Program-made: the position numbers and the translations under genes
Shown: positions 1-64,000 of the stretch, piece after piece
Layout: the number at the start of each line of letters is the position of its first letter
Position numbering within the stretch: position 1 is the first letter of the stretch
Source of the DNA: Escherichia coli
GTDB taxonomy: Bacteria; Pseudomonadota; Gammaproteobacteria; Enterobacterales; Enterobacteriaceae
Reading direction: 5' to 3' (one strand)
DNA length: 64,000 nucleotides
Assembly (NCBI RefSeq): GCF_044324875.1
Contig: NZ_CP172185.1
Notes under the pieces: model-generated
Database searches by the model: none
Seen by the model: the letters and a program-made list of their open reading frames with translations, nothing else
What the model was told of the DNA's origin: nothing

Positions 1-1312
<1,312 letters not shown>

Positions 1313-1346
1313 TTACCCCGACAGCAGTGACCTGTTTGAGCGAGAA

Positions 1347-4300
1347 TTACTCGTCTTCCAGTTCGATGTTGATACCCAGCGAACGAATCTCTTTCAACAA
1401 TACGTTGAAGGATTCTGGCATGCCCGGCTCCATCTGATGGTTGCCGTCCACGATGTTCTTATACATCTTGGTACGACCGTTCACGTCATCAGACTTAACG
1501 GTGAGCATTTCCTGCAGGGTGTATGCTGCGCCGTATGCTTCCAGCGCCCACACTTCCATCTCCCCGAAACGCTGACCACCGAACTGTGCCTTACCACCCA
1601 GCGGCTGCTGAGTAACCAGGCTGTAAGAACCGGTGGAACGCGCGTGCATCTTGTCGTCGACCAGGTGGTTCAGTTTCAGCATGTACATGTAACCAACGGT
1701 TACCGGACGTTCGAACTGTTCACCAGTGCGTCCGTCGTACAGGCGGATCTGACCAGAAGTCGGCAGGTCGCCAAGTTTCAGCAGCTCTTTAATTTCTGCT
1801 TCTTTCGCACCGTCGAACACCGGCGTTGCGATTGGCATACCTTTGCGCAGGTTTTCAGCCAGACGCATAACTTCTTCATCGCTGAAGGTACTCAGGTCAA
1901 CTTTCTGACGAACGTCAGCGCCCAGATCGTAAGCACGCTGGATGAATTCGCGCAGTTTCGCGACTTCTTGCTGCTGTTTCAGCATGGCGTTGATCTTGTC
2001 GCCGATACCTTTCGCAGCCATACCCAGGTGGGTTTCGAGGATCTGACCGATGTTCATACGAGACGGTACGCCCAGCGGGTTCAGTACGATGTCTACCGGC
2101 GTACCGTTTTCATCGTAAGGCATATCTTCGATCGGGTTGATCTTAGAAATTACACCCTTGTTACCGTGACGACCTGCCATCTTGTCACCAGGCTGGATAC
2201 GGCGTTTAACCGCCAGATATACCTTAACAATCTTCAGCACGCCCGGTGCCAGATCGTCGCCCTGGGTGATTTTGCGGCGTTTCGCTTCGAGTTTCTTCTC
2301 GAACTCGTGTTTCAGTTCGTCATACTGCTCAGCCAGCTGTTCCAGCTGATTTTGTTTCTCTTCGTCGGTCAGGCCCAGCTCCAGCCAGCGATCGCGCGGC
2401 AGTTTGTCGAGCTTCTCAGCTTCAACGCCACCGGCTACCAGCACAGCACGGATACGGCTGAACAGACCCGCTTCGAGGATCTGCAGTTCTTCAGACAGGT
2501 CTTTCTTCGCCTGTTTGAGCTGCATTTCTTCGATTTCCAGCGCACGTTTGTCTTTTTCTACGCCATCGCGAGTAAAGACCTGAACGTCGATAACCGTACC
2601 GGATACACCGTTTGGTACTCGCAGAGAAGAGTCTTTAACGTCAGACGCTTTCTCACCGAAGATCGCACGCAGCAGTTTTTCTTCTGGGGTCAGCTGGGTT
2701 TCACCTTTCGGCGTTACCTTACCAACCAGAATGTCGCCACCGGTTACTTCCGCACCAATGTAAACGATACCGGATTCATCCAGTTTGGAGAGCGCAGCTT
2801 CACCCACATTCGGGATGTCAGCGGTGATCTCTTCTGGCCCCAGCTTGGTGTCACGGGACACACACGCCAGTTCCTGAATGTGGATGGTGGTGAAACGGTC
2901 TTCCTGAACAACACGCTCGGATACGAGGATGGAGTCTTCGAAGTTGTAACCATTCCACGGCATGAACGCTACGCGCATGTTCTGACCAAGCGCCAGTTCA
3001 CCGAGGTCGGTGGACGGACCGTCTGCCAGCACGTCGCCACGTTCAACCGGTTCACCCAGAGACACACACGGCATCTGGTTAATACAGGTGTTCTGGTTAG
3101 AACGGGTGTATTTGGTCAGGTTGTAGATGTCGATACCTGCTTCACCCGGATACATCTCGTCTTCGTTAACTTTGATAACGATACGGGAAGCATCCACGTA
3201 CTGAACGACACCACCACGTTTAGCAACCGCAGTTACACCGGAGTCAACGGCAACAGCACGTTCCATACCAGTACCAACCAGCGGCTTATCAGCACGCAGA
3301 GTCGGAACGGCCTGACGTTGCATGTTCGCACCCATCAATGCACGGTTGGCGTCATCGTGTTCCAGGAACGGGATCAGGGACGCACCGACGGATACCACCT
3401 GCTGGGTGGATACGTCCATGTAGTCAACCTGGTCACGGCTGAACAAGCTGGATTCGCCTTTGCTACGGCAAGTTACCAGGTCTTCTACGAAGTGGCCTTC
3501 TTCATCCAGGTTGGAGTTCGCCTGGGCGATAACGTAGTTGCCTTCTTCGATAGCAGACAGGTAGTGAATTTCGTCAGTTACAACACCGTCGGTCACTTTA
3601 CGATACGGAGTCTCAAGGAAGCCGTATTCGTTAGTCTGTGCGTACACGGACAGAGAGTTGATCAGACCGATGTTCGGACCTTCAGGGGTTTCGATTGGAC
3701 ATACGCGACCGTAGTGAGTCGGGTGTACGTCTCGAACTTCGAAGCCTGCACGTTCACGGGTCAGACCACCCGGGCCGAGTGCGGAGATACGACGTTTGTG
3801 CGTAATTTCAGACAGCGGGTTGTTCTGGTCCATAAACTGAGACAGCTGGCTGGAACCGAAGAACTCTTTCACTGCTGCGGAAATCGGCTTAGCGTTGATC
3901 ATATCCTGAGGCATCAGGGTATCCAGATCGCCCAGAGACAGACGCTCTTTCACCGCACGCTCTACACGTACCAGGCCAACGCGGAACTGGTTTTCCGCCA
4001 TTTCGCCAACGGAACGGATACGACGGTTGCCGAGGTGGTCGATATCATCGACTTCGCCTTTACCGTTACGGATATCGATGAGCTTTTTCATAACATCAAT
4101 GATGTCGTCTTTGCTCAGGATACCGGAACCTTCGATTTCTTCGCGCAGCAGAGAACGGTTGAACTTCATACGACCAACCGCAGACAGGTCATAACGGTCT
4201 TCGGAGAAGAACAGGTTCTCGAACAGGCTTTCAGCTGCTTCACGAGTCGGCGGCTCGCCAGGGCGCATCATGCGGTAGATTTCTACCAGTGCGCTCAGAC

Positions 4301-5375
4301 GGTCGTTAGTTGGGTCGACACGTAAGGTTTCAGAGATATACGGGCCGTGATCCAGGTCGTTGGTGAACAGCGTTTCGATACGCTTGTGACCAGACTGGCT
4401 CAGCTTAGCCAGCAGATCCAGGCTCAGCTCCATGTTCGCTGCGCAGATCAGCTCGCCGGTAGACTCATCAATATAGTCTTTAGCAACCACTTTACCTGCG
4501 ATGTACTCAACCGGGACTTCGATCAGTTTGACGTCGTCTTTTTCCAGCTGGCGAATGTGGCGCGCAGTGATACGGCGGCCTTTTTCTACGTACACTTTAC
4601 CGTTAGCTTCGATGTCAAAAGATGCGGTTTCACCACGCAGGCGTTCCGGCACCAGTTCCATCTGCAGCTTGTTATCACGGATTTCAAAGATAACTTTTTC
4701 AAAGAACAGGTCGAGGATCTGCTCTGTGGTGTAGTTCAGGGCACGCAGAATGATGGTCGCAGGCAGTTTACGGCGACGGTCAATACGTACGAACAGGTTG
4801 TCCTTCGGATCGAATTCGAAGTCCAGCCAGGAACCACGGTAAGGGATGATACGCGCGTTATACAGCACTTTACCCGAAGAGTGGGTTTTACCTTTGTCGG
4901 AGTCAAAGAAGACGCCCGGACTACGGTGCAGCTGGGAAACGATAACACGCTCAGTACCGTTGATAACAAAGGTACCGTTGTCTGTCATGAGCGGAATTTC
5001 GCCCATGTAGACTTCTTGTTCTTTAATGTCTTTTACGGTGCCTTCCGGCGCTTCGCGCTCATAGATCACCAGACGCAGTTTAACGCGCAGCGGTGCGGAA
5101 TAGGTCACGCCACGGATTTGACATTCCTGGACGTCAAACACCGGTTCGCCAAGGCGGTAGCTGACGTATTGCAGCTCGGAATTACCGCTGTAGCTCTGAA
5201 TCGGGAATACGGAACGGAAAGCAGCTTCCAGACCATACTGCCCTTCAGGATCTTGCTCGATAAATTTCTGAAACGAGTCAAGCTGGATAGAAAGGAGATA
5301 AGGTACATCCAGAACTTGTGGACGTTTACCAAAATCCTTACGAATACGTTTTTTCTCGGTATAGGAGTAAACCAT
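1347..5375 (-). CDS. rpoB: DNA-directed RNA polymerase subunit beta
   Basis: ORF 1347..5408 contains [35 protein letters not shown]..., full-length RpoB; start placed at the MVYSYTEKK methionine giving 1342 codons. Confidence 0.97.
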
Positions 5376-5620
5376 AGGGTTCCTCAGCTCGCTGACAAGT
5401 CGACCCATCTGTCCATTGAGCGGACAGTTTGTGCAACACTATTTTGTTGACCGGAAAATGGAACACTTTCCGCAATGCCTGTTGCTATCACGCTTAAACC
5501 ATTTCATTGCGATTTACACAGAACGGACGTCCTGTCGCAGTATATTAAGTCGTCGATAGAAACAAGCATTGAAAGGCACAGCAGTAGTCAAACAGTGTGA
5601 AACGCTACTGGTGCCTTACA

Positions 5621-5655
5621 GCGCAAAAAGGCTGGTGACTAAAAAGTCACCAGCC
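5621..5655 (-). terminator. rplL-rpoB intergenic attenuator (partial intrinsic terminator)
   Basis: On - strand: GGCTGGTGACTTTTTAGTCACCAGCC hairpin followed by TTTTTGCGC, between rplL stop and rpoB start; matches the known attenuator position. Confidence 0.7.
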
Positions 5656-5694
5656 ATCAGCCTGATTTCTCAGGCTGCAACCGGAAGGGTTGGC

Positions 5695-6063
<369 letters not shown>

Positions 6064-6129
6064 TTAAATTGTTCCTGAATATCAGAATAAGTTTATACGT
6101 AAGCGAATGCGTTAAAAAGATAACTGCGA

Positions 6130-6627
6130 TTAAGCAGCTTCTTTCGCATCGCGTACAGCAGCCAGAGTACGAACCAGTTTGCCAGCCGAAGCTTCTTTCA
6201 TGGTTGCCATCAGGCGTGCAATTGCTTCTTCGTAGGTCGGCAGAGTTGCCAGGCGGTCGATCTGAGACGCCGGGATCAGCTCACCTTCAAAGGCAGCGGC
6301 TTTGACCTCAAATTTTGCATTCGCTTTCGCGAACTCTTTGAACAGACGAGCAGCAGCGCCCGGGTGTTCCATAGAGTATGCAATCAGGGTCGGACCAACA
6401 AACGCGTCTTTCAGGCACTCGAACGGAGTACCTTCAACAGCACGGCGCAGCAGGGTGTTACGAACAACACGCATGTATACGCCAGCTTCGCGACCTGCTT
6501 TACGCAGTTCAGTCATTTTATCTACAGTCACGCCACGGGAATCCGCAACTACTGCAGACAGCGCGCCTTTGGCTACTTCGCTGACTTCAGCAACAATCGC
6601 TTGTTTGTCTTGAAGATTTAAAGCCAT
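6130..6627 (-). CDS. rplJ: 50S ribosomal protein L10
   Basis: ORF translation [63 protein letters not shown]..., 165 aa. Confidence 0.97.
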
Positions 6628-7043
6628 TAGCTTTGCTCCTGGATGTTTGCCAGAGAAAATCTCTGGAACTCACTTCACTCCTCCAAACGGAGAGAGCGTC
6701 TTAATTACGGTGAGCAGAAACAAGCCAGAATATAAAAGAATAATCTTAGCGTTCTGTCACCGTCTACGCAGGGGATTAAGTTTCTTGCGAAACTCCTGCG
6801 GTCTTCGACGGAGGCCTGGATAGGCCAGGCTCCAACGAACAAATCTTTTCTATCCGTCGCTATTCAGCTTGTGGTGGCGTTGGTTGGCTTCCTTCGTTCG
6901 CACCAGTCACATAGTTAGCTATGCTCCTGGCGACTCACTCAGTTGCCGCCTTGCCACAACCCGAATATCTCGGACATACGTCTGCATTAAGCATTATACG
7001 TGGGGGTAAGATTGTAGACAAAATCACCGCCCACGTAAAGGCA
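6628..7043 (-). promoter_or_regulatory. rplJ leader region (long 5' UTR carrying the L10 promoter and L10(L12)4 autoregulatory site)
   Basis: About 416-nt non-coding gap between rplA stop and rplJ start, as in the E. coli rplKAJL-rpoBC cluster; exact sites not mapped by eye. Confidence 0.5.
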
Positions 7044-8243
<1,200 letters not shown>

Positions 8244-8338
8244 TTACGGGCAAGGCCCATAAAAACAAAAGGCGCGAAATTGTATTCCAATCTCGCGCCT
8301 TGTGCAACGATTAAATCGCCGCTTTTTTGATCGCTGGG

Positions 8339-8884
8339 TTAGGCTTTTTCAACCTGGCTGAAGTCCAGCTCTACCGGGGTCGCACGACCGAAGATAGAAA
8401 CAGACACTTTCAGACGAGATTTCTCGTAATCCACTTCTTCAACAACACCGTTGAAGTCAGCGAACGGACCATCATTAACACGGACCATTTCACCCGGTTC
8501 AAACAGCGTTTTCGGACGCGGCTTATCACCAACCTGCTGCAGGCGGTTCATAATCGCATCGACTTCTTTATCGCTGATTGGTGCAGGACGATCGGAAGTA
8601 CCGCCGATGAAGCCCATCACACGCGGTACGCTGCGCACCAGGTGCCAGCTCGCGTCGTTCATCACCATCTGAACGAGGACGTAGCCAGGGAAGAATTTAC
8701 GTTCGCTTTTGCGACGCTGACCGCCACGGATTTCAACCACTTCTTCGGTTGGTACCATGACTTCACCAAACAAATCTTCCATGTTGTGTAATTTGATATG
8801 CTCACGCAGCGACGTTGCTACGCGGCCTTCAAAACCGGAAAACGCCTGAACGACGTACCAGCGCTTTTTAGGAGCTTCAGACAT
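8339..8884 (-). CDS. nusG: Transcription termination/antitermination factor NusG
   Basis: ORF translation [73 protein letters not shown]..., 181 aa. Confidence 0.97.
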
Positions 8885-8885
8885 C

Positions 8886-9269
8886 TCAGAACCTCAGGCC
8901 AGTGATAAAGGATACCAGGCGAACCAGAATACCATCCAGTCCCCACAGGATCAGTGACATTACTGCGGTAACCGCAGCCACAATCAGCGTGGTGTGCAAT
9001 GTTTCCTGGCGAGTCGGCCAAATGACCTTACGGACTTCGGTACGCGCTTCACGGGCAAAAGCAACGGTAGCTTTACCTTTTGTCGTTAACAGCGCGACAC
9101 CACCCGCTGCAGCAATCAGAATTACTACGGCCAGCGCACGCAGCGGCAGCATAATGTCGCGATAAAGATAGTTGCCGACAATCGCCACCAGGAGCAATGC
9201 CACCACAACGACCCACTTCATCGCTTCCAGGCCGCGCCCGCTTCCTTGAGCTTCGGTATTCGCACTCAT
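8886..9269 (-). CDS. secE: Preprotein translocase subunit SecE
   Basis: ORF translation [94 protein letters not shown]..., 127 aa. Confidence 0.97.
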
Positions 9270-9436
9270 AAACCAACCTGTCAGAAGTTTTCTACAAACA
9301 TTTTCACCCCGCGATCGCGAGGCAAACCAAATCGAAACGCGTATTAGCTTTTCGGATTATACGCCCTCAACAGAGCCTGTCTCAGCAATGATTATGACAA
9401 AGAAAATCACTGATGAGCCAGGTTCTGGTACGAAAG

Positions 9437-9470
9437 CGTGCAAAAAGGGCATCAAATGATGCCCTTTTAG
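9437..9470 (-). terminator. tufB intrinsic terminator
   Basis: Palindrome AAAGGGCATCATTTGATGCCCTTT followed by T-run on the - strand, directly after the tufB stop. Confidence 0.7.
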
Positions 9471-9498
9471 TGCGCATTGCGTCAAATGTTATCGGCAA

Positions 9499-10719
<1,221 letters not shown>

Positions 10720-10797
10720 TCACCACATCAACCAGGCAACATGCCCGACTTGTTGAATGCAATAAACAGAAGGAAAAAACAGGGAGGAGAAAAGAAG

Positions 10798-10873
10798 TGG
10801 TGCTGATAGGCAGATTCGAACTGCCGACCTCACCCTTACCAAGGGTGCGCTCTACCAACTGAGCTATATCAGC
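10798..10873 (-). tRNA. thrT: tRNA-Thr
   Basis: Reverse complement reads GCTGATATAGCTCAGTTGGTAGAGCGCACCCTTGGTAAGGGTGAGGTCGGCAGTTCGAATCTGCCTATCAGCACCA. Confidence 0.95.
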
Positions 10874-10879
10874 ACATCT

Positions 10880-10954
<75 letters not shown>

Positions 10955-11070
10955 ATCCTGGAACTCGGCTACCTGATTTTCATTCTGCACTGAATATCGA
11001 GAGAAGCTCTCTTTATTCGAGCCGGTAAGCGAACTTATCGTCTCGGGCTACGCCATCGCGTGGCCGAAAT

Positions 11071-11155
<85 letters not shown>

Positions 11156-11163
11156 GGACTTGA

Positions 11164-11239
<76 letters not shown>

Positions 11240-11600
11240 ATCAAGTAGCGCGCATTCTATGGAGACATGCGAGTTCATGCAACTAAAAAATTGCATAATT
11301 TGTTTTATTGGTCACATTTTATGCGACACGATGAAGAAACAGCCGAATGGAGGGCAGATTAGCACACTTTTTCAACATCATTGTGCTCAACAATGCGCTC
11401 CTGCTAAACCATAATTCTTTTTATCAGATGGAATATCTGTCACATTGCTTTTCAACGATAGCTTCCTGGGAGAGATTTTTTCTTATTATTCCTCCCCATC
11501 TGGTGTTACCCTCCTGCCCATTAACCCATTCAACAGAACTGTGACGCGCCATGGCAAATATCGCTTTGCCGATAGAGCTATGACCGCCAGAAACATGCTT

Positions 11601-12551
11601 ATGAGTATAAAAGAGCAAACGTTAATGACGCCTTACCTACAGTTTGACCGCAACCAGTGGGCAGCTCTGCGTGATTCCGTACCTATGACGTTATCGGAAG
11701 ATGAGATCGCCCGTCTCAAAGGTATTAATGAAGATCTCTCGTTAGAAGAAGTTGCCGAGATCTATTTACCTCTGTCACGTTTGCTGAACTTCTATATAAG
11801 CTCGAATCTGCGCCGTCAGGCAGTTCTGGAACAGTTTCTTGGTACCAACGGGCAACGCATTCCTTACATTATCAGTATTGCTGGTAGTGTCGCTGTGGGG
11901 AAAAGTACAACCGCCCGTGTATTGCAGGCGCTATTAAGCCGTTGGCCGGAACATCGTCGTGTTGAACTGATCACGACTGATGGCTTCCTTCACCCTAATC
12001 AGGTACTGAAAGAACGTGGTCTGATGAAGAAGAAAGGCTTCCCGGAATCGTATGATATGCATCGCCTGGTGAAGTTTGTTTCCGATCTCAAATCCGGCGT
12101 GCCAAACGTTACAGCACCTGTTTACTCGCATCTTATTTATGATGTGATCCCGGATGGAGATAAAACGGTTGTTCAGCCTGATATTTTAATTCTTGAAGGG
12201 TTAAATGTCTTACAGAGCGGGATGGATTATCCACACGATCCACATCATGTATTTGTTTCTGATTTTGTCGATTTTTCGATATATGTTGATGCATCGGAAG
12301 ACTTACTTCAGACGTGGTATATCAACCGTTTCCTGAAATTCCGCGAAGGGGCTTTTACAGACCCGGATTCCTATTTTCATAACTACGCGAAATTAACTAA
12401 AGAAGAAGCGATTAATACTGCCATGACGTTGTGGAAAGAGATCAACTGGCTGAACTTAAAGCAAAATATTCTACCTACTCGCGAGCGCGCCAGTTTAATC
12501 CTGACGAAAAGTGCTAATCATGCGGTAGAAGAGGTCAGGCTACGCAAATAA
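11601..12551 (+). CDS. coaA: Pantothenate kinase (type I)
   Basis: ORF 11445..12551 contains [41 protein letters not shown]... and Walker A motif GSVAVGKST; start placed at MSIKEQ (316 codons). Confidence 0.93.
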
Positions 12552-12556
12552 TTTTC

Positions 12557-12578
12557 AGGGGAGCTAATGCTCCCCTAT
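12557..12578. terminator. Bidirectional hairpin between convergent coaA and birA
   Basis: Palindrome AGGGGAGCTAATGCTCCCCT with flanking T/A runs immediately after the coaA stop. Confidence 0.6.
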
Positions 12579-12582
12579 CTTA

Positions 12583-13545
12583 TTATTCCGCACTACGCAG
12601 GGATATTTCACCGCCCATCCAAGGTTTTATTATTCCATCCTGCTCAAGCAATAAAGCGCCCTGTTTGTCTATTCCGCGCGAAATGCCAAATATTTCTTTA
12701 TCACCAATGATAAGTTTCACTGGGCGATTAATAAAATTATCCAGCTTTTCCCAGCGCGAAAGATAAGGTGCCAATCCTTCTTGCTCGAAGAGTTCCAGCG
12801 CCGCGCGTAATTCACGTATGAGCATGGCCGCCAACGTATTACGATCGAGATTGATCCCGGCTTCCTGCAGCGTGATCCACCCTTGATTAACGACACTCTC
12901 TTCAACACGACGCATTGCCATGTTGATCCCGGCTCCAATGACTATTTGCGCCGCATCGCCGGTTTTGCCAGTTAGCTCCACAAGAATGCCTGCCAGCTTG
13001 CGATCCTGCAGATAGAGGTCATTAGGCCATTTAACACGAACTTTATCTGCACCCAGCTTGCGTAATACTTCCGCCATCACGATACCGATAACCAGACTTA
13101 AACCAATCGCCGCCGCCGGGCCTTGTTCCAGACGCCAGAACATCGACAAATATAAGTTTGCGCCAAAAGGCGAAAACCATTTCCGACCCCGGCGACCACG
13201 GCCAGCCTGCTGGTATTCTGCAACACAGGCATCGCCCGATTTAAGCTCTCCGATACGATCAAGAAGGTACTGATTCGTGGAGTCAATAACGGGCAGCACA
13301 GTTACACTACCGCCATCCAGCTGACCCAATATCTGTTCAGCATTAAGTAACTGGATAGGCTCAGGCAGGCTGTATCCTTTACCCGGAACGGTAAAGACAT
13401 CAACGCCCCAGTCACGCAGTGTCTGAATGTGTTTATTAATAGCCGCCCGGCTCATTCCCAGCGTTTCACCCAACTGCTCGCCAGAGTGAAATTCACCGTT
13501 CGCTAATAGGGCGATCAATTTCAGTGGCACGGTGTTATCCTTCAT
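12583..13545 (-). CDS. birA: Bifunctional biotin-[acetyl-CoA-carboxylase] ligase / biotin operon repressor
   Basis: ORF translation [62 protein letters not shown]...; 320 codons. Confidence 0.95.
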
Positions 13546-14570
13546 GAAATCGTCTCCACTGCGCTCACTTCACCTGATGCACCAATAAAGCGGACTTCAG
13601 GCTCAAGCCAGACATTAAATTTTTCACCCACTTTTTGTCTTACATGGTGTGCCAGTTGCACCACATCTTCGCTTTTTGCATTGTCTTCATTAATGAGAAC
13701 TAACGCCTGTTGACGGTGCACCGCAGCCCCACCCATTTGCATCCCTTTTAGCTGGCACTGATCGATAAGCCAACCTGCTGCCAGTTTTACTGAACCATCC
13801 GCCTGGGGATAATTTGGTGCTGTTGGAAATTGTGCCAGTAATGCTTTAGCCGTTTCGGCAGATACAACAGGGTTTTTGAAGAAACTACCGGCATTGCCAT
13901 TCACTTTTGGGTCAGGAAGTTTGGTGGTGCGCATATGACACACCGCATCAAATACTTGCTGTGGCGTTATTGTTGTAGGATCCAGACGAGTTAAGTCACC
14001 ATACGTTAGTACAGGTTGCCACTCTTTTGGCAGACGCAGACCTACGGCTACAATGGCGAAGCGATCCTGGTATTCATGTTTAAAAATACTGTCGCGATAG
14101 CCAAAACGGCACTCTTTGGCAGTTAAGCGCACTTGCTTGCCTGTCGCCAGTTCAACACAATCAACATAAGCGCAAACTCGCTGTAATTCTACGCCATAAG
14201 CACCAATATTCTGGATAGGTGATGAGCCGACACAACCAGGAATTAATGCCAGATTTTCCAGACCAGGCATACCTTCCTGCAAAGTGTATTTTACCAGGCG
14301 ATGCCAGTTTTCTCCGGCTCCTACATGTAAATACCACGCATCAGGTTCATCATGAATTTCGATACCTTTGATCCGGTTGATGATCACCGTACCGCGATAG
14401 TCTTCCAGAAAAAGTACATTACTTCCTTCACCCAGAATAAGAACGGATTGTCCTTTTGCGGTTGCATGCTGCCAGGCATTGAGTAGTTGTTGTTCGTCTT
14501 CGGCACATACAATGTGCTGAGCATTATGATCAATGCCAAATGTGTTCCAGGGTTTTAAGGAGTGGTTCAT
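13542..14570 (-). CDS. murB: UDP-N-acetylenolpyruvoylglucosamine reductase
   Basis: ORF translation [93 protein letters not shown]..., 342 aa; 4-nt overlap with birA. Confidence 0.96.
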
Positions 14571-14662
14571 AGCTGCTTTCCTGATGCAAAAACGAGGCTA
14601 GTTTACCGTATCTGTGGGGGGATGGCTTGTAGTTATGACGACAGGGAGTGTTTGTAGAAACG

Positions 14663-14696
14663 CAAAAAGGCCCAGTCTTCCGACTGGGCCTTTCGC
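14663..14696 (-). terminator. rrnB operon intrinsic terminator (single T1/T2-like hairpin)
   Basis: On - strand right after the 5S gene: CAAATTAAGCGAAAGGCCCAGTCGGAAGACTGGGCCTTTTTGCGTTTCTAC, a stem-loop plus U-run. Confidence 0.8.
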
Positions 14697-14704
14697 TTAA
14701 TTTG

Positions 14705-14824
14705 ATGCCTGGCAGTTCCCTACTCTCGCATGGGGAGACCCCACACTACCATCGGCGCTACGGCGTTTCACTTCTGAGTTCGGCATGGGGTCAGGTGGGA
14801 CCACCGCGCTACGGCCGCCAGGCA
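14705..14824 (-). rRNA. rrfB: 5S ribosomal RNA
   Basis: Reverse complement begins TGCCTGGCGGCCGTAGCGCGGTGGTCCCACCTGACCCCATGCCGAACTCAGAAGTGAAACGCCGTAGCGCCGATGGTAGTGTGGGG... and ends ...GGGAACTGCCAGGCAT; 120 nt. Confidence 0.97.
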
Positions 14825-14922
14825 AATTCTGTTTTATCAACACGTCTCGTTATGACCTGTCGATTTAATCTGTATCAGGCTGAAAATCTTTCTCTCATCC
14901 GCCAAAACATCTTCGGCGTTGT

Positions 14923-17827
<2,905 letters not shown>

Positions 17828-18020
17828 TCACAACCCGAAGATGTTTCTTTCGATTCATCATCGTGTTGCGAAAATTTGAGAGACTCACGAACAACTTTCG
17901 TTGTTCAGTGTTTCAATTTTCAGCTTGATCCAGATTTTTAAAGAGCAAATATCTCAAACAAGACTTAACAGTCTGTTTTGAGATATTGAGGTCGGCGACT
18001 TTCACTCACAAACCAGCAAG

Positions 18021-18096
18021 TGGCGTCCCCTAGGGGATTCGAACCCCTGTTACCGCCGTGAAAGGGCGGTGTCCTGGGCCTCTAGACGAAGGGGAC
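18021..18096 (-). tRNA. gltT: tRNA-Glu in the 16S-23S spacer
   Basis: Reverse complement reads GTCCCCTTCGTCTAGAGGCCCAGGACACCGCCCTTTCACGGCGGTAACAGGGGTTCGAATCCCCTAGGGGACGCCA. Confidence 0.95.
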
Positions 18097-18181
18097 GTAT
18101 CAGTCTGCTTCGCAAGACGCCTTGCTTTTCACTTTCTATCAGACAATCTGTGTGAGCACTGCAAAGTACGCTTCTTTAAGG

Positions 18182-19723
<1,542 letters not shown>

Positions 19724-19849
19724 AAAAGTTTGATGCTCAAAGAATTAAACTTCGTAATGAATTACGTGTTCACTCTTGAGACTTGGTATTCATTTTTCGT
19801 CTTGCGACGTTAAGAATCCGTATCTTCGAGTGCCCACACAGATTGTCTG

Positions 19850-19862
19850 ATAAATTGTTAAA
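19850..19862 (-). promoter_or_regulatory. rrn leader boxA antitermination element
   Basis: Reverse strand contains TGCTCTTTAACAA in the 16S leader. Confidence 0.7.
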
Positions 19863-19894
19863 GAGCAGTGCCGCTTCGCTTTTTCTCAGCGGCG

Positions 19895-20075
19895 CGGGGT
19901 GTGCATAATACGCTTTCCCGCTACAGAGTCAAGCATTTTTTTGCTTTTCCCTGTTGAGATTCTCAGGAGAACCTCGCTGACCCGGCGGCGTGTTTGCCGT
20001 TGTTCCGTGTCAGTGGTGGCGCATTATAGGGAGTTATTCCGGCCTGACAAGAGGAAATTTAAAATAATTTTCTGA
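19895..20075 (-). promoter_or_regulatory. rrnB tandem promoters P2 and P1 with UP element
   Basis: On - strand: P1 CTTGTCAGGCCGGAATAACTCCCTATAATGCGCCACCACTG (-35 complement at 20045..20050, -10 at 20023..20028) preceded by A/T-rich UP element; P2 TTGACT-N17-TATTAT (complement 19927..19932 and 19905..19910). Confidence 0.85.
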
Positions 20076-20095
20076 CCGCGCAACATTCAACCAAA

Positions 20096-20953
20096 TCAGT
20101 CTAAAACTGCCAGTTTTTCGAGCGTTTCGAAGCCGTAACGCTGTAAAACGGGCAATAATTGTTCAGCTTCTGGCGTCATTGCCATACAAAAGGCAATATT
20201 CGCATCGGCAGATTTTGCATCCGGGGCTTCATGCTCTAGCAACCAGGCCGTTCGGCGAGCAATCGCTGCGCCAGAATCCACCAGCCGGGTTCCCTCTGGC
20301 AGCACCTGTAACAGTTCTTCTTGTAGTAGAGGGAAATGGGTACACCCCAGTACAACGGTATCTGGCGGCTCTTTCATTCTTAACCACGGACGCAAGATAC
20401 GTTTTAGCGCATCCAGAGAAACATCTTCGCCATGCAGCTTCGCTTCAGCCAACTCAACCATCTCTGCCGAGCCCAGCATTTCTATCTGGCATTCATTAGC
20501 GAATCGCGCGATCAGCTCATGAGTATAAGAACGTTTAACTGTTCCGCGGGTTGCCAGTAATCCAACAATGCCATTTGCCGTCAGACGTGCAGCAGGTTTA
20601 ATCGCCGGCACGACACCAACAACCGGGAAGTCGAACTTTTCGCGTAATGCAGGAAGTGAAACGGTACTGGCGGTGTTGCAAGCGACCACCGCCAGCGCAA
20701 GGGGATAACGTTCTTGCACCGCGGTGACAATTGCCACCACTCGCTCAACAATAAACGCTTCGCTTTTTTCGCCATACGGGAAAGCGACGTTATCGAAAGC
20801 ATAAATGTAATGGAGATCCGGTAAGAGATGCCGGATCTCGTCATAGACCGACAACCCACCGACGCCGGAGTCAAACACCAGCACGGTGGGACGTGGTTCA
20901 GAAGGTGTAGCTGCCAGACAAGGTGTATTCCCGTCCTGCAGTTTGGTAGCCAT
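20096..20953 (-). CDS. murI: Glutamate racemase
   Basis: ORF 20096..20965 contains [65 protein letters not shown]...; start placed at MATKLQ (285 codons); overlaps the btuB 3' end as in E. coli. Confidence 0.93.
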
Positions 20954-22746
20954 AGACTGTCTCATAATCTTTGTCGAACAGGTTGGCTATTTTACCACGA
21001 ACTGTCAGATGAGAGGTGACCGGATACGCAACCGCAAGATCCCACAAGCTCACACCGCCCATTTTAACGGTTTGATAAGGATAAGATGAGTAATCCTTAT
21101 CATAGCGAGTGCCTAAATACTGATAAGTAATACCCCAGTCGAAGTCATACAATTGCCAGTCGAGCTGGTATTTCACCTGCTGTTTAGCACGGCGTAACAA
21201 CGGCACGTCGGTAATCGCATTACGCGCATCGACATAATCATAACTCACAGTATGCGTCAGTGGTCCGGTATCAAAATTGGCGGTCGCCTCGACGCCCTTA
21301 ATCCGCGCTTTCCCTTCGTTGTAATATTTCAGGGTGTGATCATCATAATCGATCAAATCACTGACATCGTTACGATATCCGGAAATACGCCAGTTCACCC
21401 CAGCGGTTAAGCCTTCAAACGCGCCTTCCCACTGTTTGCTTTTCTCAGGATTCAGATTCGGATTTCCGTAGAAACCATACAGTTGCCCAAGATTAGGTGC
21501 CTTGTACGACGTGCCATAAGAAGCGATAAAACGATAGCCTTCGATGAATTCCCAACCGGCACTCGTTTGCCAGGTTCCATGACGACCAAACTGTGAGTTA
21601 TCGTCGCTGCGGGCTGCGCCTTCAAACGTAAAATCGCCGACTTGTTGCAGCCCAGTCAGATATGATGCCGGTATTACGTTGATCATATCCATCCTTAACA
21701 TAAGCTGTGCCCGGTGCCGTGCTCTGCTTCTGCCAGTCAACGCCCGCACCAATATTACCGTGGCCAACGGTAACGTTATTTGCCCACTGGACGGTGTACT
21801 GCTTCATCTCATCCAGCGTCGCCGACGAATCATAACGACCATAATGGGGATCGTAGTTGTAATCTTTGCTATGGCTATAGCTGGTAATGAGTTGTGATTT
21901 AATCATTTCGCCGTTATAGCGCAGCCCGGCGTCCCAACTTTGGCTATAGAGTTTACGGGTATCGAGCAACGGTGAGCCGGGAGAATAATACGCGTCATAA
22001 TTGGTAAGGTTATCATAGCCATAGCCGCGCACAAAGCCGCTCCAGGCATCAGTAAAGTTATGCTCCAGCGCGCCATAAAGCGTTTTACTTAAAAAACCAT
22101 CGTTATCTGTCTGCGCTTGCGTTCCGGTATTACCATAGGCAACAACATCATAACCATGAGTATGGGCATAATCGCCCAACAGCGTTACCCGTGTCTTATC
22201 CCCCAGTTGTTGCTGCGTGGAGACATCATAGTTCTGATAACTATTGCTTCCCCACCCTGCTGAAATTTCCGTTCCGGGTTCATCGCGCGTCGTGATGATA
22301 TTCACCACCCCACCTATCGCATCGGAACCATAAACGGCGGAGCGCGGCCCACGGATATATTCAACACGCTGGACAAGCGCAATAGGGAACTGGCTAAGGT
22401 CGGCAGAACCACTCACCCCTGCCAGATTCAGGCGTACGCCATCAATTAACACCAACACATGACTGGCATTTGTACCGCGAATAAAAATAGATGAGAGCTG
22501 ACCTGAACCGCCGTTTTGGGTGATATCGACGCCCGGAAGACGGCGCAGCACATCATTGACCGAGGTCGACTGCCAGCGGTCGATATCCTGACGCGTCACA
22601 ACGGTGGTTGGTGCAAGCACAGTGCTGCGCGGCTGTTCAAAACGGTTAGCAGTAACAACGAGAGTATCCGGGCTGGTATCCTGTGCCCAAGCGGAAAAGG
22701 CTGTGACGGAAAACGCCGTCAGCAGCGAAGCTTTTTTAATCATTGT
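20898..22746 (-). pseudogene. btuB: TonB-dependent vitamin B12 / colicin E / phage BF23 outer-membrane receptor, interrupted by a +1 frameshift
   Basis: Two overlapping ORFs in different frames: 21622..22788 gives [37 protein letters not shown]...[10 protein letters not shown] then out-of-frame residues and a stop; 20898..21767 gives ...[24 protein letters not shown]...GSYTF. Span 20898..22746 is 1849 nt = 614 codons + stop + 1 extra nt. Confidence 0.85.
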
Positions 22747-22789
22747 AAAGCATCCACAATAGAAGAAGGATGCCGCAGGTTTCATCAAT

Positions 22790-23020
22790 ATTACGCGATG
22801 ATGAGAACCAGATGCGACGTTAGCCGGCAGGTCTTCGGGCTTGGAGGGGTATCTAAGATACTAAGAGATGATGACTTCCCACCGGATGGCAGTGTCCGCA
22901 TAACGCAATCATCGCACCTTTCCTTACCGCTGCGCGTCAGCTCCAGATTCGCACTGGATTCCCTATTAACTCACAGGACCGGCAAGTGGATGCTACAGGT
23001 TGTAACAAGTTACTGTCCAG
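22790..23020 (-). promoter_or_regulatory. btuB 5' leader: adenosylcobalamin (B12) riboswitch
   Basis: Reverse strand contains GCCGGTCCTGTGAGTTAATAGGGAATCCAGTGCGAATCTGGAGCTGACGCGCAGCGGTAAGGAAAGGTGCGATGATTGCGTTATGCGGACACTGCCATCCGGTGGGAAGTCATCATCTC..., the btuB leader. Confidence 0.85.
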
Positions 23021-23111
23021 ACGTAGCTCACAAATAGGAATTCATCAAGATCTGGACATCTGATGAGCAATCCCTACAATCGCCGCGTACTTTAATTTTT
23101 CAGGATACATC

Positions 23112-24212
23112 ATGACCCCCGAACACCTTCCAACAGAACAGTATGAAGCGCAGTTAGCCGAAAAAGTGGTACGTTTGCAAAGTATGATGGCACCGTTTTC
23201 TGACCTGGTTCCGGAAGTGTTTCGCTCGCCGGTCAGTCATTACCGGATGCGTGCGGAGTTCCGCATCTGGCACGATGGCGATGACCTGTATCACATCATT
23301 TTCGATCAACAAACCAAAAGCCGCATCCGCGTGGATAGCTTCCCCGCCGCCAGTGAACTTATCAACCAGTTGATGACGGCGATGATTGCGGGTGTGCGTA
23401 ATAATCCCGTTCTGCGCCACAAGTTGTTCCAGATTGATTACCTCACCACGCTGAGTAATCAGGCGGTGGTTTCCCTGCTGTACCATAAGAAGCTGGATGA
23501 TGAGTGGCGTCAGGAAGCGGAAGCCCTGCGCGATGCACTGCGCGCGCAGAATCTGAATGTGCATCTGATTGGTCGGGCAACGAAAACCAAAATCGCGCTG
23601 GATCAGGATTACATCGACGAACGTCTGCCGATCGCGGGGAAAGAGATGATCTACCGTCAGGTAGAAAACAGCTTTACCCAGCCGAACGCGGCGATGAATA
23701 TTCAGATGCTGGAATGGGCGCTGGACGTCACCAAAGGCTCAAAAGGCGATTTACTGGAGCTGTACTGCGGCAACGGTAACTTTTCATTAGCACTGGCGCG
23801 CAATTTTGATCGGGTATTAGCCACCGAAATCGCTAAGCCGTCGGTCGCTGCCGCGCAATACAACATTGCCGCTAACCATATTGATAACGTACAAATTATT
23901 CGTATGGCGGCAGAAGAATTTACTCAGGCGATGAATGGCGTACGCGAGTTTAACCGCCTGCAAGGGATCGATTTAAAGAGTTATCAGTGCGAAACCATTT
24001 TTGTCGACCCACCACGCAGCGGTCTGGACGGTGAAACCGAGAAAATGGTGCAGGCGTATCCACGTATTCTGTATATCTCCTGCAATCCGGAAACGTTATG
24101 CAAGAATCTGGAAACATTAAGCCAGACGCACAAGGTTGAACGTCTGGCTCTGTTTGATCAGTTCCCCTACACGCACCATATGGAGTGCGGCGTATTACTG
24201 ACCGCGAAGTAA
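23112..24212 (+). CDS. trmA: tRNA (uracil54-C5)-methyltransferase
   Basis: ORF translation [80 protein letters not shown]..., 366 aa. Confidence 0.96.
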
Positions 24213-24217
24213 AACCC

Positions 24218-24245
24218 ATGCCGGATGCATCAGCATCCGGCATGA
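24218..24245. terminator. Bidirectional hairpin between convergent trmA and yijD
   Basis: Perfect palindrome ATGCCGGATGCATCAGCATCCGGCAT directly after the trmA stop; could equally be a REP-type palindrome. Confidence 0.55.
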
Positions 24246-24251
24246 TTCCGA

Positions 24252-24611
24252 TTACTCAGCAACTTCCTGCTTACGGTTACGCATCTTCGCGCCAATCCAG
24301 AACACCATAATGACGGAGAGTACTGCCGGGAAGAAGTTAGAGCCGATATCCGGATACTCCGCACGAACTACCGTGCTGTACAGCAGTACGCCGAGAATAA
24401 AACAGGCAGCAGCCAGACCCGGCAAGCCTACCGGCATGGTGCGATTAAGATAACGTTGATGCAGGCAATAAACCGTCAGCACCAGGGAAATAATCGGGAA
24501 TACAGAAAATGGCACAATGGAGCTAAACAGCGCTGCGAAAGTACCATTAATCGATAAGCCAGCCACCAGCGCCAGCAGCAGCGTACCTCTATCTTGATTT
24601 GCTTGTTTCAT
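24252..24611 (-). CDS. yijD: Inner-membrane protein YijD (DUF1422)
   Basis: ORF translation [90 protein letters not shown]..., 119 aa; hydrophobic. Confidence 0.93.
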
Positions 24612-25258
24612 TACTCGTCCTTCACATTTCCCGGAATAATTGCGGTTTTCTCTTGTTCACGGCGATACCAGTAATAAGCCCCTTTCGAAATCATTCGCAG
24701 TTGCAGTACCAGTCGCTCTTCTAATTGCCGACGTTGTTCGACGCCGACGTCCAACGCCTCGGCCCCCGCACTGAAGACAATCGTCACCATGGCTTCGGCT
24801 TGCGCTTCAGTAAACGCACGCGGCATATGGTTTTCGAGTTCCAGATAGTCCGCAAGTTCCGCAATGAAGTGCTGAATTTCACGCGCAACGGCGGCACGAA
24901 ACGCAGCGGAGGTGCCGGAGCGTTCCCGCAATAATAACCGGAAGGCGTTAGGATTATTACCGATGAACTCCATAAATGTGGAGACCGAGGTACGGATCAC
25001 ACTCCCGCCTTTGGCGATACGCTGACGCGCCTGGCGCATGAGTTGGCGTAGCATTAAACCGCTCTCATCAACCATGGTCAGACCCAGTTCGTCTACGTCG
25101 CGGAAATGCCGATAAAAAGAGGTGGGAGCAATGCCCGCTTCACGCGCCACTTCACGCAAACTCAGGCTGGCGAAGCTGCGTTCAGCACTTAATTGGCTAA
25201 ATGCGGCTTCCACCAGCGAACGGCGGGTTTTTTCTTTTTGTTGCGCTCTTACGCCCAT
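24611..25258 (-). CDS. fabR: TetR-family repressor of unsaturated fatty acid biosynthesis
   Basis: ORF 24611..25354 contains [62 protein letters not shown]...; start placed at MGVRAQQ (215 codons); an alternative upstream ATG at 25315 would give 234 codons. Confidence 0.9.
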
Positions 25259-25592
25259 CACGATGTCTGAATCCTTGCCAAAAGTACTGCTGGCACTATA
25301 CCAGAGAATGAACATACTGGATTGCTCCAGTGTTGTGAATGAACGGTAACGCAATAAAACATATTTACTGCAATTCTTTGGCCGGTTCTTTTACGTACAA
25401 CGGAAACCTGCCGCTTAAACGGAGAGTATCGTCGATAAAAATCCAATAAAACGTTCAGGTCAAAAGTAAGAAACAGACAAAGCAAAGGCCGCTCACGATA
25501 TAGCCAGATAAATGACGGGGATCAATTGGCTTACCCGCGATAAAATGTTACCATTCTGTTGCTTTTATGTATAAGAACAGGTAAGCCCTACC

Positions 25593-26993
25593 ATGCCACA
25601 TTCCTACGATTACGATGCCATAGTAATAGGTTCCGGCCCCGGCGGCGAAGGCGCTGCAATGGGCCTGGTTAAGCAAGGTGCGCGCGTCGCAGTTATCGAG
25701 CGTTATCAAAATGTTGGCGGCGGTTGCACCCACTGGGGTACCATCCCGTCGAAAGCTCTCCGTCACGCCGTCAGCCGCATTATAGAATTTAATCAAAACC
25801 CACTATACAGCGACCATTCGCGACTGCTCCGCTCTTCTTTTGCCGATATCCTTAACCATGCCGATAACGTGATTAATCAACAAACGCGCATGCGTCAGGG
25901 ATTTTACGAACGTAATCACTGTGAAATATTGCAGGGGAACGCTCGCTTTGTTGACGAGCACACGCTGGCGCTGGATTGCCCGGACGGCAGCGTCGAGACA
26001 CTAACCGCTGAAAAATTTGTTATTGCTTGCGGCTCTCGTCCATATCATCCAACAGATGTTGATTTCACGCATCCACGCATTTACGACAGCGACTCAATTC
26101 TTAGCATGCACCACGAACCGCGCCATGTACTTATCTATGGTGCTGGAGTGATCGGCTGTGAATATGCGTCGATCTTCCGCGGTATGGATGTAAAAGTGGA
26201 TCTGATCAACACCCGCGATCGCCTGCTGGCATTTCTCGATCAAGAGATGTCAGATTCTCTCTCCTATCACTTCTGGAACAGTGGCGTAGTGATTCGTCAC
26301 AACGAAGAGTACGAGAAGATCGAAGGCTGTGACGACGGTGTGATCATGCATCTGAAGTCGGGCAAAAAACTGAAAGCTGACTGTCTGCTCTATGCCAACG
26401 GTCGCACGGGTAATACCGATTCGCTGGCGTTACAGAACATTGGGTTGGAAACTGACAGTCGTGGACAGCTGAAGGTCAACAGCATGTATCAGACCGCGCA
26501 GCCGCACGTTTACGCGGTGGGCGACGTGATTGGTTATCCGAGTCTGGCGTCGGCAGCCTATGACCAGGGGCGCATTGCCGCGCAGGCGCTGGTGAAAGGT
26601 GAAGCCACCGCACATCTGATTGAAGATATCCCTACCGGCATTTACACCATCCCGGAAATCAGCTCTGTGGGCAAAACCGAACAGCAGCTGACCGCGATGA
26701 AAGTGCCATATGAAGTGGGCCGCGCCCAGTTCAAACATCTGGCACGCGCACAAATCGTCGGCATGAACGTGGGCACGCTGAAAATTTTGTTCCATCGGGA
26801 AACAAAAGAGATTCTGGGCATTCACTGCTTTGGCGAGCGCGCTGCCGAAATTATTCATATCGGTCAGGCGATTATGGAACAGAAAGGTGGCGGCAACACT
26901 ATTGAGTACTTCGTCAACACCACCTTTAACTACCCGACGATGGCAGAAGCCTATCGGGTAGCTGCGCTAAATGGCTTAAACCGCCTGTTTTAA
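25593..26993 (+). CDS. sthA: Soluble pyridine nucleotide transhydrogenase
   Basis: ORF translation [75 protein letters not shown]..., 466 aa. Confidence 0.96.
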
Positions 26994-27893
26994 CACTTTA
27001 TCGAAATGGCCATCCATTCTTGCGCGGATGGCCTCTGCCAGCTGCTCATAGCGGCTGCGCAGCGGTGAGCCAGGACGATAAACCAGGCCAATAGTGCGGC
27101 GAGGTTCCGGCTTAATACACGGCAAATAAACAACCCCATCGCGTTTGCGCTCCGGCGGCACAGCCAGTGCAGGCAGTAAAGTGATCCCGCTACCTGCCGC
27201 CACCATGTTGCGCAGCGTCTCCAGGCTGGTCGCGCGGAAGTGTGTATCTTCATCCGCCCCGGCTTCAAAGCAGAAACCCATTGCCTGATCGCGCAAACAG
27301 TGACCGTCTTCCAGCATCAGCAGTTTTTCCCCTGCCAGATCGGCCATCGGTACGCATTCGCGGTTCGCCCACGGGTGATCTTCATAGATAGCCAGCAACA
27401 TTGGCTCATCAAACAACGGCACTTCAATGAATGCTTCGCTCTCTTTCACCAGCGCGAGGATCACGCAATCGAGCTTGCCGCTGTCCAGTTGCGCCAGTAA
27501 CTGGTGGGTCTGTGCTTCATGCAGATACATTTCCAGCTTTGGAAAGGTCTGGTGCAGCATCGGGATAATATGCGGTAGCAGGTACGGTCCAACCGTGGGA
27601 ATCAAACCAATATGCAGCGGTCCGGACATCGTCTCGCCCTGCTGGCTTGCCATCTCTTTAAGGACTTTCACCTCACGCAGCACGGTACGCGCCTGATCCA
27701 CCAGCAGCATTCCCGCCTGGGTGAACAACACTTTACGGCTGGTCCGCTCCAGCAACATCACGCCCAACTCATCTTCCAGCTTACGAATTTGCCCGCTAAG
27801 CGTCGGCTGGCTAACGTGGCAGGAATCTGCCGCACGCCGAAAATGGCGGTGTTCGGCCAATGCCACCAGGTACTCAAGATCACGAATATTCAT
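26976..27893 (-). CDS. oxyR: LysR-family hydrogen peroxide-inducible regulator
   Basis: ORF 26976..27938 contains [67 protein letters not shown]...; start placed at MNIRDLEY (305 codons). Confidence 0.95.
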
Positions 27894-27988
27894 TATCCAT
27901 CCTCCATTGCCACGATAGTTCGCGGCGATAGGTAGCATAGCAACGAACGATTATCCCTATCAAGCATTCTGACTGATAATTGCTCACA

Positions 27989-28104
27989 GAAACGGAGCGG
28001 CACCTCTTTTAACCCTTGAAGTCACTGCCCGTTTCGAGAGTTTCTCAACTCGAATAACTAAAGCCAACGTGAACTTTTGCGGATCTCCAGGATCCGCTTT
28101 TTTT
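27989..28104 (+). ncRNA. oxyS: OxyS small regulatory RNA, divergent from oxyR
   Basis: GAAACGGAGCGGCACCTCTTTTAACCCTTGAAGTCACTGCCCGTTTCGAGAGTTTCTCAACTCGAATAACTAAAGCCAACGTGAACTTTTGCGGATCTCCAGGATCCGCTTTTTTTT with 3' hairpin plus U-tract. Confidence 0.85.
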
Positions 28105-28159
28105 TGCCATAAAAAAGCCCGGCGATAAGCCAGGCTCAAATTTGTACATATAAATGTTC

Positions 28160-29533
28160 TTACCCCAACCGAGCCTGCGCAAAAGCAATCGCCTGCGCCA
28201 CCTGCTGCGGTGAGACGCCGCCTTTTGCCGCACGCTTGTCGAGGCACGATTGTAGCGACAAAATCGGATAGACATCTTCGCCAATCACCTGACTGAATTT
28301 CTGCAACTCACTGAGCGGTAGTTCTTCCAGCGGTTTGCCCTGACGAATGGCTTCCACCACCGCTTCACCAACAATATGGTGCGCCTCGCGGAACGGTACG
28401 CCTTTCGCCACCAGGTAATCCGCCAGTTCAGTGGCGTTGGCGTACCCCTGCTGAGCCGCTTCCTGGCAACGCGGACGTTTCACCTGAATGCCGTCCAGCA
28501 CCAGCGCCGCCATATGCAGGCAGTCCAGCCAGGTATCGAGCGCGTCGAACAGACCTTCTTTGTCTTCCTGCATATCTTTGTTGTAAGCCAGCGGCAAACC
28601 TTTCAGCGTCATCATCATGCCGGTTAACGCGCCCTGCACCCGACCGCATTTACCGCGAATCAGCTCCAGCGCATCCGGGTTTTTCTTCTGCGGCATCAAT
28701 GATGAACCGGAAGTCACGCGGTCAGAAAGCTCGACAAACCCCGCTTCGCCGGTGTTAAAGAAAATCAGATCTTCAGCAAAACGCGACAGATGCACCATGC
28801 CGATAGCGGCAGCAGACAGCAGTTCCAGCACGTGGTCACGGTCAGAAACGCTGTCGAGACTGTTACGGGTCGCTGAGGCAAATCCCAGCCAGCCTGCTAA
28901 TTGTTCACGGTCGATTTCATAGGCCGTTCCCGCCAGCGCGCCACAGCCTAGCGGGCTGACATCCAGACGCTTAAGTGCATCCTGCAAGCGGCTTTCATCA
29001 CGCGCCAACATCTCAACATAGGCCAGGCACCAGTGCGCGAACGTCACCGGCTGGGCGCGTTGCAGGTGAGTGTAACCTGGCATCACCGCGTCCTGATTGT
29101 TTTGTGCGGTTTCCACCAGCGCCGATTGCAGCTGCCGGTTAGCCGTCAGCAACTCGCTAACGGTATCTTTGCACCACAGTTTCAGGTCAGTCGCTACCTG
29201 ATCATTACGGCTACGCCCGGTGTGCAGTTTTTTGCCTAACTGACCCACTTTGTCGATCAGTTTGCCTTCCACCCAGCTATGGATATCTTCGGCGTCGCTT
29301 TCGAGGATTTGTTGTGGCCTGGCGCGAACATCTTCCAGCAGCACGTTCAGCGCCTCTTCCAGTTGCGCCTGCTCTTCTGCGGTTAACACGCCGACCGTTA
29401 CCAGGGCTTTGGACCAGGCCACAGAGCCAACAATATCCTGCTCCGCCAGACGGTAATCAAAGCGCAGTGAGTCGTTGAATTGTTTGAACCGTTGATCTGC
29501 TGCCTGGGTAAAACGCCCGCCCCAAAGTGCCAT
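28160..29533 (-). CDS. argH: Argininosuccinate lyase
   Basis: ORF translation [97 protein letters not shown]..., 457 aa. Confidence 0.96.
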
Positions 29534-29593
29534 AACTCTGTTTCCTTATTTTGAAATTCAATGCCGGAAAGCTGCGCCTCCGGCTAACAAAAC

Positions 29594-30370
29594 TTAAGCT
29601 AAAATCCGCGTACCCATCGGCATACCGTTAAACAGTGCCGGAAGTTGTTCCGCATGACGCCAGGAGGCGATATCTACCGGACGGCCCAGCGTGCGCGCAG
29701 CATCCAGCGCCGCGTTCACTTTCACTATCATGCCGTCAGTAATAATGCCCTGCTCAATCAGTTGTTCTGCTTTCGCGGCGGTCATTTCGGCAATGCGTTG
29801 CCCTTTGCCGTCGAGAATGCCACTGACGTCGGAGAGCAAAATCAGATCCGCGCCCAGCGTTGCCGCCAGCGCCGTCGCCGCCTGGTCGGCATTGACGTTC
29901 ATCAGTTGCCCTTCGTCTGTTACGCCAATCGAGCTGACCACCGGCAGATAACCGTTTTCCAGCAATGTATTGATAAGCTTAGGCGAACCTGGCTGCGCCA
30001 GTCCAACATGGCCTAACTCTTCATCAAGCTGGATCACTTTGACGCTGTCGCCGTCACCGAGAAACAAACCTACGGACGCAATCTGATGTTTCTTCGCCCA
30101 TGCCAGCAGGGTTTTATTTGCCGTTCCCGCCAGTGCTCCGGTGATAATGTTTATCTGATCCGCTGGCGTCACCCGCAGGCCATTTTTCTTTTTCACCGGC
30201 AGATTCAGCCCTTTCATCAGCTCATCCACCACGCAGCCGCCACCGTGGACAATCACCAGCGGACGCTGATGCGACTCACGATAATTCACCAGGGCGCTAA
30301 ACAGACGTTCCAGCGCCTCTTCACTATCCAGCAGTACGCCGCCCAGTTTGATAATTAATGGATTCATCAT
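29594..30370 (-). CDS. argB: Acetylglutamate kinase
   Basis: ORF 29594..30403 contains [69 protein letters not shown]...; start placed at MMNPL (258 codons). Confidence 0.93.
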
Positions 30371-30377
30371 TGCACCC

Positions 30378-31382
30378 TTAAATAAGAGACTGCGTTTCCG
30401 CATAGCCGAAACGTATATTGGCGCACTGTACCGCTTGTGCCGCCGCGCCTTTCAGTAAGTTGTCTTCGGTCGCCACAATAATCAAATGCTCGCCCTGAAC
30501 GGCAAACCCGATATCGCAAAATGGCAGCCCAACGACATTTTTCAGCGCCGGAACGCCTTTGTCATACAGCCGCACCAGCGGTTTATGGGCATACGCCTGC
30601 TGTAACGCTTGCGCGACTTGCGCCTGGGTCACACCCGATTTCAGGCGGCAGGTAATGGTTTCGAGAATGCCGCGCGGGAAATTGCCCAGATGTGGGGTGA
30701 AGATAACGTCAGCACCGAGGTGTGTGGCGATCTCTGGTTGATGGCGATGAGTAAAGACGCCATACGGTTGCAGGCTAACTTCACAAAAACTATTTGAAAT
30801 CGCTGCCTTACGTCCTGCACCGCTCACGCCGCTGGTGGCGTTGATCACCGGCCACTGATTGAGGTTAAGAAGATCGGCATCAATCAACGGTTTCAGCGCC
30901 AGCTGTGCCGCCGTCGGATAACAGCCTGGCACGGCAATCAAGTTCGCTTCTTTTAATTTATTACCGCACCACTCGGCCAGACCGTAGGCTGCCTGTTCCA
31001 GCAGTTCCGGATACTGATGGGTAAAGCCGTAATATTTTTCATAGAAGGTGGCGTCGTTAACACGAAACGCGCCGGAAAGGTCGAACACCACGCAGCCGGC
31101 TTCAAGAAATTGCGGCGCTAAATCGTGGCTAACTTCATGGGCGGTGGCGAGAAACACCACGTCCACCCCTGGGCTAAACTCGCTGATATCCGACATCGGC
31201 TGCAACGGCAGATCAACGATGCCTTTTAGCTGCGGATGCAAATCGGAGATTAACTTTCCCGCATCATTGCTTTGCGCTGAAACAGTCAAAGCGGTTATGT
31301 TCATATGCGGATGGCGATTTACATAGGTCACTAGCTCTGCGCCAGCGTAGCCGCTGGCACCCACAATCAGCGTATTCAACAT
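30378..31382 (-). CDS. argC: N-acetyl-gamma-glutamyl-phosphate reductase
   Basis: ORF translation [92 protein letters not shown]..., 334 aa. Confidence 0.96.
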
Positions 31383-31535
31383 CGGGGCTATTCACCTTCT
31401 TATGTCTGGTTGCCAGGTTAAACGTAAAACATTCACCTTACGGCTGGTGGGTTTTATTACGCTCAACGTTAGTGTATTTTTATTCATAAATACTGCATGA
31501 ATATTGATACTATCATGACCAGAGGTGTGTCAACA
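31383..31535. promoter_or_regulatory. Divergent argE / argCBH control region with ArgR operator (ARG boxes)
   Basis: Intergenic region between divergent argC and argE containing AT-rich ARG-box-like palindromes around 31470..31510 (TTATTCATAAATACTGCATGAATATTGATACT). Confidence 0.75.
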
Positions 31536-32687
31536 ATGAAAAACAAATTACCGCCATTTATCGAGATTTACCGTGCTCTGATTGCCACACCTTCAATAAG
31601 CGCCACGGAAGAGGCACTCGATCAAAGCAATGCAGATTTAATCACTCTGCTGGCGGACTGGTTTAAAGATTTAGGCTTCAATGTGGAAGTGCAGCCTGTG
31701 CCAGGAACTCGCAACAAATTTAATATGCTGGCAAGTACCGGACAGGGGGCTGGCGGTTTGTTGCTGGCGGGGCATACCGATACGGTGCCATTTGATGACG
31801 GACGCTGGACGCGCGATCCGTTTACACTGACGGAGCATGACGGCAAGCTTTACGGCTTAGGCACCGCCGACATGAAAGGCTTTTTTGCGTTTATCCTTGA
31901 TGCGCTACGCGATGTCGACGTCACGAAACTGAAAAAACCGCTCTACATTCTGGCGACTGCCGATGAAGAAACCAGTATGGCCGGAGCGCGCTATTTTGCC
32001 GAAACTACCGCCCTGCGCCCGGATTGCGCCATCATTGGCGAACCGACGTCACTACAACCGGTACGCGCACATAAAGGTCATATCTCTAACGCCATCCGTA
32101 TTCAGGGCCAGTCGGGCCACTCCAGCGATCCAGCACGCGGAGTTAACGCTATCGAACTGATGCACGACGCCATCGGGCATATTTTGCAATTGCGCGATAA
32201 GCTGAAAGAACGTTATCACTACGAAGCGTTTACCGTGCCATACCCTACGCTCAACCTCGGGCATATTCACGGTGGCGATGCATCTAACCGTATTTGCGCT
32301 TGCTGTGAATTGCATATGGATATTCGTCCGCTACCGGGCATGACACTCAACGAGCTAAACGGTTTGCTCAACGACGCGCTGGCTCCGGTGAGCGAACGCT
32401 GGCCGGGTCGTCTGACGGTCGACGAGCTGCATCCGCCGATCCCTGGCTATGAATGCCCACCAAATCATCAACTGGTTGAAGTGGTTGAGAAATTGCTCGG
32501 AGCAAAGACCGAAGTGGTGAATTACTGTACCGAAGCGCCGTTTATTCAAACGTTATGCCCGACGCTGGTTCTGGGGCCGGGTTCCATCAATCAAGCCCAT
32601 CAGCCTGATGAATATCTGGAGACGAGGTTTATCAAGCCCACCCGTGAGCTGATCACCCAGGTAATTCACCATTTTTGCTGGCATTAA
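31536..32687 (+). CDS. argE: Acetylornithine deacetylase
   Basis: ORF 31497..32687 contains [67 protein letters not shown]...; start placed at MKNKLPP (383 codons). Confidence 0.94.
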
Positions 32688-32730
32688 AAAAGCAAATCAG
32701 GCTGATGACAAAGCCATGCAAGCGCACGGA

Positions 32731-32778
32731 CAGTCCCCTCGCCCCTTCGGGGAGAGGGTTAGGGTGAGGGGAAAACCG
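32731..32778. repeat. GC-rich intergenic repeat unit (boxC-like family)
   Basis: CAGTCCCCTCGCCCCTTCGGGGAGAGGGTTAGGGTGAGGGGAAAACCG downstream of argE; same motif family recurs at 48275..48384. Confidence 0.6.
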
Positions 32779-33098
32779 TGCCCATACTGACCCGTAAGCG
32801 AGTTTGTCAGCAATCTCAAATGATGCCCAAATGGTAACTACAACTCATAACTCTTTGGTGTTACTTGAGGCGATTTTTTAACATTTCCATAAGTTACGCT
32901 TATTTAAAGCGTCGTGAATTTAATGGCGTAAATTCCTGCTATTTATTCGTTTGCTGAAGCGATTTCGCAGCATTTGACGTCACCGCTTTTACGTGGCTTT
33001 ATAAAAGACGACGAAAAGCAAAGCCCGAGCATATTCGCGCCAATGCGACGTGAAGGATACAGGGCTATCAAACGATAAGATGGGGTGTCTGGGGTAAT

Positions 33099-35750
33099 AT
33101 GAACGAACAATATTCCGCATTGCGTAGTAATGTCAGTATGCTCGGCAAAGTGCTGGGAGAAACCATCAAGGATGCGTTGGGAGAACACATTCTTGAACGC
33201 GTAGAAACTATCCGTAAGTTGTCCAAATCTTCACGCGCTGGCAATGATGCTAACCGCCAGGAGTTGCTCACCACCTTACAAAATTTGTCGAACGACGAGC
33301 TGCTGCCCGTTGCGCGTGCGTTTAGTCAGTTTCTGAACCTGGCCAACACCGCCGAGCAATACCACAGCATTTCGCCGAAAGGCGAAGCTGCCAGCAACCC
33401 GGAAGTGATCGCCCGCACCCTGCGCAAACTGAAAAACCAGCCGGAACTGAGCGAAGACACCATCAAAAAAGCAGTGGAATCGCTGTCGCTGGAACTGGTC
33501 CTCACGGCTCACCCAACCGAAATTACCCGTCGTACACTGATCCACAAAATGGTGGAAGTGAACGCCTGTTTAAAACAGCTCGATAACAAAGATATCGCTG
33601 ACTACGAACACAACCAGCTGATGCGCCGCCTGCGCCAGTTGATCGCCCAGTCATGGCATACCGATGAAATCCGTAAGCTGCGTCCAAGCCCGGTAGATGA
33701 AGCCAAATGGGGCTTTGCCGTAGTAGAAAACAGCCTGTGGCAAGGCGTACCGAATTACCTGCGCGAACTGAACGAACAACTGGAAGAGAATCTCGGCTAC
33801 AAACTGCCCGTCGAATTTGTTCCGGTCCGTTTTACCTCGTGGATGGGCGGTGACCGCGACGGCAACCCGAACGTCACTGCCGATATCACCCGCCACGTCC
33901 TGCTGCTCAGTCGCTGGAAAGCCACCGATCTGTTCCTGAAAGATATTCAGGTGCTGGTTTCTGAACTGTCGATGGTTGAAGCAACCCCTGAACTGCTGGC
34001 GCTGGTCGGCGAAGAAGGTGCCGCAGAGCCGTATCGCTATCTGATGAAAAACCTGCGTTCTCGCCTGATGGCGACACAGGCATGGCTGGAAGCGCGCCTG
34101 AAAGGCGAAGAACTGCCAAAACCAGAAGGCCTGCTGACACAAAACGAAGAACTGTGGGAACCGCTCTACGCTTGCTACCAGTCCCTTCAGGCATGTGGCA
34201 TGGGTATTATCGCCAACGGCGATCTGCTCGACACCCTGCGCCGCGTGAAATGTTTCGGCGTACCGCTGGTCCGTATTGATATCCGTCAGGAGAGCACCCG
34301 CCATACCGAAGCATTGGGCGAGCTGACCCGCTACCTCGGTATCGGCGACTACGAAAGCTGGTCAGAGGCCGACAAACAGGCGTTCCTGATCCGCGAACTG
34401 AATTCCAAACGTCCGCTTCTGCCGCGCAACTGGCAACCAAGCGCCGAAACGCGCGAAGTGCTCGATACCTGCCAGGTGATTGCCGAAGCGCCGCAAGGCT
34501 CCATTGCCGCCTACGTGATCTCGATGGCGAAAACGCCGTCCGACGTGCTGGCTGTCCACCTGCTGCTGAAAGAAGCGGGTATCGGGTTTGCGATGCCGGT
34601 TGCTCCGCTGTTTGAAACTCTCGATGACCTGAACAACGCCAACGATGTCATGACCCAGCTGCTGAATATCGACTGGTATCGCGGCCTGATTCAGGGCAAA
34701 CAGATGGTGATGATTGGCTATTCCGACTCAGCAAAAGATGCGGGCGTGATGGCGGCTTCCTGGGCGCAATATCAGGCACAGGATGCATTAATCAAAACCT
34801 GCGAAAAAGCGGGTATTGAACTGACGTTGTTCCACGGTCGCGGCGGTTCCATTGGTCGTGGCGGCGCACCTGCTCATGCGGCGCTGCTGTCACAACCGCC
34901 AGGAAGCCTGAAAGGCGGCCTGCGCGTGACTGAACAGGGCGAGATGATCCGCTTTAAATATGGTCTGCCAGAAATCACCGTCAGCAGCCTGTCGCTGTAC
35001 ACTGGGGCGATTCTGGAAGCCAACCTGCTGCCACCGCCTGAGCCGAAAGAGAGCTGGCGTCGCATTATGGATGAACTGTCAGTCATCTCCTGCGATCTCT
35101 ACCGTGGCTACGTACGTGAAAACAAAGATTTTGTGCCTTACTTCCGCTCCGCTACGCCGGAACAAGAATTGGGTAAACTGCCGTTGGGTTCACGTCCGGC
35201 GAAACGTCGCCCGACCGGCGGCGTCGAGTCGCTGCGCGCCATTCCGTGGATTTTTGCATGGACGCAAAACCGCCTGATGCTCCCCGCCTGGCTGGGTGCA
35301 GGTACGGCGCTGCAAAAAGTGGTCGAAGATGGCAAACAGAGCGAGCTGGAGGCTATGTGCCGCGATTGGCCATTCTTCTCGACGCGTCTCGGCATGCTGG
35401 AGATGGTCTTCGCCAAAGCAGACCTGTGGCTGGCGGAATACTATGACCAACGCCTGGTAGACAAAGCACTGTGGCCGTTAGGTAAAGAGTTACGCAATCT
35501 GCAAGAAGAAGACATCAAAGTGGTGCTGGCGATTGCCAACGATTCCCATCTGATGGCCGATCTGCCGTGGATTGCAGAGTCTATTCAGCTACGGAATATT
35601 TACACCGACCCGCTGAACGTATTGCAGGCCGAGTTGCTGCACCGCTCCCGCCAGGCAGAAAAAGAAGGCCATGAGCCGGATCCTCGCGTCGAGCAGGCGT
35701 TAATGGTCACTATTGCCGGGATTGCGGCAGGTATGCGTAATACCGGCTAA
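33099..35750 (+). CDS. ppc: Phosphoenolpyruvate carboxylase
   Basis: ORF translation [93 protein letters not shown]...IAAGMRNTG, 883 aa. Confidence 0.97.
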
Positions 35751-35764
35751 TCTTCCTCTCCTGC

Positions 35765-35794
35765 AAACCCTCGTGCTTTTGCGCGAGGGTTTTC
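35765..35794 (+). terminator. ppc intrinsic terminator
   Basis: AAACCCTCGTGCTTTTGCGCGAGGGTTTTCTG hairpin plus T-run right after the ppc stop. Confidence 0.7.
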
Positions 35795-35932
35795 TGAAAT
35801 ACTTCTGTTATAACACCCTCGTTTTCAATATATTTCTGTCTGCATTTTATTCAAATTCTGGATATCCCTTCAGATATCCTTAAGGAATTGTCGGTACATT
35901 CGGCGATATTTTTTTCAAGACAGGTTCTTACT

Positions 35933-37666
35933 ATGCATTCCACAGAAGTCCAGGCTAAACCTCTTTTTAGCTGGAAAGCCCTGGGTTGGGCACTGCTCTA
36001 CTTTTGGTTTTTCTCTACTCTGCTACAGGCCATTATTTACATCAGTGGTTATAGTGGCACTAATGGCATTCGCGACTCGCTGTTATTCAGTTCGCTGTGG
36101 TTGATCCCGGTATTCCTCTTTCCGAAGCGGATTAAAATTATTGCCGCAGTAATCGGCGTGGTGCTATGGGCGGCCTCTCTGGCGGCGCTGTGCTACTACG
36201 TCATCTACGGTCAGGAGTTCTCGCAGAGCGTTCTGTTTGTGATGTTTGAAACCAACACCAACGAAGCCAGCGAGTATTTAAGCCAGTATTTCAGCCTGAA
36301 AATTGTGCTTATCGCGCTGGCCTATACGGCGGTGGCAGTTCTGCTGTGGACACGCCTGCGCCCGGTCTATATTCCAAAGCCGTGGCGTTATGTTGTCTCT
36401 TTTGCCCTGCTTTATGGCTTGATTCTGCATCCGATCGCCATGAATACGTTTATCAAGAACAAGCCGTTTGAGAAAACGTTGGATAACCTGGCATCGCGTA
36501 TGGAGCCTGCCGCACCGTGGCAATTCCTGACCGGCTATTATCAGTATCGTCAGCAACTAAACTCGCTAACAAAGCTACTGAATGAAAATAATGCCTTGCC
36601 GCCGCTGGCTAATTTCAAAGATGAATCGGGTAACGAACCGCGCACCTTAGTGCTGGTAATTGGCGAATCGACCCAGCGTGGACGCATGAGTCTGTACGGT
36701 TATCCGCGTGAAACCACGCCGGAGCTGGATGCACTGCATAAAACCGATCCGAATCTGACCGTGTTTAATAACGTGGTGACGTCTCGTCCGTACACCATTG
36801 AAATCCTGCAACAGGCGCTGACCTTTGCCAATGAAAAGAACCCGGACCTGTACCTGACACAGCCGTCGCTGATGAACATGATGAAACAGGCGGGTTATAA
36901 AACCTTCTGGATCACCAACCAGCAGACGATGACCGCCCGCAATACCATGCTGACGGTATTTTCGCGCCAGACCGACAAGCAGTACTACATGAACCAGCAA
37001 CGTACGCAGAGTGCGCGTGAATACGACACCAACGTGCTGAAGCCGTTCCAGGAAGTGCTGAATGACCCTGCGCCGAAGAAACTGATCATCGTTCATCTGC
37101 TGGGTACGCATATCAAATACAAATACCGCTACCCGGAAAATCAGGGCAAGTTTGATGGCAATACCGATCATGTTCCGCCGGGATTAAACGCGGAAGAGCT
37201 GGAGTCATATAACGATTATGACAACGCTAACCTGTATAACGATCATGTGGTTGCCAGCCTGATTAAAGACTTTAAAGCAGCAGACCCGAACGGTTTCCTG
37301 GTTTACTTCTCTGACCACGGTGAAGAGGTTTACGACACGCCGCCGCACAAAACTCAGGGGCGTAACGAAGACAACCCGACGCGTCATATGTACACCATTC
37401 CGTTCCTGCTGTGGACGTCGGAAAAATGGCAAGCGGCTCATCCGCGTGATTTCTCACAGGATGTTGATCGTAAATACAGCCTTGCGGAACTGATCCACAC
37501 CTGGTCAGATTTGGCGGGCTTATCTTACGACGGTTACGATCCAACCCGTTCAGTGGTGAATCCGCAGTTCAAAGAAACTACCCGCTGGATTGGTAACCCG
37601 TACAAGAAAAACGCGCTGATCGATTACGACACGCTGCCATATGGCGACCAGGTAGGTAATCAGTAA
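35933..37666 (+). CDS. eptC: Phosphoethanolamine transferase (LPS core modification), sulfatase-family inner-membrane enzyme
   Basis: ORF 35888..37666 contains MHSTEVQAKPLFSWKALGWALLYFWFFSTLLQAIIYISGYSGTNGIRDSLLFSSLWLIPVFLFP...; start placed at MHSTEV (577 codons). Confidence 0.93.
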   Translation: MHSTEVQAKPLFSWKALGWALLYFWFFSTLLQAIIYISGYSGTNGIRDSLLFSSLWLIPVFLFPKRIKIIAAVIGVVLWAASLAALCYYVIYGQEFSQSVLFVMFETNTNEASEYLSQYFSLKIVLIALAYTAVAVLLWTRLRPVYIPKPWRYVVSFALLYGLILHPIAMNTFIKNKPFEKTLDNLASRMEPAAPWQFLTGYYQYRQQLNSLTKLLNENNALPPLANFKDESGNEPRTLVLVIGESTQRGRMSLYGYPRETTPELDALHKTDPNLTVFNNVVTSRPYTIEILQQALTFANEKNPDLYLTQPSLMNMMKQAGYKTFWITNQQTMTARNTMLTVFSRQTDKQYYMNQQRTQSAREYDTNVLKPFQEVLNDPAPKKLIIVHLLGTHIKYKYRYPENQGKFDGNTDHVPPGLNAEELESYNDYDNANLYNDHVVASLIKDFKAADPNGFLVYFSDHGEEVYDTPPHKTQGRNEDNPTRHMYTIPFLLWTSEKWQAAHPRDFSQDVDRKYSLAELIHTWSDLAGLSYDGYDPTRSVVNPQFKETTRWIGNPYKKNALIDYDTLPYGDQVGNQ

Positions 37667-37740
37667 ATGACCTTTGTATCGCGTCTGGCGCTATTTGCCG
37701 GATGCGATACTGCCGCAATGTTTACATCGAACTCCCCTCA

Positions 37741-37767
37741 GGCCACACTTTTCAGGTGGCCTTTTTT
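37741..37767 (+). terminator. eptC intrinsic terminator
   Basis: GGCCACACTTTTCAGGTGGCC hairpin followed by TTTTTT. Confidence 0.7.
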
Positions 37768-37814
37768 AATAATGCCAGTTACTGTTTTCCCGTCTACATA
37801 CCTAAGGGAATAAC

Positions 37815-38666
37815 ATGTATCACGACGTCAGCTATCTGCTCTCCCGCCTGATCAACGGCCCGCTGTCCCTGCGCCAGATTTACTTTGCCAGCAGTAACGG
37901 CCCGGTGCCCGATCTTGCGTATCAGGTCGATTTTCCACGGCTGGAAATTGTGCTGGAAGGTGAGTTTGTTGATACCGGTGCTGGAGCAACGTTAGTTCCC
38001 GGCGATGTGCTGTACGTTCCTGCTGGTGGCTGGAATTTTCCACAATGGCAAGCCCCCGCCACTACCTTTAGCGTGCTGTTTGGCAAACAGCAACTCGGCT
38101 TCAGCGTCGTGCAATGGGATGGCAAACAATATCAAAATCTGGCGAAGCAACACGTCGCCCGGCGCGGCCCACGCATAGGTTCTTTTCTGCTACAAACGCT
38201 CAATGAAATGCAAATGCAGCCGCAGGAGCAGCAAACGGCAAGGCTTATCGTCGCCAGCCTGCTTAGCCACTGCCGCGATTTGCTCGGCAGCCAAATCCAG
38301 ACCGCCTCACGCAGCCAGGCACTATTTGAAGCTATTCGCGATTATATCGACGAACGCTATGCCTCCGCGCTTACCCGCGAATCTGTTGCACAGGCGTTTT
38401 ATATTTCACCAAATTACCTCTCGCACCTGTTTCAAAAAACGGGGGCCATTGGTTTTAACGAATACCTGAATCACACGCGACTGGAGCACGCTAAGACGTT
38501 ATTGAAAGGCTATGACCTGAAGGTAAAAGAAGTGGCGCACGCCTGCGGCTTTGTCGACAGCAACTACTTCTGCCGTCTGTTTCGTAAAAATACCGAACGC
38601 TCACCGTCGGAATATCGTCGGCAGTACCACAGCCAACTGACAGAAAAACCGACTACTCCAGAATGA
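37815..38666 (+). CDS. yijO: AraC/XylS-family transcriptional regulator
   Basis: ORF translation MYHDVSYLLSRLINGPLSLRQIYFASSNGPVPDLAYQVDFPRLEIVLEGEFVDTGAGATLVPGDVLYVPAGGWNFPQW..., 283 aa with C-terminal helix-turn-helix region (…CGFVDSNYFCRLFRKNTERSPSEYRRQ). Confidence 0.9.
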   Translation: MYHDVSYLLSRLINGPLSLRQIYFASSNGPVPDLAYQVDFPRLEIVLEGEFVDTGAGATLVPGDVLYVPAGGWNFPQWQAPATTFSVLFGKQQLGFSVVQWDGKQYQNLAKQHVARRGPRIGSFLLQTLNEMQMQPQEQQTARLIVASLLSHCRDLLGSQIQTASRSQALFEAIRDYIDERYASALTRESVAQAFYISPNYLSHLFQKTGAIGFNEYLNHTRLEHAKTLLKGYDLKVKEVAHACGFVDSNYFCRLFRKNTERSPSEYRRQYHSQLTEKPTTPE

Positions 38667-38994
38667 GATGGGTTTGCTGCGGCGCAGAAAGCACTTTGCG
38701 CACCGCGCTCATCACCCGCTGCGGCTCACGCAGGAATGCGTAGATGCTGCATTGCACATAGCGGCAATGGTCAAATCGCTCAGCACCGGCAAGCTCGATA
38801 TCCGTAATTAACAGAGCAACATCCGCCCGACGGATATCCTCGTCCGCTAAACGATTCTCCGTTCCCAGCGCGCCCTGAGTTTCAATGCTGACGCCCCGCT
38901 TCTCTAACAGGCACAACTTTTCCAGCCGTTCCGCCGCCATATAAGTATGCGCCACGCCGCTTACGCAGGCGGTTACTGCCACCAGGTATGCCAT
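38653..38994 (-). CDS. frwD: PTS fructose-like EIIB component
   Basis: ORF 38653..39057 contains MAYLVAVTACVSGVAHTYMAAERLEKLCLLEKRGVSIETQGALGTENRLADEDIRRADVALLITDIELAG...; start placed at MAYLVAV (113 codons). Confidence 0.9.
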   Translation of the reverse strand: MAYLVAVTACVSGVAHTYMAAERLEKLCLLEKRGVSIETQGALGTENRLADEDIRRADVALLITDIELAGAERFDHCRYVQCSIYAFLREPQRVMSAVRKVLSAPQQTHLILE

Positions 38995-38995
38995 T

Positions 38996-39874
38996 TTAAC
39001 CTCCCACGGTAACCTGAAATCCGGCCCGCTCTGCCATTTCACGCATCGTTGCCACATCGACTGACGACGGCGCAGGCACCTCTTTCATCGACCATGTTTT
39101 CCCCAGCAGGCGGTATTTCGGTTCGCCGTACTGATGAAACGGTAACAGATGGATCTGCCTGATATTCAGCGGGATCAGCACGTCCAGCGCCTGCTGCATA
39201 TTCTCCCGGCTGAGCGTGAAACCAGGGATCAGCGGTAAACGCGGGATCACGTTGACGCCCTCACTCACCAGCAAACGCAGATTCTCCAGCACGCGTGGCA
39301 GGTTCATCTTCACCACATCCCGCGCCTGAGTCGCGTCCATAATTTTTAAATCGAACAACACTTCATCGCACAATTTCGCCAGCGGTAACAGCTTGCTAGC
39401 TGGCGCGTCTCCGGCAGTTTCAATGGCGCATGACACGCCCCACAACCGCAGCCGCTGTAAAAAACGGGTAGCAAACTCCGCCTGCATTAACACTTCGCCG
39501 CCAGAAAGCGTGACGCCGCCGCCGGACGTGCGAAAGAAAATGTCATCTTTCATCACTTCCCGTTCCAGCGCGTCAAGGCTGATATCGCGGCCAATCCGTT
39601 CAAACGCCCCGGAGGGGCATTCATCCGCATCACGCAAACATTTCGCACAGTGCAGACATTTCGCCTCTCTGCGTACCGTCTGGATTTTGCCGGAGATCGA
39701 CTCCGGATTAGCACACCATGGGCAAAGATGCGGACAGCCTTTAAAAAAGACCACCGTACGAATGCCCTCGCCGTCATTCAGTGAATAACGCTGAATGTTG
39801 AAAATGCGCGCCACATCATTGCGGCGCGTTTCCACAACGTTACAGCTGATGCGCTGTCCGGCGGATGATGTCAT
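38996..39874 (-). CDS. pflC: Glycyl-radical enzyme activating protein (radical SAM), pyruvate formate-lyase 2 activase
   Basis: ORF 38996..39943 contains MTSSAGQRISCNVVETRRNDVARIFNIQRYSLNDGEGIRTVVFFKGCPHLCPWCANPESI... with the CxxxCxxC radical-SAM motif; start placed at MTSSAG (292 codons), overlapping the pflD 3' end. Confidence 0.9.
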   Translation of the reverse strand: MTSSAGQRISCNVVETRRNDVARIFNIQRYSLNDGEGIRTVVFFKGCPHLCPWCANPESISGKIQTVRREAKCLHCAKCLRDADECPSGAFERIGRDISLDALEREVMKDDIFFRTSGGGVTLSGGEVLMQAEFATRFLQRLRLWGVSCAIETAGDAPASKLLPLAKLCDEVLFDLKIMDATQARDVVKMNLPRVLENLRLLVSEGVNVIPRLPLIPGFTLSRENMQQALDVLIPLNIRQIHLLPFHQYGEPKYRLLGKTWSMKEVPAPSSVDVATMREMAERAGFQVTVGG

Positions 39875-42137
39875 CCTGGATCTCCTTCGACAATTCGACA
39901 AAGAAGGCGCTGTATCCGGCAACGCGCACCACCAGCCCGGCATAATCTTGTGGGCGCTGTTGCGCTTCCCGCAACGTGTCGGCGTTCACCACGTTAAACT
40001 GAATGTGTTGTAACTTAAGCTGGGTAAATGCCCGTAAGAAGTCGGCCAGTTTGCGTAATCCCGCTTCACCTTCCAGGGTCGCCGGAGTGAATTTCACGTT
40101 CAGCAACGTACCGTTAGACAGCAGCGTATTATCGAGCTTACTGACTGACTTCAGTACCGCCGTTGGCCCTTGTGCGTCCTGACCCAGCATAGGTGACAAG
40201 CCGCCGTCTGCCAGTTGTTCCCCGGCAAAACGACCGTCTGGCGTCGCGCCAACCACCGATCCCAACGGGACGTGAGCAGAAACGGTATACGATCCTGGCG
40301 TGAAGTAGCCGCCGCGCGGGTTCTGGTATTTTTCCACTTCTTTGCAGTAGTGGCGTAACAGTTCGGCGCTGATGTTATCCACCTCGTCGATATCGTTACC
40401 GTATTTCTCGAAGCGGTTAATTAAGCGAGCGCGGACTTTTTCGCCTTCTGGCGTTGCGAAGTTGGCTTTTAATACCGACAGCAATTCGTCAAAACTTAAA
40501 CGCTGTTGATCAAAAATCATCCCTTTCAACGCATGGAGAGAATCGCTCAGGTTGGCGATACCGATCCCCTGTACGCCGGAGAAGTTATAACGCGCGCCGC
40601 CATCGGTAATATCGCGACCTTTTTCCAGACAATCGCTGATAAAAGACGAGAGCAGCGGTACAGGTGCCCAGTCGCGATGGCCGATATCACAAATATTGCT
40701 GCCCTCTACCATCAGGGTGATGTAGTGGCTGATCTTGGCGCGGATCTGTTCCAGTAAACCTTCATAAGTCAGCGCAGCGTTACCTTCATTTTCATGCAGG
40801 CAGATTTCCATCACTTTCAGCAGGTTAAACATCGCGATGTCATGCAAGCCGTAGGTTCTGCCGGGAATAGATAATTCCACGCAGCCCACTACGGAATAGT
40901 CGCGCGCATCTTCCAGCGAAACGCCACGGTTGAGGAACGCTGGCACCACCACTTCATCGTTAAAGATTTGCGGAATACCGGTACCGAGGCGAATAGTTTC
41001 TGCGGTTTTCATCAGGAACGGCGTGTCGATCAAGGCGTTAGTGCGCACCCCCAGGTTCGGTTGCGGTAATTGCACACTTTGATAGGCGTCGAGACAGAGG
41101 AACGAAAGTACGTTCACCGCGCTACGTCCGTTCTCGGTTAACCCGCCGAGCAGTGCGGTATAGCCGGTCGGGAAACCGGCGAAATAACGCGCGCTACTGG
41201 TGGAGCGCAACAGCACGATGTCGTTGCATTTCACCCATAAAGATTCGAGCAGTTCTTTCAGGAACGCCGGATCTTCGCCCTGGGTTAATGATGCCTGATA
41301 GAACGGCAACATATACTGGTCGAAGCGCCCTAAAGACAGAGAACTGGCGTTGGATTCGTATTGCAGAATGATGTTCATGTACCAGAATAACTGGCACGCC
41401 TGCCAGAACGTCTGCGGCTTATGTTCGGCGTTATGGCGGGAGATCTCCGCAATAGTCAGCAGTTCTTCGCGACGCTGGGCATCTGTGCAGTTTGCCGCCA
41501 TCGTTTCCGCCAGTTCAGCGTAACGCAGAATGTGTTTCCGCGAGGCTTCCAGCAGTAACAGCGCTGCCTGATAAAAGTGATTCTCCGGCTGTTGCTGACA
41601 ATGTTGCTGCATCTGTGCCACCAGCTCACCCAGCCCGTGATTCAGCAGGCGCGGGTAATCAATAATAATGTGCCCCTGGCCTTTATCCGTCTGGTTGATG
41701 CTGAAAATCTGCGTGCTGGTCGCGGCTTTTACTTCATCCGTCATCTGCCCGTTAATGAAATCTTTCATCGAACGTTTTTCCCAGTACGGGAACAACTCTT
41801 CGCGGTAGATACGTTTATCTTCTTCGCTGATAGCAAAGCGGTCCTGCGGACGCGTCGGGAATTGATCCAGCTCTTTCAGCAGCCAGTAAGGGTCCATTTC
41901 CGGCGACATAATTCCGGCGCGCGGTTTCACCGTACGGTTACCGGCAATCAGTTCTTCATCACGAATCGAAATTTCAACATGTTCAAGGATATGCGCTGTT
42001 GCTTTCGCCCGGCGCAATATCACCGGTTCGCCTTCGGTTTGCCGATGGCTGGCGGTATAAAGCAGCGCCCGCTCCAGCGAGATTTCACGGGTATTGGCAA
42101 ACAGTGCAGTTTTGAGGCGAGAGATACGATTCGTCAT
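39840..42137 (-). CDS. pflD: Glycyl-radical enzyme (formate acetyltransferase 2 / PFL-like), physiological substrate unknown
   Basis: ORF translation MTNRISRLKTALFANTREISLERALLYTASHRQTEGEPVILRRAKATAHILEHVEISIRDEELIAGNRTVKPRAGIMSPEMDPYW...RVAGYSAFFVELSKEIQDDIIRRTAHQL, 765 aa with C-terminal glycyl-radical motif. Confidence 0.95.
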   Translation of the reverse strand: MTNRISRLKTALFANTREISLERALLYTASHRQTEGEPVILRRAKATAHILEHVEISIRDEELIAGNRTVKPRAGIMSPEMDPYWLLKELDQFPTRPQDRFAISEEDKRIYREELFPYWEKRSMKDFINGQMTDEVKAATSTQIFSINQTDKGQGHIIIDYPRLLNHGLGELVAQMQQHCQQQPENHFYQAALLLLEASRKHILRYAELAETMAANCTDAQRREELLTIAEISRHNAEHKPQTFWQACQLFWYMNIILQYESNASSLSLGRFDQYMLPFYQASLTQGEDPAFLKELLESLWVKCNDIVLLRSTSSARYFAGFPTGYTALLGGLTENGRSAVNVLSFLCLDAYQSVQLPQPNLGVRTNALIDTPFLMKTAETIRLGTGIPQIFNDEVVVPAFLNRGVSLEDARDYSVVGCVELSIPGRTYGLHDIAMFNLLKVMEICLHENEGNAALTYEGLLEQIRAKISHYITLMVEGSNICDIGHRDWAPVPLLSSFISDCLEKGRDITDGGARYNFSGVQGIGIANLSDSLHALKGMIFDQQRLSFDELLSVLKANFATPEGEKVRARLINRFEKYGNDIDEVDNISAELLRHYCKEVEKYQNPRGGYFTPGSYTVSAHVPLGSVVGATPDGRFAGEQLADGGLSPMLGQDAQGPTAVLKSVSKLDNTLLSNGTLLNVKFTPATLEGEAGLRKLADFLRAFTQLKLQHIQFNVVNADTLREAQQRPQDYAGLVVRVAGYSAFFVELSKEIQDDIIRRTAHQL

Positions 42138-42187
42138 GAGGAACTCCTGTGGGAAAGCGAACCCGCCCTTACGGGCGGGATAAGAAC

Positions 42188-42508
42188 TTAAGCGGTTTGT
42201 GCCAGGTGAGCTTCAATTTTGCTCATAATGGCATCAGCGCGTTTTACCGCGTCGCTGATGTTGACGCGCACGATGGTCTTGCCAGCAAAACGCTCTTCAA
42301 ACTTGATGCCGATATCTTTGGTCAGAATCACCATATCGGCGCTCGCCACGTCTTCCGCAGTCAGTTCATTTTCCAGACCAATCGAGCCCTGGGTTTCTAC
42401 TTTCACTTCCCAGCCTTTCGCTTTCGCGGCACTTTCCAGCGCCTCTGCCGCCATATAGGTATGGGCAACACCAGATGGACACGCGGTTACTGCAATAATT
42501 TTCGTCAT
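42188..42508 (-). CDS. frwB: PTS fructose-like EIIB component
   Basis: ORF 42188..42577 contains MTKIIAVTACPSGVAHTYMAAEALESAAKAKGWEVKVETQGSIGLENELTAEDVASADMVILTKDIGIKFEERF...; start placed at MTKIIAV (106 codons). Confidence 0.9.
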   Translation of the reverse strand: MTKIIAVTACPSGVAHTYMAAEALESAAKAKGWEVKVETQGSIGLENELTAEDVASADMVILTKDIGIKFEERFAGKTIVRVNISDAVKRADAIMSKIEAHLAQTA

Positions 42509-42518
42509 GGCTCGTTCC

Positions 42519-43598
42519 TCAATTAATTTCAAAATCCAAATCCAGGTCGTCTTCTTTTTCATCAGCCGAAGACCCATTTTTACGCGCCAGACTTTTCAGC
42601 ACGTTCACGCAGACTGCCGTCACAACCGCCCCGACAGCCACTGCTGCGATATAACCCAACTTACCTTCAACCACCGGCAGCACAATCAGACCACCCCAGC
42701 CTGCATAGCATTGCGCACCGACCAGCGCCGCAGTTACTGCACCACAAACTGAACCGACCATGATGGAAGGAATGACACGCAGCGGATCGGCTGCGGCGAA
42801 AGGAATCGCCCCTTCAGTAACGCCAACACACCCCATCACCAGCGCCGCTTTACCGGTTTCGCGCTCTTCTGCGGAGAAATTTTTACGACCAATCAGCGTC
42901 GCCAGCCCCATCCCCAGCGGCGGAACACAAATCCCCACGGCAGCAATGGCCACCACGGTATAAACACCCTGAGCAACGCAAATCAGCATGAAGGCATAGG
43001 CCACTTTGTTAACCGGACCGCCCATATCGAACGCCAGCATCAGACCCATGATCACCGCCAGCATAACAATGCTGCCCTGCTGCATCCCCTGAAGCCACTG
43101 AGTCAGGCTGTTGGTCAATGCCCCCACAGGCTCGCCCAGCCCCCACATCATGATGCCTGCGGTAATCAGTGTGCCGACGATCGGAATGATGAAGATTGGC
43201 ATCACCGAGCGCAGAACTTTATGCACCGGAATTTTCTTCAGGTAATGCACCACGATGCCGCCAATAATCCCGGCGATCAGCGCACCAAAGAAGCCCGCAC
43301 CAAAGCTGTTGCCGACCCAGGCACCGATAGCGCACGGGGCCAGCGCAGAGCGTTCTGCAATGGAATAACCAATGTAAGCAGCGAGGAAAGGCACCATCAG
43401 CGTCAAACCTGCAACGCCGATATCAAACAGTTTTTTCAGATTCGGATCGGCTACGGCATCCGGCACTGCGCCTTTGCCATACAACATGACGGAAACCGCC
43501 AGCAAAATACCGCCCGATACCACGAAGGGAATCATGTGTGAAACGCCCGTCATTAAGTGCTGACGGGTATTTTTCAGGATCTGCACCAACTCATTCAT
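42519..43598 (-). CDS. frwC: PTS fructose-like EIIC permease component
   Basis: ORF 42519..43619 contains MNELVQILKNTRQHLMTGVSHMIPFVVSGGILLAVSVMLYGKGAVPDAVADPNLKKLFDIGVAGLTLMVPFLAAYIGYSIAERS...; multi-pass hydrophobic; start placed at MNELVQ (359 codons). Confidence 0.92.
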   Translation of the reverse strand: MNELVQILKNTRQHLMTGVSHMIPFVVSGGILLAVSVMLYGKGAVPDAVADPNLKKLFDIGVAGLTLMVPFLAAYIGYSIAERSALAPCAIGAWVGNSFGAGFFGALIAGIIGGIVVHYLKKIPVHKVLRSVMPIFIIPIVGTLITAGIMMWGLGEPVGALTNSLTQWLQGMQQGSIVMLAVIMGLMLAFDMGGPVNKVAYAFMLICVAQGVYTVVAIAAVGICVPPLGMGLATLIGRKNFSAEERETGKAALVMGCVGVTEGAIPFAAADPLRVIPSIMVGSVCGAVTAALVGAQCYAGWGGLIVLPVVEGKLGYIAAVAVGAVVTAVCVNVLKSLARKNGSSADEKEDDLDLDFEIN

Positions 43599-43906
43599 AA
43601 GCTGCTCCCGGGCTTGCAAAAGCCCATGTCCATATTTTTGATGGAGGAAACAATAGGCAATCGCAGGCGGAGCAAACAGTGGATAAAAAGGCCATTTACT
43701 GGACTTTTGTAATATCAGTACAAAAATGCGATCCGCCTCATAACTTGCGGCAACCCGGAAGCATGCCGCAAAACGGCGTCTTGTGAGACGCGTCGCAAAT
43801 TGACGGTTACATTACATTTGTCCAGCTTTTGGCAGATTTGTCACATGGCAGGCCGTTGCCGTGCGCTCTTATCCTGTAAACAGAAAACCGTACCGGGAGA
43901 GAGGCA

Positions 43907-46408
43907 ATGGCCCTGATTGTGGAATTTATTTGTGAGCTACCTAACGGCGTACATGCGCGCCCGGCAAGCCACGTTGAAACGCTGTGTAATACTTTTTCAT
44001 CACAAATTGAGTGGCATAACCTGCGCACTGACCGCAAGGGCAACGCCAAAAGCGCCCTTGCGCTGATTGGCACCGATACGCTGGTGGGCGATAACTGCCA
44101 GTTACTGATTTCCGGGGCCGACGAACAGGAAGCGCACCAGCGTTTAAGCCAATGGCTGCGCGATGAATTCCCCCACTGCGACGCACCGCTGGCGGAAGTA
44201 AAATCTGACGAACTGGAACCACTGCCGGTTTCACTGACCAATCTGAATCCGCGAATTATCCGCGCCCGCACCGTGTGCAGCGGTAGCGCAGGTGGCATTC
44301 TGACGCCGATCTCTTCTTTAGATCTCAATGCGCTGGGTAATCTTCCTGCTGCCAAAGGCGTTGACGCCGAGCAATCCGCGCTGGAAAACGGCCTGACACT
44401 GGTGATGAAAAACATTGAATTTCGTCTGCTGGATAGCGACGGTGCTACCAGCGCGATACTGGAAGCTCACCGATCCCTGGCTGGCGATACTTCTTTACGT
44501 CAGCACTTACTGGCAGGCGTCAGCGAGGGATTAAGCTGTGCCGAAGCGATTGTCGCCAGTGCACACCACTTCTGCGAAGAGTTCGCCCGTTCCAGCAGCA
44601 GCTACCTGCAAGAACGTGCCCTGGACGTACGCGACGTCTGCTTCCAGTTACTCCAGCAAATCTACGGTGAGCAACGCTTCCCGGCACCGGGCAAACTGAC
44701 GCAGCCCGCCATTTGTATGGCTGATGAACTGACCCCCAGCCAGTTCCTCGAACTGGATAAAAATCACCTCAAAGGATTGTTGCTCAAAAGCGGCGGCACC
44801 ACCTCACATACGGTGATCCTTGCCCGTTCGTTCAACATTCCGACGCTGGTTGGTGTGGATATTGATGCCCTCACTCCGTGGCAGCATCAAACGATTTATA
44901 TCGACGGCAACGCTGGGGCGATTGTGGTTGAGCCAGGGGAAGCCGTAGCTCGTTATTATCAGCAGGAAGCCCGCGTACAGGACGCCCTGCGTGAGCAACA
45001 GCGTGTCTGGCTGACCCAACAAGCCCGTACCGCTGACGGTATCCGCATTGAAATTGCCGCTAACATCGCTCACTCCGTGGAAGCGCAGGCCGCATTCGGC
45101 AATGGTGCGGAAGGCGTTGGTTTATTCCGCACTGAAATGCTCTATATGGATCGCACCAGTGCACCGGGCGAAAGCGAGCTGTACAACATTTTTTGCCAGG
45201 CGCTGGAGTCCGCCAACGGACGCAGCATTATTGTGCGCACTATGGATATTGGCGGTGACAAACCCGTTGATTATCTGAACATTCCCGCAGAGGCAAACCC
45301 GTTCCTCGGTTATCGCGCCGTGCGTATTTATGAAGAGTACGCGTCGTTATTTACCACACAACTACGGTCGATTCTCCGTGCCTCCGCTCACGGCAGCCTG
45401 AAAATCATGATCCCGATGATCTCCTCAATGGAAGAGATCTTATGGGTAAAAGAAAAACTGGCAGAAGCCAAACAGCAACTACGTAACGAACACATTCCGT
45501 TTGATGAGAAGATCCAGCTCGGCATTATGCTGGAAGTGCCGTCGGTGATGTTCATCATCGATCAATGCTGCGAAGAGATTGATTTCTTTAGTATCGGTAG
45601 TAATGACCTGACGCAATATCTGCTGGCAGTGGATCGCGATAACGCTAAGGTTACTCGTCACTATAACAGCCTGAATCCAGCATTCTTGCGGGCGCTCGAT
45701 TACGCCGTGCAGGCGGTGCATCGCCAGGGCAAATGGATTGGTCTGTGCGGTGAACTGGGAGCGAAAGGTTCCGTGCTGCCATTGCTGGTCGGTTTAGGGC
45801 TGGATGAGCTGAGCATGAGCGCACCGTCAATTCCGGCGGCGAAAGCGCGGATGGCGCAACTTGATAGCCGTGAGTGCCGCCAGTTGCTCAACCAGGCAAT
45901 GGCCTGCCGTACTTCGCTGGAAGTGGAACACCTGCTGGCGCAATTCCGCATGACCCAACAAGACGCACCGCTGGTCACCGCCGAGTGCATCACACTGGAA
46001 AGCGACTGGCGCAGCAAAGAAGAAGTGCTCAAAGGCATGACCGATAACCTGCTGCTGGCGGGCCGCTGCCGCTATCCGCGTAAACTGGAAGCCGACTTGT
46101 GGGCGCGCGAGGCCGTTTTCTCTACCGGTCTGGGCTTTAGTTTTGCCATTCCCCACAGCAAATCGGAACATATTGAGCAATCCACCATCAGCGTAGCGCG
46201 TCTGCAAGCGCCGGTGCGCTGGGGCGATGATGAAGCGCAATTCATCATTATGTTAACGCTGAACAAACACGCTGCGGGCGATCAGCACATGCGCATTTTC
46301 TCGCGCCTCGCTCGCCGCATCATGCACGAAGAATTCCGTAACGCGCTGGTTAACGCCGCCTCTGCCGACGCTATCGCCAGCCTGCTGCAACATGAACTGG
46401 AACTGTAA
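43907..46408 (+). CDS. ptsA: PTS multiphosphoryl transfer protein (fused HPr / Enzyme I / EIIA-like domains)
   Basis: ORF translation [88 protein letters not shown]..., 833 aa. Confidence 0.94.
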
Positions 46409-46419
46409 AAGGAAACATC

Positions 46420-47082
46420 ATGGAACTGTATCTGGACACCGCTAACGTCGCAGAAGTCGAACGTCTGGCACGCATATTCCCGATTGCCGGGGTGACAACT
46501 AACCCGAGCATTATCGCTGCCAGCAAGGAGTCCATATGGGAAGTGCTACCGCGTCTGCAAAAAGCGATTGGTGATGAGGGCATTCTGTTTGCTCAGACCA
46601 TGAGCCGCGACGCGCAGGGGATGGTGGAAGAAGCGAAGCGCCTGCGCGACGCCATTCCGGGTATTGTGGTGAAAATCCCGGTGACTTCCGAAGGTCTGGC
46701 AGCAATTAAAATACTGAAAAAAGAGGGTATTACTACACTTGGCACCGCTGTATATAGCGCCGCACAAGGGTTATTAGCCGCACTGGCAGGGGCAAAATAC
46801 GTTGCTCCGTATGTTAACCGCGTAGATGCCCAGGGCGGAGACGGCATTCGTACGGTTCAGGAGCTGCAAGCGCTGTTAGAAATGCACGCACCAGAAAGCA
46901 TGGTGCTGGCGGCCAGCTTTAAAACGCCGCGTCAGGCGCTGGACTGTTTACTGGCAGGATGTGAATCCATCACCCTGCCCTTAGATGTAGCGCAACAAAT
47001 GCTCAACACCCCTGCGGTAGAGTCAGCTATAGAGAAGTTCGAACACGACTGGAATGCCGCATTTGGCACTACTCATCTCTAA
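46420..47082 (+). CDS. fsaB: Fructose-6-phosphate aldolase 2 (transaldolase-like)
   Basis: ORF translation [97 protein letters not shown]..., 220 aa. Confidence 0.95.
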
Positions 47083-47092
47083 AGGAGCAATT

Positions 47093-48196
47093 ATGGACCG
47101 TATTATTCAATCACCGGGTAAATACATCCAGGGCGCTGATGTGATTAATCGTCTGGGCGAATACCTGAAGCCGCTGGCAGAACGCTGGTTAGTGGTGGGT
47201 GACAAATTTGTTTTAGGTTTTGCTCAATCCACTGTCGAGAAAAGCTTTAAAGATGCTGGACTGGTAGTAGAAATTGCGCCGTTTGGCGGTGAATGTTCGC
47301 AAAATGAGATCGACCGTCTGCGTGGCATCGCGGAGACTGCGCAGTGTGGCGCAATTCTCGGTATCGGTGGCGGAAAAACTCTCGATACTGCCAAAGCACT
47401 GGCACATTTCATGGGTGTTCCGGTAGCGATCGCACCGACTATCGCCTCTACCGACGCACCGTGCAGCGCATTGTCTGTTATCTACACCGATGATGGTGAA
47501 TTTGACCGCTATCTGATGTTGCCAAATAACCCGAATATGGTCATTGTCGACACCAAAATCGTCGCTGGCGCACCTGCACGTCTGTTAGCGGCGGGTATCG
47601 GCGATGCGCTGGCAACCTGGTTTGAAGCACGCGCCTGTTCCCGTAGCGGCGCTACCACTATGGCGGGCGGCAAGTGTACCCAGGCGGCGCTGGCACTGGC
47701 AGAACTGTGCTACAACACTCTGCTGGAAGAAGGCGAAAAAGCGATGCTTGCCGCCGAACAGCATGTAGTGACTCCGGCGCTGGAGCGCGTGATTGAAGCG
47801 AACACCTATTTGAGCGGCGTTGGTTTTGAAAGCGGCGGGCTGGCGGCGGCTCACGCGGTGCATAACGGCCTGACCGCTATCCCGGACGCGCATCACTATT
47901 ACCACGGTGAAAAAGTGGCATTTGGTACGCTGACGCAGCTGGTTCTGGAAAATGCGCCGGTGGAGGAAATCGAAACCGTAGCTGCACTTAGCTATGCGGT
48001 AGGTTTGCCAATAACTCTCGCTCAACTGGATATTAAAGAAGATGTCCCGGCGAAAATGCGAATTGTGGCAGAAGCGGCATGTGCAGAAGGTGAAACCATC
48101 CACAACATGCCTGGCGGCGCGACGCCAGATCAGGTTTACGCTGCACTGCTGGTAGCCGACCAGTACGGTCAGCGTTTCCTGCAAGAGTGGGAATAA
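47093..48196 (+). CDS. gldA: Glycerol dehydrogenase
   Basis: ORF 47054..48196 contains [81 protein letters not shown]...; start placed at MDRIIQ (367 codons). Confidence 0.94.
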
Positions 48197-48205
48197 CCTA
48201 CTCCA

Positions 48206-48229
48206 AACTCCCGGCTTGTCCGGGAGTTT
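48206..48229 (+). terminator. gldA intrinsic terminator
   Basis: AAACTCCCGGCTTGTCCGGGAGTTT perfect hairpin just after the gldA stop. Confidence 0.7.
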
Positions 48230-48274
48230 GAGAGTGCAGGCAAAGTGGCTCACTCGTCACTGCGGGCATGTTTT

Positions 48275-48384
48275 TCCCCCTCGCCCTTTCAGGGAGAGGG
48301 TCGGGATGAGGGTAAATATTCGCCCCGGAGCTGGCCTGTTCCCCTCACCCTAACCCTCTCCCCAAAGGGGAGAGGGGACTGTTC
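48275..48384. repeat. Inverted pair of GC-rich intergenic repeat units (boxC-like family)
   Basis: TTCCCCCTCGCCCTTTCAGGGAGAGGGTCGGGATGAGGGTAAAT (48275..48318) and its near reverse complement TTCCCCTCACCCTAACCCTCTCCCCAAAGGGGAGAGGGGACTG (48340..48384); same family as 32731..32778. Confidence 0.6.
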
Positions 48385-48526
48385 GAGCACTTTTTATACG
48401 TTATCACCCGTCTGAAACTCCCACGTTGTTCAGGAATTTTTTATCCGCTTCTGGACATTTTCTCTACAGAACAATCGTTAGCCCGGAAGGTCGAATCTGT
48501 GACTCTTATTTTCACGGACGAACCAG

Positions 48527-49144
48527 ATGAAAGCTTCACTGGTGCTGGTCAGCCTGCTAACGGCGTTTACCAGCCACTCCTTAAAATCTCCCGCCGTTCC
48601 ACCAACCGTGGTACAAATCCAGGCCAACACCAACCTTGCCATCGCAGACGGTGCCAGACAGCAAATCGGCAGCACGCTATTTTACGATCCGGCGTATGTG
48701 CAGCTTACCTATCCTGGCGGTGATGTCCCGCAAGAACGCGGCGTATGTTCCGATGTGGTGATCCGCGCCTTGCGCAGCCAGAAGGTCGATTTGCAGAAAC
48801 TGGTTCACGAAGATATGGCGAAGAATTTTGCTGAGTACCCGCAAAAATGGCAGTTAAAGCGCCCGGACAGCAACATCGATCACCGTCGGGTGCCTAATCT
48901 GGAAACCTGGTTTAGCCGCCACGATAAAACACGCCCCACCAGCAAGAACCCCGGTGATTATCAAGCGGGCGATATTGTCTCCTGGCGATTAGATAACGGG
49001 CTGGCGCATATTGGGGTGGTTTCAGATGGCTTCGCCCGCGACGGTACGCCGCTGGTGATACATAACATTGGCGCAGGCGCGCAGGAAGAAGACGTGCTGT
49101 TTAGCTGGCGGATGGTGGGGCACTATCGGTATTTTGTTAAATAA
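48527..49144 (+). CDS. yijF: DUF1287-family protein YijF (predicted periplasmic, signal peptide)
   Basis: ORF translation MKASLVLVSLLTAFTSHSLKSPAVPPTVVQIQANTNLAIADGARQQIGSTLFYDPAYVQLTYPGGDVPQERGVCSDVVIRALRSQ..., 205 aa. Confidence 0.9.
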   Translation: MKASLVLVSLLTAFTSHSLKSPAVPPTVVQIQANTNLAIADGARQQIGSTLFYDPAYVQLTYPGGDVPQERGVCSDVVIRALRSQKVDLQKLVHEDMAKNFAEYPQKWQLKRPDSNIDHRRVPNLETWFSRHDKTRPTSKNPGDYQAGDIVSWRLDNGLAHIGVVSDGFARDGTPLVIHNIGAGAQEEDVLFSWRMVGHYRYFVK

Positions 49145-49170
49145 GCGATCGCCCCACATGAAGAAAAAAT

Positions 49171-50076
49171 TCAGATGTTTTTTACACTGACAGCTTCTTT
49201 TTTCTTACGGCTCACCAGCGCCAGTGCCAGCACAATCAGCACAATACCGCTACCTTCAACGGCCCCCGGATTCTCACCGAGCAGCCACCAGGAAAAGAGT
49301 ACGCCGCAAACGGGAACGGCCAGTGTGCTTAAGCTGGCAATACTGGCAGGCAAGTTTTTCAATACAAACAACCATAAGCTCCACGCCAGCGCCGTCGCCA
49401 GAATCGCACTGTAGGCCAGCGCCCAGAACACGGTGGGCTGCCAGTCAATTTCACGTTGCGGCACCAGTAAAGCGACCACACTCATCACCATCGCCGCATA
49501 AAGCATCTGCCAGGATGTTAACGACAATAAATCCACGCGTGGATGGCGGGCGTATAGGCGTTTCGCGACAATCGCGCTCGCCCCCCAACTAACACCGGAG
49601 AGGATTGCCAGCATGGCACTTTTCATCGAAGAGAAATCGAGCTGCCACGGTTGTAACACCAGCAGTAAGCCAACGGCGGCAATCAGAATCGCAAAATATT
49701 GCCCACGTCGCAGGCGTTCACCGAGAAACAACGCGGCGAAAATCACCACCCAGAACGGCATGGTATAGCTCAGGATCGCCACCTTCCCCGCTCCGCCGCT
49801 GACCAGCGCCCACTGCGCCAGGCCAACCATCCCACAGGTTTGTAACAGGGCAATGGCTAAGGTGTATTTAAACGGCGTCAGGCGCATTCCGCGACCACGT
49901 AATAAAAGGACGATGAATAAAACGAGAGCGCCGAAAATGCAGCGTAAGGCGGTAAAGTCGAAGGCACCGATGTAGCTGGTGACTTGCTTCATGAAAATCC
50001 AGCTATAACTCCAGATAAGTGTGAGCACAACCAGGCCACTGATTGCCAGTGGGTTGCTCTTTCCTGCGGCAGACAT
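49171..50076 (-). CDS. yijE: EamA/DMT-family inner-membrane transporter YijE
   Basis: ORF 49171..50109 contains [69 protein letters not shown]...; start placed at MSAAGK (301 codons); polytopic hydrophobic. Confidence 0.9.
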
Positions 50077-50128
50077 GAGAGATCCAGTGTGTAGTTTTCC
50101 TGTGGACACTATACGCCGGTAAAGAAAC

Positions 50129-50161
50129 TTCAGCGACTGCCATCAGGCAGTCGCTGAAGAA
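50129..50161 (-). terminator. katG intrinsic terminator
   Basis: Palindrome CTTCAGCGACTGCCATCAGGCAGTCGCTGAAG immediately downstream of the katG stop, followed by a T-rich run on the - strand. Confidence 0.65.
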
Positions 50162-50168
50162 GGTCAGA

Positions 50169-52403
<2,235 letters not shown>

Positions 52404-52677
52404 TTATAATTGAATTAATCCACGGATGCGATAGTTGAGATCTTACATATTGTTGGTTAAAGAGATGTAGATCAAATTGATCGTAATTAAGCTTTTTTGA
52501 TTATGTCCGAATTCGGATAAATGCTTTATAAAAAAGGGTTTTAGCTTCATATCCTTCAAGTAATGAGGGAGAAAACAAGGCTGACAACCTTATTTTCCCG
52601 CCCTCATTTCGAGGCAGCATTTTGTGCTCTGTTTAAAATTTGTGATCACTGTGTGATTTTCACAAAAGCCACACTAT

Positions 52678-53571
<894 letters not shown>

Positions 53572-53604
53572 TTACCTCATCAATCGCTTGTCGTTATATG
53601 TTGT

Positions 53605-53650
53605 GTTGTGAACATCTATCCATTTAGACGTCCAGATGTAAAGATGAAGG
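53605..53650 (-). promoter_or_regulatory. metF promoter with MetJ operator (met boxes)
   Basis: On - strand upstream of metF: ...TTACATCTGGACGTCTAAATGGATAGATGTTCAC..., tandem AGACGTCT-like met boxes. Confidence 0.7.
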
Positions 53651-53863
53651 AAAAGCCGAGGGGCGTCAACCGAAAAATGACCAATGATGGTGAGGAAAAA
53701 TCAGGGAAGTTGAAAAAAACTCATCTTAATTAGAGGCGATAAAAGATTTCTCTATAGAGCAATCCACCTCGCACGTTTTGACTGATATTCTGACAACACA
53801 GCGACACCTGGGCTTATTCGAAAAACAACGTCCTGCCACCGGATGGTGATGCTAAGGCATCTG

Positions 53864-53893
53864 ATTCGGCCTGCGCCCTCGCGTAGGCCGAAT
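53864..53893. repeat. REP-like palindromic element
   Basis: ATTCGGCCT-N12-AGGCCGAAT perfect 9-bp inverted repeat with no adjacent T-run, lying between the metF promoter and the accessory insert. Confidence 0.4.
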
Positions 53894-53949
53894 ACTGGAT
53901 CTGCAAAATCAACTGGTAACAAACAGATGAATCAACTCAATACGTACTT

Positions 53950-55503
53950 TTACTTGATATCTTTCACGCGCATACCGTTGATCTGTTCATCCGTGATGGT
54001 GTTACCCGCTTTGAAGTAATCAACCACGGCGTGATAAACGTAATAACCGCCCGTTGTGTTACGCGCTTTCCCTTCGGTAAAGGCGGTAAAACCATCTCCA
54101 CCATCAGCAAGGAAACTCTGAGTAGCAATGTGGTAAATCGTCGCATCTTCAATGGGTTTGCCATTCAGAGTCAGTGTGATTACCCGCTGACCAACCGGTT
54201 TGCTGCTGTCGTACTTCATTTCCAGGCCTTTCGATACCTGTAAAACGCCATTACTTAAACTTGCGCCGTGTTCCATCAAACTGCGTAATTGTTTACCTGT
54301 GAGATCCATCGTCACCAGTTCATTGGGGAACGGGAAGGTACTGATGACGCCGCCCATCGTAATCGCCCCTGCGGGGATCTCATTGCGAATGCCGCCAGAG
54401 TTGGTTAACGCCAATTGGGTGTTTTTACCCGCCGCTACCAGTAAAGCATCAGCCGCCAGGTTCCCGAGGGAAGCCGATTCACCATAGGCACGTTTTAATT
54501 CAACCGGCGATTTCGCGACCGTTTGTTGCACCACTTCATCAAGCTTTTTATTCCAGCCGTCGATCACCTGTTTCGTTTGCGGATCGGGCTTCCACTCATC
54601 GGCGTAAATGGTTTTAAGCTCGAAGTTTTTCACCGTAAAATCATGCGGCTTCTCTTTGTAGTCGAGGACCAGTTTGCCCACATCAATCCCGCCGCTGTCA
54701 GTGGAGAGGATGAGCGTATTGCCGACTTTAATCGGTTCCGGCGTACCCACATGTGCATGTCCGGTGATCAAAATATCCAGCCCTTTCACCTGACTTGCCG
54801 TCTGAATATCTTTATCCAACGCGCGACGCACATCGGTCCCTCCCATACTGGACTGGCGGGCCGGAACACCTTCGTGGATCAGGGCGACGGTCAAATCAAC
54901 CTTGCCTTTGAGTTCATCGATATAACGTTGTAGCCATTTAATTTCATCACGCGCCTCAATACCCACTCGCGTTGCCGCAGATACCGTGTCATTAAAGGCA
55001 AATACACCGTGCAAACCTATAACGCCTATTTTCACACCGTCTTTTTCGATGATGGTATAGGGCTTATCCCAGAATGATTTACTGCTGTTCTGATAAAAAA
55101 CATTGCCCTGCACAATCGGGAATTTTGCCTGACTCAACTGTAATAATGTGTTGTCCCAGCCGTGGTCAAATTCATGGTTGCCTATCGTGACGGCATCAAA
55201 CGGCATAGTATTCATAATATCGATAATAGCCTTACCTTTGGTCAGGCTGCTGATATAGGGCCAGGTAAAATAGTCGCCCGCATCAAAAAACCATGTCGCT
55301 TTATTTTTTGCTTTTTCTTGCTTAACCAGCGTAGTGATATTTGCCCAGCCGCCAATATCCCGTTTACCGTCAGCGATCCACGGCACTTTATAAGGCTCGA
55401 CATGTGCATGGAGGTCGTTGGTATAAATGATGGTGACATCTTTAGCGCAAGCCCAGAATGGCAGTGTTAATGCGATACCCGCAGCAAGTATTTTAATTTT
55501 CAT
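53950..55503 (-). CDS. Secreted bifunctional metallophosphatase / 5'-nucleotidase (UshA/CpdB family); not present at this locus in K-12
   Basis: 517-aa ORF: N-terminal signal peptide [20 protein letters not shown]; metallophosphoesterase motifs DLHAH, GDYF, GNHEFD, GHAHV; C-terminal 5'-nucleotidase motifs [20 protein letters not shown]; good SD (AAAGGGA) upstream. Confidence 0.85.
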
Positions 55504-55559
55504 AAACAGTCCCTTTCAGTGAGATAAAGGATTGCTACATTACGTTCTGAAAGAGTTAT

Positions 55560-55581
55560 TTATGTGAGAGTAATCACATCC
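55560..55581. promoter_or_regulatory. Candidate cAMP-CRP binding site in the divergent promoter region of the two accessory genes
   Basis: TTATGTGAGAGTAATCACATCC: TGTGA-N6-TCACA half-sites at 55563..55578, about 65 bp from each start codon. Confidence 0.5.
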
Positions 55582-55635
55582 ACAGGGGAGCGTTGCCGGA
55601 CAAAATCAACGACCATGTGAAATCGTTGGTGATAT

Positions 55636-56766
55636 ATGTCGACTCTGTTTACGATTAATGCCTGCAAGTCGTTTGGTTGCCGTAATTTAGGGCAGCCAAC
55701 ATCGACAGATTATAGCTGGCCCGACTATCGACTGGGTTATCCGGCATTGCACTGTCGGGCATGTGGCAGTTACCCGCCGTTGTTTGACGAGCAACAATTT
55801 CGTGACTGGTTGACAGTTCACTTATCTACTTTTGCAACAGAGAAAGGCCATTTTTGCCCGGTATGTTATGGCACAGAGACGATTTGTTATGGTCACAATC
55901 CACAGGGTTCGCAACGCATTCAATGCCGTAACTGCAAAAAAGTATGGACACCCAAACAATATCAGAAAGAAATAACGCCTCCCGAAATAATCGAAACGGT
56001 TGCTTTTCTCGTGCCATTTCAGGGAGTCAGCAGCGGGCAGAAACTGTATGTTTTAATCAGTTTTGATGCTCTTCGCGGTAATATTCTTCATCTTTCTACT
56101 AATTACACGCAGCATCAGGCTGGAGAAAGTCTGCATTATCGATACAGAGGAAATGCAGAACCAGAGTTACACGACAATAATATTGTACAACGCGTTGATA
56201 TGCGCGAAGCACAATTTCTACGCCGCAGTCAGTTTGATGAAATTCAGTATGGCAGCGCAGCGCTCAAGCGCAATGCCAAAGGCATTATTCTGCGTCCGGT
56301 TATCACAGCGCACGGGCATTTTAGAGTACTGAATATTTTATTCCCTACAGTAAAAACACATGTAATTTCACACGAGTGTTTTTTAAGAGGTGCGATTATT
56401 ACGGCCTGGGCAGAACTGTTTCGCCAACAGCAAGGTGAGATTTGGTTTATTGAAGAGGAAATAGCTGACTATACCGATAATACGCCCTGGCGTTTTCAGG
56501 GAACAACTTATCACGGCTGGTGGAAAAATCAGTGGCAACTTTGGGGTCAGGGCAAAAATCGTAAAATGGTATGTGCATTAACAGGCGGAAATAACAGCAA
56601 AGCTGAAATGCTCTCTTTCGCAACCAGCAGACATTTTATCGACTGGCTACATAAACAAGCAGTATTTACTCACAGCACCCCGCTTTCCGCAGGGCGCGTT
56701 ACGCAAATACTGCTTTCTCTGGCTCAGGATTACAACAACTGCGCCAGCCGGTTGATATCCGACTGA
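55636..56766 (+). CDS. Cys-rich hypothetical protein with two N-terminal zinc-ribbon motifs (second resembles transposase-type IS1 InsA / IS1595 ribbon) and an unrecognised C-terminal domain; not present in K-12
   Basis: 376-aa ORF in AT-richer DNA; CKSFGC...HCRAC and CPVCYGTETICYGHNPQGSQRIQCRNCKKVW (compare IS1 InsA CPSC...GHQRYLCSHCRKTW); last ~12 codons overlap the metL 3' end on the opposite strand. Confidence 0.7.
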   Translation: MSTLFTINACKSFGCRNLGQPTSTDYSWPDYRLGYPALHCRACGSYPPLFDEQQFRDWLTVHLSTFATEKGHFCPVCYGTETICYGHNPQGSQRIQCRNCKKVWTPKQYQKEITPPEIIETVAFLVPFQGVSSGQKLYVLISFDALRGNILHLSTNYTQHQAGESLHYRYRGNAEPELHDNNIVQRVDMREAQFLRRSQFDEIQYGSAALKRNAKGIILRPVITAHGHFRVLNILFPTVKTHVISHECFLRGAIITAWAELFRQQQGEIWFIEEEIADYTDNTPWRFQGTTYHGWWKNQWQLWGQGKNRKMVCALTGGNNSKAEMLSFATSRHFIDWLHKQAVFTHSTPLSAGRVTQILLSLAQDYNNCASRLISD

Positions 56767-59162
56767 ATCGCCCCGGCGGTGACATCGCGCCCTGCGCCTG
56801 GTCCGCGGATCACCAGAGGGTTATCGCGATACCAGCGGCTTTCGATGGCAAAGACGTTATCGCACGGCAGCAGTGATGCCAGCGGATGGTCTTCACGCAC
56901 CGCTTCCACGCCCACACGCGCTTTGCCATTGGCATCGAAACGCGCCACATAGCGCAGCACCAGCCCCATTTCGCGGGCCGCTTCCAGTCGTTGCACCATC
57001 TGCTCGTTAAGTTCATCGCCGTTTTCAAAGAAATGGTCGATGCTACCGCCTTCGCAATGGGCAGGCACCAGCGATTCCACGCGCACCTGATCTGGTTCGA
57101 TGTCGTAACCCGCTTCACGCGCCAGAATCACCAGCTTGCGCATCACGTCTTTGCCGGAAAGGTCATCACGCGGATCAGGCTCGGTTAAGCCCTGCTGCCA
57201 CGCCTGATCCACCAGCTCGGTAAACGGCACGCTACCGTCGAATTGCAGGAACAGCCAGGAGAGCGTGCCGGAGAAGATCCCGCTGATCGACAAAATAGTA
57301 TCGCCGCTGTCGATCAGATCGCGCACGGTATGGTTGATCGGCAAGCCCGCACCGACGGTGGCGTTGTACAGCCAGTGACGCCCGGTTTTTTCGAAGGCGT
57401 CGTGGATCTGGCGATATTTATTGCTGTCGCTGGCTCCCGCCAGTTTGTTGGCGCTGATGACGTGGAAACCGTGGCTGGCAAAATCGAGATACTGATCAGC
57501 AAGCTGCTGGCTGGCGGTAACGTCCAACACCACTAAATCATCATACGGATGGGCGCGCATCCACAGGAACAGCGACTCTTCATCCTGCTCGACCGCTTCA
57601 TCGTTGAAGAAGGCTAACGCGCGGCTGGCGTCCAGCCCGTCATAGCTCAACAGGCTGCGGCGGCTGTCCACCACGCCTGCCAGCACAAATTCAAAGCCGG
57701 TACGCGCCGAAAGCGTGCTCTGCTCACGGGCGAACAGTTCCAGCCAGCGGGAACCGATATTGCCCTTGCCGAACAATACCAGGCCGATGCGTTTTTCTGC
57801 GCGGAAGACGGACTGATGCAGCCCCTGAATCAGGCTTTCGGTTGGTCCGGTGCGCAGTACTGCCACCAGGCTGATGCCGTCATCGGACTGCCAGGTAAAT
57901 TCGACCGGCTGGCCTTTCAGTTGCTGCCAGAAGCGGTGGCAATGCAGCGGGTTACGGGTGACACCCGCCCCAACCATCGCCACCAGCGCCAGCCCCTGAC
58001 GCAGGCGCAGTTCGCCAGGTAATCCCGCTTCGTCGAGGATTTTCAGCGCACTGTCGGCCACTTCTGAGGTGTAGCAAAATTGCAGCAACTGGCGATCGTT
58101 ATGCACGCCAACCGCCAGTGGGCGCACCTGAGCACGTTTCAGGATCTGGTCGATCTCTTTATGCGCCAGTTTGAAATCCTGGCTGGCGGGCACCTGAAAC
58201 TCAATCAAGCAGACATCATCATGGCTGGTGACAATACGCGCACCAGTACCGGAGGCCAGCACGCGTTCAATGCGCGTGGAACCTTGATCCGGCGTGTAGC
58301 TACAGCGCAGTTGCAGGTCGATTTCGCTGCCAGAAACTGGCTGTAAAGTACGGGCGTGAAGAACGGGAGCCGCCAGACGCGCCAGTTCGCTGGCCTCATC
58401 CAGACGCAGCAACGGCAGCAGGCAGGCATCTTTCACTTTACGCGGGTCGGCGCTGTATACCCCGGCGACGTCGCTCCAGATGGTTACGCGGGAAACTCCC
58501 GCCAGCGCACCGATTTGTGTCGCGGAATAGTCGGAACCGTTACGCCCCAGCAGCACCGTTTCACTGGCGTTGTTACGGCTGATAAACCCGGTCACCACCA
58601 GACGTTTGCCCGGATGTTGTACCAGTAGCTGTTGCAGCAACGGGTAAGAAAGTCCTTCATCAACCTGCGGTTGCGCAGCGCGTTCAGCGCGTAAAAACTC
58701 GCGGGCATCAAGCCAGGCCGCTGGCAGCCCTTGTTGATTAAGTACCGCAGACATCAGGCGCGCCGACCACACTTCGCCGTGGCCCACCACTTCCGCATAC
58801 ACCGCGTCGTTAATACCGCTGTCGAGCAGCGCCGCCAGGCGTTCCAGATCGCTGACAAAAGCGCTAATGAGGCTATCGGCTTCTTCGGCGGGTAACAGGC
58901 CGCTAATCAGATCGCACTGATAGCGACGCAGCGTTTGTTGAACCTGATGCGCAGAGAGACGATCGGTCTGGCTTAGTTTCAACCAGTTAATCAACTGGTT
59001 AGTGGTGCTACCGGCGGCGGAAACCACCATCATATCGTCAGGCTGAGAGTACTCCGCCATAATGCCCGCGACACGCAAATAACACTTCACATCAGCCAGA
59101 CTACTGCCACCAAATTTATGCAGTTGACGACCTTTCGCCCCTGCCTGCGCAATCACACTCAT
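56730..59162 (-). CDS. metL: Bifunctional aspartokinase II / homoserine dehydrogenase II
   Basis: ORF translation MSVIAQAGAKGRQLHKFGGSSLADVKCYLRVAGIMAEYSQPDDMMVVSAAGSTTNQLINWLKLSQTDRLSAHQVQQTLRRYQ...DINRLAQLL, 810 aa. Confidence 0.96.
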   Translation of the reverse strand: MSVIAQAGAKGRQLHKFGGSSLADVKCYLRVAGIMAEYSQPDDMMVVSAAGSTTNQLINWLKLSQTDRLSAHQVQQTLRRYQCDLISGLLPAEEADSLISAFVSDLERLAALLDSGINDAVYAEVVGHGEVWSARLMSAVLNQQGLPAAWLDAREFLRAERAAQPQVDEGLSYPLLQQLLVQHPGKRLVVTGFISRNNASETVLLGRNGSDYSATQIGALAGVSRVTIWSDVAGVYSADPRKVKDACLLPLLRLDEASELARLAAPVLHARTLQPVSGSEIDLQLRCSYTPDQGSTRIERVLASGTGARIVTSHDDVCLIEFQVPASQDFKLAHKEIDQILKRAQVRPLAVGVHNDRQLLQFCYTSEVADSALKILDEAGLPGELRLRQGLALVAMVGAGVTRNPLHCHRFWQQLKGQPVEFTWQSDDGISLVAVLRTGPTESLIQGLHQSVFRAEKRIGLVLFGKGNIGSRWLELFAREQSTLSARTGFEFVLAGVVDSRRSLLSYDGLDASRALAFFNDEAVEQDEESLFLWMRAHPYDDLVVLDVTASQQLADQYLDFASHGFHVISANKLAGASDSNKYRQIHDAFEKTGRHWLYNATVGAGLPINHTVRDLIDSGDTILSISGIFSGTLSWLFLQFDGSVPFTELVDQAWQQGLTEPDPRDDLSGKDVMRKLVILAREAGYDIEPDQVRVESLVPAHCEGGSIDHFFENGDELNEQMVQRLEAAREMGLVLRYVARFDANGKARVGVEAVREDHPLASLLPCDNVFAIESRWYRDNPLVIRGPGAGRDVTAGAIQSDINRLAQLL

Positions 59163-59164
59163 TT

Positions 59165-60325
59165 TTACCCCTTGTTTGCAGCCCGGAAGCCATTTTCCAG
59201 GTCGGCAATTAAATCTTCGCCATCTTCAATACCGGTGGAGATACGCAGCAGCGTCTCTGAGATCCCGGCGGCAGCACGCGCTTCTGGTGCCATGCCTGCA
59301 TGTGTCATGGTTGCGGCGTGAGAGATTAAACTTTCCACTCCCCCTAATGATTCCGCCAGCGTAAACAACGACAGCCCGCCCAGGAAACGACGCAGCGTCT
59401 GCTCATCGCCATCCAGTTCAAAACTCAACATTGCGCCAAAGCCTTTTTGCTGGCGCGCGGCAATTTCATGCCCCTGATTTTCCGGCAGCGACGGGTGATA
59501 CAGTTTTTTCACCAACGGCTGGGTTTGCAGATATTTCACAATCGCCTGCGCGTTGCGCTGGGCCAGCTCCATACGCGGCACCAGCGTTCGCAAACCACGT
59601 AGCAGCAGATAGCTGTCAAACGCGCCGCCCGTCACGCCAATATTGTTTGCCCACCAGGCAAGTTCAGTGACAACGTCCGGGTCTTTAGCAATCACCACGC
59701 CGGCCACCACGTCTGAGTGACCGTTCAGATATTTCGTACATGAATGCAACACCAGATCGGCACCTAATGCCAGCGGATTTTGTAATGCCGGGCTTAAGAA
59801 GGTGTTATCCACCACGCTCACCGCCCCGACTTCCCTTGCCAGATGGCAGATTTTCGCAATATCCACGACGCGTAACAATGGATTACTTGGGCTTTCTACC
59901 AGTACCAGTTTGGGTTTTTCTGCCAGCGCTGCCCGTAATGCCTGTTCATCGCCTTGATCAACAAACAACACGCGATAGCAACCGCGTTTAGCCAGGCTGT
60001 CGAACAGGCGATAGCTGCCGCCATAGCAGTCGTGCGGCGCAACCAGCAGATCGCCAGGTTTCAAAAAGACGGTCGTTACCAGGTGAATCGCGGACATGCC
60101 GGTATTAGTAAGTACTGCACCAGCACCGCCTTCCAGTTCTGCCAGCGCACGCTGAACCACATCGCGCGTTGGGTTGCCGCGCCGCGAGTAATCATGCGCG
60201 CGCGGTTCATTAAATCCGGTAAAGTTATAGGTGCTGGAAAGATGGATGGGAGGGACAACGCAACCATACTGTTCGTCGTCATTTAACCCGCTACGCACTG
60301 CGATGGTGGCCTGTTTACGCGTCAT
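59165..60325 (-). CDS. metB: Cystathionine gamma-synthase
   Basis: ORF 59165..60502 contains MTRKQATIAVRSGLNDDEQYGCVVPPIHLSSTYNFTGFNEPRAHDYSRRGNPTRDVVQRALAELEGGAGAVLTNTGMSAIH...; start placed at MTRKQAT (386 codons). Confidence 0.95.
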   Translation of the reverse strand: MTRKQATIAVRSGLNDDEQYGCVVPPIHLSSTYNFTGFNEPRAHDYSRRGNPTRDVVQRALAELEGGAGAVLTNTGMSAIHLVTTVFLKPGDLLVAPHDCYGGSYRLFDSLAKRGCYRVLFVDQGDEQALRAALAEKPKLVLVESPSNPLLRVVDIAKICHLAREVGAVSVVDNTFLSPALQNPLALGADLVLHSCTKYLNGHSDVVAGVVIAKDPDVVTELAWWANNIGVTGGAFDSYLLLRGLRTLVPRMELAQRNAQAIVKYLQTQPLVKKLYHPSLPENQGHEIAARQQKGFGAMLSFELDGDEQTLRRFLGGLSLFTLAESLGGVESLISHAATMTHAGMAPEARAAAGISETLLRISTGIEDGEDLIADLENGFRAANKG

Positions 60326-60601
60326 GTGATGAAGTTTCCTGGGCTTTGTCGGTGAAATGTCAGCCACCAGAGTAAACATTGTGTTAATGGACGTCAATAC
60401 ATCTGGACATCTAAACTTCTTTGCGTATAGATTGAGCAAATCCCAAATAGCCGTTAAAATTATATGCATTATCACGCCGACAGGTGCATTACACGATGTC
60501 ACGGTAGCGCCTGTACGGTAAACTATGCGGGTTTACGGTCAGTACCCACATAAATTGTGTGGTCTGGTCTCAATTTATTGACGAAGAGGATTAAGTATCT
60601 C
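60326..60601. promoter_or_regulatory. Divergent metJ / metBL control region with met-box operator repeats
   Basis: Intergenic region between divergent metB and metJ; met-box-like repeats around 60403..60430 (GGACATCTAAACTTCTTTGCGTATAGATT). Confidence 0.65.
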
Positions 60602-60919
60602 ATGGCTGAATGGAGCGGCGAATATATCAGCCCATACGCTGAGCACGGCAAGAAGAGTGAACAAGTCAAAAAGATTACGGTTTCCATTCCTCTTAAGGTG
60701 TTAAAAATCCTCACCGATGAACGCACGCGTCGTCAGGTGAACAACCTGCGTCACGCTACCAACAGCGAGCTGCTGTGCGAAGCGTTTCTGCATGCCTTTA
60801 CCGGGCAACCATTGCCGGATGATGCCGATCTGCGTAAAGAGCGCAGCGACGAAATCCCGGAAGCGGCAAAAGAGATCATGCGTGAGATGGGGATTAACCC
60901 GGAGACGTGGGAATACTAA
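60602..60919 (+). CDS. metJ: Methionine repressor MetJ
   Basis: ORF 60557..60919 contains [105 protein letters not shown]; start placed at MAEWSG (105 codons). Confidence 0.95.
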
Positions 60920-60978
60920 AGCGGAAAAGAGCGGCGCGGAGTTAACCAGCCGCTTTTTTCATACATGGACGTTTAACG

Positions 60979-61587
60979 ATGAAAATCAGGCTACTGATCC
61001 TCAGTCTGCTGGTTTCTGTGCCTGCATTTGCCTGGCAACCACAAACCGGCGACATCATCTTTCAGATCTCTCGCTCATCGCAAAGTAAAGCGATCCAACT
61101 GGCGACCCATTCCGATTACAGCCACACCGGTATGCTGGTGATACGCAACAAAAAGCCCTACGTTTTTGAAGCGGTCGGCCCGGTGAAATACACCCCGCTC
61201 AAGCAGTGGATTGCCCATGGTGAAAAGGGCAAATACGTTGTTCGCCGCGTTGAAGGCGGACTGAGTGTTGAACAACAGCAAAAGCTGGCGCAAACGGCAA
61301 AACGTTATCTCGGCAAACCGTACGATTTCAGCTTCTCGTGGAGCGACGATCGCCAGTACTGTTCGGAAGTGGTTTGGAAGGTTTATCAGAACGCGCTGGG
61401 AATGCGCGTGGGCAAACAGCAAAAGTTGAAAGAGTTCGACCTTAGTAACCCGCTGGTTCAGGCAAAGCTCAAAGAACGCTACGGCAAAAATATTCCGCTT
61501 GAGGAAACGGTGGTCTCACCACAAGCTGTTTTCGATGCGCCACAACTCACCACTGTCGCCAAAGAATGGCCGCTGTTTTCGTGGTAA
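60979..61587 (+). CDS. yiiX: YiiX-family periplasmic protein (permuted papain-fold peptidase, DUF830)
   Basis: ORF translation MKIRLLILSLLVSVPAFAWQPQTGDIIFQISRSSQSKAIQLATHSDYSHTGMLVIRNKKPYVFEAVGPVKYTPLKQWIAHGEKGKYVVRRV..., 202 aa with signal peptide. Confidence 0.88.
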   Translation: MKIRLLILSLLVSVPAFAWQPQTGDIIFQISRSSQSKAIQLATHSDYSHTGMLVIRNKKPYVFEAVGPVKYTPLKQWIAHGEKGKYVVRRVEGGLSVEQQQKLAQTAKRYLGKPYDFSFSWSDDRQYCSEVVWKVYQNALGMRVGKQQKLKEFDLSNPLVQAKLKERYGKNIPLEETVVSPQAVFDAPQLTTVAKEWPLFSW

Positions 61588-61598
61588 TACGACCAAAA

Positions 61599-61626
61599 TT
61601 CAGGCACAAAAAAAGCGCCGTGCGGC
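61599..61626. terminator. Bidirectional terminator between convergent yiiX and rpmE
   Basis: AAAAAAAGCGCCGTGCGGCGCTTTTTTC: GC hairpin flanked by A-run and T-run. Confidence 0.75.
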
Positions 61627-61647
61627 GCTTTTTTCGGAAATCCGGTC

Positions 61648-61899
<252 letters not shown>

Positions 61900-61903
61900 C
61901 TAA

Positions 61904-64000
<2,097 letters not shown>

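Follow-up and report, generated by a model that had tools for sequence, protein, structure and literature searches.

In the 64,000-nucleotide stretch of Escherichia coli DNA analysed here (hereafter the window), the rRNA operon rrnB ends in a single intrinsic terminator, and this terminator is the positional counterpart of T2, the second of the two terminators found at rrnB in K-12. The single arrangement, which has no rrB small-RNA gene, is the commoner allele in E. coli; it has been sampled many times over and is an ordinary polymorphism. We consider it probable that this allele is also the ancestral one and that the dual arrangement of K-12 is derived, having gained a paralogous block by gene conversion.

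The rrnB 3' end in the window

The rRNA operon in the window can be identified as rrnB because murB, birA and coaA follow it, together with four more tRNA genes at 10801-11239. The features of its 3' end are collected in Table 1. The mature 5S 3' end (GCCAGGCAT; ...AACTGCCAGGCAT) was read directly from the sequence, and a murB annotation is present at the corresponding region in all matched genomes. No consensus sigma-70 promoter was found in a scan of 14300-15000, and open reading frames called by program in the spacer were dismissed as they overlap rRNA or murB.

Table 1. Features of rrnB and its junction with murB, in window coordinates
Feature	Position	Strand	Basis
16S rRNA gene	19723-18182	minus	Rfam
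tRNA gene inside the rrnB operon	18096-18024	minus	Rfam
23S rRNA gene	17827-14923	minus	Rfam
5S rRNA gene rrfB, last gene of rrnB (final base 14705)	14824-14705	minus	Rfam (14822-14707, 92.8 bits) and sequence reading
AACTGCCAGGCATCAAAT, 5S 3' end plus five bases (18 bp)	14717-14700	minus	
rrfB-murB spacer, 134 nt	14704-14571	minus	sequence reading
Sole intrinsic terminator	14696-14662	minus	fold, and palindrome from terminator scan
rrnB-specific spacer and murB leader	14661-14571	minus	3 differences from the K-12 segment beyond T2
murB (UDP-N-acetylmuramate dehydrogenase), 342-aa ORF	14570-13542	minus	ATG at 14570

Rfam additionally gave a StyR-44 match (124.9 bits; 17835-17943, minus strand), which lies in the internal transcribed spacer and immediately precedes the 23S gene. 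In the 23S-5S spacer (14825-14922, minus strand) a block of about 24 nt, GACAGGTCATAACGAGACGTGTTG, stands in place of the AGAACGCAGAAGCGGTCTG of K-12 rrnB; the same block is found in strain SC418, and a close variant in M45. Most of the E. coli matches listed leave the first 21 bases of the query unaligned.

The terminator begins ten bases past the 5S gene. Its core is a perfect 9-bp stem with seven G-C pairs, made up of the 5' arm GGCCCAGUC (14690-14682), a GGAA loop (14681-14678) and the 3' arm GACUGGGCC (14677-14669), and is extended by an outer stem in which GCGAAA is paired with UUUUGC. A tract of five U residues (14668-14664) and then GCGUUU come next, the sequence after the hairpin being UUUUUGCGUUU; the structure combines the G+C-rich stem-loop of an intrinsic terminator with a U-rich tract immediately 3' of the stem. 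An automated scan flagged the palindrome in plus-strand orientation only, and the minus-strand U tract comes from reading the sequence. The extended hairpin has a folding energy of -26.4 kcal/mol (z = -6.2; none of 200 shuffles was equally stable), as compared with -28.1 kcal/mol for K-12 T1 and -22.7 kcal/mol for K-12 T2, and is about as stable as the former and more stable than the latter. Its structure and position predict that it ends rrnB transcription and insulates murB-birA.

An earlier note on this DNA had described a single terminator in a spacer about half the length of that in K-12. Both observations stand: one hairpin lies in 14571-14704, an interval the note had placed exactly, and the rrfB-murB gap is 134 nt, against 300 nt in K-12 (annotated gap 4171757-4172056). 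Alignment with K-12 established that this strain does not have the same single structure at rrnB. Absent from the window are 166 bp of the K-12 spacer, such that one hairpin is found in place of two hairpins and rrB. The segment present only in K-12 comprises the T1 hairpin and its tail, the tRNA-linked repeat that carries the small-RNA gene rrB, and a second 18-bp 5S 3' end. The two copies of that 18-bp sequence in K-12, whose existence had been pointed out previously, are 168 bp apart, whereas between the 5S gene and murB of the window AACTGCCAGGCATCAAAT is single-copy and the second copy typical of the K-12 dual arrangement is missing.

The flanks of the window hairpin and its distance to murB are what identify it as the counterpart of T2. 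The left flank, CAAATTAAGC, is the same as that of K-12 rrnB T2 (10/10 bases), the distance to murB is the same, the U tract and downstream TTTTTGCGTTTCTACAAAC are identical, and from GGCCTTTTTGCG through the murB ATG there are 3 differences in about 98 nt. The hairpin itself is not that of K-12 T2, where the core reads GGCCAUCC-UGAC-GGAUGGCC: the window hairpin is 2 nt longer and, unlike K-12 T2, which comes after the rrB repeat, it lies directly after the true 5S gene. In this last respect, and in its core, it is like T1 of K-12 rrnB, rrnA and rrnD; the cores are near-identical, that of the window being two positions off rrnB T1 and one off rrnA T1. However, the left flank of T1 is CAAATAAAAC and its tail UUUCGUUUUAUCUG, whereas the window has UUUUUGCG as its tail, with no rrB after it. 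Across the first 48 nt of the window spacer, 40 of 49 alignment columns are shared with K-12 T1, as against 38/48 with K-12 T2 and 45/48 with T2 of strain AF40. The description of a T1-like stem within T2-like flanks was accordingly accurate.

Alleles at the rrfB-murB junction of complete E. coli genomes

We counted the two arrangements directly among 5426 complete E. coli genomes, requiring coverage of at least 80% in each case. The query for the single form was the 83-nt junction of the window (5S end, hairpin and start of the rrnB-specific spacer), and that for the dual form was 182 nt across the rrB tail, T2 and the rrnB-specific spacer. One terminator, with the 5S end directly joined to terminator and spacer, is found in 2863 genomes (53%), and the K-12 dual form, with rrB joined to T2 and the rrnB-specific spacer, in 2521; an AF40 version of the dual query again returned 2521. 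The two counts add up to 5384, near the 5396 genomes that hold the locus. Genomes with the single form include O157:H7, UTI89, O25:H4, NC101, SMS-3-5 and the B-strain derivative B95.deltaA. Even sampling of the ranked matches puts singles that carry the K-12 T2 hairpin at roughly 10% of genomes; the remaining singles, roughly 2300 genomes, carry the window-type hairpin. There is no exact match to the 83-nt junction of the window among the 5426 genomes, the best full-length identity being 97.6%, and the closest relatives (NY1601, AF39, 7/2 and LR-60) all have 134-nt single spacers. A limited literature search found no paper on this strain polymorphism.

That the single spacer might be an assembly artefact, with a repeated 5S end and cassette collapsed into one, deserves mention since many genomes carry the cassette in several copies. 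As spacers of this length, 132-134 nt, occur in all 2863 single-form genomes, which come from many laboratories, and in outgroup species as well, the probability of such an artefact is next to negligible.

The rrB repeat itself is distributed differently from the dual arrangement. A 120-nt core of rrB, taken from K-12, is covered to at least 80% in 3942/5426 complete genomes, and genomes with any match have it at a median of 2 places; 1484 of the 5426 have no such copy, even with sensitive blastn ('distant' mode) included. CFT073 is one of the genomes without the core, matching it over 31 nt only. As a counter of dual terminators this core was misleading and was rejected, because it also follows rrfA and rrfF.

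Several alleles show how the junction can be rearranged. Excision in silico between the 18-bp repeats of K-12 leaves a spacer of 132 nt in which the hairpin is that of K-12 T2, GGCCATCC...GGATGGCC, and precisely this product exists in nature: the spacers of strains NCTC9066 and 2 HS-C are, base for base, K-12 minus 168 bp. B95.deltaA likewise matches K-12 at 100% over T2 and the spacer, and its 5S gene immediately adjoins. The earlier proposal that tandem terminators collapsed by recombination between the duplicated 5S ends is in this sense partly right, in that the mechanism is real, but what it yields from K-12 is a 132-nt allele with the K-12 T2 hairpin and not the allele of the window.

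Other alleles combine the hairpins in different ways. AF40 has the full dual arrangement, 302 nt long, with the window-type hairpin as its T2, and about 17 genomes are of this type. In O103:H2 strain 12009 (300-nt spacer) the T1 position is taken by a left flank and hairpin of window type, CAAATTAAGCAGAAGGCCCAGTCGGAAGACTGGGCC, fused to the T1 tail TTTCGTTTTATC, with rrB and a K-12 T2 hairpin after them; at least 19 genomes, 12009 included, have this mosaic, which may be a trace of the insertion of the cassette. SC418, whose spacer is 134 nt and which is 99.6% identical to the window over murB-coaA, is a genuine chimera: the left half of T1, CAAATAAAACGAAAGGCTCAGTCG, is joined to the right half of T2, GAAGACTGGGCCTTTTTGCG, so that the T1 left flank CAAATAAAAC and GGCTCAGTCG precede a window-type loop and a TTTTTGCG tail. 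Terminator hairpins at rrn ends behave as exchangeable modules, and the O103:H2, AF40 and SC418 mosaics document the exchange.

Two further loci depart from these types. The T2 hairpin of UMNK88 (301-nt spacer) had been guessed from a 95.7% match to be of window type; this was rejected, the hairpin being in fact another GGCCATCC variant, GGCCATCCGTCAGGATGGCC, the third one. Its rrB region differs from that of K-12 mainly at homopolymer runs (GGGGAGC, GGGGCAGG, CCCGGCC), which suggests sequencing errors. In Escherichia sp. MOD1-EC7003 the 421 nt upstream of murB contain a terminator tail of rrnA/rrnG type (GATGGCCTTTTTGCATTGG...), after which come a REP-like sequence and an inserted, apparently coding segment that replaces most of the usual spacer.

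Given SC418, could the window hairpin also be a true chimera of T1 and T2, formed by a crossover inside two similar hairpins with loss of the DNA between them? A MAFFT alignment places its gap inside the hairpin, as would be expected, but four observations make this highly improbable. First, the left flank of the window, CAAATTAAGC, is of T2 type. Second, the window stem has a C where T1 has a T. Third, GCGAAAGG, which adjoins the window stem, is not specific to T1, because it also occurs in K-12 rrnG and in rrnD T2. Fourth, the whole hairpin exists intact at the T2 position elsewhere. The T1-like stem had been taken in the earlier note as the mark of a hybrid, but it is no evidence of a crossover: we observe the same hairpin directly at T2 in AF40 and about 16 other dual genomes, and in Kosakonia oryzendophytica and Citrobacter amalonaticus the only terminator of rrfB has exactly this core.

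Polarity and origin of the two arrangements

Outgroup loci were drawn from a MurB-anchored scan of species-representative genomes, with upstream sequence obtained from many Enterobacteriaceae. Several of the contigs end before the 5S gene, that of E. albertii just before the hairpin, and no locus named as Salmonella or E. fergusonii was among those recovered. Within Escherichia, E. whittamii, Escherichia sp. E1V33 and 'E. coli' E69 each have one terminator after a true 5S gene, and their spacers measure 132-134 nt. More broadly, in 39 of the 42 Enterobacteriaceae loci that could be classified by script, the last terminator comes straight after a true 5S gene. An rrB module adjoins murB in about three of the 42 (Kluyvera genomosp. 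3, Enterobacter sp. CC120223-11 and Citrobacter portucalensis), and two or three further outgroup loci are of uncertain type, possibly dual.

As the majority of E. coli, other Escherichia and 39/42 Enterobacteriaceae loci have a single terminator, the single arrangement is probably ancestral at the rrfB-murB junction, and K-12 appears to be the odd one out, since the single form is both commoner within E. coli and usual in related bacteria. This polarity is drawn from comparative data, namely frequencies and outgroups, rather than from a genome phylogeny, phylogroups having been taken from familiar strain names alone. The direction of change implied by a collapse of tandem terminators is probably the reverse of what took place, with singles outnumbering duals and outgroups mostly single. 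The Escherichia outgroups are split on hairpin type, the window-type family being present in E. albertii and E. whittamii and the GGCCATCC family in E69 and E1V33, so that either hairpin may be ancestral.

An alternative is that the ancestor of the window allele was dual (T1-rrB-T2), with an AF40-like hairpin at T2, and that recombination between the 18-bp repeats deleted 168 bp. The repeats are real and suitably spaced, exact excision products of K-12 occur naturally in NCTC9066 and 2 HS-C, and dual operons of the required AF40 type are known from about 17 genomes. When the same excision is simulated on AF40, the resulting 134-nt spacer departs from that of the window at 4 positions and from those of LR-60 and O157 strain ERL06-2503 at 2 each; with only 4/134 positions from the start of T2 distinguishing AF40 and the window, the deletion route is available. 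Moreover, the presence of duals in a few other genera makes repeated gain and loss likely, and loss in the window's own lineage is therefore possible. Set against this, AF40-type duals are rare (about 17 of the 2521 dual genomes, versus roughly 2300 window-type singles), and the single state is that of other Escherichia species and of most Enterobacteriaceae. UTI89, NC101, SMS-3-5 and O157:H7, which we take to belong to earlier-branching E. coli groups, are all single as well. We consider origin of the window allele by deletion unlikely.

Under the explanation that we favour, an ancestrally single terminator with later gain of the block in the K-12 lineage, the ancestral rrnB end would have run from the 5S gene through one terminator and the rrnB-specific spacer to murB. 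A T1-rrB-T2 block would then have been copied from the end of a paralogous rrn operon by gene conversion, giving rise to the dual form of K-12, and continued exchange among paralogous hairpins may have produced the mosaics in today's population. We infer gene conversion, like the polarity, from several comparisons with which it fits. In K-12, the T1-repeat-T2 cassettes found at rrnA and, after rrfF, at rrnD are near-identical to each other and to that of rrnB, and rrnA has the same block as rrnB through GGATGGCCTTTTTGC. There is a strong association between the dual state and a GGCCATCC hairpin at T2, and the O103:H2 mosaic retains half of a window-type hairpin at T1; both are likewise in keeping with this route.

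The same exchange could in principle have acted on the window itself, its rrnB 3' end having been converted recently from a single-terminator rrn operon in the same genome. In addition to the near-identity of the rrnA, rrnB and rrnD cassettes, K-12 rrnA and rrnG share downstream sequence, mosaic alleles are known from O103:H2, SC418 and AF40, and a GA/AG dinucleotide beside the stem is among the differences that separate the window from NY1601 and AF39, two of its closest relatives. However, the sequence after the U tract, GCGTTTCTACAAAC..., is rrnB-specific, and the single form is common to all close relatives, so that no recent event is needed; the other rrn operons of the source strain, where a donor would have to be sought, lie outside the window. 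A recent conversion is in our view very unlikely.

Implications and relation to known rrn operon ends

The 'rrnB T1T2' of textbooks and cloning vectors is, on these counts, a feature of the K-12 lineage, and a probably derived one, that fewer than half of complete E. coli genomes carry at rrnB. The genes rrA, rrB and rrF encode small RNAs and are situated, in rrnA, rrnB and rrnD, between T1 and T2; their RNAs, which arise by read-through of T1, bind Hfq and CsrA in vitro; deletion has modest phenotypes only, and the termination efficiencies quoted for K-12 are 87% for T1 and 100% for T2 (Stenum 2021, PMC8144298). The RrB gene, described as conserved, is absent from rrnB in 53% of complete genomes, and the RrA/B/F family is absent altogether in about 27%, which qualifies the published description 'well conserved' and fits the weak deletion phenotypes reported in K-12. 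Elsewhere murB has been named as an insertion between rrnB and tufB, in an account that does not discuss the terminators (PMC6735719).

Copies of RrA/B/F range from none, in that 27%, to three or more in K-12-like strains. We nevertheless think it quite improbable that this copy number and the presence or absence of T1-rrB form a lineage-structured regulatory polymorphism that affects phenotype; if they did, it might be through an altered dosage of small RNA towards CsrA and Hfq, or through a change in read-through from rrnB into murB-birA. The elements involved (rrn terminators and the tRNA-linked repeat of rrB) are already known, and the polymorphism carries little wider biological weight.

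Among the other rrn operons of K-12, rrnE, rrnC and rrnH have different ends, and a parallel in layout to the window is rrnG, where the 5S gene is again followed by a single hairpin of the T2 family with the left motif GCGAAAGG. The rrnG hairpin is however of the GGCCATCC kind, and the sequence downstream of it, which it has in common with rrnA, is another one (TTTTTGCATTGG...). No Rfam family corresponds to rrB, the K-12, AF40 and Kluyvera loci having given only 5S and 23S matches (E <= 0.01). In comparison with rrB as described for K-12 (PMC8144298), the window has the 18-bp 5S-end sequence that is its hallmark, though only once, whereas rrB itself is absent from the window's rrnB; it is this presence or absence of rrB that explains the difference in spacer length.

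Follow-up and report, generated by a model that had tools for sequence, protein, structure and literature searches.

A single-base insertion in btuB of Escherichia coli as a probable recent, lineage-restricted loss-of-function allele

The window analysed here (the whole stretch of Escherichia coli DNA, 64 kb long) carries btuB between trmA and murI, with an rRNA operon after murI, which is the gene order of annotated E. coli genomes. The initial annotation had assigned the interrupted gene to btuB, and the data agree with this assignment. When the extra base is removed, the encoded protein aligns end to end with PDB 1NQE (precursor residues 21–614 corresponding to mature residues 1–594, 1343 bits, about 11 differing positions), that is, with near-identity to the characterised E. 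coli BtuB; a plug is followed by a TonB-dependent receptor barrel, and the gene is accompanied by a cobalamin riboswitch and by the expected neighbours. Precomputed Pfam assignments place Plug and TonB_dep_Rec_b-barrel together on the intact protein of the sister genome, only Plug on the 373-residue product of the window, and TonB_dep_Rec_b-barrel on a 166-aa fragment called from the distal ORF.

The btuB leader is 240 nt long (PMC11162775), and counting this length back from the ATG, we infer the transcription start to lie at 22983. Upstream of the riboswitch, the consensus scan detected TAGCAT as the only −10-like hexamer. At the opposite end of the gene, the start of murI overlaps the 3′ end of btuB by 56 nt. 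The coordinates of these features are collected in Table 1.

Table 1. Features of the btuB region (window coordinates) and the evidence on which each is placed.
Feature	Position	Strand	Details
btuB locus, very probably now a pseudogene	20898..22743	-	1846 nt, ATG to native TGA; single indel relative to intact 1845-nt alleles
Inserted A	21663	-	Gene position 1081, directly following codon 360; sole gap relative to ETEC1738, 7/2, A10 and the sister L021
Premature TGA stop	21622..21624	-	In the shifted frame, 13 codons past the insertion; ORF list and translation
Shortened btuB ORF	21622..22743	-	373 aa (360 native + 13 aberrant) and stop; signal peptide, plug and proximal part of the barrel
Out-of-frame remainder of the distal barrel (native codons 361–614)	20898..21662	-	Native-frame ORF; lacks a signal peptide
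Intact cobalamin riboswitch of the btuB leader	22809..22998	-	Full-length match to the model Rfam RF00174, 87.8 bits (gathering score 31.5)
btuB promoter-like site TGGACA, 18-nt spacer, TAGCAT	22990..23019	-	Consensus scan; the window has the ancestral sequence
murI (glutamate racemase), intact	20096..20953	-	Annotation of the orthologous loci; DNA identical to the intact sister

The interruption of btuB was located by aligning the locus, whose ATG is at 22743 and whose TGA ends at 20898, with three intact 1845-nt alleles from complete E. coli genomes. The alignment put one extra A inside the interval 21657–21669, where the initial annotation had expected it; the minus-strand reading quoted there, ...GAT CAA CGT AAT ACC GGC ATC ATA TCT GAC TGG..., is exactly that of the window, and the locus length of 614 codons, a stop and one nucleotide had also been given correctly. 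In the ORF list the gene appears as two overlapping minus-strand ORFs in different frames (21622–22788 and 20898–21767), the latter ending with the canonical BtuB C-terminus ...YTLSGSYTF. The consequences for the reading frame had been described correctly in kind, but their extent requires revision: the shift follows precursor codon 360 (mature residue 340 in the 1NQE numbering) rather than about codon 376, termination comes 13 rather than about 20 codons later, with the stop at codon 374, and the 373-aa product lacks 254 rather than roughly 240 native C-terminal residues of the barrel. A length difference which is not divisible by three (1846 versus 1845 nt), combined with a premature stop, is characteristic of a frameshift pseudogene. 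The context of the insertion, GGCATC[A]TATCTG, is neither a homopolymer, as had been noted before, nor a simple repeat. We also considered a phase-variable locus, which is not supported, since the insertion site has neither a homopolymer nor a short tandem repeat.

A hypervariable stretch (window 21665–21770, btuB codons 324–350) adjoins the frameshift upstream. The differences between alleles in this part are I324V, I325T, I326V, S330N, T341S, T343A, G347A and E350K, and the stretch probably corresponds to an extracellular loop. Across the complete genomes, btuB identity ranges from 99.5% down to less than 80%, with a divergent class of alleles of about 1839–1884 nt.

To see how widely the insertion occurs, a 111-nt query across it was compared with the complete RefSeq genomes of E. 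coli. The insertion was absent from all 4903 genomes that gave a match, none of which reached 100%, and the best 106 of these matches were 110/111 over a 110-nt span, the difference being the single gap. The exact 373-aa product was found on 8–9 other contigs. Its carriers include four Logan assemblies (SRR21141939, SRR21141407, SRR8502404 and SRR21142071) and the NCBI assembly GCA_958308375.1; their DNA aligns to the window without gaps and with 0–2 mismatches over 3.3–8.7 kb, and the extra A is present in all of them. Among these five assemblies, three or more submitters or run series are represented. Two of the carrier loci have private SNPs, at window positions 27086 (L004) and 24355 (L005), and therefore represent different isolates, not re-assemblies of one isolate. 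The 29-nt junction of the insertion was not found in JGI metagenome contigs.

Comparison with close relatives, which the initial annotation had proposed as a check, revealed the ancestral state of the gene. Relative to eight other alleles, the btuB of the window has two lineage-specific changes, R246L and L280M. We rejected the view that they represent drift following inactivation, because the intact allele P0031 has both. About 90 contigs of the same lineage (122 index blocks) lack the extra A and encode exactly the repaired 614-aa protein with these two substitutions, which is annotated as E. coli BtuB. Across 13,122 bp, only two positions separate the window from its closest intact relative, the sister locus L021 (GCA_040716805.1): 21663, with the extra A, and 22994, with a substitution. 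At the latter position, A is present in the window and 19 other loci, and C only in GCA_040716805.1. Since this C is private to the sister, the frameshift is the only derived change in the lineage of the window over 13 kb; for the same reason we rejected the difference at 22994 as a second lesion in the window, whose base is ancestral. Close relatives of the window, namely the sister locus and the lineage represented by these contigs, thus retain the intact ancestral allele. Within the lineage, the frameshift allele occurs on about 8–9 contigs versus about 90–120 intact ones. By these comparisons, the frameshift is evidently very recent and belongs to a minority sub-clade of a lineage which otherwise keeps btuB.

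None of the 5426 complete RefSeq genomes of E. coli is closer to the window than about 99.1–99.5% over 12–24 kb, yet the btuB allele is shared by over 100 draft assemblies or runs, so that the lineage, frequent among drafts, has no representative among the complete genomes. The distance to the complete genomes had raised the suspicion of a Shigella-like genome decay. It was rejected because the comparison with A10 revealed neither another frame-breaking indel nor an insertion of IS size, and the records name the protein as that of E. coli.

The substitution private to the sister deserves separate consideration. In GCA_040716805.1, the A-to-C change at 22994 converts the hexamer TAGCAT (22995–22990; positions 9749–9754 of L021) into TCGCAT, and the consensus scan no longer detects the promoter-like site. 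With the start at 22983, the changed base is A-11, and A-11 is the most conserved position of the −10 element. To judge from the sequence, this change should cripple the btuB promoter of the sister. Both differences between the window and the sister in 13.1 kb would therefore hit the expression of btuB, which is suggestive of a parallel silencing, the sister being represented by one contig, in two samples. A tentative idea, which we consider rather doubtful at present, is that this E. coli clone experiences active selection against the expression of BtuB. Should independent btuB-silencing changes turn up in further members of the clone, one would deal with a natural parallel loss of a receptor, presumably caused by a BtuB-dependent phage or colicin in the niche.

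Lesions of btuB are also found outside this lineage. The alignment revealed independent nonsense codons in unrelated E. coli at positions 384, 391, 392, 425 and 438, as well as an inserted T at gene position 1345 and two internal deletions. These lesions (L012–L018 and L020) resemble that of the window in leaving a plug-containing N-terminal fragment together with the same 166-aa C-terminal ORF, but they occur in different allele backgrounds (97.9–98.6% identical) and at other positions, and none of them has the inserted A. N-terminal fragments of many lengths accompany the 166-aa C-terminal fragment in unrelated assemblies and metagenomes. Two further loci (L011 and L019) were set aside as probable low-quality assemblies, because they show multiple indels and 1.6x coverage, with trmA in fragments. 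Of the complete genomes, 60 were sampled evenly along the ranking, and btuB had its intact length in every one of them; the loss of btuB is therefore not common.

Comparable null alleles have been described in the literature. A btuB nonsense mutation is present in E. coli BL21(DE3) (PMC6150544), and in Salmonella ST34, 13 independent pseudogenisations of btuB were interpreted as protection from colicins, mostly transient (PMC10547704). Like the allele of the window, these are sporadic, lineage-restricted point lesions which cut the barrel short, and the expected phenotype is similarly a reduced uptake of cobalamin with resistance to BtuB-dependent colicins and phages. The allele of the window differs from them in the lesion itself and in that it occurs in a natural E. 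coli sub-clade, the intact ancestor allele of which is still circulating. To our knowledge, the insertion of A after codon 360 of btuB has not been described before.

Since single-base indels are the commonest assembly error, and the insertion occurs in no complete RefSeq genome, one may suppose that the genome has an intact btuB and that the extra A is a base-calling or consensus artefact. This supposition conflicts with the gap-free presence of the same insertion in five other assemblies from differing runs and submitters, two of them genetically distinguishable, which provides independent support at the assembly level. A systematic error of the sequence context is opposed by the approximately 90 contigs of the same lineage, which were assembled without the extra A; moreover, the site is not a homopolymer, and the insertion is the only frame-breaking indel in the 64 kb of the window when compared with the complete genome A10 (L009). 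As far as can be judged from the assemblies, an error is a very unlikely source of the extra A, and the choice between a real mutation and an assembly error, which the initial annotation had left open, falls in favour of the former. Even less probable, in our opinion, is a recoding, in which full-length BtuB would be produced by +1 ribosomal frameshifting, for example in the stop context GUU UGA A. Such a shift, at whatever point from the insertion to the TGA (21624–21622), would re-enter the native frame at the cost of a substituted stretch of 13 residues, the A-site codon AUA after the insertion is rare, and very few BtuB molecules are enough for B12 nutrition, the needs for B12 being tiny. 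However, the extra base is absent from the immediate sister and from all 4903 matching complete genomes, and a site which is not conserved has evolved no recoding signal; the sequence has neither a Shine–Dalgarno-like stimulator nor a slippery context CUU UGA of the prfB kind, and the substituted stretch would fall in a barrel strand. The likeness to genes with a programmed +1 frameshift of the prfB type consists in the one-base offset between two coding halves, whereas in btuB this offset is not conserved in orthologues, has no stimulatory signal and is replaced by an uninterrupted frame in the sister. Traces of full-length BtuB could nevertheless arise from spontaneous +1 frameshifting at a very low level. 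In our view, the btuB of the window is, with high probability, a genuine, recent and lineage-restricted loss-of-function allele, generated by the insertion of A after codon 360.

The persistence of this loss-of-function allele may be explained in more than one way. The frameshift may be real and at the same time neutral or slightly deleterious, being a transient chance pseudogene of a small clone in which phages and colicins play no role. This is a distinct possibility, although somewhat less likely than not: the allele is both rare and young, E. coli possessing MetE needs no B12 under many conditions, and a typical E. coli genome harbours dozens of neutral pseudogenes, which makes drift or hitch-hiking possible. 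Against chance alone stand the repeated and independent hits which btuB has received in nature, and the fact that the sole other difference between the window and its sister in 13 kb is the −11 substitution that the latter has in its btuB promoter. In addition, the frameshift sub-clade turned up in several samplings and has gained other SNPs, so that it is not an immediate dead end. The recurrent independent lesions of btuB elsewhere are consistent with selection by phages or colicins, which the initial annotation had suggested as a possible cause, and we estimate the chances that such pressure stands behind the persistence of the frameshift itself as roughly even. In either case, the frameshift is an ordinary event of a well-understood kind, the inactivation of a phage and colicin receptor, which raises no new biological question and adds one more data point to the record of btuB as a gene repeatedly inactivated in natural enterobacteria.

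The probable consequences of the loss-of-function allele for the cell can be outlined as follows. The added A shifts the frame after codon 360, and translation halts 13 codons on. The resulting 373-residue product includes the signal peptide, the TonB box and plug, and, by our estimate, roughly the first nine of the 22 barrel strands. It is devoid of the remaining strands and of the C-terminal aromatic residue (the β-signal), so that neither closure of the barrel nor its insertion by BAM would occur, and degradation in the periplasm is to be expected; the distal fragment has no signal peptide. From what is generally known about β-barrel assembly, functional BtuB is presumably missing from the outer membrane. 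The absence of BtuB would in turn abolish the TonB-dependent high-affinity uptake of cobalamin, and the cell would rely on the B12-independent MetE, the B12-dependent pathways being lost unless B12 is abundant. For the same reason, the receptor for colicins E1–E9 and A, for BF23 and for other BtuB-dependent T5-like phages would be missing. Loss of B12 uptake combined with resistance to these colicins and phages is thus the most likely phenotype predicted from the sequence.

A polar effect on the essential murI gene is unlikely to matter. When AdoCbl is bound, Rho-dependent termination occurs at +81 to +210 of the btuB ORF (PMC11162775). As btuB transcripts are already terminated by Rho under these conditions, murI cannot depend solely on the btuB promoter and presumably has a promoter of its own. 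The consensus scan for an internal murI promoter gave one weak site at 21126–21099, the number of hits being no higher than in the shuffled sequence, so that this site carries no weight as evidence.

In practical terms, the annotation of this genome should list btuB as a pseudogene rather than as a sequencing error. In predictions for the strain, one should reckon with the lack of high-affinity B12 uptake and with resistance to the E-group colicins and BtuB-dependent T5-like phages, and the predicted resistance becomes relevant if the strain is a target of phage or colicin treatment.

Several observations concern other parts of the window. Single-base homopolymer differences from A10 are located in 23S and 16S rRNA (window 15761, 16403 and 19053). 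A10 probably contains assembly errors at these homopolymers, because the runs in the window have the canonical lengths of the K-12 rRNA sequences; caution is needed when A10 serves as a reference. A 4-nt insertion, GTTG, relative to A10 occurs at window 6879–6882, in the intergenic leader that separates rplA from rplJ. The intergenic segments 32689–32853 (argE–ppc) and 37666–37706 (eptC–yijO) are too divergent from A10 to be aligned by megablast. Between metF and metL (window 53950–56766), there are genes for a metallophosphatase/5′-nucleotidase-like protein of 517 aa and a hypothetical protein of 376 aa, which are also found in A10; neither is known from K-12 at that position. Finally, rplL (window 5695–6063, minus strand) encodes an L7/L12 protein of 122 aa with one extra alanine in the hinge, resulting from an in-frame addition of 3 nt near 5946. 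This variant is rare but real: it is matched at ≥99% by 19 of the 5420 complete E. coli genomes, five of which are listed at 100%.

Follow-up and report, generated by a model that had tools for sequence, protein, structure and literature searches.

The analysed window is a stretch of 64,000 nucleotides from Escherichia coli, in which two divergent operons are separated by a 308-bp spacer between frwC and ptsA. The minus strand carries frwC (42519..43598), which codes for a fructose-family PTS EIIC membrane permease of 359 aa (99.4% identical to K-12), frwB (42188..42508; fructose-like PTS EIIB, 106 aa, 100% identical to K-12), pflD (39840..42137; glycyl radical enzyme, 765 aa), pflC (38996..39874; the radical-SAM activase of PflD, 292 aa) and frwD (38653..38994; a second fructose-like PTS EIIB, 113 aa, 98.2% identical to K-12). 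On the plus strand lie ptsA (43907..46408), coding for a multiphosphoryl-transfer protein of 833 aa (a fusion of HPr, Enzyme I and EIIA(Fru)), fsaB (46420..47082; fructose-6-phosphate aldolase 2, 220 aa) and gldA (47093..48196; L-1,2-propanediol/glycerol dehydrogenase, 367 aa, 99.2% identical to K-12). The AraC-family regulator gene yijO (37815..38666, plus strand; 283 aa, 100% protein identity to K-12 YijO) converges on frwD, with an overlap of 14 nt. The initial annotation had placed an intact cluster here and named its genes correctly, as borne out by the full-length tblastn matches of the K-12 proteins. Its count of seven genes has to be revised, since its own title lists eight, of which six lie inside 38653-46408 while fsaB and gldA are found downstream of that end. 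The overlapping stop and start codons which it described are seen for a single same-strand pair, pflD/pflC (35 nt), the remaining junctions being spacers of 1, 10, 10, 11 and 50 nt. The longest of these, between frwB and pflD, holds a GC hairpin (42162..42179, minus strand; CCCGCCC-GTAA-GGGCGGG, then TTCGCTTTCC) which was picked up in a terminator-like scan and makes up the whole centroid structure of the predicted fold. The overall folding energy of its 70-nt context is not unusual (z = -1.1), and the hairpin is supported instead by its recurrence across species: a perfect hairpin of at least 6 bp, with varying stem sequences, is present in 48 of the 72 distinct frwB-pflD spacers of other species, against 5.2 expected from shuffles. 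With Rfam gathering thresholds applied, the region from 37.8 to 48.2 kb gave no structured-RNA hit.

All eight cluster genes are full length, with 0 gaps and 0 internal stops (window searched by tblastn with the K-12 proteins, and compared codon by codon); protein identities to K-12 range from 98.2 to 100%, and the NCBIfam equivalog models all score above their cut-offs. Compared codon by codon with K-12, the cluster shows 227 synonymous and 29 non-synonymous differences, which indicates purifying selection and is at odds with its earlier description as cryptic. The K-12 locus (b3947-b3953 and b3945-b3946, frwCB-pflDC-frwD / ptsA-fsaB-gldA) has identical genes, order, lengths and junctions, as well as matching catalytic and phosphorelay residues, so that the window differs from it by allelic changes only. 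Of 5426 complete E. coli genomes, 5425 contain the 7.7-kb stretch, 5393 of them with a coverage of at least 80%. The DNA of the cluster is about 97.4% identical to K-12 and 98.9% identical to the best of these 5426 genomes; for the remainder of the window the identity to E. coli is 99.1-99.3%. Representatives of other Escherichia species reach at most 94.8%, and an origin of the window in a non-coli Escherichia species was therefore rejected. The locus is the ordinary, intact frw-pflDC / ptsA-fsaB-gldA cluster of E. coli: the finding is real, yet already explained.

Synteny of the cluster is maintained across 80 species-representative genomes, which span the genera from Escherichia to Vibrio, and PflD retains 75-99% identity over this range. 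Linkage was counted in the 62 pflD loci that are fully flanked: pflC is linked in 60, frwB, frwD and ptsA in 57 each, frwC in 56, fsaB in 52 and gldA in 34, while all 62 have a yijO-like gene no more than 10 kb away from pflD. Both the synteny and the motifs of the control region are kept across several orders. Variant loci gain a dioxygenase-like gene or lose the PTS. Three features of this distribution count against the explanation favoured below, a pathway for 1,5-anhydromannitol, namely the modest linkage of gldA, the absence of fsaB from the Klebsiella, Yersinia and Kluyvera loci, and five pflDC loci without a nearby PTS (four from Kluyvera, one from Edwardsiella piscicida).

The transport proteins have the features of a fructose-family PTS. 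FrwC scores 719.6 bits with the EIIC model NF007787 (cut-off 426), while FrwB (NF007783, 210 bits, cut-off 135) and FrwD (equivalog NF007747, 216.7 bits, cut-off 153) both retain Cys10, in the motifs VTAC10PSGVAHT and VTAC10VSGVAHT, respectively. PtsA comprises the Pfam domains PTS-HPr (7-84), PEP-utilisers_N, PEP-utilizers, PEP-utilizers_C and PTS_EIIA_2 (690-829), and carries the motifs GVH16ARPA, GGTTSH301 and AIPH750 (EIIA), so the set of phosphorelay residues across PtsA, FrwB and FrwD is complete. FsaB (TIGR00875, 353 bits, cut-off 246) has its Schiff-base Lys85 within VVKIPVT, and GldA scores 749.4 bits with equivalog NF047954 (cut-off 700). PflC contains a C47-x3-C51-x2-C54 motif and scores 628 bits with NF007483 (cut-off 326) and 261 bits with the glycyl-radical activase family model TIGR02494 (cut-off 174); its gene lies next to pflD, as is the case for a cognate radical-SAM activase. 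PflD itself consists of a PFL-like domain (1-626) and a Gly_radical domain (645-747), with the motifs G418-C419-V420-E421, which aligns with the GCVE of glycerol dehydratase (PDB ID: 1R8W), and R738-V-A-G741-Y. It scores 1346 bits with TIGR01774 (cut-off 678), and on these sequence criteria it is a member of the PFL2/glycerol-dehydratase (1,2-eliminase) class of glycyl radical enzymes, not of PFL proper. The protein is orthologous to the characterised and crystallised E. coli PflD (PDB ID: 8YJO; 1724 bits, 756/765 residues identical), its genomic position is unchanged with respect to K-12, and none of the nine substitutions falls in the GCVE or RVAGY motif. Fold family TIGR01774, the Cys-x-Glu motif, the glycyl loop and the type of activase are shared with the B12-independent glycerol dehydratase of Clostridium butyricum (1R8W), CutC, HypD and propanediol dehydratase. 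While these 1,2-eliminating relatives lose water or an amine, in the PflD reaction, as summarised in PMC12441222, the ring oxygen of a phosphorylated anhydro-sugar acts as the leaving group, so that the ring opens.

That the PTS, glycyl radical enzyme, aldolase and GldA jointly serve the anaerobic catabolism of a sugar or sugar alcohol had been surmised in the initial annotation, and rightly so. Its statement that the substrate of PflD and Frw was unestablished is out of date: it had named a published substrate assignment as what would overturn it, and according to the passage of PMC12441222 that summarises Ma et al. (J Am Chem Soc 146:26187, 2024, pmid 39283600), such an assignment was made in 2024. 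In that summary, the polyols are phosphorylated by a PTS, PflD cleaves 1,5-anhydromannitol-6-phosphate (AM6P) and YbiW cleaves 1,5-anhydroglucitol-6-phosphate (AG6P), both to 1-deoxyfructose-6-phosphate, and the pathways, of which that for 1,5-anhydromannitol is described as an oxygen-sensitive breakdown, enable E. coli and other gut bacteria to grow. We therefore consider it very likely that the region encodes the E. coli pathway for anaerobic utilisation of 1,5-anhydro-D-mannitol (AM). The phosphate of PEP would pass through the fused EI, HPr and EIIA(Fru) domains of PtsA to the EIIB proteins FrwB and FrwD, and AM would be imported via FrwC as AM-6-phosphate; while the PTS step as such is part of the published summary, Frw is put forward as the transporter because the frw genes are linked in 56-57 of the 62 loci. 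PflC would then place a glycyl radical on Gly741 of PflD, allowing Cys419 to abstract a hydrogen atom and, with Glu421 as the general base, the C1-O5 bond to be cleaved. The pyranose ring would thereby open to give 1-deoxyfructose-6-phosphate, the product in the published summary, the roles of the residues being suggested by the GCVE and RVAGY motifs. FsaB would split this product into glyceraldehyde-3-phosphate and hydroxyacetone, and GldA would use NADH to reduce hydroxyacetone to 1,2-propanediol, leaving the route redox balanced; both steps are proposed from the use of hydroxyacetone as a donor by FSA, known from published aldolase chemistry. The abstract of the original study reportedly describes the same two steps, i.e. 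the splitting of 1-deoxyfructose-6-phosphate by FsaB followed by reduction of hydroxyacetone by GldA.

The published chemistry could be right and AM still be a laboratory proxy, the gut substrate being a related 1,5-anhydro- or 1-deoxy-hexitol or -hexose taken up via Frw. AM is termed a "non-physiological polyol" in PMC12441222, there in a mammalian context, the Frw PTS belongs to the fructose family, and the loci gaining a dioxygenase-like gene or losing the PTS suggest some flexibility of input. The same source, in its summary, nevertheless assigns AM6P to PflD and AG6P to YbiW specifically. The strong conservation of PflD from Escherichia to Vibrio also argues for one defined substrate. Substrate-bound crystal structures are moreover said to be mentioned in the abstract of the original study, and we regard the proxy explanation as improbable. 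Database names lead in another direction: RefSeq and NCBIfam (June 2026) call PflD "formate C-acetyltransferase" and PflC its activating enzyme, which would make PflD a second pyruvate (or 2-ketoacid) formate-lyase and Frw a minor anaerobic fructose PTS. An older report, as cited in a passage of PMC6643234, does place PtsA in a putative PTS serving the anaerobic breakdown of fructose, and this counts against the AM pathway. However, the Cys-Cys dyad of pyruvate formate-lyase is replaced in PflD by a single Cys and a Glu (GCVE), the score with the true-PFL model TIGR01255 is 120.9 bits against a cut-off of 994, and the similarity of the protein to glycerol dehydratase (E 1e-195) far exceeds that to PFL (1H16, E 4e-33). 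The depositors of the PDB entries chose the title "probable dehydratase" for PflD (8YJO) as well as for YbiW (8YJN, 8ID7), and with AM6P as the substrate in the published summary (PMC12441222), the formate-lyase and fructose-PTS reading is very improbable. Finally, that the cluster is a relic intact by chance and without current function is scarcely credible: its history as a "cryptic" locus, the lack of promoter-like sigma-70 sites in the frwC-ptsA spacer and the published failure of dihydroxyacetone to induce fsaB or gldA would fit. The conservation figures nevertheless effectively overturn the idea: synonymous codon changes from K-12 outnumber non-synonymous ones by 227 to 29, 5393/5426 genomes carry the stretch at 80% coverage or more, and synteny and control-region motifs are conserved over several orders.

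The AM pathway has a close counterpart in the ybiW-ybiY-fsaA locus of K-12, where a glycyl radical enzyme, its activase and a fructose-6-phosphate aldolase are also encoded side by side. YbiW and PflD have the GCxE and RVAGY motifs in common, and the pairwise identities are 37% for PflD/YbiW, 36% for PflC/YbiY and 70% for FsaB/FsaA; the substrate of YbiW is the C2 epimer of that of PflD. The ybiW locus is without a dedicated PTS, gldA or yijO-type regulator, all three of which are present in the pfl cluster, and a search of the ybiW-fsaA locus for the 38-bp operator motif described below found none.

The spacer between frwC and ptsA contains this operator twice, in outward-facing copies which each adjoin a CRP-like site. 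The frwC-side operator (ATTACAAAAGTCCAGTAAATGGCCTTTTTATCCACTGT, 43676..43713, minus strand) and the ptsA-side operator (ATTACATTTGTCCAGCTTTTGGCAGATTTGTCACATGG, 43811..43848, plus strand) are predicted YijO sites, and both are conserved blocks in an alignment of 71 intergenic regions. CRP site 1 (TGCGATCCGCCTCATA, 43727..43742) is conserved across genera and is identical in sequence to the CRP site assigned to the ptsA/frwC peak of a published ChIP analysis of ETEC H10407 (PMC4287617). CRP-like site 2 (TGTGAGACGCGTCGCA, 43782..43797) has one mismatch to TGTGA-N6-TCACA, with half-sites that are about 90% conserved in the alignment and a variable spacer. A resemblance to CRP sites is seen in the proximal half of the ptsA-side operator as well, a point against the proposed binding of YijO there. 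The core motif of the operator occurs 2 times in the 64-kb window against 0 expected. The exact motif GTCCAGNNNNTGGC, matched on both strands, was found in just 5 of the 71 intergenic regions; it is too strict across genera, and the consensus of the aligned blocks was used instead. Of the fuzzy operator matches over 80 loci, 147/158 are located in promoter regions, and the operator accompanies pflDC and the AraC-family gene yijO even in loci without a PTS. Two further searches of the spacer were negative, one for promoter-like sites with the sigma-70 consensus (sites matching it are fewer in the region than in shuffles) and one for an FNR box (TTGAT-N4-ATCAA, at most 2 mismatches); both results count against the pathway reading.

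YijO, which a 2022 listing gives as a transcription factor of unknown function, has a C-terminal double helix-turn-helix (Pfam HTH_18 192-270, HTH_AraC 233-269). Since the operator travels with pflDC and yijO, YijO is probably the dedicated regulator of the cluster, predicted from the motif data to bind both 38-bp operators of the 308-bp region, each of them backed by a CRP site. The arrangement resembles the AraC/CRP promoters of araBAD, rhaBAD and melAB in having an AraC-family gene beside the operon, a CRP site just upstream of the operator, and long operators that lie beside a weak -10 and contain repeated half-sites spaced by about 21 bp. It differs from them in that a single spacer holds two outward-facing units of operator and CRP site, and in that binding of YijO is a prediction. 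More tentatively, and with slightly less than even confidence, YijO may be an AM-responsive activator dedicated to a small regulon (operator ATTACA-N4-TCCAG-N4-TGGC-N2-TTTTGTC), acting together with CRP from this quasi-symmetric divergent region, with a regulon in Klebsiella, Yersinia, Kluyvera and Vibrio that adds an uncharacterised Fe(II)/2-oxoglutarate dioxygenase-like gene. If this is true, the dioxygenase-like gene could provide an oxygen-dependent route for AM under conditions where the oxygen-sensitive glycyl radical enzyme fails.

With the question of the PflD/Frw substrate answered in 2024, going by the summary in PMC12441222, the cluster no longer matters as a target for discovery. 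The current RefSeq/NCBIfam names "formate C-acetyltransferase" and "fructose-like PTS" are misleading, and an update is due. What is new, as far as checked, is the pairing of the 38-bp operators beside CRP-like sites and their co-occurrence with pflDC and yijO. The logic of YijO, the paired operators and CRP appears to be uncharacterised, and coordinates for it are now given. Knowledge of this regulator and inducer logic would be useful for pathway engineering, for instance for 1,2-propanediol production, and for studies of the use of anhydro-sugars by gut Enterobacteriaceae.

The stretch at 38653-46408 is the E. coli frw-pfl locus, as shown by the ORF list and a megablast search of 5,426 complete E. 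coli genomes. In the RefSeq annotation of the best match and of K-12 MG1655, the gene order is yijO, frwD, pflC, pflD, frwB and frwC, followed by the divergent ptsA, fsaB and gldA. The K-12 proteins aligned to the window (tblastn) end to end and without gaps, at 98.2–100% identity, and codon-wise comparison with K-12 found no internal stops in the nine genes, which bears out the location and intactness given in the initial annotation. The same comparison gave, over the nine genes, 227 synonymous and 29 non-synonymous codon differences, the pattern of natural alleles kept under purifying selection. The 7.7-kb stretch was found in 5425 of the 5426 genomes, with coverage of at least 80% in 5393, and the cluster is ordinary for E. 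coli. What had been counted as seven genes are eight by name, of which just six lie inside 38653-46408, fsaB (46420-47082) and gldA (47093-48196) being located past its end. The overlapping stop and start codons described for the cluster exist for pflD/pflC (35 nt), the sole same-strand overlap, while the other same-strand junctions are short spacers. There is also a convergent overlap of 14 nt between yijO (+) and frwD (-), at 38653-38666, and this pair is among the convergent “excludon” candidates in ExcludonFinder (PMC12288877). For pflC (38996-39874), the mechanical ORF reaches 39943, 23 codons upstream of the annotated start at 39874.

Over three stretches tested against the 5,426 genomes, the best complete E. 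coli genomes are 98.9–99.3% identical to the window, compared with at most 94.8% for representatives of other Escherichia species. The window as a whole is therefore E. coli proper and, since no complete genome exceeded that range, its lineage is one for which the set contains no near-identical complete genome. A single genome among the 5,426 matched none of the three stretches. The Rfam matches at gathering level all lie outside the cluster and comprise the “P26” sRNA (5629-5690, -), StyR-44 (17835-17943, -) inside the rrn operon (rRNAs at 14707-19723), the btuB cobalamin riboswitch (22809-22998, -), OxyS (27989-28098, +) and the L31 ribosomal leader (61867-61919, -). Together with five tRNAs (10801-11239 and 18024-18096), they are what one would expect in this part of the chromosome.

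The substrate of PflD, held to be unestablished in the initial annotation along with that of the Frw PTS, was published in 2024, as related in a 2025 review (PMC12441222). According to the review, 1,5-anhydroglucitol and 1,5-anhydromannitol (AM) are degraded anaerobically by gut bacteria, and both pathways begin with PTS phosphorylation to the 6-phosphate and sustain growth. In E. coli, YbiW cleaves 1,5-anhydroglucitol 6-phosphate and PflD cleaves AM 6-phosphate, both reactions requiring the glycyl radical and yielding 1-deoxyfructose-6-phosphate (PMC12441222). The kind of pathway that had been proposed, anaerobic catabolism of a sugar or sugar alcohol, thus agrees with the AM degradation described there. 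The primary work on YbiW and PflD (Ma et al., JACS 146:26187, 2024) is cited by two further papers. FSA accepts hydroxyacetone as aldol donor, and GldA is named bifunctional L-1,2-propanediol/glycerol dehydrogenase by NCBIfam, so that cleavage by FsaA or FsaB followed by reduction by GldA is the chemically expected route. Ma et al. are said to have found in 2024 that either aldolase splits 1-deoxyfructose-6-phosphate into glyceraldehyde-3-phosphate and hydroxyacetone, which GldA then reportedly reduces to 1,2-propanediol. D-mannitol is C2-symmetric, so 1,5-anhydro-D-mannitol and 2,6-anhydro-D-mannitol are one molecule, and the latter is fructopyranose minus the anomeric hydroxyl. This likeness would account both for the handling of AM by a fructose-family PTS and for a “6-phosphate” arising from phosphorylation of the exocyclic CH2OH.

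The gene identities proposed initially hold, all eight proteins exceeding their NCBIfam equivalog or family cut-offs. PflD consists of a PFL-like and a Gly_radical domain, with the glycyl loop RVAG741Y and the motif G418-C419-V-E421. This GCVE motif, with its lone Cys and Glu, is the signature of the dehydratase/eliminase branch of glycyl radical enzymes, whereas pyruvate formate-lyase has a Cys-Cys dyad. PflD matches glycerol dehydratase (1R8W) with E = 1e-195 against 4e-33 for pyruvate formate-lyase (1H16), and scores 121 bits with the true PFL model, below its cut-off of 994 bits. In RefSeq and in release 20 of NCBIfam (June 2026), PflD still goes under the name “formate C-acetyltransferase” and PflC under that of its activating enzyme. 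Because of the motif, the E-values and the model score, this name, judged by sequence, fails its own membership test for PflD; with a dehydratase-type GCVE and a substrate published in 2024, the annotation of PflD and PflC trails the literature. The PDB holds PflD as “Probable dehydratase PflD” (8YJO, 1724 bits with the window protein) and YbiW as 8YJN and 8ID7.

PtsA combines in one polypeptide an HPr domain, three Enzyme I domains and a Fru-type EIIA, and the His motifs to be expected in these, GVH16ARPA, GGTTSH301 and AIPH750, are present; the N-terminal active-site Cys10 is kept in both FrwB and FrwD, the Schiff-base Lys85 in FsaB and the radical-SAM CX3CX2C in PflC (residues 47-54). Activases of the class of PflC usually have two ferredoxin-like CX2CX2CX3C motifs. 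Beyond its radical-SAM motif, PflC shows a single extra Cys group, C73-x2-C76-x2-C79-x6-C86 (residues 73-86).

One scan of species-representative genomes, queried with PflD of the window aligned to its PDB relative 8ID0 (61% identical), gave 80 loci at 75–99% PflD identity, from Escherichia, Citrobacter, Enterobacter, Klebsiella, Yersinia, Rahnella, Serratia, Hafnia, Edwardsiella, Gilliamella, Necropsobacter and Vibrio. Linkage was counted by tblastn of nine window proteins in the 62 loci whose 10-kb flanks are complete: a yijO-like AraC gene is linked in all 62, pflC in 60, frwB, frwD and ptsA in 57 each, frwC in 56, fsaB in 52 and gldA in 34. The conserved pairing invoked earlier is thus real for the PTS and the radical enzyme, and mostly for the aldolase; linkage of gldA is restricted to the Escherichia-Citrobacter-Enterobacter group. 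Four to five Kluyvera loci (L033, L035, L036, L037, L051) and that of Edwardsiella piscicida (L081) have pflDC and the yijO-like gene, but a PTS, fsaB and gldA are all missing within 10 kb; the Kluyvera module adjoins hypB/D/E and an fhlA-like sigma-54 activator gene. Enzyme, activase and aldolase are combined in the same way at the paralogous K-12 ybiW-ybiY/fsaA locus (PflD/YbiW 37%, PflC/YbiY 36% and FsaB/FsaA 70% identical). In Klebsiella, Yersinia, Kluyvera, Vibrio and one MAG, the yijO-like gene is adjoined by a gene resembling PhyH-family Fe(II)/2-oxoglutarate dioxygenases (L048, 14498-15265, -; also L045-47, L049-51, L056, L058, L059, L033, L035, L037, L082 and L083), which the E. coli window lacks. 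Its products, of about 255 aa, are 67–91% identical to one another and, speculatively, may serve as an alternative to the radical enzyme that depends on oxygen.

The 50-nt frwB-pflD spacer contains a perfect 7-bp GC hairpin, CCCGCCC-GTAA-GGGCGGG, followed by TTCGCTTTCC (42162-42179, -). Of 72 distinct spacers from other species, 48 have a hairpin of different stem sequence in this place, against 5.2 expected, and in Enterobacter a T-run comes after it. It is probably a conserved partial terminator or mRNA-stability element between the transporter and enzyme genes. Some Citrobacter have a REP-like element in its place.

The frwC-ptsA spacer is 308 bp long in the window and 301–310 bp in most of 70 other loci, and an alignment of 71 distinct spacers revealed several strongly conserved blocks. 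Two of these are copies of one element of about 38 bp, a predicted operator, each aimed at its own gene: ATTACATTTGTCCAGCTTTTGGCAGATTTGTCACATGG on the ptsA side (43811-43848, +) and ATTACAAAAGTCCAGTAAATGGCCTTTTTATCCACTGT on the frwC side (43676-43713, -). These two copies are the only occurrences of the core TTACAWWWRTCCAGYWWWTGGC in the 64-kb window, where none is expected. Fuzzy matching over the 80 loci gave 158 matches, 147 of them within promoter regions, which make up 26.7 kb of 1.65 Mb, and all shuffled loci together gave 5 matches. The element was not found at the ybiW locus; Yersinia and Vibrio have a third copy upstream of the dioxygenase-like gene. The PTS-less Kluyvera and Edwardsiella loci keep one copy about 110 bp upstream of pflD, so the element travels with pflDC and the AraC-family gene and not with the PTS, which makes YijO, listed in 2022 as a transcription factor of unknown function, the obvious candidate for its putative binder.

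Directly distal to each operator is a CRP-type site. The first, TGCGATCCGCCTCATA (43727-43742), is identical to the exact CRP site under the ptsA/frwC ChIP peak of ETEC (PMC4287617), while the second, TGTGAGACGCGTCGCA (43782-43797), has conserved half-sites and a spacer that is not conserved. On the ptsA side, the operator half closer to the promoter, TGGCAGATTTGTCACA (43830-43845), also fits the CRP consensus, with 2 mismatches, unlike its frwC-side counterpart; CRP and putative YijO sites may overlap at the ptsA promoter. Neither an FNR-like box nor a sigma-70 consensus promoter was found in the spacer, and the lack of the latter is consistent with dependence on an activator. The layout is like that of the araBAD and rhaBAD sugar promoters, with their activator plus CRP, but is here doubled back to back.

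As far as the literature was checked, this regulatory anatomy is new. With the cluster already known and the substrate question answered by the 2024 publication, what is still of interest is the outdated database naming and the putative control region formed by YijO, its operator and CRP, which is apparently uncharacterised.

What the first reader, a model, noticed from the sequence alone, without database searches (positions are those of the whole stretch)
48275..48384. Inverted pair of GC-rich boxC-like intergenic repeats downstream of gldA, with a third copy after argE
Two units of the motif CCCTC(G/A)CCC..GGGAGAGGG..GGGTGAGGG occur in opposite orientation after the gldA terminator, and a third copy lies at 32731..32778 downstream of argE. 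These small dispersed repeats can form extended secondary structure and act as recombination or insertion hotspots or mRNA stabilisers. Their presence is ordinary for E. coli, but they mark the variable spacers of this window.
Basis: seen in the sequence. Interest (0 to 1): 0.15.

Follow-up and report, generated by a model that had tools for sequence, protein, structure and literature searches.

The report
BoxC triplex-motif repeats replacing BIMEs
These are three copies of BoxC, a well-known small G/C-rich repeat scattered between E. coli genes; they are ordinary, but in this strain they sit exactly where most E. coli strains carry a different repeat (a BIME), and they share that repeat's end sequences.

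Summary
Three units of CCCTCNCCC-loop-GGGAGAGGG-loop-GGGTGAGGG are present: 48278-48312 (+), 48342-48376 (-) and 32736-32770 (+). None is expected by chance. They belong to a described family: BoxC, also called the PIT element or TMECO (Holder 2015, PMC4666352). It has a median of 19 places per complete E. coli genome. The gldA pair is the known inverted arrangement, a TTA-loop type A unit facing a type-B-like unit (TCG loop) that carries one mutation.

New detail:
- Both spacers are polymorphic. The BoxC allele occurs in 640 of 5426 genomes at gldA-yijF and 284 of 5426 at argE-ppc. The sampled other genomes carry REP/BIME elements between the same flanks.
- Four other Escherichia lineages have a BIME-1 at gldA-yijF, so BoxC looks derived there.
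- BoxC units are cores of a composite of about 180 bp, bounded by inverted 15-nt end motifs (GAGAnTGnTGACAAA).
- The argE copy is a 120-bp solo, formed by an internal deletion between direct repeats.
- The same end motifs flank BIME-1 units.

Function is not shown. Published work found a triplex in vitro, none stable in vivo, no promoter or terminator activity, and local hypervariability. Interest is low.

The parts
48204..48230 (+). Hairpin h1 just after the gldA stop (CAAACTCCCGG-CTTGT-CCGGGAGTTTG), the presumed gldA terminator. It forms the conserved left flank of the variable segment.
   Evidence: Perfect 11-bp inverted repeat I2. Conserved in both the BIME and BoxC alleles and in other Escherichia species. 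Not called by the terminator scan because it has no T tail.
48232..48410 (.). Allele-specific 179-bp segment: the BoxC composite element. In the sampled other E. coli genomes it is replaced by a roughly 122-bp BIME-1.
   Evidence: Alignment A1 of the window against A23, JA0266 and MS 21-1. 640 of 5426 genomes carry this allele.
48230..48244 (+). Left (B-side) end motif GAGAGTGCAGGCAAA of the composite.
   Evidence: Two mismatches to GAGANTGNTGACAAA. It sits 33 nt from the TM core, the same distance as in the MG1655 ygfF-gcvP pair.
48278..48312 (+). BoxC/TMECO unit 1, type-B-like (loop 2 is TCG) and degenerate: CCCTCGCCC-TTTCA-GGGAGAGGG-TCG-GGATGAGGG.
   Evidence: It has 8 of 9 Watson-Crick pairs and 8 of 9 Hoogsteen-compatible triplets, and fails the strict pattern by one base.
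48313..48340 (+). Conserved inner spacer TAAATATTCGCCCCGGAGCTGGCCTGTT between the two units.
   Evidence: Conserved in four B(+)/A(-) pairs: the window and MG1655 ygfF-gcvP, fepB-entC and alx-sstT.
48342..48376 (-). BoxC/TMECO unit 2, type A (loop 2 is TTA), perfect: CCCTCTCCCCTTTGGGGAGAGGGTTAGGGTGAGGG.
   Evidence: All 9 Watson-Crick pairs and all 9 Hoogsteen-compatible triplets are present. The G-rich strand also fits a G-quadruplex pattern.
48400..48414 (-). Right (A-side) end motif, degenerate. The + strand reads GTTATCACCCGTCTG; its reverse complement is CAGACGGGTGATAAC.
   Evidence: Four mismatches, but at the family-typical distance of 23 nt from the type A core.
48415..48444 (+). Hairpin h2, a degenerate second copy of h1 followed by a T run (AAACTCCCACGTTGTTCAGGAATTTTTTAT). 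It forms the conserved right flank.
   Evidence: Direct repeat D1, 76% identical to h1. It is a perfect terminator-like hairpin in L141.
32690..32852 (.). Allele-specific segment of the argE-ppc spacer. Other strains have 1 REP, or 1, 2 or 3 BIME units here.
   Evidence: The BoxC allele occurs in 284 of 5426 genomes.
32698..32712 (+). A-side end motif CAGGCTGATGACAAA of the solo element.
   Evidence: Two mismatches, 23 nt upstream of the TM core.
32736..32770 (+). BoxC/TMECO unit 3, type A with one Watson-Crick mismatch ('A mm'): CCCTCGCCCCTTCGGGGAGAGGGTTAGGGTGAGGG.
32771..32802 (+). B-side outer arm, fused directly to unit 3. This is the trace of the deletion that removed the type B unit and the spacer.
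   Evidence: The 35 nt after unit 3 match the 35 nt outside unit 1 of the gldA pair at 25 of 35 positions without gaps (by eye from the sequences). One search aligns this arm with the B-side arms of the pairs; one search placed it differently.
32803..32817 (-). B-side end motif. The + strand reads TTTGTCAGCAATCTC; its reverse complement is GAGATTGCTGACAAA.
   Evidence: Zero mismatches to the motif. Its 14-mer is identical to a BIME-1 flank in E. whittamii at L154:3532.

Best explanation
These are copies of BoxC (also called the PIT element or TMECO), a non-coding dispersed intergenic repeat of E. coli and related Enterobacteriaceae. They most likely do nothing for the cell.

Shown:
- The gldA-yijF copy is a full-length composite of about 180 bp: an end motif, a 33-nt arm, a type-B-like unit, a conserved spacer of about 28 nt, an inverted type A unit, a 23-nt arm, and the inverted end motif.
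- The argE-ppc copy is a 120-bp solo of the same element. It was formed by a deletion between two direct repeats inside the composite: GGGTGAGGGG (block 3 of the A unit) and GGGCGAGGGGG (the complement of block 1 of the B unit).
- The composite's 15-nt end motifs are the same motifs that flank BIME-1 elements.
- In this lineage the BoxC cassette sits, between unchanged flanks, where the sampled other E. coli genomes and four other Escherichia lineages carry a BIME-1 (gldA-yijF) or REP/BIME arrays (argE-ppc).

Inferred: the cassette was copied in from a paralogous site. Either recombination used the shared end motifs as short homology, or the unidentified mechanism that spreads BIMEs did it. 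The allele then spread vertically.

What the element can do is structural. It can form a long hairpin or cruciform, an intrastrand purine-motif triplex, or a G-quadruplex when single-stranded. The likely consequence is local instability (deletions and replacements) rather than gene regulation.
For: Family identity:
- All three units fit the published consensus, and the A and B types and A+B inverted pairs are as described.
- Median of 19 places per genome.
- No Rfam family matches.

Composite anatomy:
- The window pair is 83.8% identical over 185 columns to the MG1655 ygfF-gcvP pair, arms and ends included.
- The end motif (3 or fewer mismatches) occurs in 7 of 32 flanks of 16 BoxC sites, against 0.74% of random 110-nt windows (binomial p = 3e-9).

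Solo by deletion:
- 25 of 35 ungapped matches in the arm (by eye from the sequences).
- One search aligns the solo's outer arm with the B-side arms of the pairs.

Shared ends with BIME-1:
- 15 of 16 motif occurrences in 51 kb of Escherichia loci abut a REP or a BoxC unit; see also alignment A4.

Replacement:
- Alignments A1 and A2 and the allele counts.
- BIME-1 is present at gldA-yijF in E. albertii, E. whittamii, Escherichia sp. E1V33 and L141.
- Both BoxC alleles are linked in strain NRZ14408.

Structure:
-.

Literature (PMC4666352):
- Triplex in vitro, but no stable triplex in vivo.
- No promoter or terminator activity.
- Loci are hypervariable.
- Palindromic pairs are prone to partial deletion.
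Against: - No experiment bears on these particular copies.
- The direction of change at argE-ppc was not polarised with outgroups.
- The right end motif of the gldA pair is weak (4 mismatches).
- The end motif was partly derived from the flanks later used to test it.
- Only 5 of 16 sites keep a clearly recognisable end.
- REPs are so common in E. coli 3' spacers that finding a REP allele opposite a BoxC allele is partly expected.
- No donor locus was identified.
- Both elements lie at the 3' ends of genes, where BIMEs are reported to stabilise mRNA, so a neutral role is assumed rather than shown.
Confidence: 0.6

Rival explanations
1. [quoted passage not shown] A transposase supplied in trans recognises the 15-nt terminal inverted motifs and moves BoxC cassettes, and BIME-1 units with the same ends, into sites next to terminator hairpins.
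For: - Imperfect terminal inverted repeats lie at fixed distances from the core.
- The same ends occur on BIME-1.
- Three different inserts share one junction, GGGAGTTT|sAGA, at gldA-yijF.
- An independent BoxC pair lies right after gldA in another genus (L179).
- TnpA(REP) cleaves and recombines BIME DNA in vitro (PMC3333891).
Against: - There is no consistent target-site duplication: AAAT/AAAT at the argE solo, but GTTT/AAAC and CTTT/AAAA at the pairs (read from the sequences).
- Copies are diverged (61-84% between pairs), so there has been no recent burst.
- Holder et al. found no transposase or integrase near any TMECO site.
- TnpA(REP) needs the REP hairpin with GTAG, which BoxC lacks.
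Confidence: 0.2
2. The elements are functional 3'-UTR RNA structures. Their hairpins protect the gldA and argE mRNAs from 3' exonucleases or help termination, doing the job that BIMEs do at the same sites in other strains.
For: - They lie immediately downstream of the stop codons, on the transcribed strand side.
- The RNA fold is very stable (z -4.9).
- The argE unit is not preceded by an obvious terminator.
- They occupy exactly the positions of BIMEs, for which mRNA stabilisation and termination are reported.
Against: - Published tests of PIT elements found no terminator or promoter activity and no effect on RNA polymerase.
- Family members lie in both orientations and more often upstream of ORFs, with no preferred distance.
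- The gldA pair lies after hairpin h1.
- The hairpins have no T tail.
- There is no Rfam match.
Confidence: 0.12
3. The elements act at the DNA level as non-B structures selected for a role. Triplex, G-quadruplex or cruciform formation would pause replication or organise the nucleoid, or would be kept as a source of adaptive local variation, as Holder et al. speculate.
For: - Triplet bookkeeping is 9/9 and 9/9 for unit 2, and all three G-rich strands fit a G4 pattern.
- Triplex formation in vitro with Tm of 70-82 C, and polymerase stops.
- The exact 9-mers recur in very diverse contigs.
- The loci are hypervariable.
Against: - In vivo DMS footprinting showed no protection, and duplex formation wins when the complementary strand is present.
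- Unit 1 has accumulated a triplet-breaking mutation.
- The alleles are dispensable, being absent from 88-95% of strains.
- Hypervariability may simply reflect the repeat-rich nature of these spacers.
Confidence: 0.08

Closest known systems
BoxC (Bachellier/Hofnung), also called the PIT element (Hoyne & Maher 2000) or TMECO (Holder et al. 2015, PMC4666352)
   Same: - Same three-block consensus and the same type A unit.
- Same kind of inverted pair: a TTA-loop unit facing a non-TTA-loop unit about 27 nt away.
- Intergenic location.
- Roughly 20-30 copies per E. coli genome.
- Strain-to-strain variability.
   Different: - Neither site holds a TMECO in MG1655.
- Unit 1 is one base off the strict pattern.
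- The papers I could read do not mention the composite with arms and 15-nt end motifs, or the solo-by-deletion origin. I could not read the older BoxC papers (Bachellier, Rudd 1999).
BIME-1 / RIP (REP y + L linker with IHF site + REP z1)
   Same: - Same 15-nt inverted end motifs (AGAnTGnTGACAA).
- On the z1/A side the similarity continues for about 12 more nt (read by eye).
- Similar overall size (about 150-185 bp).
- Same intergenic sites and the same junctions, with presence or absence varying among strains.
   Different: - The inner palindromic units are BoxC triplex motifs, not REPs.
- There is no GTAG/CTAC.
- There is no L linker or IHF site.
- No REP sequence occurs anywhere in this 64-kb window.
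Bacterial MITEs (for example ERIC/IRU, Correia/NEMIS, RUP)
   Same: - Small, non-coding and dispersed.
- Imperfect terminal inverted repeats.
- Folds into a long hairpin.
   Different: - No consistent target-site duplication.
- No known parent IS or transposase.
- Copies are old and diverged.

Membership tests
BoxC / PIT / TMECO | Sequence fits 5'-CCCTCNCCC-N3-6-GGGNGAGGG-N3-GGGNGAGGG-3' | tested here: met
   Units 2 (48342-48376, -) and 3 (32736-32770, +) match exactly. Unit 1 (48278-48312) misses by one base (GGATGAGGG); the same site matches in strain MS 21-1.
BoxC / PIT / TMECO | Three blocks able to form C:G*G, T:A*A and T:A*T triplets (purine-motif intrastrand triplex) | tested here: met
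   By base bookkeeping only. Watson-Crick and Hoogsteen-compatible counts are 8/9 and 8/9 for unit 1, 9/9 and 9/9 for unit 2, and 8/9 and 9/9 for unit 3. Physical triplex formation was not testable here.
BoxC / PIT / TMECO | Dispersed, multi-copy, strictly intergenic in E. coli | tested here: met
   Median 19 and maximum 33 places per genome in 5425 of 5426 genomes. All three units lie between annotated genes.
BoxC / PIT / TMECO | Inverted pairs combine a type A unit (loop 2 = TTA) with a type B unit (loop 2 = CCG in the paper's definition; its Table 1 also files CTG and TCG loops under B) | tested here: met
   Unit 2 has TTA and unit 1 has TCG. The layout and the conserved spacer match the MG1655 pairs TMECO 10+11 and 12+13.
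BoxC / PIT / TMECO | Match to the original 56-bp BoxC consensus of Bachellier et al. | not tested
   The original consensus was not available in the library. Equivalence of BoxC with PIT and TMECO is taken from PMC4666352. The conserved 5' extension GnGCnCnnnnCnGTC gives a unit of about 56 bp.
REP / BIME | Palindromic unit (REP y, z1 or z2) with a GTAG/CTAC foot | tested here: not met
   No REP consensus or core occurs in the elements or anywhere else in the window.
REP / BIME | BIME-1 outer flanking motifs | tested here: met
   AGAnTGnTGACAA flanks BIME-1 units in L141, L145 and L154, and BoxC sites in the window, L006, L013 and L182.
MITE | Terminal inverted repeats | tested here: met
   Imperfect 15-nt inverted motifs at both ends, with 0 and 2 mismatches to the motif at argE and 2 and 4 at gldA.
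MITE | Target-site duplication of fixed length | tested here: not met
   AAAT/AAAT at the argE solo, but no direct repeat at the gldA, ygfF or alx pairs (read from the sequences). The 25-nt h1/h2 repeat is also present around the BIME alleles.
MITE | Cognate transposase with matching ends | not tested
   None is known. Holder et al. report none near TMECO sites. The 15-nt ends are too short to search the 28-Gb collection.
Any Rfam RNA family | Covariance-model score at or above the gathering threshold | tested here: not met
   Only sub-threshold eukaryotic miRNA-hairpin hits, at most 29 bits against thresholds of 58-160.

The most novel reading that the evidence does not exclude
BoxC composites and BIME-1 elements would be two cargo versions of one scaffold. 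They share the same ~15-25-nt inverted ends and the same insertion junctions beside terminator hairpins, so cassettes are exchanged at fixed sites (BIME-1 in either orientation, BIME-1 arrays, or BoxC pairs at gldA-yijF). This would imply one common mobilising or recombining mechanism, and would give BoxC a route of spread for the first time.
Probability: 0.3. Interest if true: 0.4.

Novelty: already known. Interest (0 to 1): 0.15.

Why it matters
The finding itself matters little, because it is a textbook E. coli repeat.

The added anatomy could matter modestly. BoxC/TMECO has had no known way of spreading and no function for about 30 years. It shares its terminal motifs and exact insertion junctions with BIME-1, and solos arise from pairs by an internal deletion. 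Together these suggest a concrete, testable link to the REP/BIME system, and they explain part of the 'genomic instability' reported around these motifs.

In practice, these two spacers are useful lineage markers: the BoxC alleles occur in 12% and 5% of complete E. coli genomes.

Tried and rejected
- Rfam scan of 47900-48700 at E-value up to 10 gave only sub-threshold miRNA-like hairpin hits, so no RNA family.
- Promoter and terminator scans of both spacers found nothing convincing inside the repeats.
- BLAST of the arms alone (48226-48277 and 48379-48450) against 28 Gb found only the orthologous locus. The search is too insensitive for 50-70-nt flanks at about 75% identity, so it says nothing about repetition.
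- I looked for an 'empty' allele in E. coli and found none. Every sampled genome has BIME or BoxC at gldA-yijF, and REP/BIME or BoxC at argE-ppc.
- The third locus tested (ygfF-gcvP) is a larger indel: the ygfF gene plus the BoxC pair on one side, a REP-containing spacer on the other. It is not a clean cassette swap.
- Small ORFs across the pair (48216-48353, 48245-48415) were rejected as genes, because loop lengths vary from 3 to 6 nt among copies and break any reading frame.
- Target-site duplication is not consistent.
- The end-motif match at 58845 lies in coding-like sequence and is a chance hit.
- Phage carriage was rejected for curated phages: 3 of 50,697 records.
- A literature search for the BIME flanking 'A/B' motifs and for BoxC/RSA descriptions found no accessible text.

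Full report
**Observation**

- At 48277-48315 and 48339-48377 there are two 39-nt arms, 79% complementary and 23 nt apart.
- Each arm holds one unit of CCCTCNCCC-loop-GGGAGAGGG-loop-GGGTGAGGG. A third unit lies at 32736-32770.
- The 21-mer GGGAGAGGGTTAGGGTGAGGG matches three times in the window with 3 or fewer mismatches, against 0.00 in shuffles.
- gldA ends at 48196 and yijF starts at 48527. argE stops at 32687 and ppc starts at 33099.

**What it is**

The motif is the published consensus of BoxC, rediscovered as the PIT element (potential intrastrand triplex) and renamed TMECO by Holder et al. 2015 (PMC4666352).
- That paper lists 23 copies in MG1655. It defines type A by a TTA second loop and type B by CCG, and its Table 1 also files CTG and TCG loops under B.
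- It notes five inverted pairs, each combining an A with a B.
- Here units 2 and 3 are type A and match the strict pattern.
- Unit 1 has a TCG loop and one G-to-A change in block 3 (GGATGAGGG), so it fails the strict pattern by one base. Strain MS 21-1 has the unmutated form at the same site.
- A 55-nt query around unit 3 finds a median of 19 and a maximum of 33 places per genome in 5425 of 5426 complete E. coli genomes.
- Rfam has nothing.
- Neither of the two window sites holds a TMECO in MG1655.

**Both spacers are polymorphic**

gldA-yijF:
- Only 640 of 5426 genomes carry the BoxC allele.
- The sampled others have a BIME-1 (two inverted REPs with a long linker) between exactly the same flanks...GGGAGTTTGA | insert | TCTGAAACTCCCACG....
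- The allele-specific segment in the window is 48232-48410 (179 bp).

argE-ppc:
- Only 284 of 5426 genomes carry the BoxC allele.
- The sampled others have one REP, or one, two or three BIME units (spans of 591, 641, 764 and 887 against 701), again between fixed flanks, GGCATTAAAA | insert | CTTTGGTGTTA.

Other points:
- Strain NRZ14408 carries both BoxC alleles, including the unit 1 mutation, so they travel together.
- A scan of one genome per species with the gldA 3' end returned 43 Enterobacteriaceae loci.
- Among the 43 loci, yijF followed gldA only in four Escherichia. All four carry the BIME-1 allele: E. albertii, E. whittamii, Escherichia sp. E1V33 and the GTDB representative labelled E. 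coli (L141).
- I infer that BIME-1 is ancestral at this site and the BoxC pair derived.
- A fifth lineage, Escherichia sp. MOD1-EC7003, has an array of at least four BIME-1 units in the opposite orientation at the same junction.

**Anatomy beyond the 35-nt core**

- The window's 179-bp segment is homologous along its whole length to the MG1655 ygfF-gcvP pair (83.8% over 185 columns). It is 72-75% identical to the alx-sstT and fepB-entC pairs.
- Full-length element: an end motif, a 33-nt arm, a type B unit, a conserved spacer of 27-28 nt (TAAATATTCGCnCC...GGCCTGTT), an inverted type A unit, a 22-23-nt arm, and the inverted end motif.
- The end motif is about GAGAnTGnTGACAAA. In the window it lies at 48230-48244 (2 mismatches), 48400-48414 (inverted, 4 mismatches), 32698-32712 (2 mismatches) and 32803-32817 (inverted, 0 mismatches).
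- Across 16 BoxC sites, 7 of 32 flanks carry the motif with 3 or fewer mismatches, against 0.74% of random 110-nt windows (p = 3e-9). The motif was partly derived from two or three of these flanks, so the true significance is somewhat lower.

**The argE copy is a deletion derivative**

- The 35 nt after unit 3 (AAAACCGTGCCCATACTGACCCGTAAGCGAGTTTG) match the 35 nt outside unit 1 of the gldA pair (AAAAACATGCCCGCAGTGACGAGTGAGCCACTTTG) at 25 of 35 positions without gaps. I counted this by eye from the sequences.
- One search aligns this outer arm with the B-side arms of the pairs. One search placed it against the inner spacer instead.
- The junction falls in GGGTGAGGGG. In a pair this is a direct repeat of GGGCGAGGGGG, the complement of block 1 of the B unit.
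- A deletion between these repeats removes the B unit and the spacer, leaving a 120-bp solo with both end motifs.
- The MG1655 solos at adk-hemH and pstB-pstA keep the same distal end.
- This fits, and mechanistically explains, the partial deletions Holder et al. saw at palindromic sites.

**Shared ends with BIME-1**

- In 51 kb of Escherichia loci, 15 of 16 occurrences of AGANTGNTGACAA (1 or fewer mismatches) lie directly beside a REP of a BIME-1 or beside a BoxC unit. One of the REP cases is an independent E. whittamii locus whose 14-mer is identical to window 32803-32817.
- A BIME-1 unit and the BoxC pairs align at both ends and differ inside.
- At gldA-yijF the three insert types share one junction, GGGAGTTT|sAGA.
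- The insert lies between two copies of one terminator-like hairpin: h1 at 48204-48230 and h2 at 48415-48444. The two are 76% identical here and nearly identical in L141.

**How it most likely works**

Shown by prediction only:
- The pair folds into a roughly 100-nt hairpin as ssDNA (-30.2 kcal/mol, z -3.1) and as RNA (z -4.9).
- Each unit has two competing hairpins.
- Each has 8-9 of 9 compatible triplets for a purine-motif triplex, and its G-rich strand fits a G-quadruplex pattern.

Shown in the literature:
- A stable triplex forms in vitro, but there is no protection in vivo.
- There is no promoter or terminator activity.
- DNA polymerase is blocked in vitro.
- Variability is raised around the sites.
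- No transposase lies nearby.

My best reading (confidence 0.6) is a functionless, structure-prone repeat. It was placed here by replacing a BIME-1 through the shared ends, and then decayed by deletion and point mutation.

Rivals:

| Reading | Confidence |
|---|---|
| A trans-mobilised MITE | 0.2 |
| A 3'-UTR RNA stabiliser equivalent to BIMEs | 0.12 |
| A selected non-B DNA element | 0.08 |

**Comparison and novelty**

- Membership of BoxC/PIT/TMECO is met on sequence, copy number, intergenic location and pair organisation. The elements are not REPs.
- They resemble MITEs in having terminal inverted repeats, but they lack a consistent target-site duplication and a known transposase.
- The family, its pairs, its structures and its association with variable spacers are all published, so I file the finding as already known.
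- The accessible papers do not mention the composite with end motifs, the solo-by-deletion origin, the end sharing with BIME-1, or the BIME-to-BoxC replacement at two sites.
- Those points may be described in older papers I could not read (Bachellier, Gilson, Rudd 1999), so I do not claim them as new.

**Side observations**

- The strict TMECO pattern hits at least 120 stretches of IMG/VR contigs, with GC content from 0.32 to 0.74 and up to 7 copies per contig.
- Curated phage genomes almost entirely lack BoxC: 3 of 50,697 records.
- 518 of 72,556 plasmid records have matches. Several of the top E. coli rows are megabase-sized records.

Noticed in passing
window 48204-48230 and 48415-48444: The variable insert lies between two copies of the same terminator-like hairpin (AAACTCCC...GGGAGTTT). 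The second copy carries the T run. Both copies are present around the BIME alleles in other Escherichia too, and they are nearly identical in L141. It is unclear whether this is a long target duplication, part of the element, or an old tandem duplication.
   Followed up: partly
whole window (1-64000): No REP/BIME sequence was detected anywhere in the 64-kb window. The two spacers that hold BIMEs in most E. coli hold BoxC here.
   Followed up: partly
L015-L134 (IMG/VR contigs): The strict TMECO pattern occurs in at least 120 stretches of predicted viral contigs, with GC content from 0.32 to 0.74. Some have 3-7 copies (for example IMGVR_UViG_3300013136_000015). Several share the BoxC type A 5' extension CACGGnCnGTC. 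I did not establish whether these are real phage genomes or host flanks.
   Followed up: partly
phage records MG065686.1 and MG065691.1: Two 174-kb 'Campylobacter phage' records each hold three places matching the enterobacterial BoxC at about 91% identity. This is unexpected for a Campylobacter phage. Contamination or misassembly is possible.
   Followed up: no
L179 (Enterobacteriaceae MGYG-HGUT-00110), first 130 nt after the gldA stop: A divergently oriented BoxC pair sits immediately downstream of gldA in a genome where yijF does not follow gldA. This looks like independent occupation of the gldA 3' region.
   Followed up: no
L145 (Escherichia sp. MOD1-EC7003) 5572-6265: A tandem array of at least four BIME-1 units (period 160-168 bp), each bounded by the inverted end motifs. 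It sits at the gldA hairpin junction in the orientation opposite to the E. coli BIME-1.
   Followed up: partly
window 32818-32852: The 35 nt between the solo's end motif and the conserved flank (AAATGATGCCCAAATGGTAACTACAACTCATAACT) resemble the linker between BIME units of the multi-BIME alleles (CTCAAACGATGCCCAACTGTAGGCC). The BoxC allele therefore seems to keep a remnant of a BIME array.
   Followed up: partly
L006 / L135 / L136 (bglA-gcvP region): In roughly 44% of E. coli genomes, including the sampled O157:H7 and E2348/69 genomes, the ygfF gene together with its BoxC pair is absent and a REP-containing spacer is present instead. The breakpoint lies about 35 nt beyond the type A unit, at the composite's end motif.
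   Followed up: partly
window 48216-48353 and 48245-48415: Two mechanical ORFs (45 and 56 aa) run through the repeats. Such ORFs are probably a source of spurious 'hypothetical protein' calls.
   Followed up: no
PLSDB records such as NZ_CP141089.1 (4.9 Mb) and NZ_OL790696.1 (4.8 Mb): Several E. coli 'plasmid' records in the plasmid collection are chromosome-sized. This inflates the apparent plasmid carriage of BoxC.
   Followed up: no

Follow-up and report, generated by a model that had tools for sequence, protein, structure and literature searches.

The nucleoside-utilisation promoters of Escherichia coli (tsx, deo, udp, cdd, nupC and nupG) are CRP-dependent. Among transposon proteins, InsA of IS1 is a DNA-binding repressor in its own right, and TnpB-derived factors are reportedly exapted transposon proteins that serve as bacterial transcription factors (bioRxiv 10.1101/2023.11.30.569447). 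The chromosomal region from metL to metF has been catalogued as GR31 in the ExPEC/APEC strain BEN2908; in the portion of the publication drawn on here, the only ORFs given for it are three UshA-like ones and one for a Tsx-like channel, and a nucleoside processing/transport system is suggested (PMC12928451). The locus analyzed in this work is the same one, but GR31, as far as that portion describes it, corresponds to the six-gene form of phylogroup B2, while the window (the whole 64-kb stretch of E. coli DNA that was analyzed) carries a two-gene form.

In the window, the extra DNA between metF (52678..53568, minus strand) and metL (56730..59162, minus strand) consists of two divergent ORFs, encoding proteins of 517 and 376 aa (Table 1). 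The initial annotation described a two-gene unit that is absent from K-12, and this was borne out: both ORFs were recovered, while in MG1655 metF and metL are spaced by 348 bp and neither gene of the pair is found between them.

Table 1. Features of the metF-metL locus (coordinates of the window)
Feature	Position	Strand	Remarks
Left flank of the module	53719..53949	.	unique vs K-12; 3' of the nucleotidase gene
REP-like palindrome ATTCGGCCTGCGC/GCGTAGGCCGAAT	53864..53893	.	57-86 nt past the nucleotidase stop codon
517-aa UshA-family 5'-nucleotidase	53950..55503	-	metallophosphatase and 5'-nucleotidase C-terminal domains
Private missense G81W (GGG to TGG)	55261..55263	-	glycine of the DAGDYFTGP motif, directly after the GD motif
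Export-signal-like N-terminus, then KD	55444..55503	-	hydrophobic core followed by A-C-A, as read from the sequence
Divergent control region common to both genes, 132 bp	55504..55635	.	conserved blocks in nine loci of at least 7 genera
Conserved block TTACGTTCTGAAAG	55540..55553	.	near-invariant; flanked by the CRP core and the start codon of the nucleotidase
Perfect CRP consensus core TGTGA-N6-TCACA (TGTGAGAGTAATCACA)	55563..55578	.	sequence match
Conserved block CAAAATCAACGACC-N5-AAATCGTTGGT	55601..55630	.	just 5' of the 376-aa start
376-aa cytoplasmic protein, proposed module regulator	55636..56766	+	two 4-Cys zinc ribbons and an RNase-H/DDE-transposase-like domain
Zinc ribbon 1 (C10, C15, C40, C43)	55663..55764	+	cysteines at least 90% conserved in 51 family members
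Zinc ribbon 2, putative IS1/InsA type (C74, C77, C97, C100)	55855..55935	+	C97 and C100 invariant among 51 members
RNase-H-like core, about residues 118-315	55987..56580	+	
Strong stem-loop, candidate metBL terminator	56657..56715	-	metL-sense strand, 15 nt past the metL stop
Convergent overlap of the 376-aa gene and metL	56730..56766	.	37 bp

The nucleotidase and the shared control region

The 517-aa protein is named bifunctional metallophosphatase/5'-nucleotidase in RefSeq, is also placed in a 5'-nucleotidase family by NCBIfam, and matches both characteristic Pfam domains (Metallophos PF00149, 1.7e-11, residues 24-252; 5_nucleotid_C PF02872, 1.1e-38, residues 335-477). Its metal-binding and catalytic motifs are intact in the translation: NDLHAH (DxH), DAGD (GD), GNHEFD, LIHEG and GHAHV (GHxH). 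The best structural match is the protein deposited as "Nucleotidase" (3IVD, 3IVE; ~98% identity over the predicted mature chain, residues 19-517, E = 0, 1111 bits), an E. coli structural-genomics target that is reportedly the product of the CFT073 locus c4898, crystallised with uridine and cytidine; the literature searched yielded no enzymology of this protein. An assignment as the UshA orthologue was rejected, since the score against NF007109 (147.5 bits) falls far below the cutoff of 600, and the protein is thus a UshA paralogue. The alignment to the crystallised chain begins at residue 19, and the N-terminal sequence suggests that the nucleotidase is exported and its signal cleaved. The gene evolves under dN/dS of 0.02-0.06. 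The copy in the window, however, carries the replacement G81W: position 81 is a glycine in 46 of the 48 family copies of the loci compared and also in the PDB protein, and none of the 1208 complete E. coli genomes that match contains the exact 61-mer with the substitution. The change affects a conserved glycine, hence this particular copy may be impaired. The initial annotation had assigned no function to the pair, which can now be amended for the nucleotidase, with its solved crystal structure, whereas the 376-aa protein is without a characterised role.

The two genes share an intergenic region in which the centre of the CRP core is at nearly the same distance from the two start codons, about 67 bp for the nucleotidase and about 65 bp for the 376-aa gene. 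It is the only exact TGTGA-N6-TCACA in the 64-kb window (0.11 expected), both half-sites are conserved across genera, and distant homologues also have CRP-like sites in their control regions. CRP would probably bind here, and the promoters could be positioned with class II geometry, with TAATGT and CAAAAT as -10 candidates. Of the two other conserved blocks, TTACGTTCTGAAAG is found at no more than one mismatch in Klebsiella sp., E. hormaechei and E. vonholyi and may represent a core promoter or an operator. The second one holds an inverted repeat CAACGA/TCGTTG (55607-55628), which was scored as a stem-loop, and is a candidate operator, -10 region or 5'-UTR hairpin. Comparison of the homologue loci demonstrated no shared operator motif (AACGAT-like half-sites recur weakly), and the conserved blocks might represent no more than the core promoter, the ribosome-binding site and the CRP elements.

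The initial annotation had suggested a neighbourhood search for co-occurrence of the two genes elsewhere. The nucleotidase is divergently adjacent in all 29 enterobacterial loci of the 376-aa orthologues, including loci unrelated to metF-metL; the genomic contexts of the pair are of three or more unrelated kinds, which indicates that the two genes are functionally linked. More distant homologues of the 376-aa protein (19-40% identity) directly adjoin nucleoside or nucleotide genes in 9/9 cases sampled, the neighbours being a 5'-nucleotidase, a NupC-type or NupG-type transporter, a PNP/UDP phosphorylase or the deo operon. One paralogous clade is found away from nucleoside genes, at the end of an operon encoding a porin-like protein, an arylsulfatase and an anaerobic sulfatase maturase; its location was counted against a role of the family in controlling nucleotide scavenging.

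We consider it reasonably probable that the locus is a catabolite-controlled nucleotide-scavenging module, with the transposase-derived partner as its dedicated regulator. The nucleotidase would dephosphorylate nucleotides outside the cytoplasm and the resulting nucleosides would be taken up; the single CRP site would place both promoters under catabolite control; and the 376-aa protein, a former transposase with an InsA-like ribbon and an RNase-H fold, would have been recruited to regulate the module. We infer in this way both the regulatory activity of the 376-aa protein (DNA-binding or ligand-sensing) and the physiological substrate. The literature searched contained no expression, binding or phenotype data.

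Domains and descent of the 376-aa family

The 376-aa family is labelled in databases as "cytoplasmic protein", "hypothetical" or, wrongly, "IS1 family transposase", and no Pfam family covers the core of the protein. The second zinc ribbon matches the NCBIfam model IS1_IS1595_Zn (E = 2e-4, residues 74-105, 21.8 bits, below the curated cutoff of 28) and has four conserved cysteines, while with the 376-aa query the similarity to Pfam Zn_ribbon_InsA is weak (E = 0.023); the latter model is nonetheless matched by 9 of 51 family members at E <= 1e-3, with the best value of 1.4e-7. The confidently predicted model of the 376-aa protein resembles solved members of the RNase-H-like/DDE-transposase fold. 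Long-form homologues align to the zinc ribbon and the HTH of the IS1 transposase model (its positions 1-85; E = 1e-9 to 1e-4), and a long-form homologue is predicted to possess a three-helix insert past the second ribbon. The short form of E. coli and other enterobacteria is devoid of this InsA-like HTH insert and of the C-terminal helical tail of the long-form relatives. No aspartate or glutamate is invariant among 51 homologues; E247 is the sole acidic residue conserved at 90% or more, and T121 and P221 are the residues that would occupy the first and second catalytic positions according to the predicted strand order. Together with the weak but consistent ribbon matches, these observations argue that the 376-aa protein descends from an IS1-type transposase and has lost the features of an active one. 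The gene is under purifying selection (dN/dS 0.13-0.18), and its locus is present in a median of one copy per genome.

A wider proposition, which we regard as evenly balanced, is that the family comprises previously unrecognised transcription factors exapted from an IS1-type transposase, which control nucleoside/nucleotide scavenging genes together with CRP. DNA recognition would rest on the retained InsA zinc ribbon, alone or together with the HTH, and the catalytically dead RNase-H domain could be reused as a sensor or oligomerisation domain. The targets would include genes for 5'-nucleotidases, Tsx, NupC/NupG-type transporters, deo and PNP, making the family a functional counterpart of CytR/DeoR, with one offshoot that would control sulfatase operons. 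Bacteria that carry the family include Enterobacteriaceae, Vibrionaceae, Serratia and Proteus. In assessing a regulatory role, we counted in its favour, as indirect signs, the divergent layout, the conserved control region, the InsA-like ribbon together with the HTH of the long forms, and the neighbourhoods; the short form without the HTH insert and helical tail, and a shared operator that was not demonstrated, were counted against it.

The same neighbourhoods show linkage to nucleoside genes and not the kind of linkage, and the 376-aa protein could instead be a non-regulatory cytoplasmic partner in nucleoside/nucleotide metabolism that binds or modifies such compounds or processes nucleic acids, with its RNase-H-like domain turned to a new activity, in which case control would be left to CRP and perhaps CytR. 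The missing HTH insert of the short form would suit such a role, and the conserved residues Y168, R197, Y205, H228, H246, E247, W296 and W300 could form a ligand-binding or active site. However, a single conserved acidic residue is too few for an RNase-H-type nuclease, and divergent genes with a strongly conserved common control region are the classic layout of a regulator and its target. Moreover, the long-form members keep the InsA-type DNA-binding module of zinc ribbon and HTH, and the members in sulfatase operons are easier to reconcile with a family of regulators that have varied targets than with an enzyme specific for nucleosides. We therefore consider a non-regulatory partner unlikely, albeit the strongest of the alternatives.

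History of the metF-metL slot

The pair is present in 1837 of 5426 complete E. coli genomes (34%), of which 1182 have the junction seen in the window and about 660 the larger form, which adds a Tsx-like channel and two more nucleotidases (six genes). The species is thus polymorphic, with 22% of genomes in the two-gene form, 12% in the six-gene form and 66% empty like K-12, while phylogroup B2 strains possess up to three copies of the nucleotidase clade. Strain O157:H7 Sakai is also without the pair (metL = ECs4869, metF = ECs4870). Outside E. coli the slot is filled in E. whittamii and Escherichia sp. MOD1-EC7003, where the junction likewise overlaps metL. At least nine further genera of enterobacteria also have it filled, with examples in Pseudocitrobacter, Citrobacter, Kosakonia, Phytobacter, Klebsiella, Superficieibacter, Kluyvera and S. 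arizonae. The arrangement is thus less unusual than the initial annotation implied; neither is it the state of most E. coli genomes, nor are both its proteins characterised, given the uncharacterised 376-aa product.

The homology with K-12 ends at position 53718 and restarts at 56729, the metL stop codon, and the DNA in between (53719-56729) takes the place of an unrelated, REP-containing, K-12-specific sequence of 198 bp, which indicates a replacement and not a clean insertion. The claim of an insertion is thus correct as regards extra DNA relative to K-12, but not as regards a clean event. The left flank contains no complete ORF of 60 aa or more. The REP-like palindrome noticed there earlier is real, with 13-nt arms that are 92% complementary, and it forms a hairpin with a fold energy modestly better than that of shuffled sequences (z = -2.3); on the nucleotidase strand there is no T-run after it, hence it is not a canonical intrinsic terminator. 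The right junction is as tight as had been claimed: the C-terminal ~10 residues (NNCASRLISD) of the 376-aa protein are encoded antisense to the final metL codons, while the conserved family core stops at ...DYN and the homologues diverge beyond this point. The stem-loop that we propose as a candidate metBL terminator lies antisense inside the 376-aa coding sequence; it is very stable (-42.8 kcal/mol, z = -6.4, with 0 of 200 shuffles equally stable), and structures of like stability are found mostly in genera where the 376-aa gene abuts metL.

The composition of the locus would be compatible with a recent foreign islet, whose genes are together merely by joint acquisition and for which K-12 represents the unmodified ancestral site. 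The region is AT-richer than its neighbours, as had been noted (GC 0.42-0.51 versus 0.54-0.62 for metF, metL and katG); dS between the window and Pseudocitrobacter is 0.27 (376-aa gene) and 0.35 (nucleotidase), far below the value of 1.16 for metF; and two thirds of E. coli genomes are without the pair. The Escherichia allele groups with low-GC copies from Enterobacter, Rahnella, Pluralibacter and Silvania, which are located at unrelated loci, and not with those of Citrobacter and Klebsiella; it is part of a low-GC clade with a history of horizontal movement. On the other hand, the slot is filled with the same junction in other Escherichia and is also filled in the other genera, which argues that it is a long-standing home for the module in Enterobacteriaceae. 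K-12, with its unrelated filler, is not a clean empty site, and loss or replacement explains its state more simply than an unmodified ancestral site would. In addition, the conservation of the pairing at three or more unrelated loci and in very distant homologues indicates that the two genes do not travel together by accident. The signals of horizontal exchange uphold the earlier suggestion of transfer, but a recent islet of accidentally joined genes appears to us quite improbable.

Searches for mobility features at the locus revealed neither a tRNA nor an integrase ORF, and the only flanking direct or terminal inverted repeats were short matches at chance level, which argues against a recent islet and led us to reject a classical genomic island; Rfam families were likewise not matched. 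The initial annotation had reported no mobility features, which holds for integrase, tRNA and direct repeats, but has to be qualified with respect to IS elements, given the transposase descent of the 376-aa protein. It is nevertheless very doubtful that this gene encodes an IS1-family transposase, whether active or decayed in recent times, located beside the nucleotidase by chance. The ribbon does resemble the N-terminal domains of IS1, IS1595, IS1249 and IS256, the fold is RNase-H/DDE-like, and relatives in AFDB are named "IS1 family transposase". However, this possibility is largely refuted. The score against the NCBIfam IS1 equivalog model NF033558 is low (21.1 bits versus the cutoff of 100, residues 74-120 only). 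Pfam DDE_Tnp_IS1 matches 0/51 family members and no DDE triad is conserved; the gene is present in one copy per genome, with neither terminal inverted repeats nor target duplications, its synteny is stable across genera, and dN/dS values of 0.05-0.18 also count against such an element. Some defence systems include nucleotide-degrading enzymes, and the locus is accessory, variably present and AT-richer, but an anti-phage or conflict system acting e.g. by nucleotide depletion is the least credible reading of all, as PADLOC models match neither protein (0 families), the nucleotidase, whose structure has been solved, is a scavenging enzyme of the UshA type with an export-signal-like N-terminus, related loci hold catabolic neighbours (Tsx channels, nucleoside transporters, deo genes), and the CRP site is typical of catabolic operons.

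Significance and comparison with known systems

As a presence/absence polymorphism the island is ordinary and already described; the new lead, and the point of interest, is the role of the neglected 376-aa family. If its members are regulators, they would clearly exemplify, in bacteria, the domestication of a DDE-type transposase as a transcription factor of its host, of which we found no description in the literature searched. They would also add a regulator of nucleotide/nucleoside scavenging in enterobacteria (ExPEC, Klebsiella, Citrobacter, Enterobacter) and vibrios, and a widespread annotation error would be corrected. The module offers a simple test system, in which a single promoter and a single CRP site are combined with one candidate regulator and an enzyme of solved structure.

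The 517-aa protein shares the pair of Pfam domains, the motifs and the export-signal-like N-terminus with E. coli UshA and its relatives CpdB, NadN, YfkN and CD73, but unlike UshA it belongs to a distinct paralogous clade. The module as a whole resembles the CytR/CRP nucleoside regulon (tsx, deoCABD, udp, cdd, nupC, nupG) in that family members adjoin a Tsx channel, nucleoside transporters, deo and PNP/UDP genes and in that a strong CRP consensus site is present in the promoter region; it differs in having one clear CRP site, while tandem sites are typical of CytR targets. Membership of the 376-aa protein in the CytR (LacI/GalR) or DeoR families was rejected, as no such Pfam or NCBIfam match was obtained.

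The similarity to IS1 InsA/InsAB' consists of the probably InsA-like second ribbon followed by an RNase-H-like fold of the catalytic type, and the long-form relatives also include an HTH segment like that of InsA, which is lost in the E. coli form. Conversely, the 376-aa protein has an extra N-terminal ribbon and no conserved DDE triad, and its gene, in contrast to IS1, has neither terminal repeats nor a programmed frameshift architecture, but is single-copy and syntenic across genera. With respect to the TnpB-derived factors, the ancestor in our case would be DDE/IS1-like and not TnpB/RuvC, the lack of an Rfam match gives no sign of a guide RNA at the locus, and the regulation is one that we infer. 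The concept is nevertheless shared: a transposon protein with a nuclease fold, which has lost catalysis and become single-copy, located beside the host genes that it would control.

Conserved pairing with nucleotide and nucleoside genes

The 376-aa gene and the gene of the 517-aa UshA-family nucleotidase belong together. Each of the 29 enterobacterial orthologue loci retrieved has the nucleotidase gene directly upstream and divergent. Most of these loci lie between metF and metL, in Escherichia (E. coli, E. whittamii and an Escherichia sp. isolate), Pseudocitrobacter, Citrobacter, Kosakonia, Phytobacter, Klebsiella, Superficieibacter, Kluyvera and Salmonella enterica subsp. arizonae; elsewhere the divergent pair is found in Enterobacter, Pluralibacter, Silvania, Rahnella, Klebsiella sp. 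and, as a second copy, Citrobacter sp. Copies of the pair at unrelated loci are often accompanied by a Tsx channel and extra nucleotidases. The metF-metL slot has also gathered other cargo in some genera: in Citrobacter (L005, 4899-6273), genes for a LysR-type regulator and a member of the carboxymuconolactone-decarboxylase family lie between metF and the nucleotidase, and in two Kluyvera loci (L040, L043) ~4 kb of additional DNA separates the 376-aa gene from metL.

Analysis of more remote relatives revealed that all nine sampled distant homologues (19-40% identity) directly adjoin nucleoside or nucleotide genes: a 5'-nucleotidase (four homologues), a NupC-type transporter with or without PNP (two), a deoB-PNP-NupG-type operon (one), an add-deoCABD-like operon beside a Bmp nucleoside ABC transporter (one) and PNP (one). 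The sole exception to the nucleoside neighbours is a paralogous clade (~421 aa, 23-26% identity) located in a sulfatase operon. Its gene is the last of a porin-like/arylsulfatase/anaerobic-sulfatase-maturase operon (L044-L050; 4501-9245 in L048, 4353-9236 in L044) in Citrobacter, Franconibacter, Atlantibacter, Buttiauxella, Kluyvera and Enterobacter pulveris, with a CRP-like site upstream in both loci examined. Literature searches using locus tags, PDB codes and concepts turned up no functional work on either member of the pair.

Features of the metF-metL locus in the window
Feature	Coordinates	Strand	Basis
metF	52678..53568	-	left flank of the pair
517-aa nucleotidase gene	53950..55503	-	ORF listing of the window
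candidate -10 TAATGT	55543-55538	-	placed from CRP geometry
near-invariant block TTACGTTCTGAAAG	55540-55553		alignment across genera
candidate -10 CAAAAT	55601-55606		placed from CRP geometry
near-invariant block CAAAATCAACGACC-N5-AAATCGTTGGT, with inverted repeat CAACGA/TCGTTG	55601-55630		alignment across genera
376-aa gene	55636..56766	+	ORF listing of the window
metL	56730..59162	-	right flank of the pair

Structure, frequency and history of the locus in E. coli

The initial annotation described a two-gene insertion, AT-richer than its neighbours and absent from K-12. The ORF listing confirms both genes, divergent and where it placed them, between metF and metL; the region is indeed AT-richer (GC 0.42-0.51, versus 0.54-0.62 in the flanking genes), and the 348-bp metF-metL spacer of MG1655 contains neither gene. 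A clean insertion relative to K-12 is nevertheless not borne out, as K-12 holds 198 bp of its own sequence at the site: pairwise BLAST mapped the breakpoints to window positions 53718 and 56729, and the K-12 filler between them is REP-containing and unrelated to the window, so that the difference is a replacement. The filler (L002, 1818-2016) shares nothing with either island form and contains a REP-like element, and a 45-aa hypothetical ORF annotated by RefSeq upstream of metF (L002, 1743-1877) spans the K-12 breakpoint. The metF upstream region (53569-53718), with repeated AGACGTC-like MetJ-box sequences (e.g. TTTAGACGTCCAGATGT), is retained whole by each of the three locus forms, and the left breakpoint lies just past its end. 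The palindrome reported at 53864-53893 is present, with a stability modestly above that of shuffled sequence. The locus is also free of tRNA genes and flanking direct repeats, as had been claimed; no Rfam family and no tRNA was found at the junctions, and a search for terminal inverted repeats and target duplications, made around each gene and around the region as a whole, returned only short repeats at chance level.

The right junction is as tight as first described, with the 376-aa ORF entering the antisense of the last metL codons by 37 bp. The conserved core of the family ends with ...DYN, beyond which homologues diverge, and the last ten residues of the window form are an antisense reading of the metL end. 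On the metL strand, a very stable stem-loop (56657-56715; -42.8 kcal/mol, z = -6.4) lies 15 nt downstream of the metL stop codon, embedded in the convergent 376-aa coding sequence. Comparable stability is found mostly in genera where the 376-aa gene abuts metL (z from -1.9 to -4.6) and not where the gene lies elsewhere (z from -0.8 to +1.8); C. braakii is an exception, with the gene abutting metL yet z of +0.4, and in Superficieibacter, where metL is ~98 bp away, the hairpin is absent (z +1.0). The stem-loop may be the metBL terminator, and transcription of the met regulon and of the 376-aa gene could interfere with each other.

Among 5426 complete E. coli genomes, 1837 carry the pair region (at least 80% of window 53400-56900). 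In 1182 of them (for example E. coli 042) the 376-aa gene abuts metL with its 3' end, as in the window; 659-661 have the larger, B2-type six-gene form, in which two further nucleotidase genes, one of them frameshifted, and a Tsx-like channel gene separate the 376-aa gene from metL. The other genomes, two thirds of the total, are K-12-like, and O157:H7 Sakai is counted among them because its metL and metF are ECs4869 and ECs4870. RefSeq labels the products as "bifunctional metallophosphatase/5'-nucleotidase" (517 aa) and as "hypothetical" or "cytoplasmic" protein (376 aa). A 2026 comparative paper (PMC12928451) catalogues the larger form as genomic region GR31 (metL..metF) and suggests a role in nucleoside processing and transport for its Tsx-like and three UshA-like ORFs. 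As a polymorphism the locus is thus real but ordinary: common, annotated, catalogued, and with a solved structure for one of its proteins. In the B2 strain IHE3034 (L003), a second CRP-like site (TGTTACTAAGATCACA, 6479-6494) lies within 6360-6591, between the 376-aa gene and the next nucleotidase (6592-8143, annotated as frameshifted), which suggests that the nucleotidase-nucleotidase-Tsx group has a CRP-dependent promoter of its own and that one of the paralogues is decaying.

The metF-metL slot is old and its history mosaic. In the neighbour-joining tree, the Escherichia 376-aa genes (GC 0.45-0.47) cluster with copies from other loci of other genera, apart from the metF-metL-resident copies of Citrobacter, Klebsiella and Kosakonia (GC 0.50-0.57). 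Between the window and Pseudocitrobacter, dS is 0.27 and 0.35 for the pair and 1.16 for metF, while between the window and the B2 strain it is 1.11 for the 376-aa gene (55636-56766 vs L003 5235-6359), 0.15 for the nucleotidase and 0.22 for metF; the latter contrast points to a recombination boundary in or near the 132-bp control region. The tree and the dS contrasts together indicate that the module has been horizontally exchanged and recombined within the locus. That part of the earlier proposal of horizontal acquisition stands; a gain in this strain is the less favoured reading, since the metL-overlapping junction is also found outside E. coli, in E. whittamii and the Escherichia sp. isolate, which makes loss toward K-12 more parsimonious. 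Two simple derivations were ruled out. The window form did not arise by recent deletion from the B2 six-gene form, given the dS of 1.1 between 376-aa alleles versus 0.15-0.22 in their neighbours, and the K-12 filler, showing no similarity to the B2-type metL-tsx spacer, is not its remnant, so that a simple deletion from either island form cannot yield K-12.

The nucleotidase and the transposase-derived protein

The 517-aa protein comprises a metallophosphatase domain and a 5'-nucleotidase C-terminal domain, and its scores far under the UshA, CpdB, NadN and SoxB equivalog cutoffs identify it as a distinct paralogue. Residues 19-517 are ~98% identical to PDB 3IVD/3IVE ("Nucleotidase"), which we take to come from structural genomics, the protein being CFT073 c4898 and the bound ligands uridine and cytidine. 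The N-terminus (20 residues, then KD) resembles an export signal, and the match to the crystallised chain starts at residue 19; the enzyme is probably exported to the periplasm. The window copy carries G81W in the DAGDYFTGP motif (55261-55263, minus-strand codon TGG). This glycine is kept in 46 of the 48 family copies in the fetched loci, in the PDB protein and in the closest genome, ECA64, and the exact 61-mer with G81W is present in none of the 1208 complete E. coli genomes carrying the nucleotidase gene. The substitution may inactivate the enzyme, or it may be a sequencing error. In S. arizonae (L041, ~6368-8744) the 376-aa gene is in two pieces, an apparent pseudogene, and in the adjacent nucleotidase this glycine is changed to V; joint decay of the pair is possible.

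For the 376-aa protein, sequence libraries gave only weak matches, to IS1/IS1595/InsA-type zinc ribbons at residues 74-105. When 1.84 billion representative proteins were scanned exhaustively with HMMER, the family amounted to just 120 clusters; in AFDB50 it occurs in Enterobacteriaceae, Vibrionaceae, Serratia and Proteus under the labels "cytoplasmic protein", "InsA N-terminal domain" and "IS1 family transposase". In the contig scan, the 51-sequence alignment lacked a conserved peptide stretch and a 12-sequence alignment reached Enterobacterales only. PHROGs, consulted for signs of a phage origin, gave this protein only a weak transposase zinc-ribbon match and assigned the nucleotidase to a family of unknown function. 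The 51-sequence alignment reveals two conserved four-cysteine clusters (C10/C15/C40/C43 and C74/C77/C97/C100) and a conserved C-terminal domain with invariant R197 and H228 and near-invariant H246-E247, W296 and W300, but no conserved catalytic triad: the first and second catalytic positions, assigned from predicted strand order alone without residue-level superposition, are T121 and P221, and E247 alone is conserved. Run against PDB sequences, the family profile hit nothing but cysteine-rich C2H2 zinc fingers, matches judged spurious, and fold comparison was needed instead. Long-form relatives (~420-530 aa) possess an extra three-helix segment after the second ribbon (model, pLDDT 93), which matches the IS1 transposase model over its positions 1-85 (InsA ribbon and HTH; E-value 1e-9 to 1e-4); the enterobacterial short form is without it.

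An active insertion sequence was considered and rejected (21 bits vs the IS1 cutoff of 100; no DDE Pfam match in any family member; terminal repeats absent and one copy per genome; synteny kept across genera; dN/dS 0.13-0.18 within the Escherichia clade and 0.055 against Kosakonia), as was a defence system, PADLOC reporting no match for either protein.

Control region and proposed function

The 132-bp region between the genes (55504-55635) contains, at 55563-55578, a CRP consensus core, TGTGAGAGTAATCACA. No other exact TGTGA-N6-TCACA occurs in the 64-kb window (0.11 expected), and both half-sites are kept in nine aligned loci from at least seven genera. The two start codons lie ~67 and ~65 bp from the centre of the site, a spacing that would fit back-to-back class II CRP-dependent promoters. 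The only other near-consensus CRP site in the window (TGTGAGACGCGTCGCA, 43782-43797) has one mismatch, and a sigma-70 consensus scan gave a single match, inside the nucleotidase coding sequence, which was disregarded. CRP-like sites also adjoin distant homologues in the corresponding regions and occur upstream of the sulfatase operons. Across the loci of distant homologues no family-wide operator motif was definable, only locus-specific palindromes and loose AACGAT/CAACGA-type half-sites, the latter being a lead.

We propose that the module most likely serves to scavenge nucleotides in the absence of preferred carbon sources. The nucleotidase gene would be switched on by CRP-cAMP, the exported enzyme would dephosphorylate nucleotides outside the cytoplasm, and the larger island would contribute a dedicated Tsx-type channel and paralogous enzymes. 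The weak point of assigning the 376-aa protein a regulatory role is that the E. coli short form has no HTH; DNA contact, if any, would therefore be made via the ribbons or the RNase-H-like domain, or the protein would act through another one, e.g. CRP. We regard it as rather unlikely that the 376-aa protein is a non-regulatory metabolic partner. Our preferred reading, held with some confidence, is that this transposase-derived protein is the specific regulator of the promoter pair, on account of the divergent gene arrangement around a conserved control region, the descent from InsA, the retention of ribbon and HTH in the long forms, and the consistent association of the family with catabolic or uptake operons for different substrates. 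The interest of the locus lies in an uncharacterised transposase-derived family strongly linked to nucleoside and nucleotide scavenging genes, a link previously unremarked, and the protein from which it appears to descend, InsA, is itself a DNA-binding repressor.

Follow-up and report, generated by a model that had tools for sequence, protein, structure and literature searches.

Among described proteins, the closest counterpart of the enzyme reported here is the "Nucleotidase" of PDB entries 3IVD/3IVE, presumably c4898, a structural-genomics target from strain CFT073 in complex with uridine and cytidine. Searches of the literature by PDB code, locus tag and accession found no biochemistry for that protein. 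More distant points of reference are two K-12 enzymes, the UDP-sugar hydrolase/5′-nucleotidase UshA (PDB 1USH) and the 2′,3′-cyclic phosphodiesterase/3′-nucleotidase CpdB, the Thermus thermophilus 5′-nucleotidase 2Z1A, and the vertebrate ecto-5′-nucleotidase CD73 and snake-venom 5′-nucleotidases, which are eukaryotic GPI-anchored dimers with another biological role. At the level of the locus, the genes of the metL-metF island were described in a 2026 paper as GR 31 of ExPEC/APEC strains and were proposed to form a coordinated nucleoside degradation and transport system (PMC12928451). The window analysed here, i.e., the whole 64-kb stretch of Escherichia coli DNA under study, carries a short form of this island, in which a single gene encodes a 517-aa protein that we label NT-C (Table 1).

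Table 1. Features of the metL-metF island in the 64-kb window, with the basis on which each was placed.
Feature	Coordinates	Strand	Basis
Accessory island, short form, from the metF promoter region to the metL stop codon	53719..56728	.	BLAST against K-12, G+C dip
Hairpin (-20.6 kcal/mol) lacking a trailing T-run, some 55 nt past the stop codon of NT-C	53863..53895	-	RNAfold
NT-C gene, 517-aa exported 5′-nucleotidase-type enzyme	53950..55503	-	ORF; ATG start, TAA stop
C-terminal 5′-nucleotidase substrate-binding domain, residues 335-477	54073..54501	-	Pfam PF02872, UshA/homolog alignment
N-terminal calcineurin-like metallophosphoesterase domain, residues 24-252	54748..55434	-	Pfam PF00149, UshA match
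Codon 81, TGG (Trp), in motif II GDYFT-G/W-PY	55261..55263	-	One-base change at 55263; GGG (Gly) elsewhere
Predicted Sec-type signal peptide, codons 1-20	55444..55503	-	Sequence features, ortholog N-termini
Control region between NT-C and the partner gene, 132 bp	55504..55635	.	Conserved across genera
Candidate CRP-type core TGTGAGAGTAATCACA, perfect TGTGA-N6-TCACA	55563..55578	.	Consensus match
Partner gene, 376-aa "cytoplasmic protein" with two Cys4 zinc-ribbon-like motifs	55636..56766	+	ORF, divergent from NT-C

The NT-C ORF is intact and full length. The sequence-only reading had taken it for an exported metallophosphatase/5′-nucleotidase-type enzyme, a view supported by its Pfam domains and by its intact catalytic and substrate-binding residues. 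The HMM search proposed at the time as a check matched both Metallophos (PF00149, E 1.7e-11) and 5_nucleotid_C (PF02872, E 1.1e-38), and all of the motifs that had been named are present: DLHAH (residues 30-34), GDYF (76-79), GNHEFD (108-113), GHAHV (248-252), NSGGIR (368-373) and FPF (390-392). RefSeq names the protein "bifunctional metallophosphatase/5′-nucleotidase". The crystallised 3IVD/3IVE protein and NT-C are orthologs: the two are about 98% identical over residues 19-517 and share the fold, the motifs and the predicted mature N-terminus. Ten substitutions separate them, the notable one being G81W in the allele of the window and the others I135V, N288D, Q309P, Q331K, A356V, E400D, V456I, I483T and L508I. 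Among E. coli NT-C alleles dN/dS is 0.05-0.07, which places the gene under strong purifying selection. It is a genuine accessory E. coli gene that had already been catalogued, with the same position between metL and metF in strains 042, 536, ECA64 and 2012C-4221.

The N-terminus of NT-C, analysed manually, consists of MKIK, a 14-residue hydrophobic stretch (mean Kyte-Doolittle value 1.9) and the A18-C19-A20/K21 junction, which bears out the clear signal peptide described earlier. Cleavage by signal peptidase I is predicted after Ala20 (ACA/KD). The type of signal is conserved among orthologs, in which the equivalent A-x-A sites read ASA/KD, SFA/QN, ALA/QE and VFA/QD, and the crystallised 3IVD protein aligns to the NT-C precursor from residue 19 onward. 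A lipoprotein anchored via Cys19 was considered and rejected, since this cysteine is not conserved in orthologs (it is Ser in Enterobacter) and the Trp at position -2 breaks the lipobox rule. NT-C is thus predicted to be a Sec-exported, soluble periplasmic protein.

Alignment to UshA, together with family conservation, places the metal ligands of NT-C at D30, H32, D77, N109, H210, H249 and H251, which correspond in order to D41, H43, D84, N116, H217, H252 and Q254 of UshA. The catalytic pair H110/D113 aligns to UshA H117/D120, the base clamp F392/F464 to F429/F498, and R373, N394 and D470 to R410, N431 and D504, while R338 sits in a conserved LxR-xYG motif. In these alignments the metal-binding, catalytic and nucleotide-binding residues are all kept. 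An inactivating change among the metal-binding residues, which the sequence-only reading had held to speak against such an enzyme, is not present, because the seven ligands are intact and residue 81, occupied by Trp, is not one of them.

NT-C and UshA have in common a periplasmic location (predicted for NT-C), two domains, the dimetal ligand set, the His-Asp pair and the Phe429/Phe498-type base clamp. They differ in that ligand Gln254 of UshA is His251 in NT-C and that the Arg375/Arg379 segment is built otherwise; overall, they are 24% identical and NT-C is 33 residues shorter. CpdB is likewise periplasmic and shares the N-terminal metallophosphoesterase motifs, but its identity to NT-C is 22-25% and the C-terminal domains are far apart in length and sequence. 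The CpdB models NF006938 and TIGR01390 match the N-terminal domain only, with 97.6 and 96.8 bits against cut-offs of 486 and 883. Scores are also low for the UshA equivalog NF007109 (147.5 bits, cut-off 600), the NadN model TIGR01530 (130.2 bits, cut-off 436; E 0.14 for Pfam NadN_nucleosid_C), the SoxB model TIGR04486 (149.1 bits, cut-off 550) and the NCBIfam model of the trifunctional enzyme YfkN (180 bits, sub-threshold). None of the curated NCBIfam equivalog cut-offs is reached, and no sox genes were found in the neighbourhood of NT-C. Judged by these comparisons, NT-C is not orthologous to UshA, CpdB, NadN or SoxB. The earlier claim that it is distinct from K-12 UshA and CpdB therefore stands, given 24% and 22% identity and the missed cut-offs, as does the claim that it is shorter than both (517 aa against 550 and 647 aa in K-12). 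The label "UshA-family", in turn, holds at the superfamily level and fails for UshA proper (147 bits against 600).

Indeed, the closest solved relatives outside the group of NT-C itself are not UshA but 2Z1A and the CD73/venom enzymes. The best of them, 2Z1A, aligns over the full length (E 2.5e-45, residues 22-499) and shares the GD..QG, GNHEFD, GGIR, PFGN and GGDGF motifs; it is nevertheless distant, with an Arg-rich RRRESNLGNL where the NT-C subfamily has LxR-AYGES. CD73 and the snake-venom 5′-nucleotidases show full-length homology at E 1e-34 to 1e-30, better than UshA, and have in common with NT-C two phosphate-binding arginines and the Phe clamp; no orthology to them is claimed.

The accessory context proposed from the sequence is confirmed by comparison with K-12. 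A BLAST search shows that the 3010-bp insert is absent from K-12, where 197 bp stand instead, and its G+C content is 0.44-0.49 against 0.54-0.60 in the flanks. The 197-bp K-12 segment was considered as a deletion scar of the island and rejected, the similarity being limited to 8-10-mers; this segment resembles an unrelated REP-type palindrome. Of 5426 complete E. coli genomes, 1840 have the island, and in 659 of these it takes a longer form, extended by a nucleoside channel of the Tsx type and by two nucleotidase paralogs. In strain 536 the order is metL, tsx-like, a 539-aa nucleotidase (NT-A), a 516-aa nucleotidase (NT-B), hyp↔NT-C, metF. NT-A and NT-B, found in the long island of 536, BEN2908 and UTI89 and not in the window, are 65% and 57% identical to NT-C, with which they share the two-domain architecture, the signal peptides and the catalytic and substrate residues; unlike the NT-C of the window, both have Gly at the position equivalent to residue 81. 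The short form in the window holds NT-C and its partner gene only. It is likewise common among isolates from the environment and from animals, and in Citrobacter, Enterobacter and Kluyvera. In Enterobacter hormaechei, Tsx, two nucleotidases and the partner gene lie together at an unrelated locus. The neighbourhood of the Vibrio homolog is uninformative with regard to this module, since it contains neither the partner gene nor Tsx.

The last 37 bp of the partner gene overlap the 3′ end of metL on the opposite strand. In other genera this gene also forms a pair with a nucleotidase gene, and does so at two distinct places in the chromosome. Its product has eight invariant cysteines (C10/C15/C40/C43 and C74/C77/C97/C100) and gives only weak, sub-threshold matches to IS1/InsA-type zinc ribbons in NCBIfam and PHROGs. 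No Pfam match below E 1e-3 and no PDB relative were found, and the AlphaFold2 model is unusable (mean pLDDT 43, pTM 0.28).

The control region between the two divergent genes shows 89% mean column identity across E. coli, Citrobacter and Enterobacter. The TGTGA-N6-TCACA pattern matches once in the 64-kb window, with 0.11 matches expected, and the centre of the site lies 67.5 bp from the start codon of NT-C and 65.5 bp from that of the partner gene. The core is unchanged in 536 and in Citrobacter, and the Enterobacter version departs from it at one position; a one-mismatch CRP-type site also lies upstream of the NT-B operon in 536. By this consensus match CRP is predicted to bind the site, and catabolite control of the module through CRP seems likely. 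Relative to TAATGT at 55542..55537, a -10 element chosen by hand, the site would sit at about -41.5, a class II placement, and a scan with sigma-70 and terminator consensus sequences found no credible promoter or terminator for NT-C. The hairpin downstream of the gene may mark the end of the transcript or stabilise it; no canonical terminator was detected at this place by the terminator scan, and an Rfam scan of 53400-56900 found no RNA families.

Altogether, these observations lead to a model, to which we assign a probability of about 0.72, in which NT-C is a Sec-exported, soluble, periplasmic dimetal 5′-nucleotidase that belongs to a scavenging module under CRP-type control, and in which Trp81 probably lowers the function of the copy in the window. 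The most likely role would be the dephosphorylation of nucleotides in the periplasm for nucleoside uptake. The C-terminal domain would hold the nucleotide and, after domain closure, a metal-activated water would attack its phosphate, as in UshA and CD73, so that nucleoside and phosphate would be released in the periplasm. NT-C would thereby serve nucleotide scavenging, to which the full module would add the Tsx-like outer-membrane channel and the two paralogous nucleotidases, under apparent CRP control and with the conserved zinc-ribbon protein as a partner. Because no enzymatic assay of NT-C or its paralogs was found in the searchable literature, substrate and role are read from homology and gene neighbourhood. 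For the strain of the window the module argument is indirect, as the window encodes neither a Tsx-like channel nor the paralogs NT-A and NT-B.

The part of this model that concerns Trp81 deserves separate consideration. The GDYF motif noted earlier is present, but what had been overlooked is that the next conserved residue of the motif, a near-invariant Gly, is Trp81 here: this copy of NT-C reads GDYFTWPY and lacks a complete motif II (GDxxxG). This Gly, which corresponds to Gly88 of UshA, is conserved yet is not a formal defining residue of the dimetal 5′-nucleotidase superfamily. Every other E. coli allele compared has it, as do all 116 close homolog domains and 195 of the 222 distant ones, which makes 311 of 338 aligned domains; the exceptions are mainly Ala, Ser, Asp or Thr, and none is Trp. 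The exact protein with Trp81 was nonetheless found on 96 contigs (143 index blocks) from several independent NCBI accessions, and it differs from a common Gly81 parent, present on at least 1000 contigs, at residue 81 only. One assembly matches the window at 100% identity over 7.5 kb, including the Trp81 codon, and the island with this codon is 100% identical in a second assembly with another chromosomal background; the allele has therefore persisted and spread to some degree. Trp81 is a real minority allele.

Given the conservation of this position, Trp81 probably lowers the stability or activity of the NT-C copy in the window. The alternative, that the enzyme is the same but that Trp81 is neutral or merely modulatory and the copy fully active, is a possibility to be taken seriously, although we do not favour it. 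It would agree with the intact metal ligands and catalytic residues, with a cost in HMM profile score of just 4.1 bits, with the lack of secondary degenerative changes next to the single difference from the Gly81 protein, and with the 96 contigs and two backgrounds in which the allele recurs. It fits poorly with a position four residues after the metal-bridging Asp77, where the homologs that depart from Gly accept small residues only, and with the frequency of the allele, which is outnumbered at least ten to one by its parent and is missing, as an exact 61-mer with the TGG codon, from all 5426 complete E. coli genomes. Nor does persistence settle the matter, since about two thirds of E. coli lack the gene and a dead allele could hitch-hike.

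The scavenging role has rivals of its own. It is improbable, in our view, that NT-C acts in host interaction by destroying or converting signalling nucleotides rather than in bulk scavenging, be it extracellular ATP/AMP to adenosine (as with CD73, AdsA and NudP), cyclic di- or oligonucleotides, or NAD. Such a function would be in line with the place of CD73 and venom 5′-nucleotidases, besides 2Z1A, among the closest solved relatives, with the description of the long island from ExPEC/APEC strains, and with related bacterial enzymes that are reported to act as virulence factors. However, the Tsx-like channel, the paralog expansion and the CRP-type site point to nutrition, the distribution of the island extends to environmental and animal isolates and to three further genera, and an enzyme kept in the periplasm rather than at the cell surface would have limited access to host nucleotides.

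Less probable still is a non-nucleotide or diester substrate, which would make NT-C a UDP-sugar/CDP-alcohol pyrophosphatase only, a 2′,3′-cyclic phosphodiesterase or a SoxB-like hydrolase. Some records do name the protein "UDP-sugar hydrolase" or "2′,3′-cyclic-nucleotide phosphodiesterase", and the SoxB, UshA and YfkN models give comparable scores (149, 147 and 180 bits); yet these names are automatic annotations, the scores all lie far under the curated cut-offs, and NT-C keeps the Phe clamp, Asn394, Asp470 and phosphate-binding arginines that true 5′-nucleotidases have. The 3IVD/3IVE entries, presumably nucleoside complexes, also count against such a substrate. Finally, an artefact can be dismissed as highly implausible: even though complete RefSeq genomes of E. 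coli never show the TGG codon, an error of sequencing or assembly is at odds with the independent accessions and the two assemblies that carry it, and a chance ORF or pseudogene with a full-length, strongly conserved gene under purifying selection.

Beyond the favoured model of a scavenging nucleotidase, a bolder proposal can be formulated, which we regard as rather unlikely. The metL-metF module would then be a not-yet-characterised, CRP-controlled nucleotide-harvesting system of Enterobacteriaceae that combines a Tsx-like channel and the conserved 376-aa double zinc-ribbon protein specific to Enterobacteriaceae with as many as three periplasmic nucleotidase paralogs. In it, the zinc-ribbon protein would act as a dedicated sensor or regulator of a novel type, and each paralog would have its own substrate range beyond those of UshA, CpdB and AphA, possibly including signalling nucleotides. 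If this were true, the Trp81 allele would be a natural hypomorph for dissecting the module.

As to what the finding means, NT-C is already known, with a structure in the PDB, a RefSeq name and its island in print, so that the significance is small and the remaining value practical. The Gly81Trp allele is a natural experiment on a near-invariant residue of motif II in a superfamily that includes the drug target CD73. Lastly, E. coli strains differ in their complement of periplasmic nucleotidases, about one third having NT-C and one eighth having three paralogs and an extra channel, with possible consequences for growth in the gut or urine when nucleotides, RNA or DNA are the nutrient, and for nucleotide-based assays.

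The open reading frame of the exported 5′-nucleotidase-type protein NT-C lies where the sequence-only reading had placed it, at window 53950..55503 on the minus strand, and runs from ATG to TAA over 517 codons. All the motifs quoted in that reading were found, and the HMM check that it had proposed matched both the calcineurin-like phosphoesterase and the 5′-nucleotidase C-terminal domain in Pfam (see table). NT-C was aligned to 56 homologs besides K-12 UshA and the island paralogs. The metal ligands of UshA are all kept (D30, H32, D77, N109, H210, H249 and H251), as are the catalytic His-Asp pair (H110, D113) and the nucleotide-binding residues (R373, F392, N394, F464 and D470), so that none of the inactivating metal-site substitutions that would speak against the reading occurs. 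R338 sits in a subfamily motif, LxR-xYG. Purifying selection on NT-C is strong within E. coli (dN/dS 0.05-0.07 at dS 0.07-0.15).

Features of NT-C, its partner gene and the spacer between them (window coordinates unless stated)
Feature	Position	Strand	Remarks
NT-C motif DLHAH	residues 30-34
NT-C motif GDYF	residues 76-79
NT-C motif GNHEFD	residues 108-113
NT-C motif GHAHV	residues 248-252
NT-C motif NSGGIR	residues 368-373
NT-C motif FPF	residues 390-392
Calcineurin-like phosphoesterase domain	NT-C residues 24-252		Pfam, E 1.7e-11
5′-nucleotidase C-terminal domain	NT-C residues 335-477		Pfam, E 1.1e-38
NT-C/partner spacer	55504-55635		132 bp; 89% mean column identity, E. coli/Citrobacter/Enterobacter
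CRP-type core	55563-55578		TGTGAGAGTAATCACA, perfect TGTGA-N6-TCACA
Inverted repeat CAACGA...TCGTTG	55607-55628		conserved, ahead of partner gene
Partner gene	55636..56766	+	also L009 (strain 536) 7536-8660; comparison loci L010 9001-10176, L012 9001-10176

Identity is 24% to K-12 UshA and 22-25% to CpdB, and NT-C attains none of the curated NCBIfam equivalogs, scoring 147 bits with the UshA model (cut-off 600), 98 with CpdB (cut-off 486), 130 with NadN (cut-off 436) and 149 with SoxB (cut-off 550). The protein is therefore distinct from UshA and CpdB, as had been claimed. The best solved structure outside its own group is the T. thermophilus 5′-nucleotidase 2Z1A (E 2.5e-45), followed by the venom and CD73 enzymes (1e-34 to 1e-30), NadN (2e-28) and, below NadN, UshA (2e-22). 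Because better structural matches than UshA exist and the equivalog cut-offs are missed, the designation "UshA-family" holds at the level of a very large superfamily (22,801 representative proteins at E < 1e-3) and not beyond it. Judged by its sequence, NT-C is a member of the fold and not an ortholog of UshA, CpdB, NadN or SoxB.

Export was assigned by manual sequence analysis. The N-terminus consists of MKIK, a 14-residue hydrophobic core and then A18-C19-A20|K21; orthologs have different yet equivalent A-x-A sites (ASA|KD, SFA|QN, ALA|QE and VFA|QD). A lipoprotein reading was rejected, as the Trp at -2 misfits the lipobox and Cys19 is replaced by Ser in Enterobacter. On these grounds, NT-C is read as a predicted signal peptidase I substrate and soluble periplasmic protein.

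Part of this was already on record. The PDB entries 3IVD/3IVE, whose molecule name is "Nucleotidase", are ~98% identical to NT-C over residues 19-517; we take them to be structural-genomics structures of c4898 from CFT073, in complex with uridine and cytidine. RefSeq names the gene "bifunctional metallophosphatase/5′-nucleotidase", and no enzymology of NT-C or of its strain 536 paralogs NT-A and NT-B was found in the literature searched. The metL..metF region appears as "GR 31", with one Tsx-like and three UshA-domain ORFs, in a comparative-genomics paper from 2026 on APEC BEN2908, which suggests a coordinated system for the degradation and transport of nucleosides (PMC12928451).

The accessory context proposed for NT-C is borne out by its location within a 3010-bp segment not in K-12 (window 53719..56728). 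The window is E. coli chromosome, with the local gene order yijE, katG, metF, NT-C, a 376-aa ORF on the other strand (the partner gene), metL and metB. The segment stands in place of 197 bp of K-12 (L004 4132268-4132464), which hold a REP-like palindrome, GCCGGATTCGTCGTAAACGCTTAATCCGGCC, and have no residual similarity to the island. The G+C content is 0.44-0.49 in the island vs 0.54-0.60 in the flanks. Of 5426 complete E. coli genomes, 1840 have NT-C and its partner (coverage of at least 80%), and about two thirds lack the island. The window carries the short form of the island; in the long form of strain 536 (7.8 kb; L009 2939-10346), the order is metL, a tsx-like gene, NT-A (539 aa), NT-B (516 aa), a hypothetical gene (374 aa) divergent from NT-C (517 aa), and metF. 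The tsx/NT-A/NT-B part is found in 659 of the 5426 genomes. NT-C shares 65% identity with NT-A and 57% with NT-B; its orthologs reach 87-91% in Enterobacter, Kluyvera and Klebsiella, about 70% in Cronobacter, Atlantibacter, Citrobacter and E. albertii, and 55% in Vibrio. The partner protein encoded in the window shares only 77% identity with that of strain 536, against 98% for the adjoining nucleotidase, and the final 160 bp before metL (window 56571-56730) lack homology to strain 536, which suggests a mosaic island whose recombination or deletion junction falls within the 3′ end of the partner gene. A strong GC-rich hairpin (window 53863-53895, minus strand; -20.6 kcal/mol) with no T-run after it lies ~55 nt past the NT-C stop, between NT-C and the metF promoter region on the same strand.

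The partner gene is divergent from NT-C and shares its last 37 bp with the end of metL, which is encoded on the opposite strand. Its family comprises 253 proteins; among the 120 listed, all members with a name come from Enterobacteriaceae, and that name is only "cytoplasmic protein". Two Cys4 clusters in the protein are invariant (C10/C15/C40/C43 and C74/C77/C97/C100), and its C-terminal 270 residues are well conserved. A domain search returned nothing above threshold, only sub-threshold IS1/InsA-type zinc-ribbon matches; no PDB relative was found, and the AlphaFold model (pLDDT 43) is unusable. It may be a regulator, or else a domesticated protein of the IS1/IS1595 type. The partner gene is always back-to-back with a nucleotidase gene, and since the same pair occurs at metL-metF in Citrobacter and at an unrelated locus, with Tsx and a second nucleotidase, in Enterobacter hormaechei, the two genes travel as a module.

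The spacer of this module contains a match to TGTGA-N6-TCACA, the CRP consensus core, that is unique in the 64-kb window (0.11 expected). The two start codons are 67.5 and 65.5 bp from its centre; on the minus strand, a hand-picked, invariant candidate -10 element (TAATGT, 55542..55537) would put CRP near -41.5. No Rfam family was detected in window 53400-56900. In strain 536, a one-mismatch CRP-like site, TGTGATCTTAGTAACA (L009 7401-7416), ~105 bp upstream of the NT-B start suggests that the NT-B/NT-A/tsx genes share this kind of regulation. In E. coli, CRP controls the nucleoside-catabolism genes tsx, deo, udp, cdd and nupG, and catabolite control of the NT-C module would fit nutrient scavenging.

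The window allele of NT-C differs from the common form at residue 81, which the sequence-only reading had passed over: the crystal protein in 3IVD reads GDYFTGPY and the window GDYFTWPY, through a single base (window 55263; GGG becomes TGG in the coding sense). Among complete genomes the nearest is ECA64, with only 2 differences from the window in 4232 bases, one of them at 55263, and the exact 61-mer around the Trp81 codon occurs in none of the 5426 complete genomes. A sequence error is ruled out by the 96 contigs, under several NCBI accessions, that carry the exact W81 protein; the otherwise identical Gly81 protein is recorded on at least 1000. One assembly (L007) is identical to the window across 7.5 kb. 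Another (GCA_027274645.1), compared over window 50950-58503, is 100% identical from 53661 to the metL boundary, covering the whole island and the TGG codon, and differs at 30 positions in katG, 15 in metF and 38 in metL (1.5-2% divergent). The W81 island is thus present in at least two chromosomal backgrounds, as a result of recent recombination, involving the island or its flanks, between E. coli backgrounds.

Residue 81 lies four positions past the metal-bridging Asp77 and is equivalent to Gly88 of UshA and, presumably, Gly89 of CD73. In a query-anchored alignment of 270 homologs, Gly occupies this position in all 116 close domains and in 195 of the 222 distant ones; the alternatives listed are A, S, D or T, and Trp occurs in none. 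Trp81 may be neutral, its profile-score penalty being just 4.1 bits. It is judged probably damaging, as a radical change of a small, near-invariant residue next to the dimetal site, in a derived minority allele of a dispensable gene, the case for damage being entirely one of conservation.

The results establish the fold of NT-C, its set of catalytic residues, its export signal, the selection acting on it and its gene neighbourhood; its action would, by analogy, be that of UshA and CD73. The C-terminal domain would hold the nucleotide between two phenylalanines, and domain rotation would bring its phosphate to the two metals, for attack by an activated water assisted by His110/Asp113. The released nucleoside would enter the cell via nucleoside transporters, and in long-island strains the Tsx-like channel would improve outer-membrane entry of substrate or product. 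NT-C may instead degrade signalling nucleotides or make host adenosine, or its substrate may be a non-nucleotide; the gene neighbourhood favours nucleotide scavenging over these readings. NT-C is an ordinary, already catalogued accessory enzyme of solved structure. The small additions made here are the minority allele Gly81Trp, the two forms of the island (short and long) and how often they occur, and two conserved elements, the zinc-ribbon partner and the CRP-type site.

What the first reader, a model, noticed from the sequence alone, without database searches (positions are those of the whole stretch)
55560..55581. Consensus-core CRP site centred in the divergent promoter of the accessory pair
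TGTGA-gagtaa-TCACA (both half-sites perfect, 6-bp spacer) lies roughly equidistant, about 65 bp, from both start codons. That suggests cAMP-CRP control of one or both genes, which would fit nucleotide catabolism or scavenging under carbon limitation and would tie the horizontally acquired genes into the host global regulatory network.
Basis: partly seen in the sequence, partly recalled or inferred. Interest (0 to 1): 0.4.

Follow-up and report, generated by a model that had tools for sequence, protein, structure and literature searches.

The report
Conserved CRP site between divergent nucleotidase genes
The palindrome is real and almost certainly a working binding site for the sugar-starvation regulator CRP, kept for a very long time between a periplasmic nucleotidase gene and its partner gene, which makes it an ordinary but well-supported new member of the CRP regulon.

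Summary
TGTGAgagtaaTCACA lies at 55563-55578, 67.5 bp and 65.5 bp from the two start codons. It is the only perfect core in the 64 kb window.

A matrix built from 97 RegulonDB CRP sites scores it at 15.4 bits. That beats 79% of known sites and beats the SELEX-proven frwC/ptsA region in the same window.

The same palindrome sits at the same position in 26 of 27 orthologous intergenic regions from about 12 genera. Of the 27, 19 have a perfect core, and there are 17 different spacers. Synonymous sites in the nucleotidase gene are nearly saturated over the same distances.

Conserved -10-like hexamers flank the site at class II spacing on both sides, with no -35 element and no indels.

Remote homologues of the partner protein (21-30% identity) also lie next to nucleotide or nucleoside scavenging genes, behind strong CRP-like sites.

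So cAMP-CRP control is well supported computationally but not experimentally. The "horizontally acquired" framing is weak, because the pair lies between metF and metL in at least 8 genera.

Two further invariant elements point to a second, unknown regulator. The partner protein has zinc ribbons and a transposase-like fold.

The parts
55560..55581 (.). 22-bp CRP-type operator ttaTGTGAgagtaaTCACAtcc (core 55563-55578, centre 55570.5)
   Evidence: Sequence. It is the only perfect core in the window and scores 15.38 bits, the best in the window and above 79% of 97 known sites. Orthologous sites score 12-18.7 bits in 26 of 27 loci. The 5-6-5 conservation footprint ranks first of 116 possible positions.
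55537..55542 (-). Candidate -10 hexamer TAATGT of the nucleotidase promoter. Its upstream edge is 28.5 bp from the CRP centre, which predicts a transcription start near 55530 and CRP at about -40.5.
   Evidence: T1, A2, A3 and T6 are invariant in 27 of 27 orthologous regions, and there are no indels between it and the CRP site. The distant paralogue L043 has AAAAAT at 29.5 bp. The start site itself is inferred, not mapped.
55601..55606 (+). Candidate -10 hexamer CAAAAT of the 376-aa gene's promoter. Its upstream edge is 30.5 bp from the CRP centre, which predicts a transcription start near 55613 and CRP at about -42.5.
   Evidence: Column counts are C 26/27, A 27/27, A 24/27, A 26/27, A 27/27 and T 27/27. 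The distant paralogue L043 has CAATAT at 29.5 bp. No sigma-70 promoter with a -35 element was found by the scan. The start site is inferred.
53950..55503 (-). Periplasmic metallophosphatase / 5'-nucleotidase (517 aa, N-terminal signal-peptide-like sequence)
   Evidence: Pfam Metallophos plus 5_nucleotid_C. The sequence is essentially the PDB entry 3IVD/3IVE 'Nucleotidase' (E = 0). It is 87-98% identical across genera.
55636..56766 (+). 376-aa 'cytoplasmic protein': two 4-Cys zinc ribbons of the IS1 InsA type plus an RNase H-like (transposase/integrase) core. It has no Pfam family and its function is unknown.
55540..55553 (.). Nearly invariant block TTACGTTCTGAAAG between the CRP site and the nucleotidase -10. 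It contains the palindrome TTCTGAA, and its CTGAAAG (55547-55553) is the inverted repeat of CTTTCAG at 55513-55519.
   Evidence: Alignment A3 columns 49-62. The repeat stays paired in 94.7% of cells, with no compensatory changes. Its function is unknown; it is a candidate operator for a second regulator.
55513..55519 (.). CTTTCAG, the partner of the inverted repeat. It overlaps the nucleotidase ribosome-binding region (minus strand CTGAAAGGGA).
55605..55630 (.). Inverted repeat ATCAACGA-N10-TCGTTGGT. Its 3' part, AAATCGTTGGT (55620-55630), is invariant in 27 of 27 loci. It spans the predicted -10/+1 to +18 of the plus-strand promoter.
   Evidence: 97.7% of cells paired; one-sided changes only. 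A related AAAATCTGTTGGG occurs in the distant paralogue L043, and GTTGG-like motifs occur before the start codon in remote homologues. It is not coding: an in-frame TGA lies at 55630-55632. There is no Rfam match.

Best explanation
The palindrome is a genuine cAMP-CRP operator that selection has maintained. When glucose is scarce and cAMP rises, a CRP dimer binds 55563-55578. It then recruits RNA polymerase to two weak back-to-back promoters that have -10 elements but no -35 elements.

One promoter reads leftward into the periplasmic 5'-nucleotidase gene (predicted start about 55530, CRP at about -40.5). The other reads rightward into the zinc-ribbon/transposase-fold gene (predicted start about 55613, CRP at about -42.5). 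This is class II activation from a single shared site, with the two transcription starts about 83 bp apart. Nucleotide scavenging is thereby placed under catabolite control.

Shown here: the site, its PWM strength, its conservation, the fixed spacing to conserved -10-like hexamers, and the recurrence of CRP-like sites at remote homologous loci.

Inferred: that CRP binds, the positions of the transcription starts, the sign of regulation, and that both promoters respond. A second, pathway-specific regulator probably acts through the other invariant elements.
For: 1. Sequence strength. The core is perfect. By my count from the table, only 4 of the 97 RegulonDB sites I used have a perfect core. 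The PWM score is 15.38 bits against a median of 12.2 for known sites. It outranks the hits of 11.5-12.9 bits in the frwC<>ptsA intergenic region of the same window, which genomic SELEX lists as CRP-bound.

2. Phylogenetic footprint.
- In 27 distinct orthologous intergenic regions from about 12 genera, 19 have a perfect core, 6 have one mismatch and 2 have two. G5, G7 and the whole TCACA half-site are invariant, and there are 17 different spacers.
- Information content is 1.82 bits in the half-sites, 0.82 in the spacer and 1.36 over the whole intergenic region.
- Four-fold degenerate sites of the adjacent gene are only 0.35-0.51 identical to the window in other genera.

3. Geometry.
- There is no indel between alignment columns 46 and 139.
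- The -10-like hexamers TAAnGT (minus strand) and CAAAAT (plus strand) are conserved, with upstream edges 28.5 and 30.5 bp from the centre.
- A distant paralogue (nucleotidase 74%, partner 36% identical) has AAAAAT and CAATAT, both at exactly 29.5 bp.
- Annotated class II CRP sites span -39.5 to -43.5.
- No -35 element was found.

4. The S. arizonae deletion stops exactly at the edge of the CRP site and leaves the nucleotidase promoter intact.

5. Regulatory logic.
- E. coli S88-type islands add two nucleotidases and a Tsx-like channel behind a second CRP-like site of 15.95 bits.
- cpdB, tsx, nupC, nupG, cdd, udp and deo are known CRP targets.

6. Remote homologues of the partner protein. In all 7 loci where the upstream region was available, a site of at least 12 bits lies in the regulatory region, and it is usually the only such site in 3-9 kb.
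Against: - I found no experimental evidence (EMSA, ChIP, reporter or TSS mapping) for this locus in the literature I could search.
- The -10 hexamers are weak (3/6 and 4/6 matches), and the start sites are only predicted.
- The two spacings are 1 bp either side of the optimum.
- An alternative -10 (TGAAAT at 55618-55623) would put CRP near -59.5, a class I position, for the plus-strand gene.
- The intergenic region is conserved almost throughout, and two other blocks are as invariant as the CRP half-sites. Conservation alone therefore does not single out CRP.
- The G at the first spacer position is invariant, which the CRP matrix does not require.
- Two polymerases cannot use one class II activator at the same time, so joint activation would be competitive.
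Confidence: 0.65

Rival explanations
1. CRP binds the site but controls only one of the two genes. The likeliest target is the nucleotidase, by class II activation. The plus-strand gene would then be CRP-independent, activated from a class I-like position, or even hindered by polymerase competition.
For: - In S. arizonae the site is kept although the partner gene's promoter and first 125 codons are deleted.
- An alternative -10 (nnAAAT, alignment columns 127-132) would place CRP at about -59.5 for the plus-strand gene.
- In L050 and L055 the strong site is positioned for the enzyme operon, not for the homologue.
Against: - CAAAAT at class II distance on the plus side is as conserved as the minus-side hexamer.
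- The distant paralogue L043 keeps symmetric 29.5-bp spacing on both sides.
- In L047 and L053 the strong site lies 70-80 bp upstream of the homologue itself.
Confidence: 0.22
2. The palindrome is the operator of a different protein that happens to resemble a CRP site. Candidates are the divergently encoded zinc-ribbon/transposase-fold protein or another CRP/FNR-family factor.
For: - The partner protein is transposase-derived, and such proteins bind inverted repeats.
- The first spacer base G is invariant, and many loci extend the palindrome to TGTGAG...CTCACA, which CRP does not require.
Against: - The conservation profile (positions 4-8 and 15-19 fixed, central 6 bp free) is the CRP logo.
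- Sites in loci whose partner proteins are only 21-30% identical still match the E. coli CRP matrix at 12-18 bits. A co-evolving specific regulator would not be expected to keep that match.
- TGTGAG...CTCAC also occurs in proven CRP sites such as mglB, tdc and dadA.
- G rather than T at half-site position 2 argues against FNR (own knowledge of the FNR consensus TTGAT-N4-ATCAA).
Confidence: 0.07
3. It is a chance palindrome with no regulatory role.
For: One perfect core per 64 kb arises in 11 of 100 shuffles.
Against: The palindrome is kept at a fixed position in 26 of 27 loci from about 12 genera with 17 different spacers, while synonymous sites are near saturation. It also recurs in remote homologous loci.
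Confidence: 0.01

Closest known systems
E. coli malX-malI intergenic region (one CRP site shared by two divergent class II promoters)
   Same: A single CRP site serves both directions from class II positions. RegulonDB lists the same site at -41.5 for malXY and -43.5 for malI. Here the predicted positions are -40.5 and -42.5, with starts about 83 bp apart. Activation of divergent promoters by one CRP dimer is established (El-Robh and Busby 2002, as cited in PMC3105977).
   Different: For mal the transcription starts and CRP dependence were shown experimentally (Lloyd et al. 2008; from memory, paper not held). Here both are inferred. The genes are unrelated. Here the whole arrangement is conserved across genera and is accompanied by two further invariant elements.
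CRP/CytR-controlled nucleoside catabolism and uptake promoters (tsx, nupG, nupC, cdd, udp, deo)
   Same: The physiological theme is the same: nucleoside and nucleotide scavenging under cAMP-CRP control. A Tsx paralogue belongs to the longer form of the island.
   Different: - Those promoters typically have two CRP sites flanking a CytR operator (TGCAA-N2-3-TTGCA).
- Here there is a single CRP site. The second TGTGA at 55617 scores -12.9 bits.
- There is no TGCAA in the region.
- The weak GTTGCA at alignment columns 101-106 is not conserved.
CRP modulation of periplasmic nucleotide phosphoesterase genes cpdB and aphA in K-12
   Same: The enzyme class is the same (periplasmic nucleotide-phosphate hydrolases), and these genes are CRP targets. 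cpdB is a known and SELEX-confirmed target, and yjbS<>aphA is a SELEX-predicted one.
   Different: The genes and promoters are different. The nucleotidase here is a distinct UshA/YfkN-like paralogue that K-12 lacks.
IS1 InsA / IS1595-type transposases (relevant to the partner protein only)
   Same: It has an N-terminal 4-Cys zinc ribbon of the InsA type and an RNase H-like transposase/integrase core fold.
   Different: - There is no Pfam transposase domain.
- The conserved residues are D/E144, H228, H246 and E/D247 rather than a canonical DDE triad.
- No terminal inverted repeats flank the island.
- There is one copy per genome.
- It has stable synteny next to nucleotide-scavenging genes.

Membership tests
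cAMP-CRP binding site | 22-bp two-fold symmetric site with a TGTGA-N6-TCACA core | tested here: met
   Both half-sites are perfect with a 6-bp spacer.
cAMP-CRP binding site | Matrix score within the range of experimentally listed sites | tested here: met
   The score is 15.38 bits. The known-site median is 12.2 and the 75th percentile is 14.8. It is the best score in the window.
cAMP-CRP binding site | Orthologous sites conserved in the half-sites but not in the spacer | tested here: met
   25 of 27 loci have at most 1 core mismatch, with 17 different spacers. Half-sites carry 1.82 bits and the spacer 0.82 bits.
cAMP-CRP binding site | cAMP-dependent binding of CRP in vitro or in vivo | not testable with these tools
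   No EMSA, footprint or ChIP data for this locus were found.
cAMP-CRP binding site | Expression changes in crp/cya mutants or with glucose | not testable with these tools
   No expression data were available.
Class II CRP-dependent promoter | Site centred near -41.5, overlapping the -35 region | tested here: inconclusive
   Spacing to the conserved -10-like hexamers gives -40.5 (minus strand) and -42.5 (plus strand), and exactly -41.5 on both sides in paralogue L043. The transcription starts are not mapped.
Class II CRP-dependent promoter | A -10 element is present and the -35 element is absent or poor | tested here: met
   TAAnGT and CAAAAT are conserved. The scan found no sigma-70 promoter with both hexamers that could serve either gene.
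CytR/CRP nucleoside-regulon promoter | Two CRP sites flanking a CytR operator | tested here: not met
   There is only one site above 7 bits in the intergenic region. The second TGTGA scores -12.9 bits.
CytR/CRP nucleoside-regulon promoter | CytR operator TGCAA-N2-3-TTGCA or octamer repeats | tested here: not met
   There is no TGCAA in 55504-55635. The GTTGCA-like stretch is poorly conserved. The motif definition comes from PMC3454398.
Active IS1/IS1595-type insertion sequence (partner gene) | Terminal inverted repeats, multiple copies, and a DDE triad | tested here: not met
   No flanking inverted repeats, one place per genome, and a non-canonical set of conserved residues. Only the fold and the zinc ribbon are shared.

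The most novel reading that the evidence does not exclude
The CRP site may be one input of an ancient two-input switch found across Gammaproteobacteria. In this reading the divergently (sometimes co-directionally) encoded protein is the pathway-specific regulator or sensor of nucleotide and nucleoside scavenging operons. That protein is a domesticated IS1/IS1595-like transposase with two zinc ribbons, an RNase H-like core and no described family. It would bind the invariant inverted repeats that overlap both core promoters (55513-55553 and 55605-55630), while a single CRP dimer acts as a class II activator for both back-to-back promoters.
Probability: 0.25. Interest if true: 0.6.

Novelty: new member of a known kind. 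Interest (0 to 1): 0.35.

Why it matters
It adds a well-supported CRP target that K-12-based regulon maps cannot contain. The locus is a periplasmic nucleotidase gene, present in about a third of E. coli genomes (including ExPEC lineages such as S88) and in many other Enterobacteriaceae. It places extracellular nucleotide scavenging under catabolite control.

The architecture is one site at class II distance from two back-to-back promoters, frozen for the whole divergence of the family. This is a clean natural example of bidirectional activation and would be easy to test.

The more interesting by-product is the partner gene. It belongs to an undescribed zinc-ribbon/transposase-fold family that recurs next to nucleotidase, nucleoside-transporter, phosphorylase and phosphatase genes behind CRP-like sites. 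This suggests a new kind of regulator or accessory factor for nucleotide salvage.

Tried and rejected
- **Spot 42 pairing.** I tested pairing with the conserved CUGAAAGGGA ribosome-binding region and with the plus-strand leader. The duplex energies are not better than shuffles (31% and 7% of shuffles are as good), so I dropped it.
- **Known RNA families.** An Rfam scan of 55350-55800 gave only noise (E above 6).
- **RNA hairpins.** Both inverted repeats stay paired (96% of cells), but there are no compensatory changes and folding energies are unremarkable (z = 0.3 to -1.3). RNA structure can be neither shown nor excluded.
- **CytR or DeoR co-regulation.** There is no second CRP site, no TGCAA/TTGCA pair, and no DeoR-like palindrome on inspection.
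- **Upstream extension of the 376-aa ORF.** I asked whether this could explain the invariant block. It cannot, because an in-frame TGA lies at 55630-55632.
- **The island as an intact transposon.** There are no terminal inverted repeats.
- **First structure prediction.** The model built from 18 close homologues was unusable (pLDDT 43). It succeeded only after remote homologues were added.
- **Literature searches.** I searched for yfkN, nucleotidase plus crp mutant, metL/metF/Tsx, and the CFT073 locus tags c4894-c4898. Only a 2026 genome paper turned up. It describes the metL..metF region as three UshA-like genes plus a Tsx-like gene and does not mention regulation.
- **Promoter scan.** The only promoter-like hit (55519..55490, minus strand) has its -10 inside the ORF and cannot serve the gene.

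Full report
**What is there**

The window is an E. coli chromosome segment with the order katG - metF - [two genes] - metL - metB. Two divergent genes lie between metF and metL.
- A 517-aa metallophosphatase/5'-nucleotidase (53950-55503, minus strand) has a signal-peptide-like N-terminus. It matches Pfam Metallophos and 5_nucleotid_C and is essentially identical to PDB 3IVD/3IVE 'Nucleotidase'.
- A 376-aa 'cytoplasmic protein' (55636-56766, plus strand) shows only weak IS1-type zinc-ribbon matches.

NCBI's annotation of a 99.9% identical genome uses the same start codons.

The 132-bp spacer contains ttaTGTGAgagtaaTCACAtcc at 55560-55581. Its centre is at 55570.5, which is 67.5 bp and 65.5 bp from the two start codons.

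**Is it more than chance?**

On the window count alone it is only weakly unusual. It is the one perfect core in 64 kb, against 0.11 expected, and 11 of 100 shuffles have at least one.

I built a symmetrised 22-bp matrix from 97 RegulonDB CRP sites printed in Table S4 of Shimada et al. 2011 (PMC3105977). The matrix returns the textbook consensus AAATGTGATCTAGATCACATTT.
- The site scores 15.38 bits, against a known-site median of 12.2. That is higher than 79% of known sites.
- It is the best of 63,979 positions in the window, and one of only 6 at or above 12 bits.
- As a positive control, three of the other top hits (11.5-12.9 bits, 43634-43800) fall in the frwC<>ptsA divergent region. Genomic SELEX lists that region as CRP-bound.
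- The other TGTGA in the spacer (55617) is not a site; it scores -12.9 bits.

**Comparative evidence**

The two-gene unit is present in 1,837-1,841 of 5,426 complete E. coli genomes, always in one copy. K-12 has 197 bp with a REP-like element in its place. Within E. coli the spacer is 97% conserved, so it is uninformative.

A scan of one genome per species with an alignment of the 376-aa protein gave 36 loci in Escherichia, Pseudocitrobacter, Citrobacter, Klebsiella, Enterobacter, Kosakonia, Phytobacter, Kluyvera, Pluralibacter, Silvania, Superficieibacter, Rahnella and Salmonella arizonae. All of them keep the divergent nucleotidase.

In 27 distinct spacers aligned without any gap between columns 46 and 139, the results are:
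- The CRP core is perfect in 19, has one mismatch in 6 and has two in 2.
- G5, G7 and the whole right half-site are invariant, while the central six bases take 17 different forms.
- Information content is 1.82 bits in the half-sites, 0.82 in the spacer and 1.36 over the whole region.
- The 5-6-5 footprint shape ranks first of 116 possible positions, exactly at the core.
- Orthologous sites score 12-18.7 bits in 26 of 27 loci.

Over the same evolutionary distances, four-fold degenerate sites of the nucleotidase gene are only 35-51% identical to the window. The site is therefore under purifying selection, and the pattern of constraint is the CRP logo.

**Which promoters?**

No sigma-70 promoter with both hexamers was found that could serve either gene, as expected for activator-dependent promoters. 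Two -10-like hexamers are conserved.
- TAAnGT on the minus strand (55542..55537) has T1, A2, A3 and T6 in 27 of 27 loci.
- CAAAAT on the plus strand (55601-55606) has A2, A5 and T6 in 27 of 27 loci.

Their upstream edges lie 28.5 and 30.5 bp from the CRP centre. This gives CRP at about -40.5 and -42.5, with predicted starts near 55530 and 55613, 83 bp apart. Annotated class II CRP sites range from -39.5 to -43.5.

Two independent observations support this reading.
- In a distant paralogous locus (L043; nucleotidase 74%, partner 36% identical), a TGTGAaccctcTCACG site has AAAAAT and CAATAT at exactly 29.5 bp on the two sides.
- In S. arizonae a deletion removed the partner gene's promoter and first 125 codons. 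It ends precisely at the edge of the CRP site and leaves the nucleotidase promoter blocks intact.

The closest known architecture is malX-malI, where RegulonDB lists one CRP site at -41.5 and -43.5 for the two divergent promoters. Shimada et al. list 11 K-12 gene pairs controlled from a single CRP site and cite El-Robh and Busby 2002 for the principle.

**Physiological fit**

In E. coli S88 and related strains the plus-strand gene is followed by two more nucleotidase genes and a Tsx-like nucleoside channel gene. A 2026 genome paper describes the three UshA-like genes and the Tsx-like gene of this metL..metF region as a probable nucleoside processing and uptake system. It does not mention regulation.

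Upstream of that downstream operon there is a second CRP-like site of 15.95 bits (L045:7438-7459). It is conserved among the strains that have the operon.

Known CRP targets include cpdB, tsx, nupC, nupG, cdd, udp and deo. Unlike the CytR-controlled members of that set, this spacer has a single CRP site and no CytR operator.

**Was it horizontally acquired?**

The unit has a somewhat lower G+C content than its neighbours: 45-48% against 52-59%. It is also variably present within E. coli.

Against recent acquisition:
- It occupies the same metF-metL interval in Citrobacter, Klebsiella, Kosakonia, Phytobacter, Pseudocitrobacter, Superficieibacter, Kluyvera and S. arizonae.
- Its synonymous divergence rises with that of the adjacent metL gene.
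- A second, paralogous copy exists elsewhere in some genomes, for example next to kdsA in one E. coli strain.

The CRP site is therefore as old as the unit and was not recruited after a recent transfer. Absence from K-12 looks like loss or replacement.

**What CRP does not explain**

Two other elements are as invariant as the CRP half-sites.
- TTACGTTCTGAAAG (55540-55553) lies between the CRP site and the nucleotidase -10. It forms an inverted repeat with CTTTCAG at the ribosome-binding site (55513-55519).
- ATCAACGA-N10-TCGTTGGT (55605-55630) spans the predicted plus-strand -10/+1 to +18. Its 3' part, AAATCGTTGGT, is identical in all 27 loci.

These elements are not coding, match no Rfam family, show no compensatory changes, and do not pair significantly with Spot 42. 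Their positions over both core promoters suggest operators of a second, specific regulator.

**The partner protein**

With remote homologues added, AlphaFold gave a confident model (pLDDT 94.7).
- The N-terminus has two 4-Cys zinc ribbons. Ten of 55 family members hit Pfam Zn_ribbon_InsA.
- The family-conserved residues are D/E144, R197, H228, H246 and E/D247, not a canonical DDE triad.
- No terminal repeats flank the island.

Remote homologues (21-30% identical) lie next to the following genes:
- a NupC-type transporter plus a nucleoside phosphorylase;
- a Metalloenzyme-family gene (possibly phosphopentomutase-like) plus a phosphorylase and a gene matching Nuc_H_symport/LacY-type symporter families;
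- 5'-nucleotidases (three loci);
- a porin plus a class B acid phosphatase and a class II phosphodiesterase;
- a Tsx-like channel plus a sulfatase/phosphodiesterase-family gene.

In all 7 loci where the upstream region is available, a CRP-like site of 12-18 bits sits in the regulatory region. It is usually the only such site in the whole 3-9 kb locus. This generalises the CRP link. It also marks the protein family as a candidate transposase-derived regulator or accessory factor of nucleotide scavenging. That is a lead and not a demonstrated function.

**Verdict**

CRP control is strongly supported by sequence and comparative evidence but is not shown experimentally. The most likely mechanism is class II activation of both back-to-back promoters from one site.

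My estimates are:
- about 0.9 that CRP binds;
- about 0.75 that it activates the nucleotidase gene;
- about 0.5 that it activates both genes.

The site is a new member of a very well known kind, so interest in the finding itself is modest. The partner protein family and the unexplained invariant elements are the parts worth following up.

Noticed in passing
window 55636-56766; loci L047-L055: The 376-aa 'cytoplasmic protein' belongs to an undescribed family with two InsA-type zinc ribbons and an RNase H-like transposase/integrase fold. Remote members recur next to nucleotidase, nucleoside transporter, nucleoside phosphorylase, acid phosphatase/phosphodiesterase and Tsx-like genes, behind strong CRP-like sites.
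   Followed up: partly
window 55540-55553, 55513-55519 and 55605-55630: Two inverted-repeat elements are as invariant across about 12 genera as the CRP half-sites: TTACGTTCTGAAAG with CTTTCAG, and ATCAACGA-N10-TCGTTGGT with an invariant AAATCGTTGGT. They overlap both predicted core promoters. There is no Rfam match and no covariation, and the regulator is unknown.
   Followed up: partly
L045 (E. coli S88) 7554-11701; site at L045:7438-7459: Some E. coli strains (S88 and the similar CRE287, A25 and MINF_1A loci) carry a longer island in which the partner gene is followed by further nucleotidase genes. In S88 these are two nucleotidase genes and a Tsx-like channel gene. A second CRP-like site of 15.95 bits (ATTTGTTACTAAGATCACACAA) lies about 105 bp upstream of the first of them.
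   Followed up: partly
L042 (Salmonella enterica subsp. arizonae) 3921-4010: A deletion removed the partner gene's promoter and first 125 codons. It ends exactly at the edge of the CRP site, and the nucleotidase promoter region is intact.
   Followed up: yes
L014-L019, L036-L040 (e.g. L018, E. coli SCPM-O-B-8794): A second, paralogous copy of the nucleotidase/partner unit lies outside the metF-metL interval, and at least five copies have an extra nucleotidase gene downstream. In L018 it lies next to kdsA-like, sirB1-like, prmC and prfA genes, as judged from Pfam domains. These copies keep the CRP-like site, often as TGCGA or TGTGC in the left half.
   Followed up: partly
window 53719-56728 versus K-12 (L008 520-716): K-12 has 197 bp containing a REP-like element in place of the 3,010-bp unit. 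In the window, the 3' end of the partner gene overlaps the 3' end of metL by 37 bp (56730-56766).
   Followed up: partly
window 43634-43800: Three CRP-matrix hits (11.5-12.9 bits) lie in the frwC<>ptsA divergent region, which genomic SELEX reported as CRP-bound. I used them as a positive control.
   Followed up: yes
window 11298-11319; 52458-52479 and 52620-52641: Other high CRP-matrix scores: 14.4 bits between the tRNA genes and coaA, and 12.8 and 13.9 bits in the AT-rich spacer between katG and metF, upstream of katG.
   Followed up: no
window 53950-55503: The nucleotidase already has a solved structure: PDB 3IVD/3IVE, named only 'Nucleotidase', matching residues 19-517 at E = 0. From memory this is the CFT073 protein c4898, crystallised with uridine and cytidine. 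A search for that locus tag found no relevant paper.
   Followed up: partly
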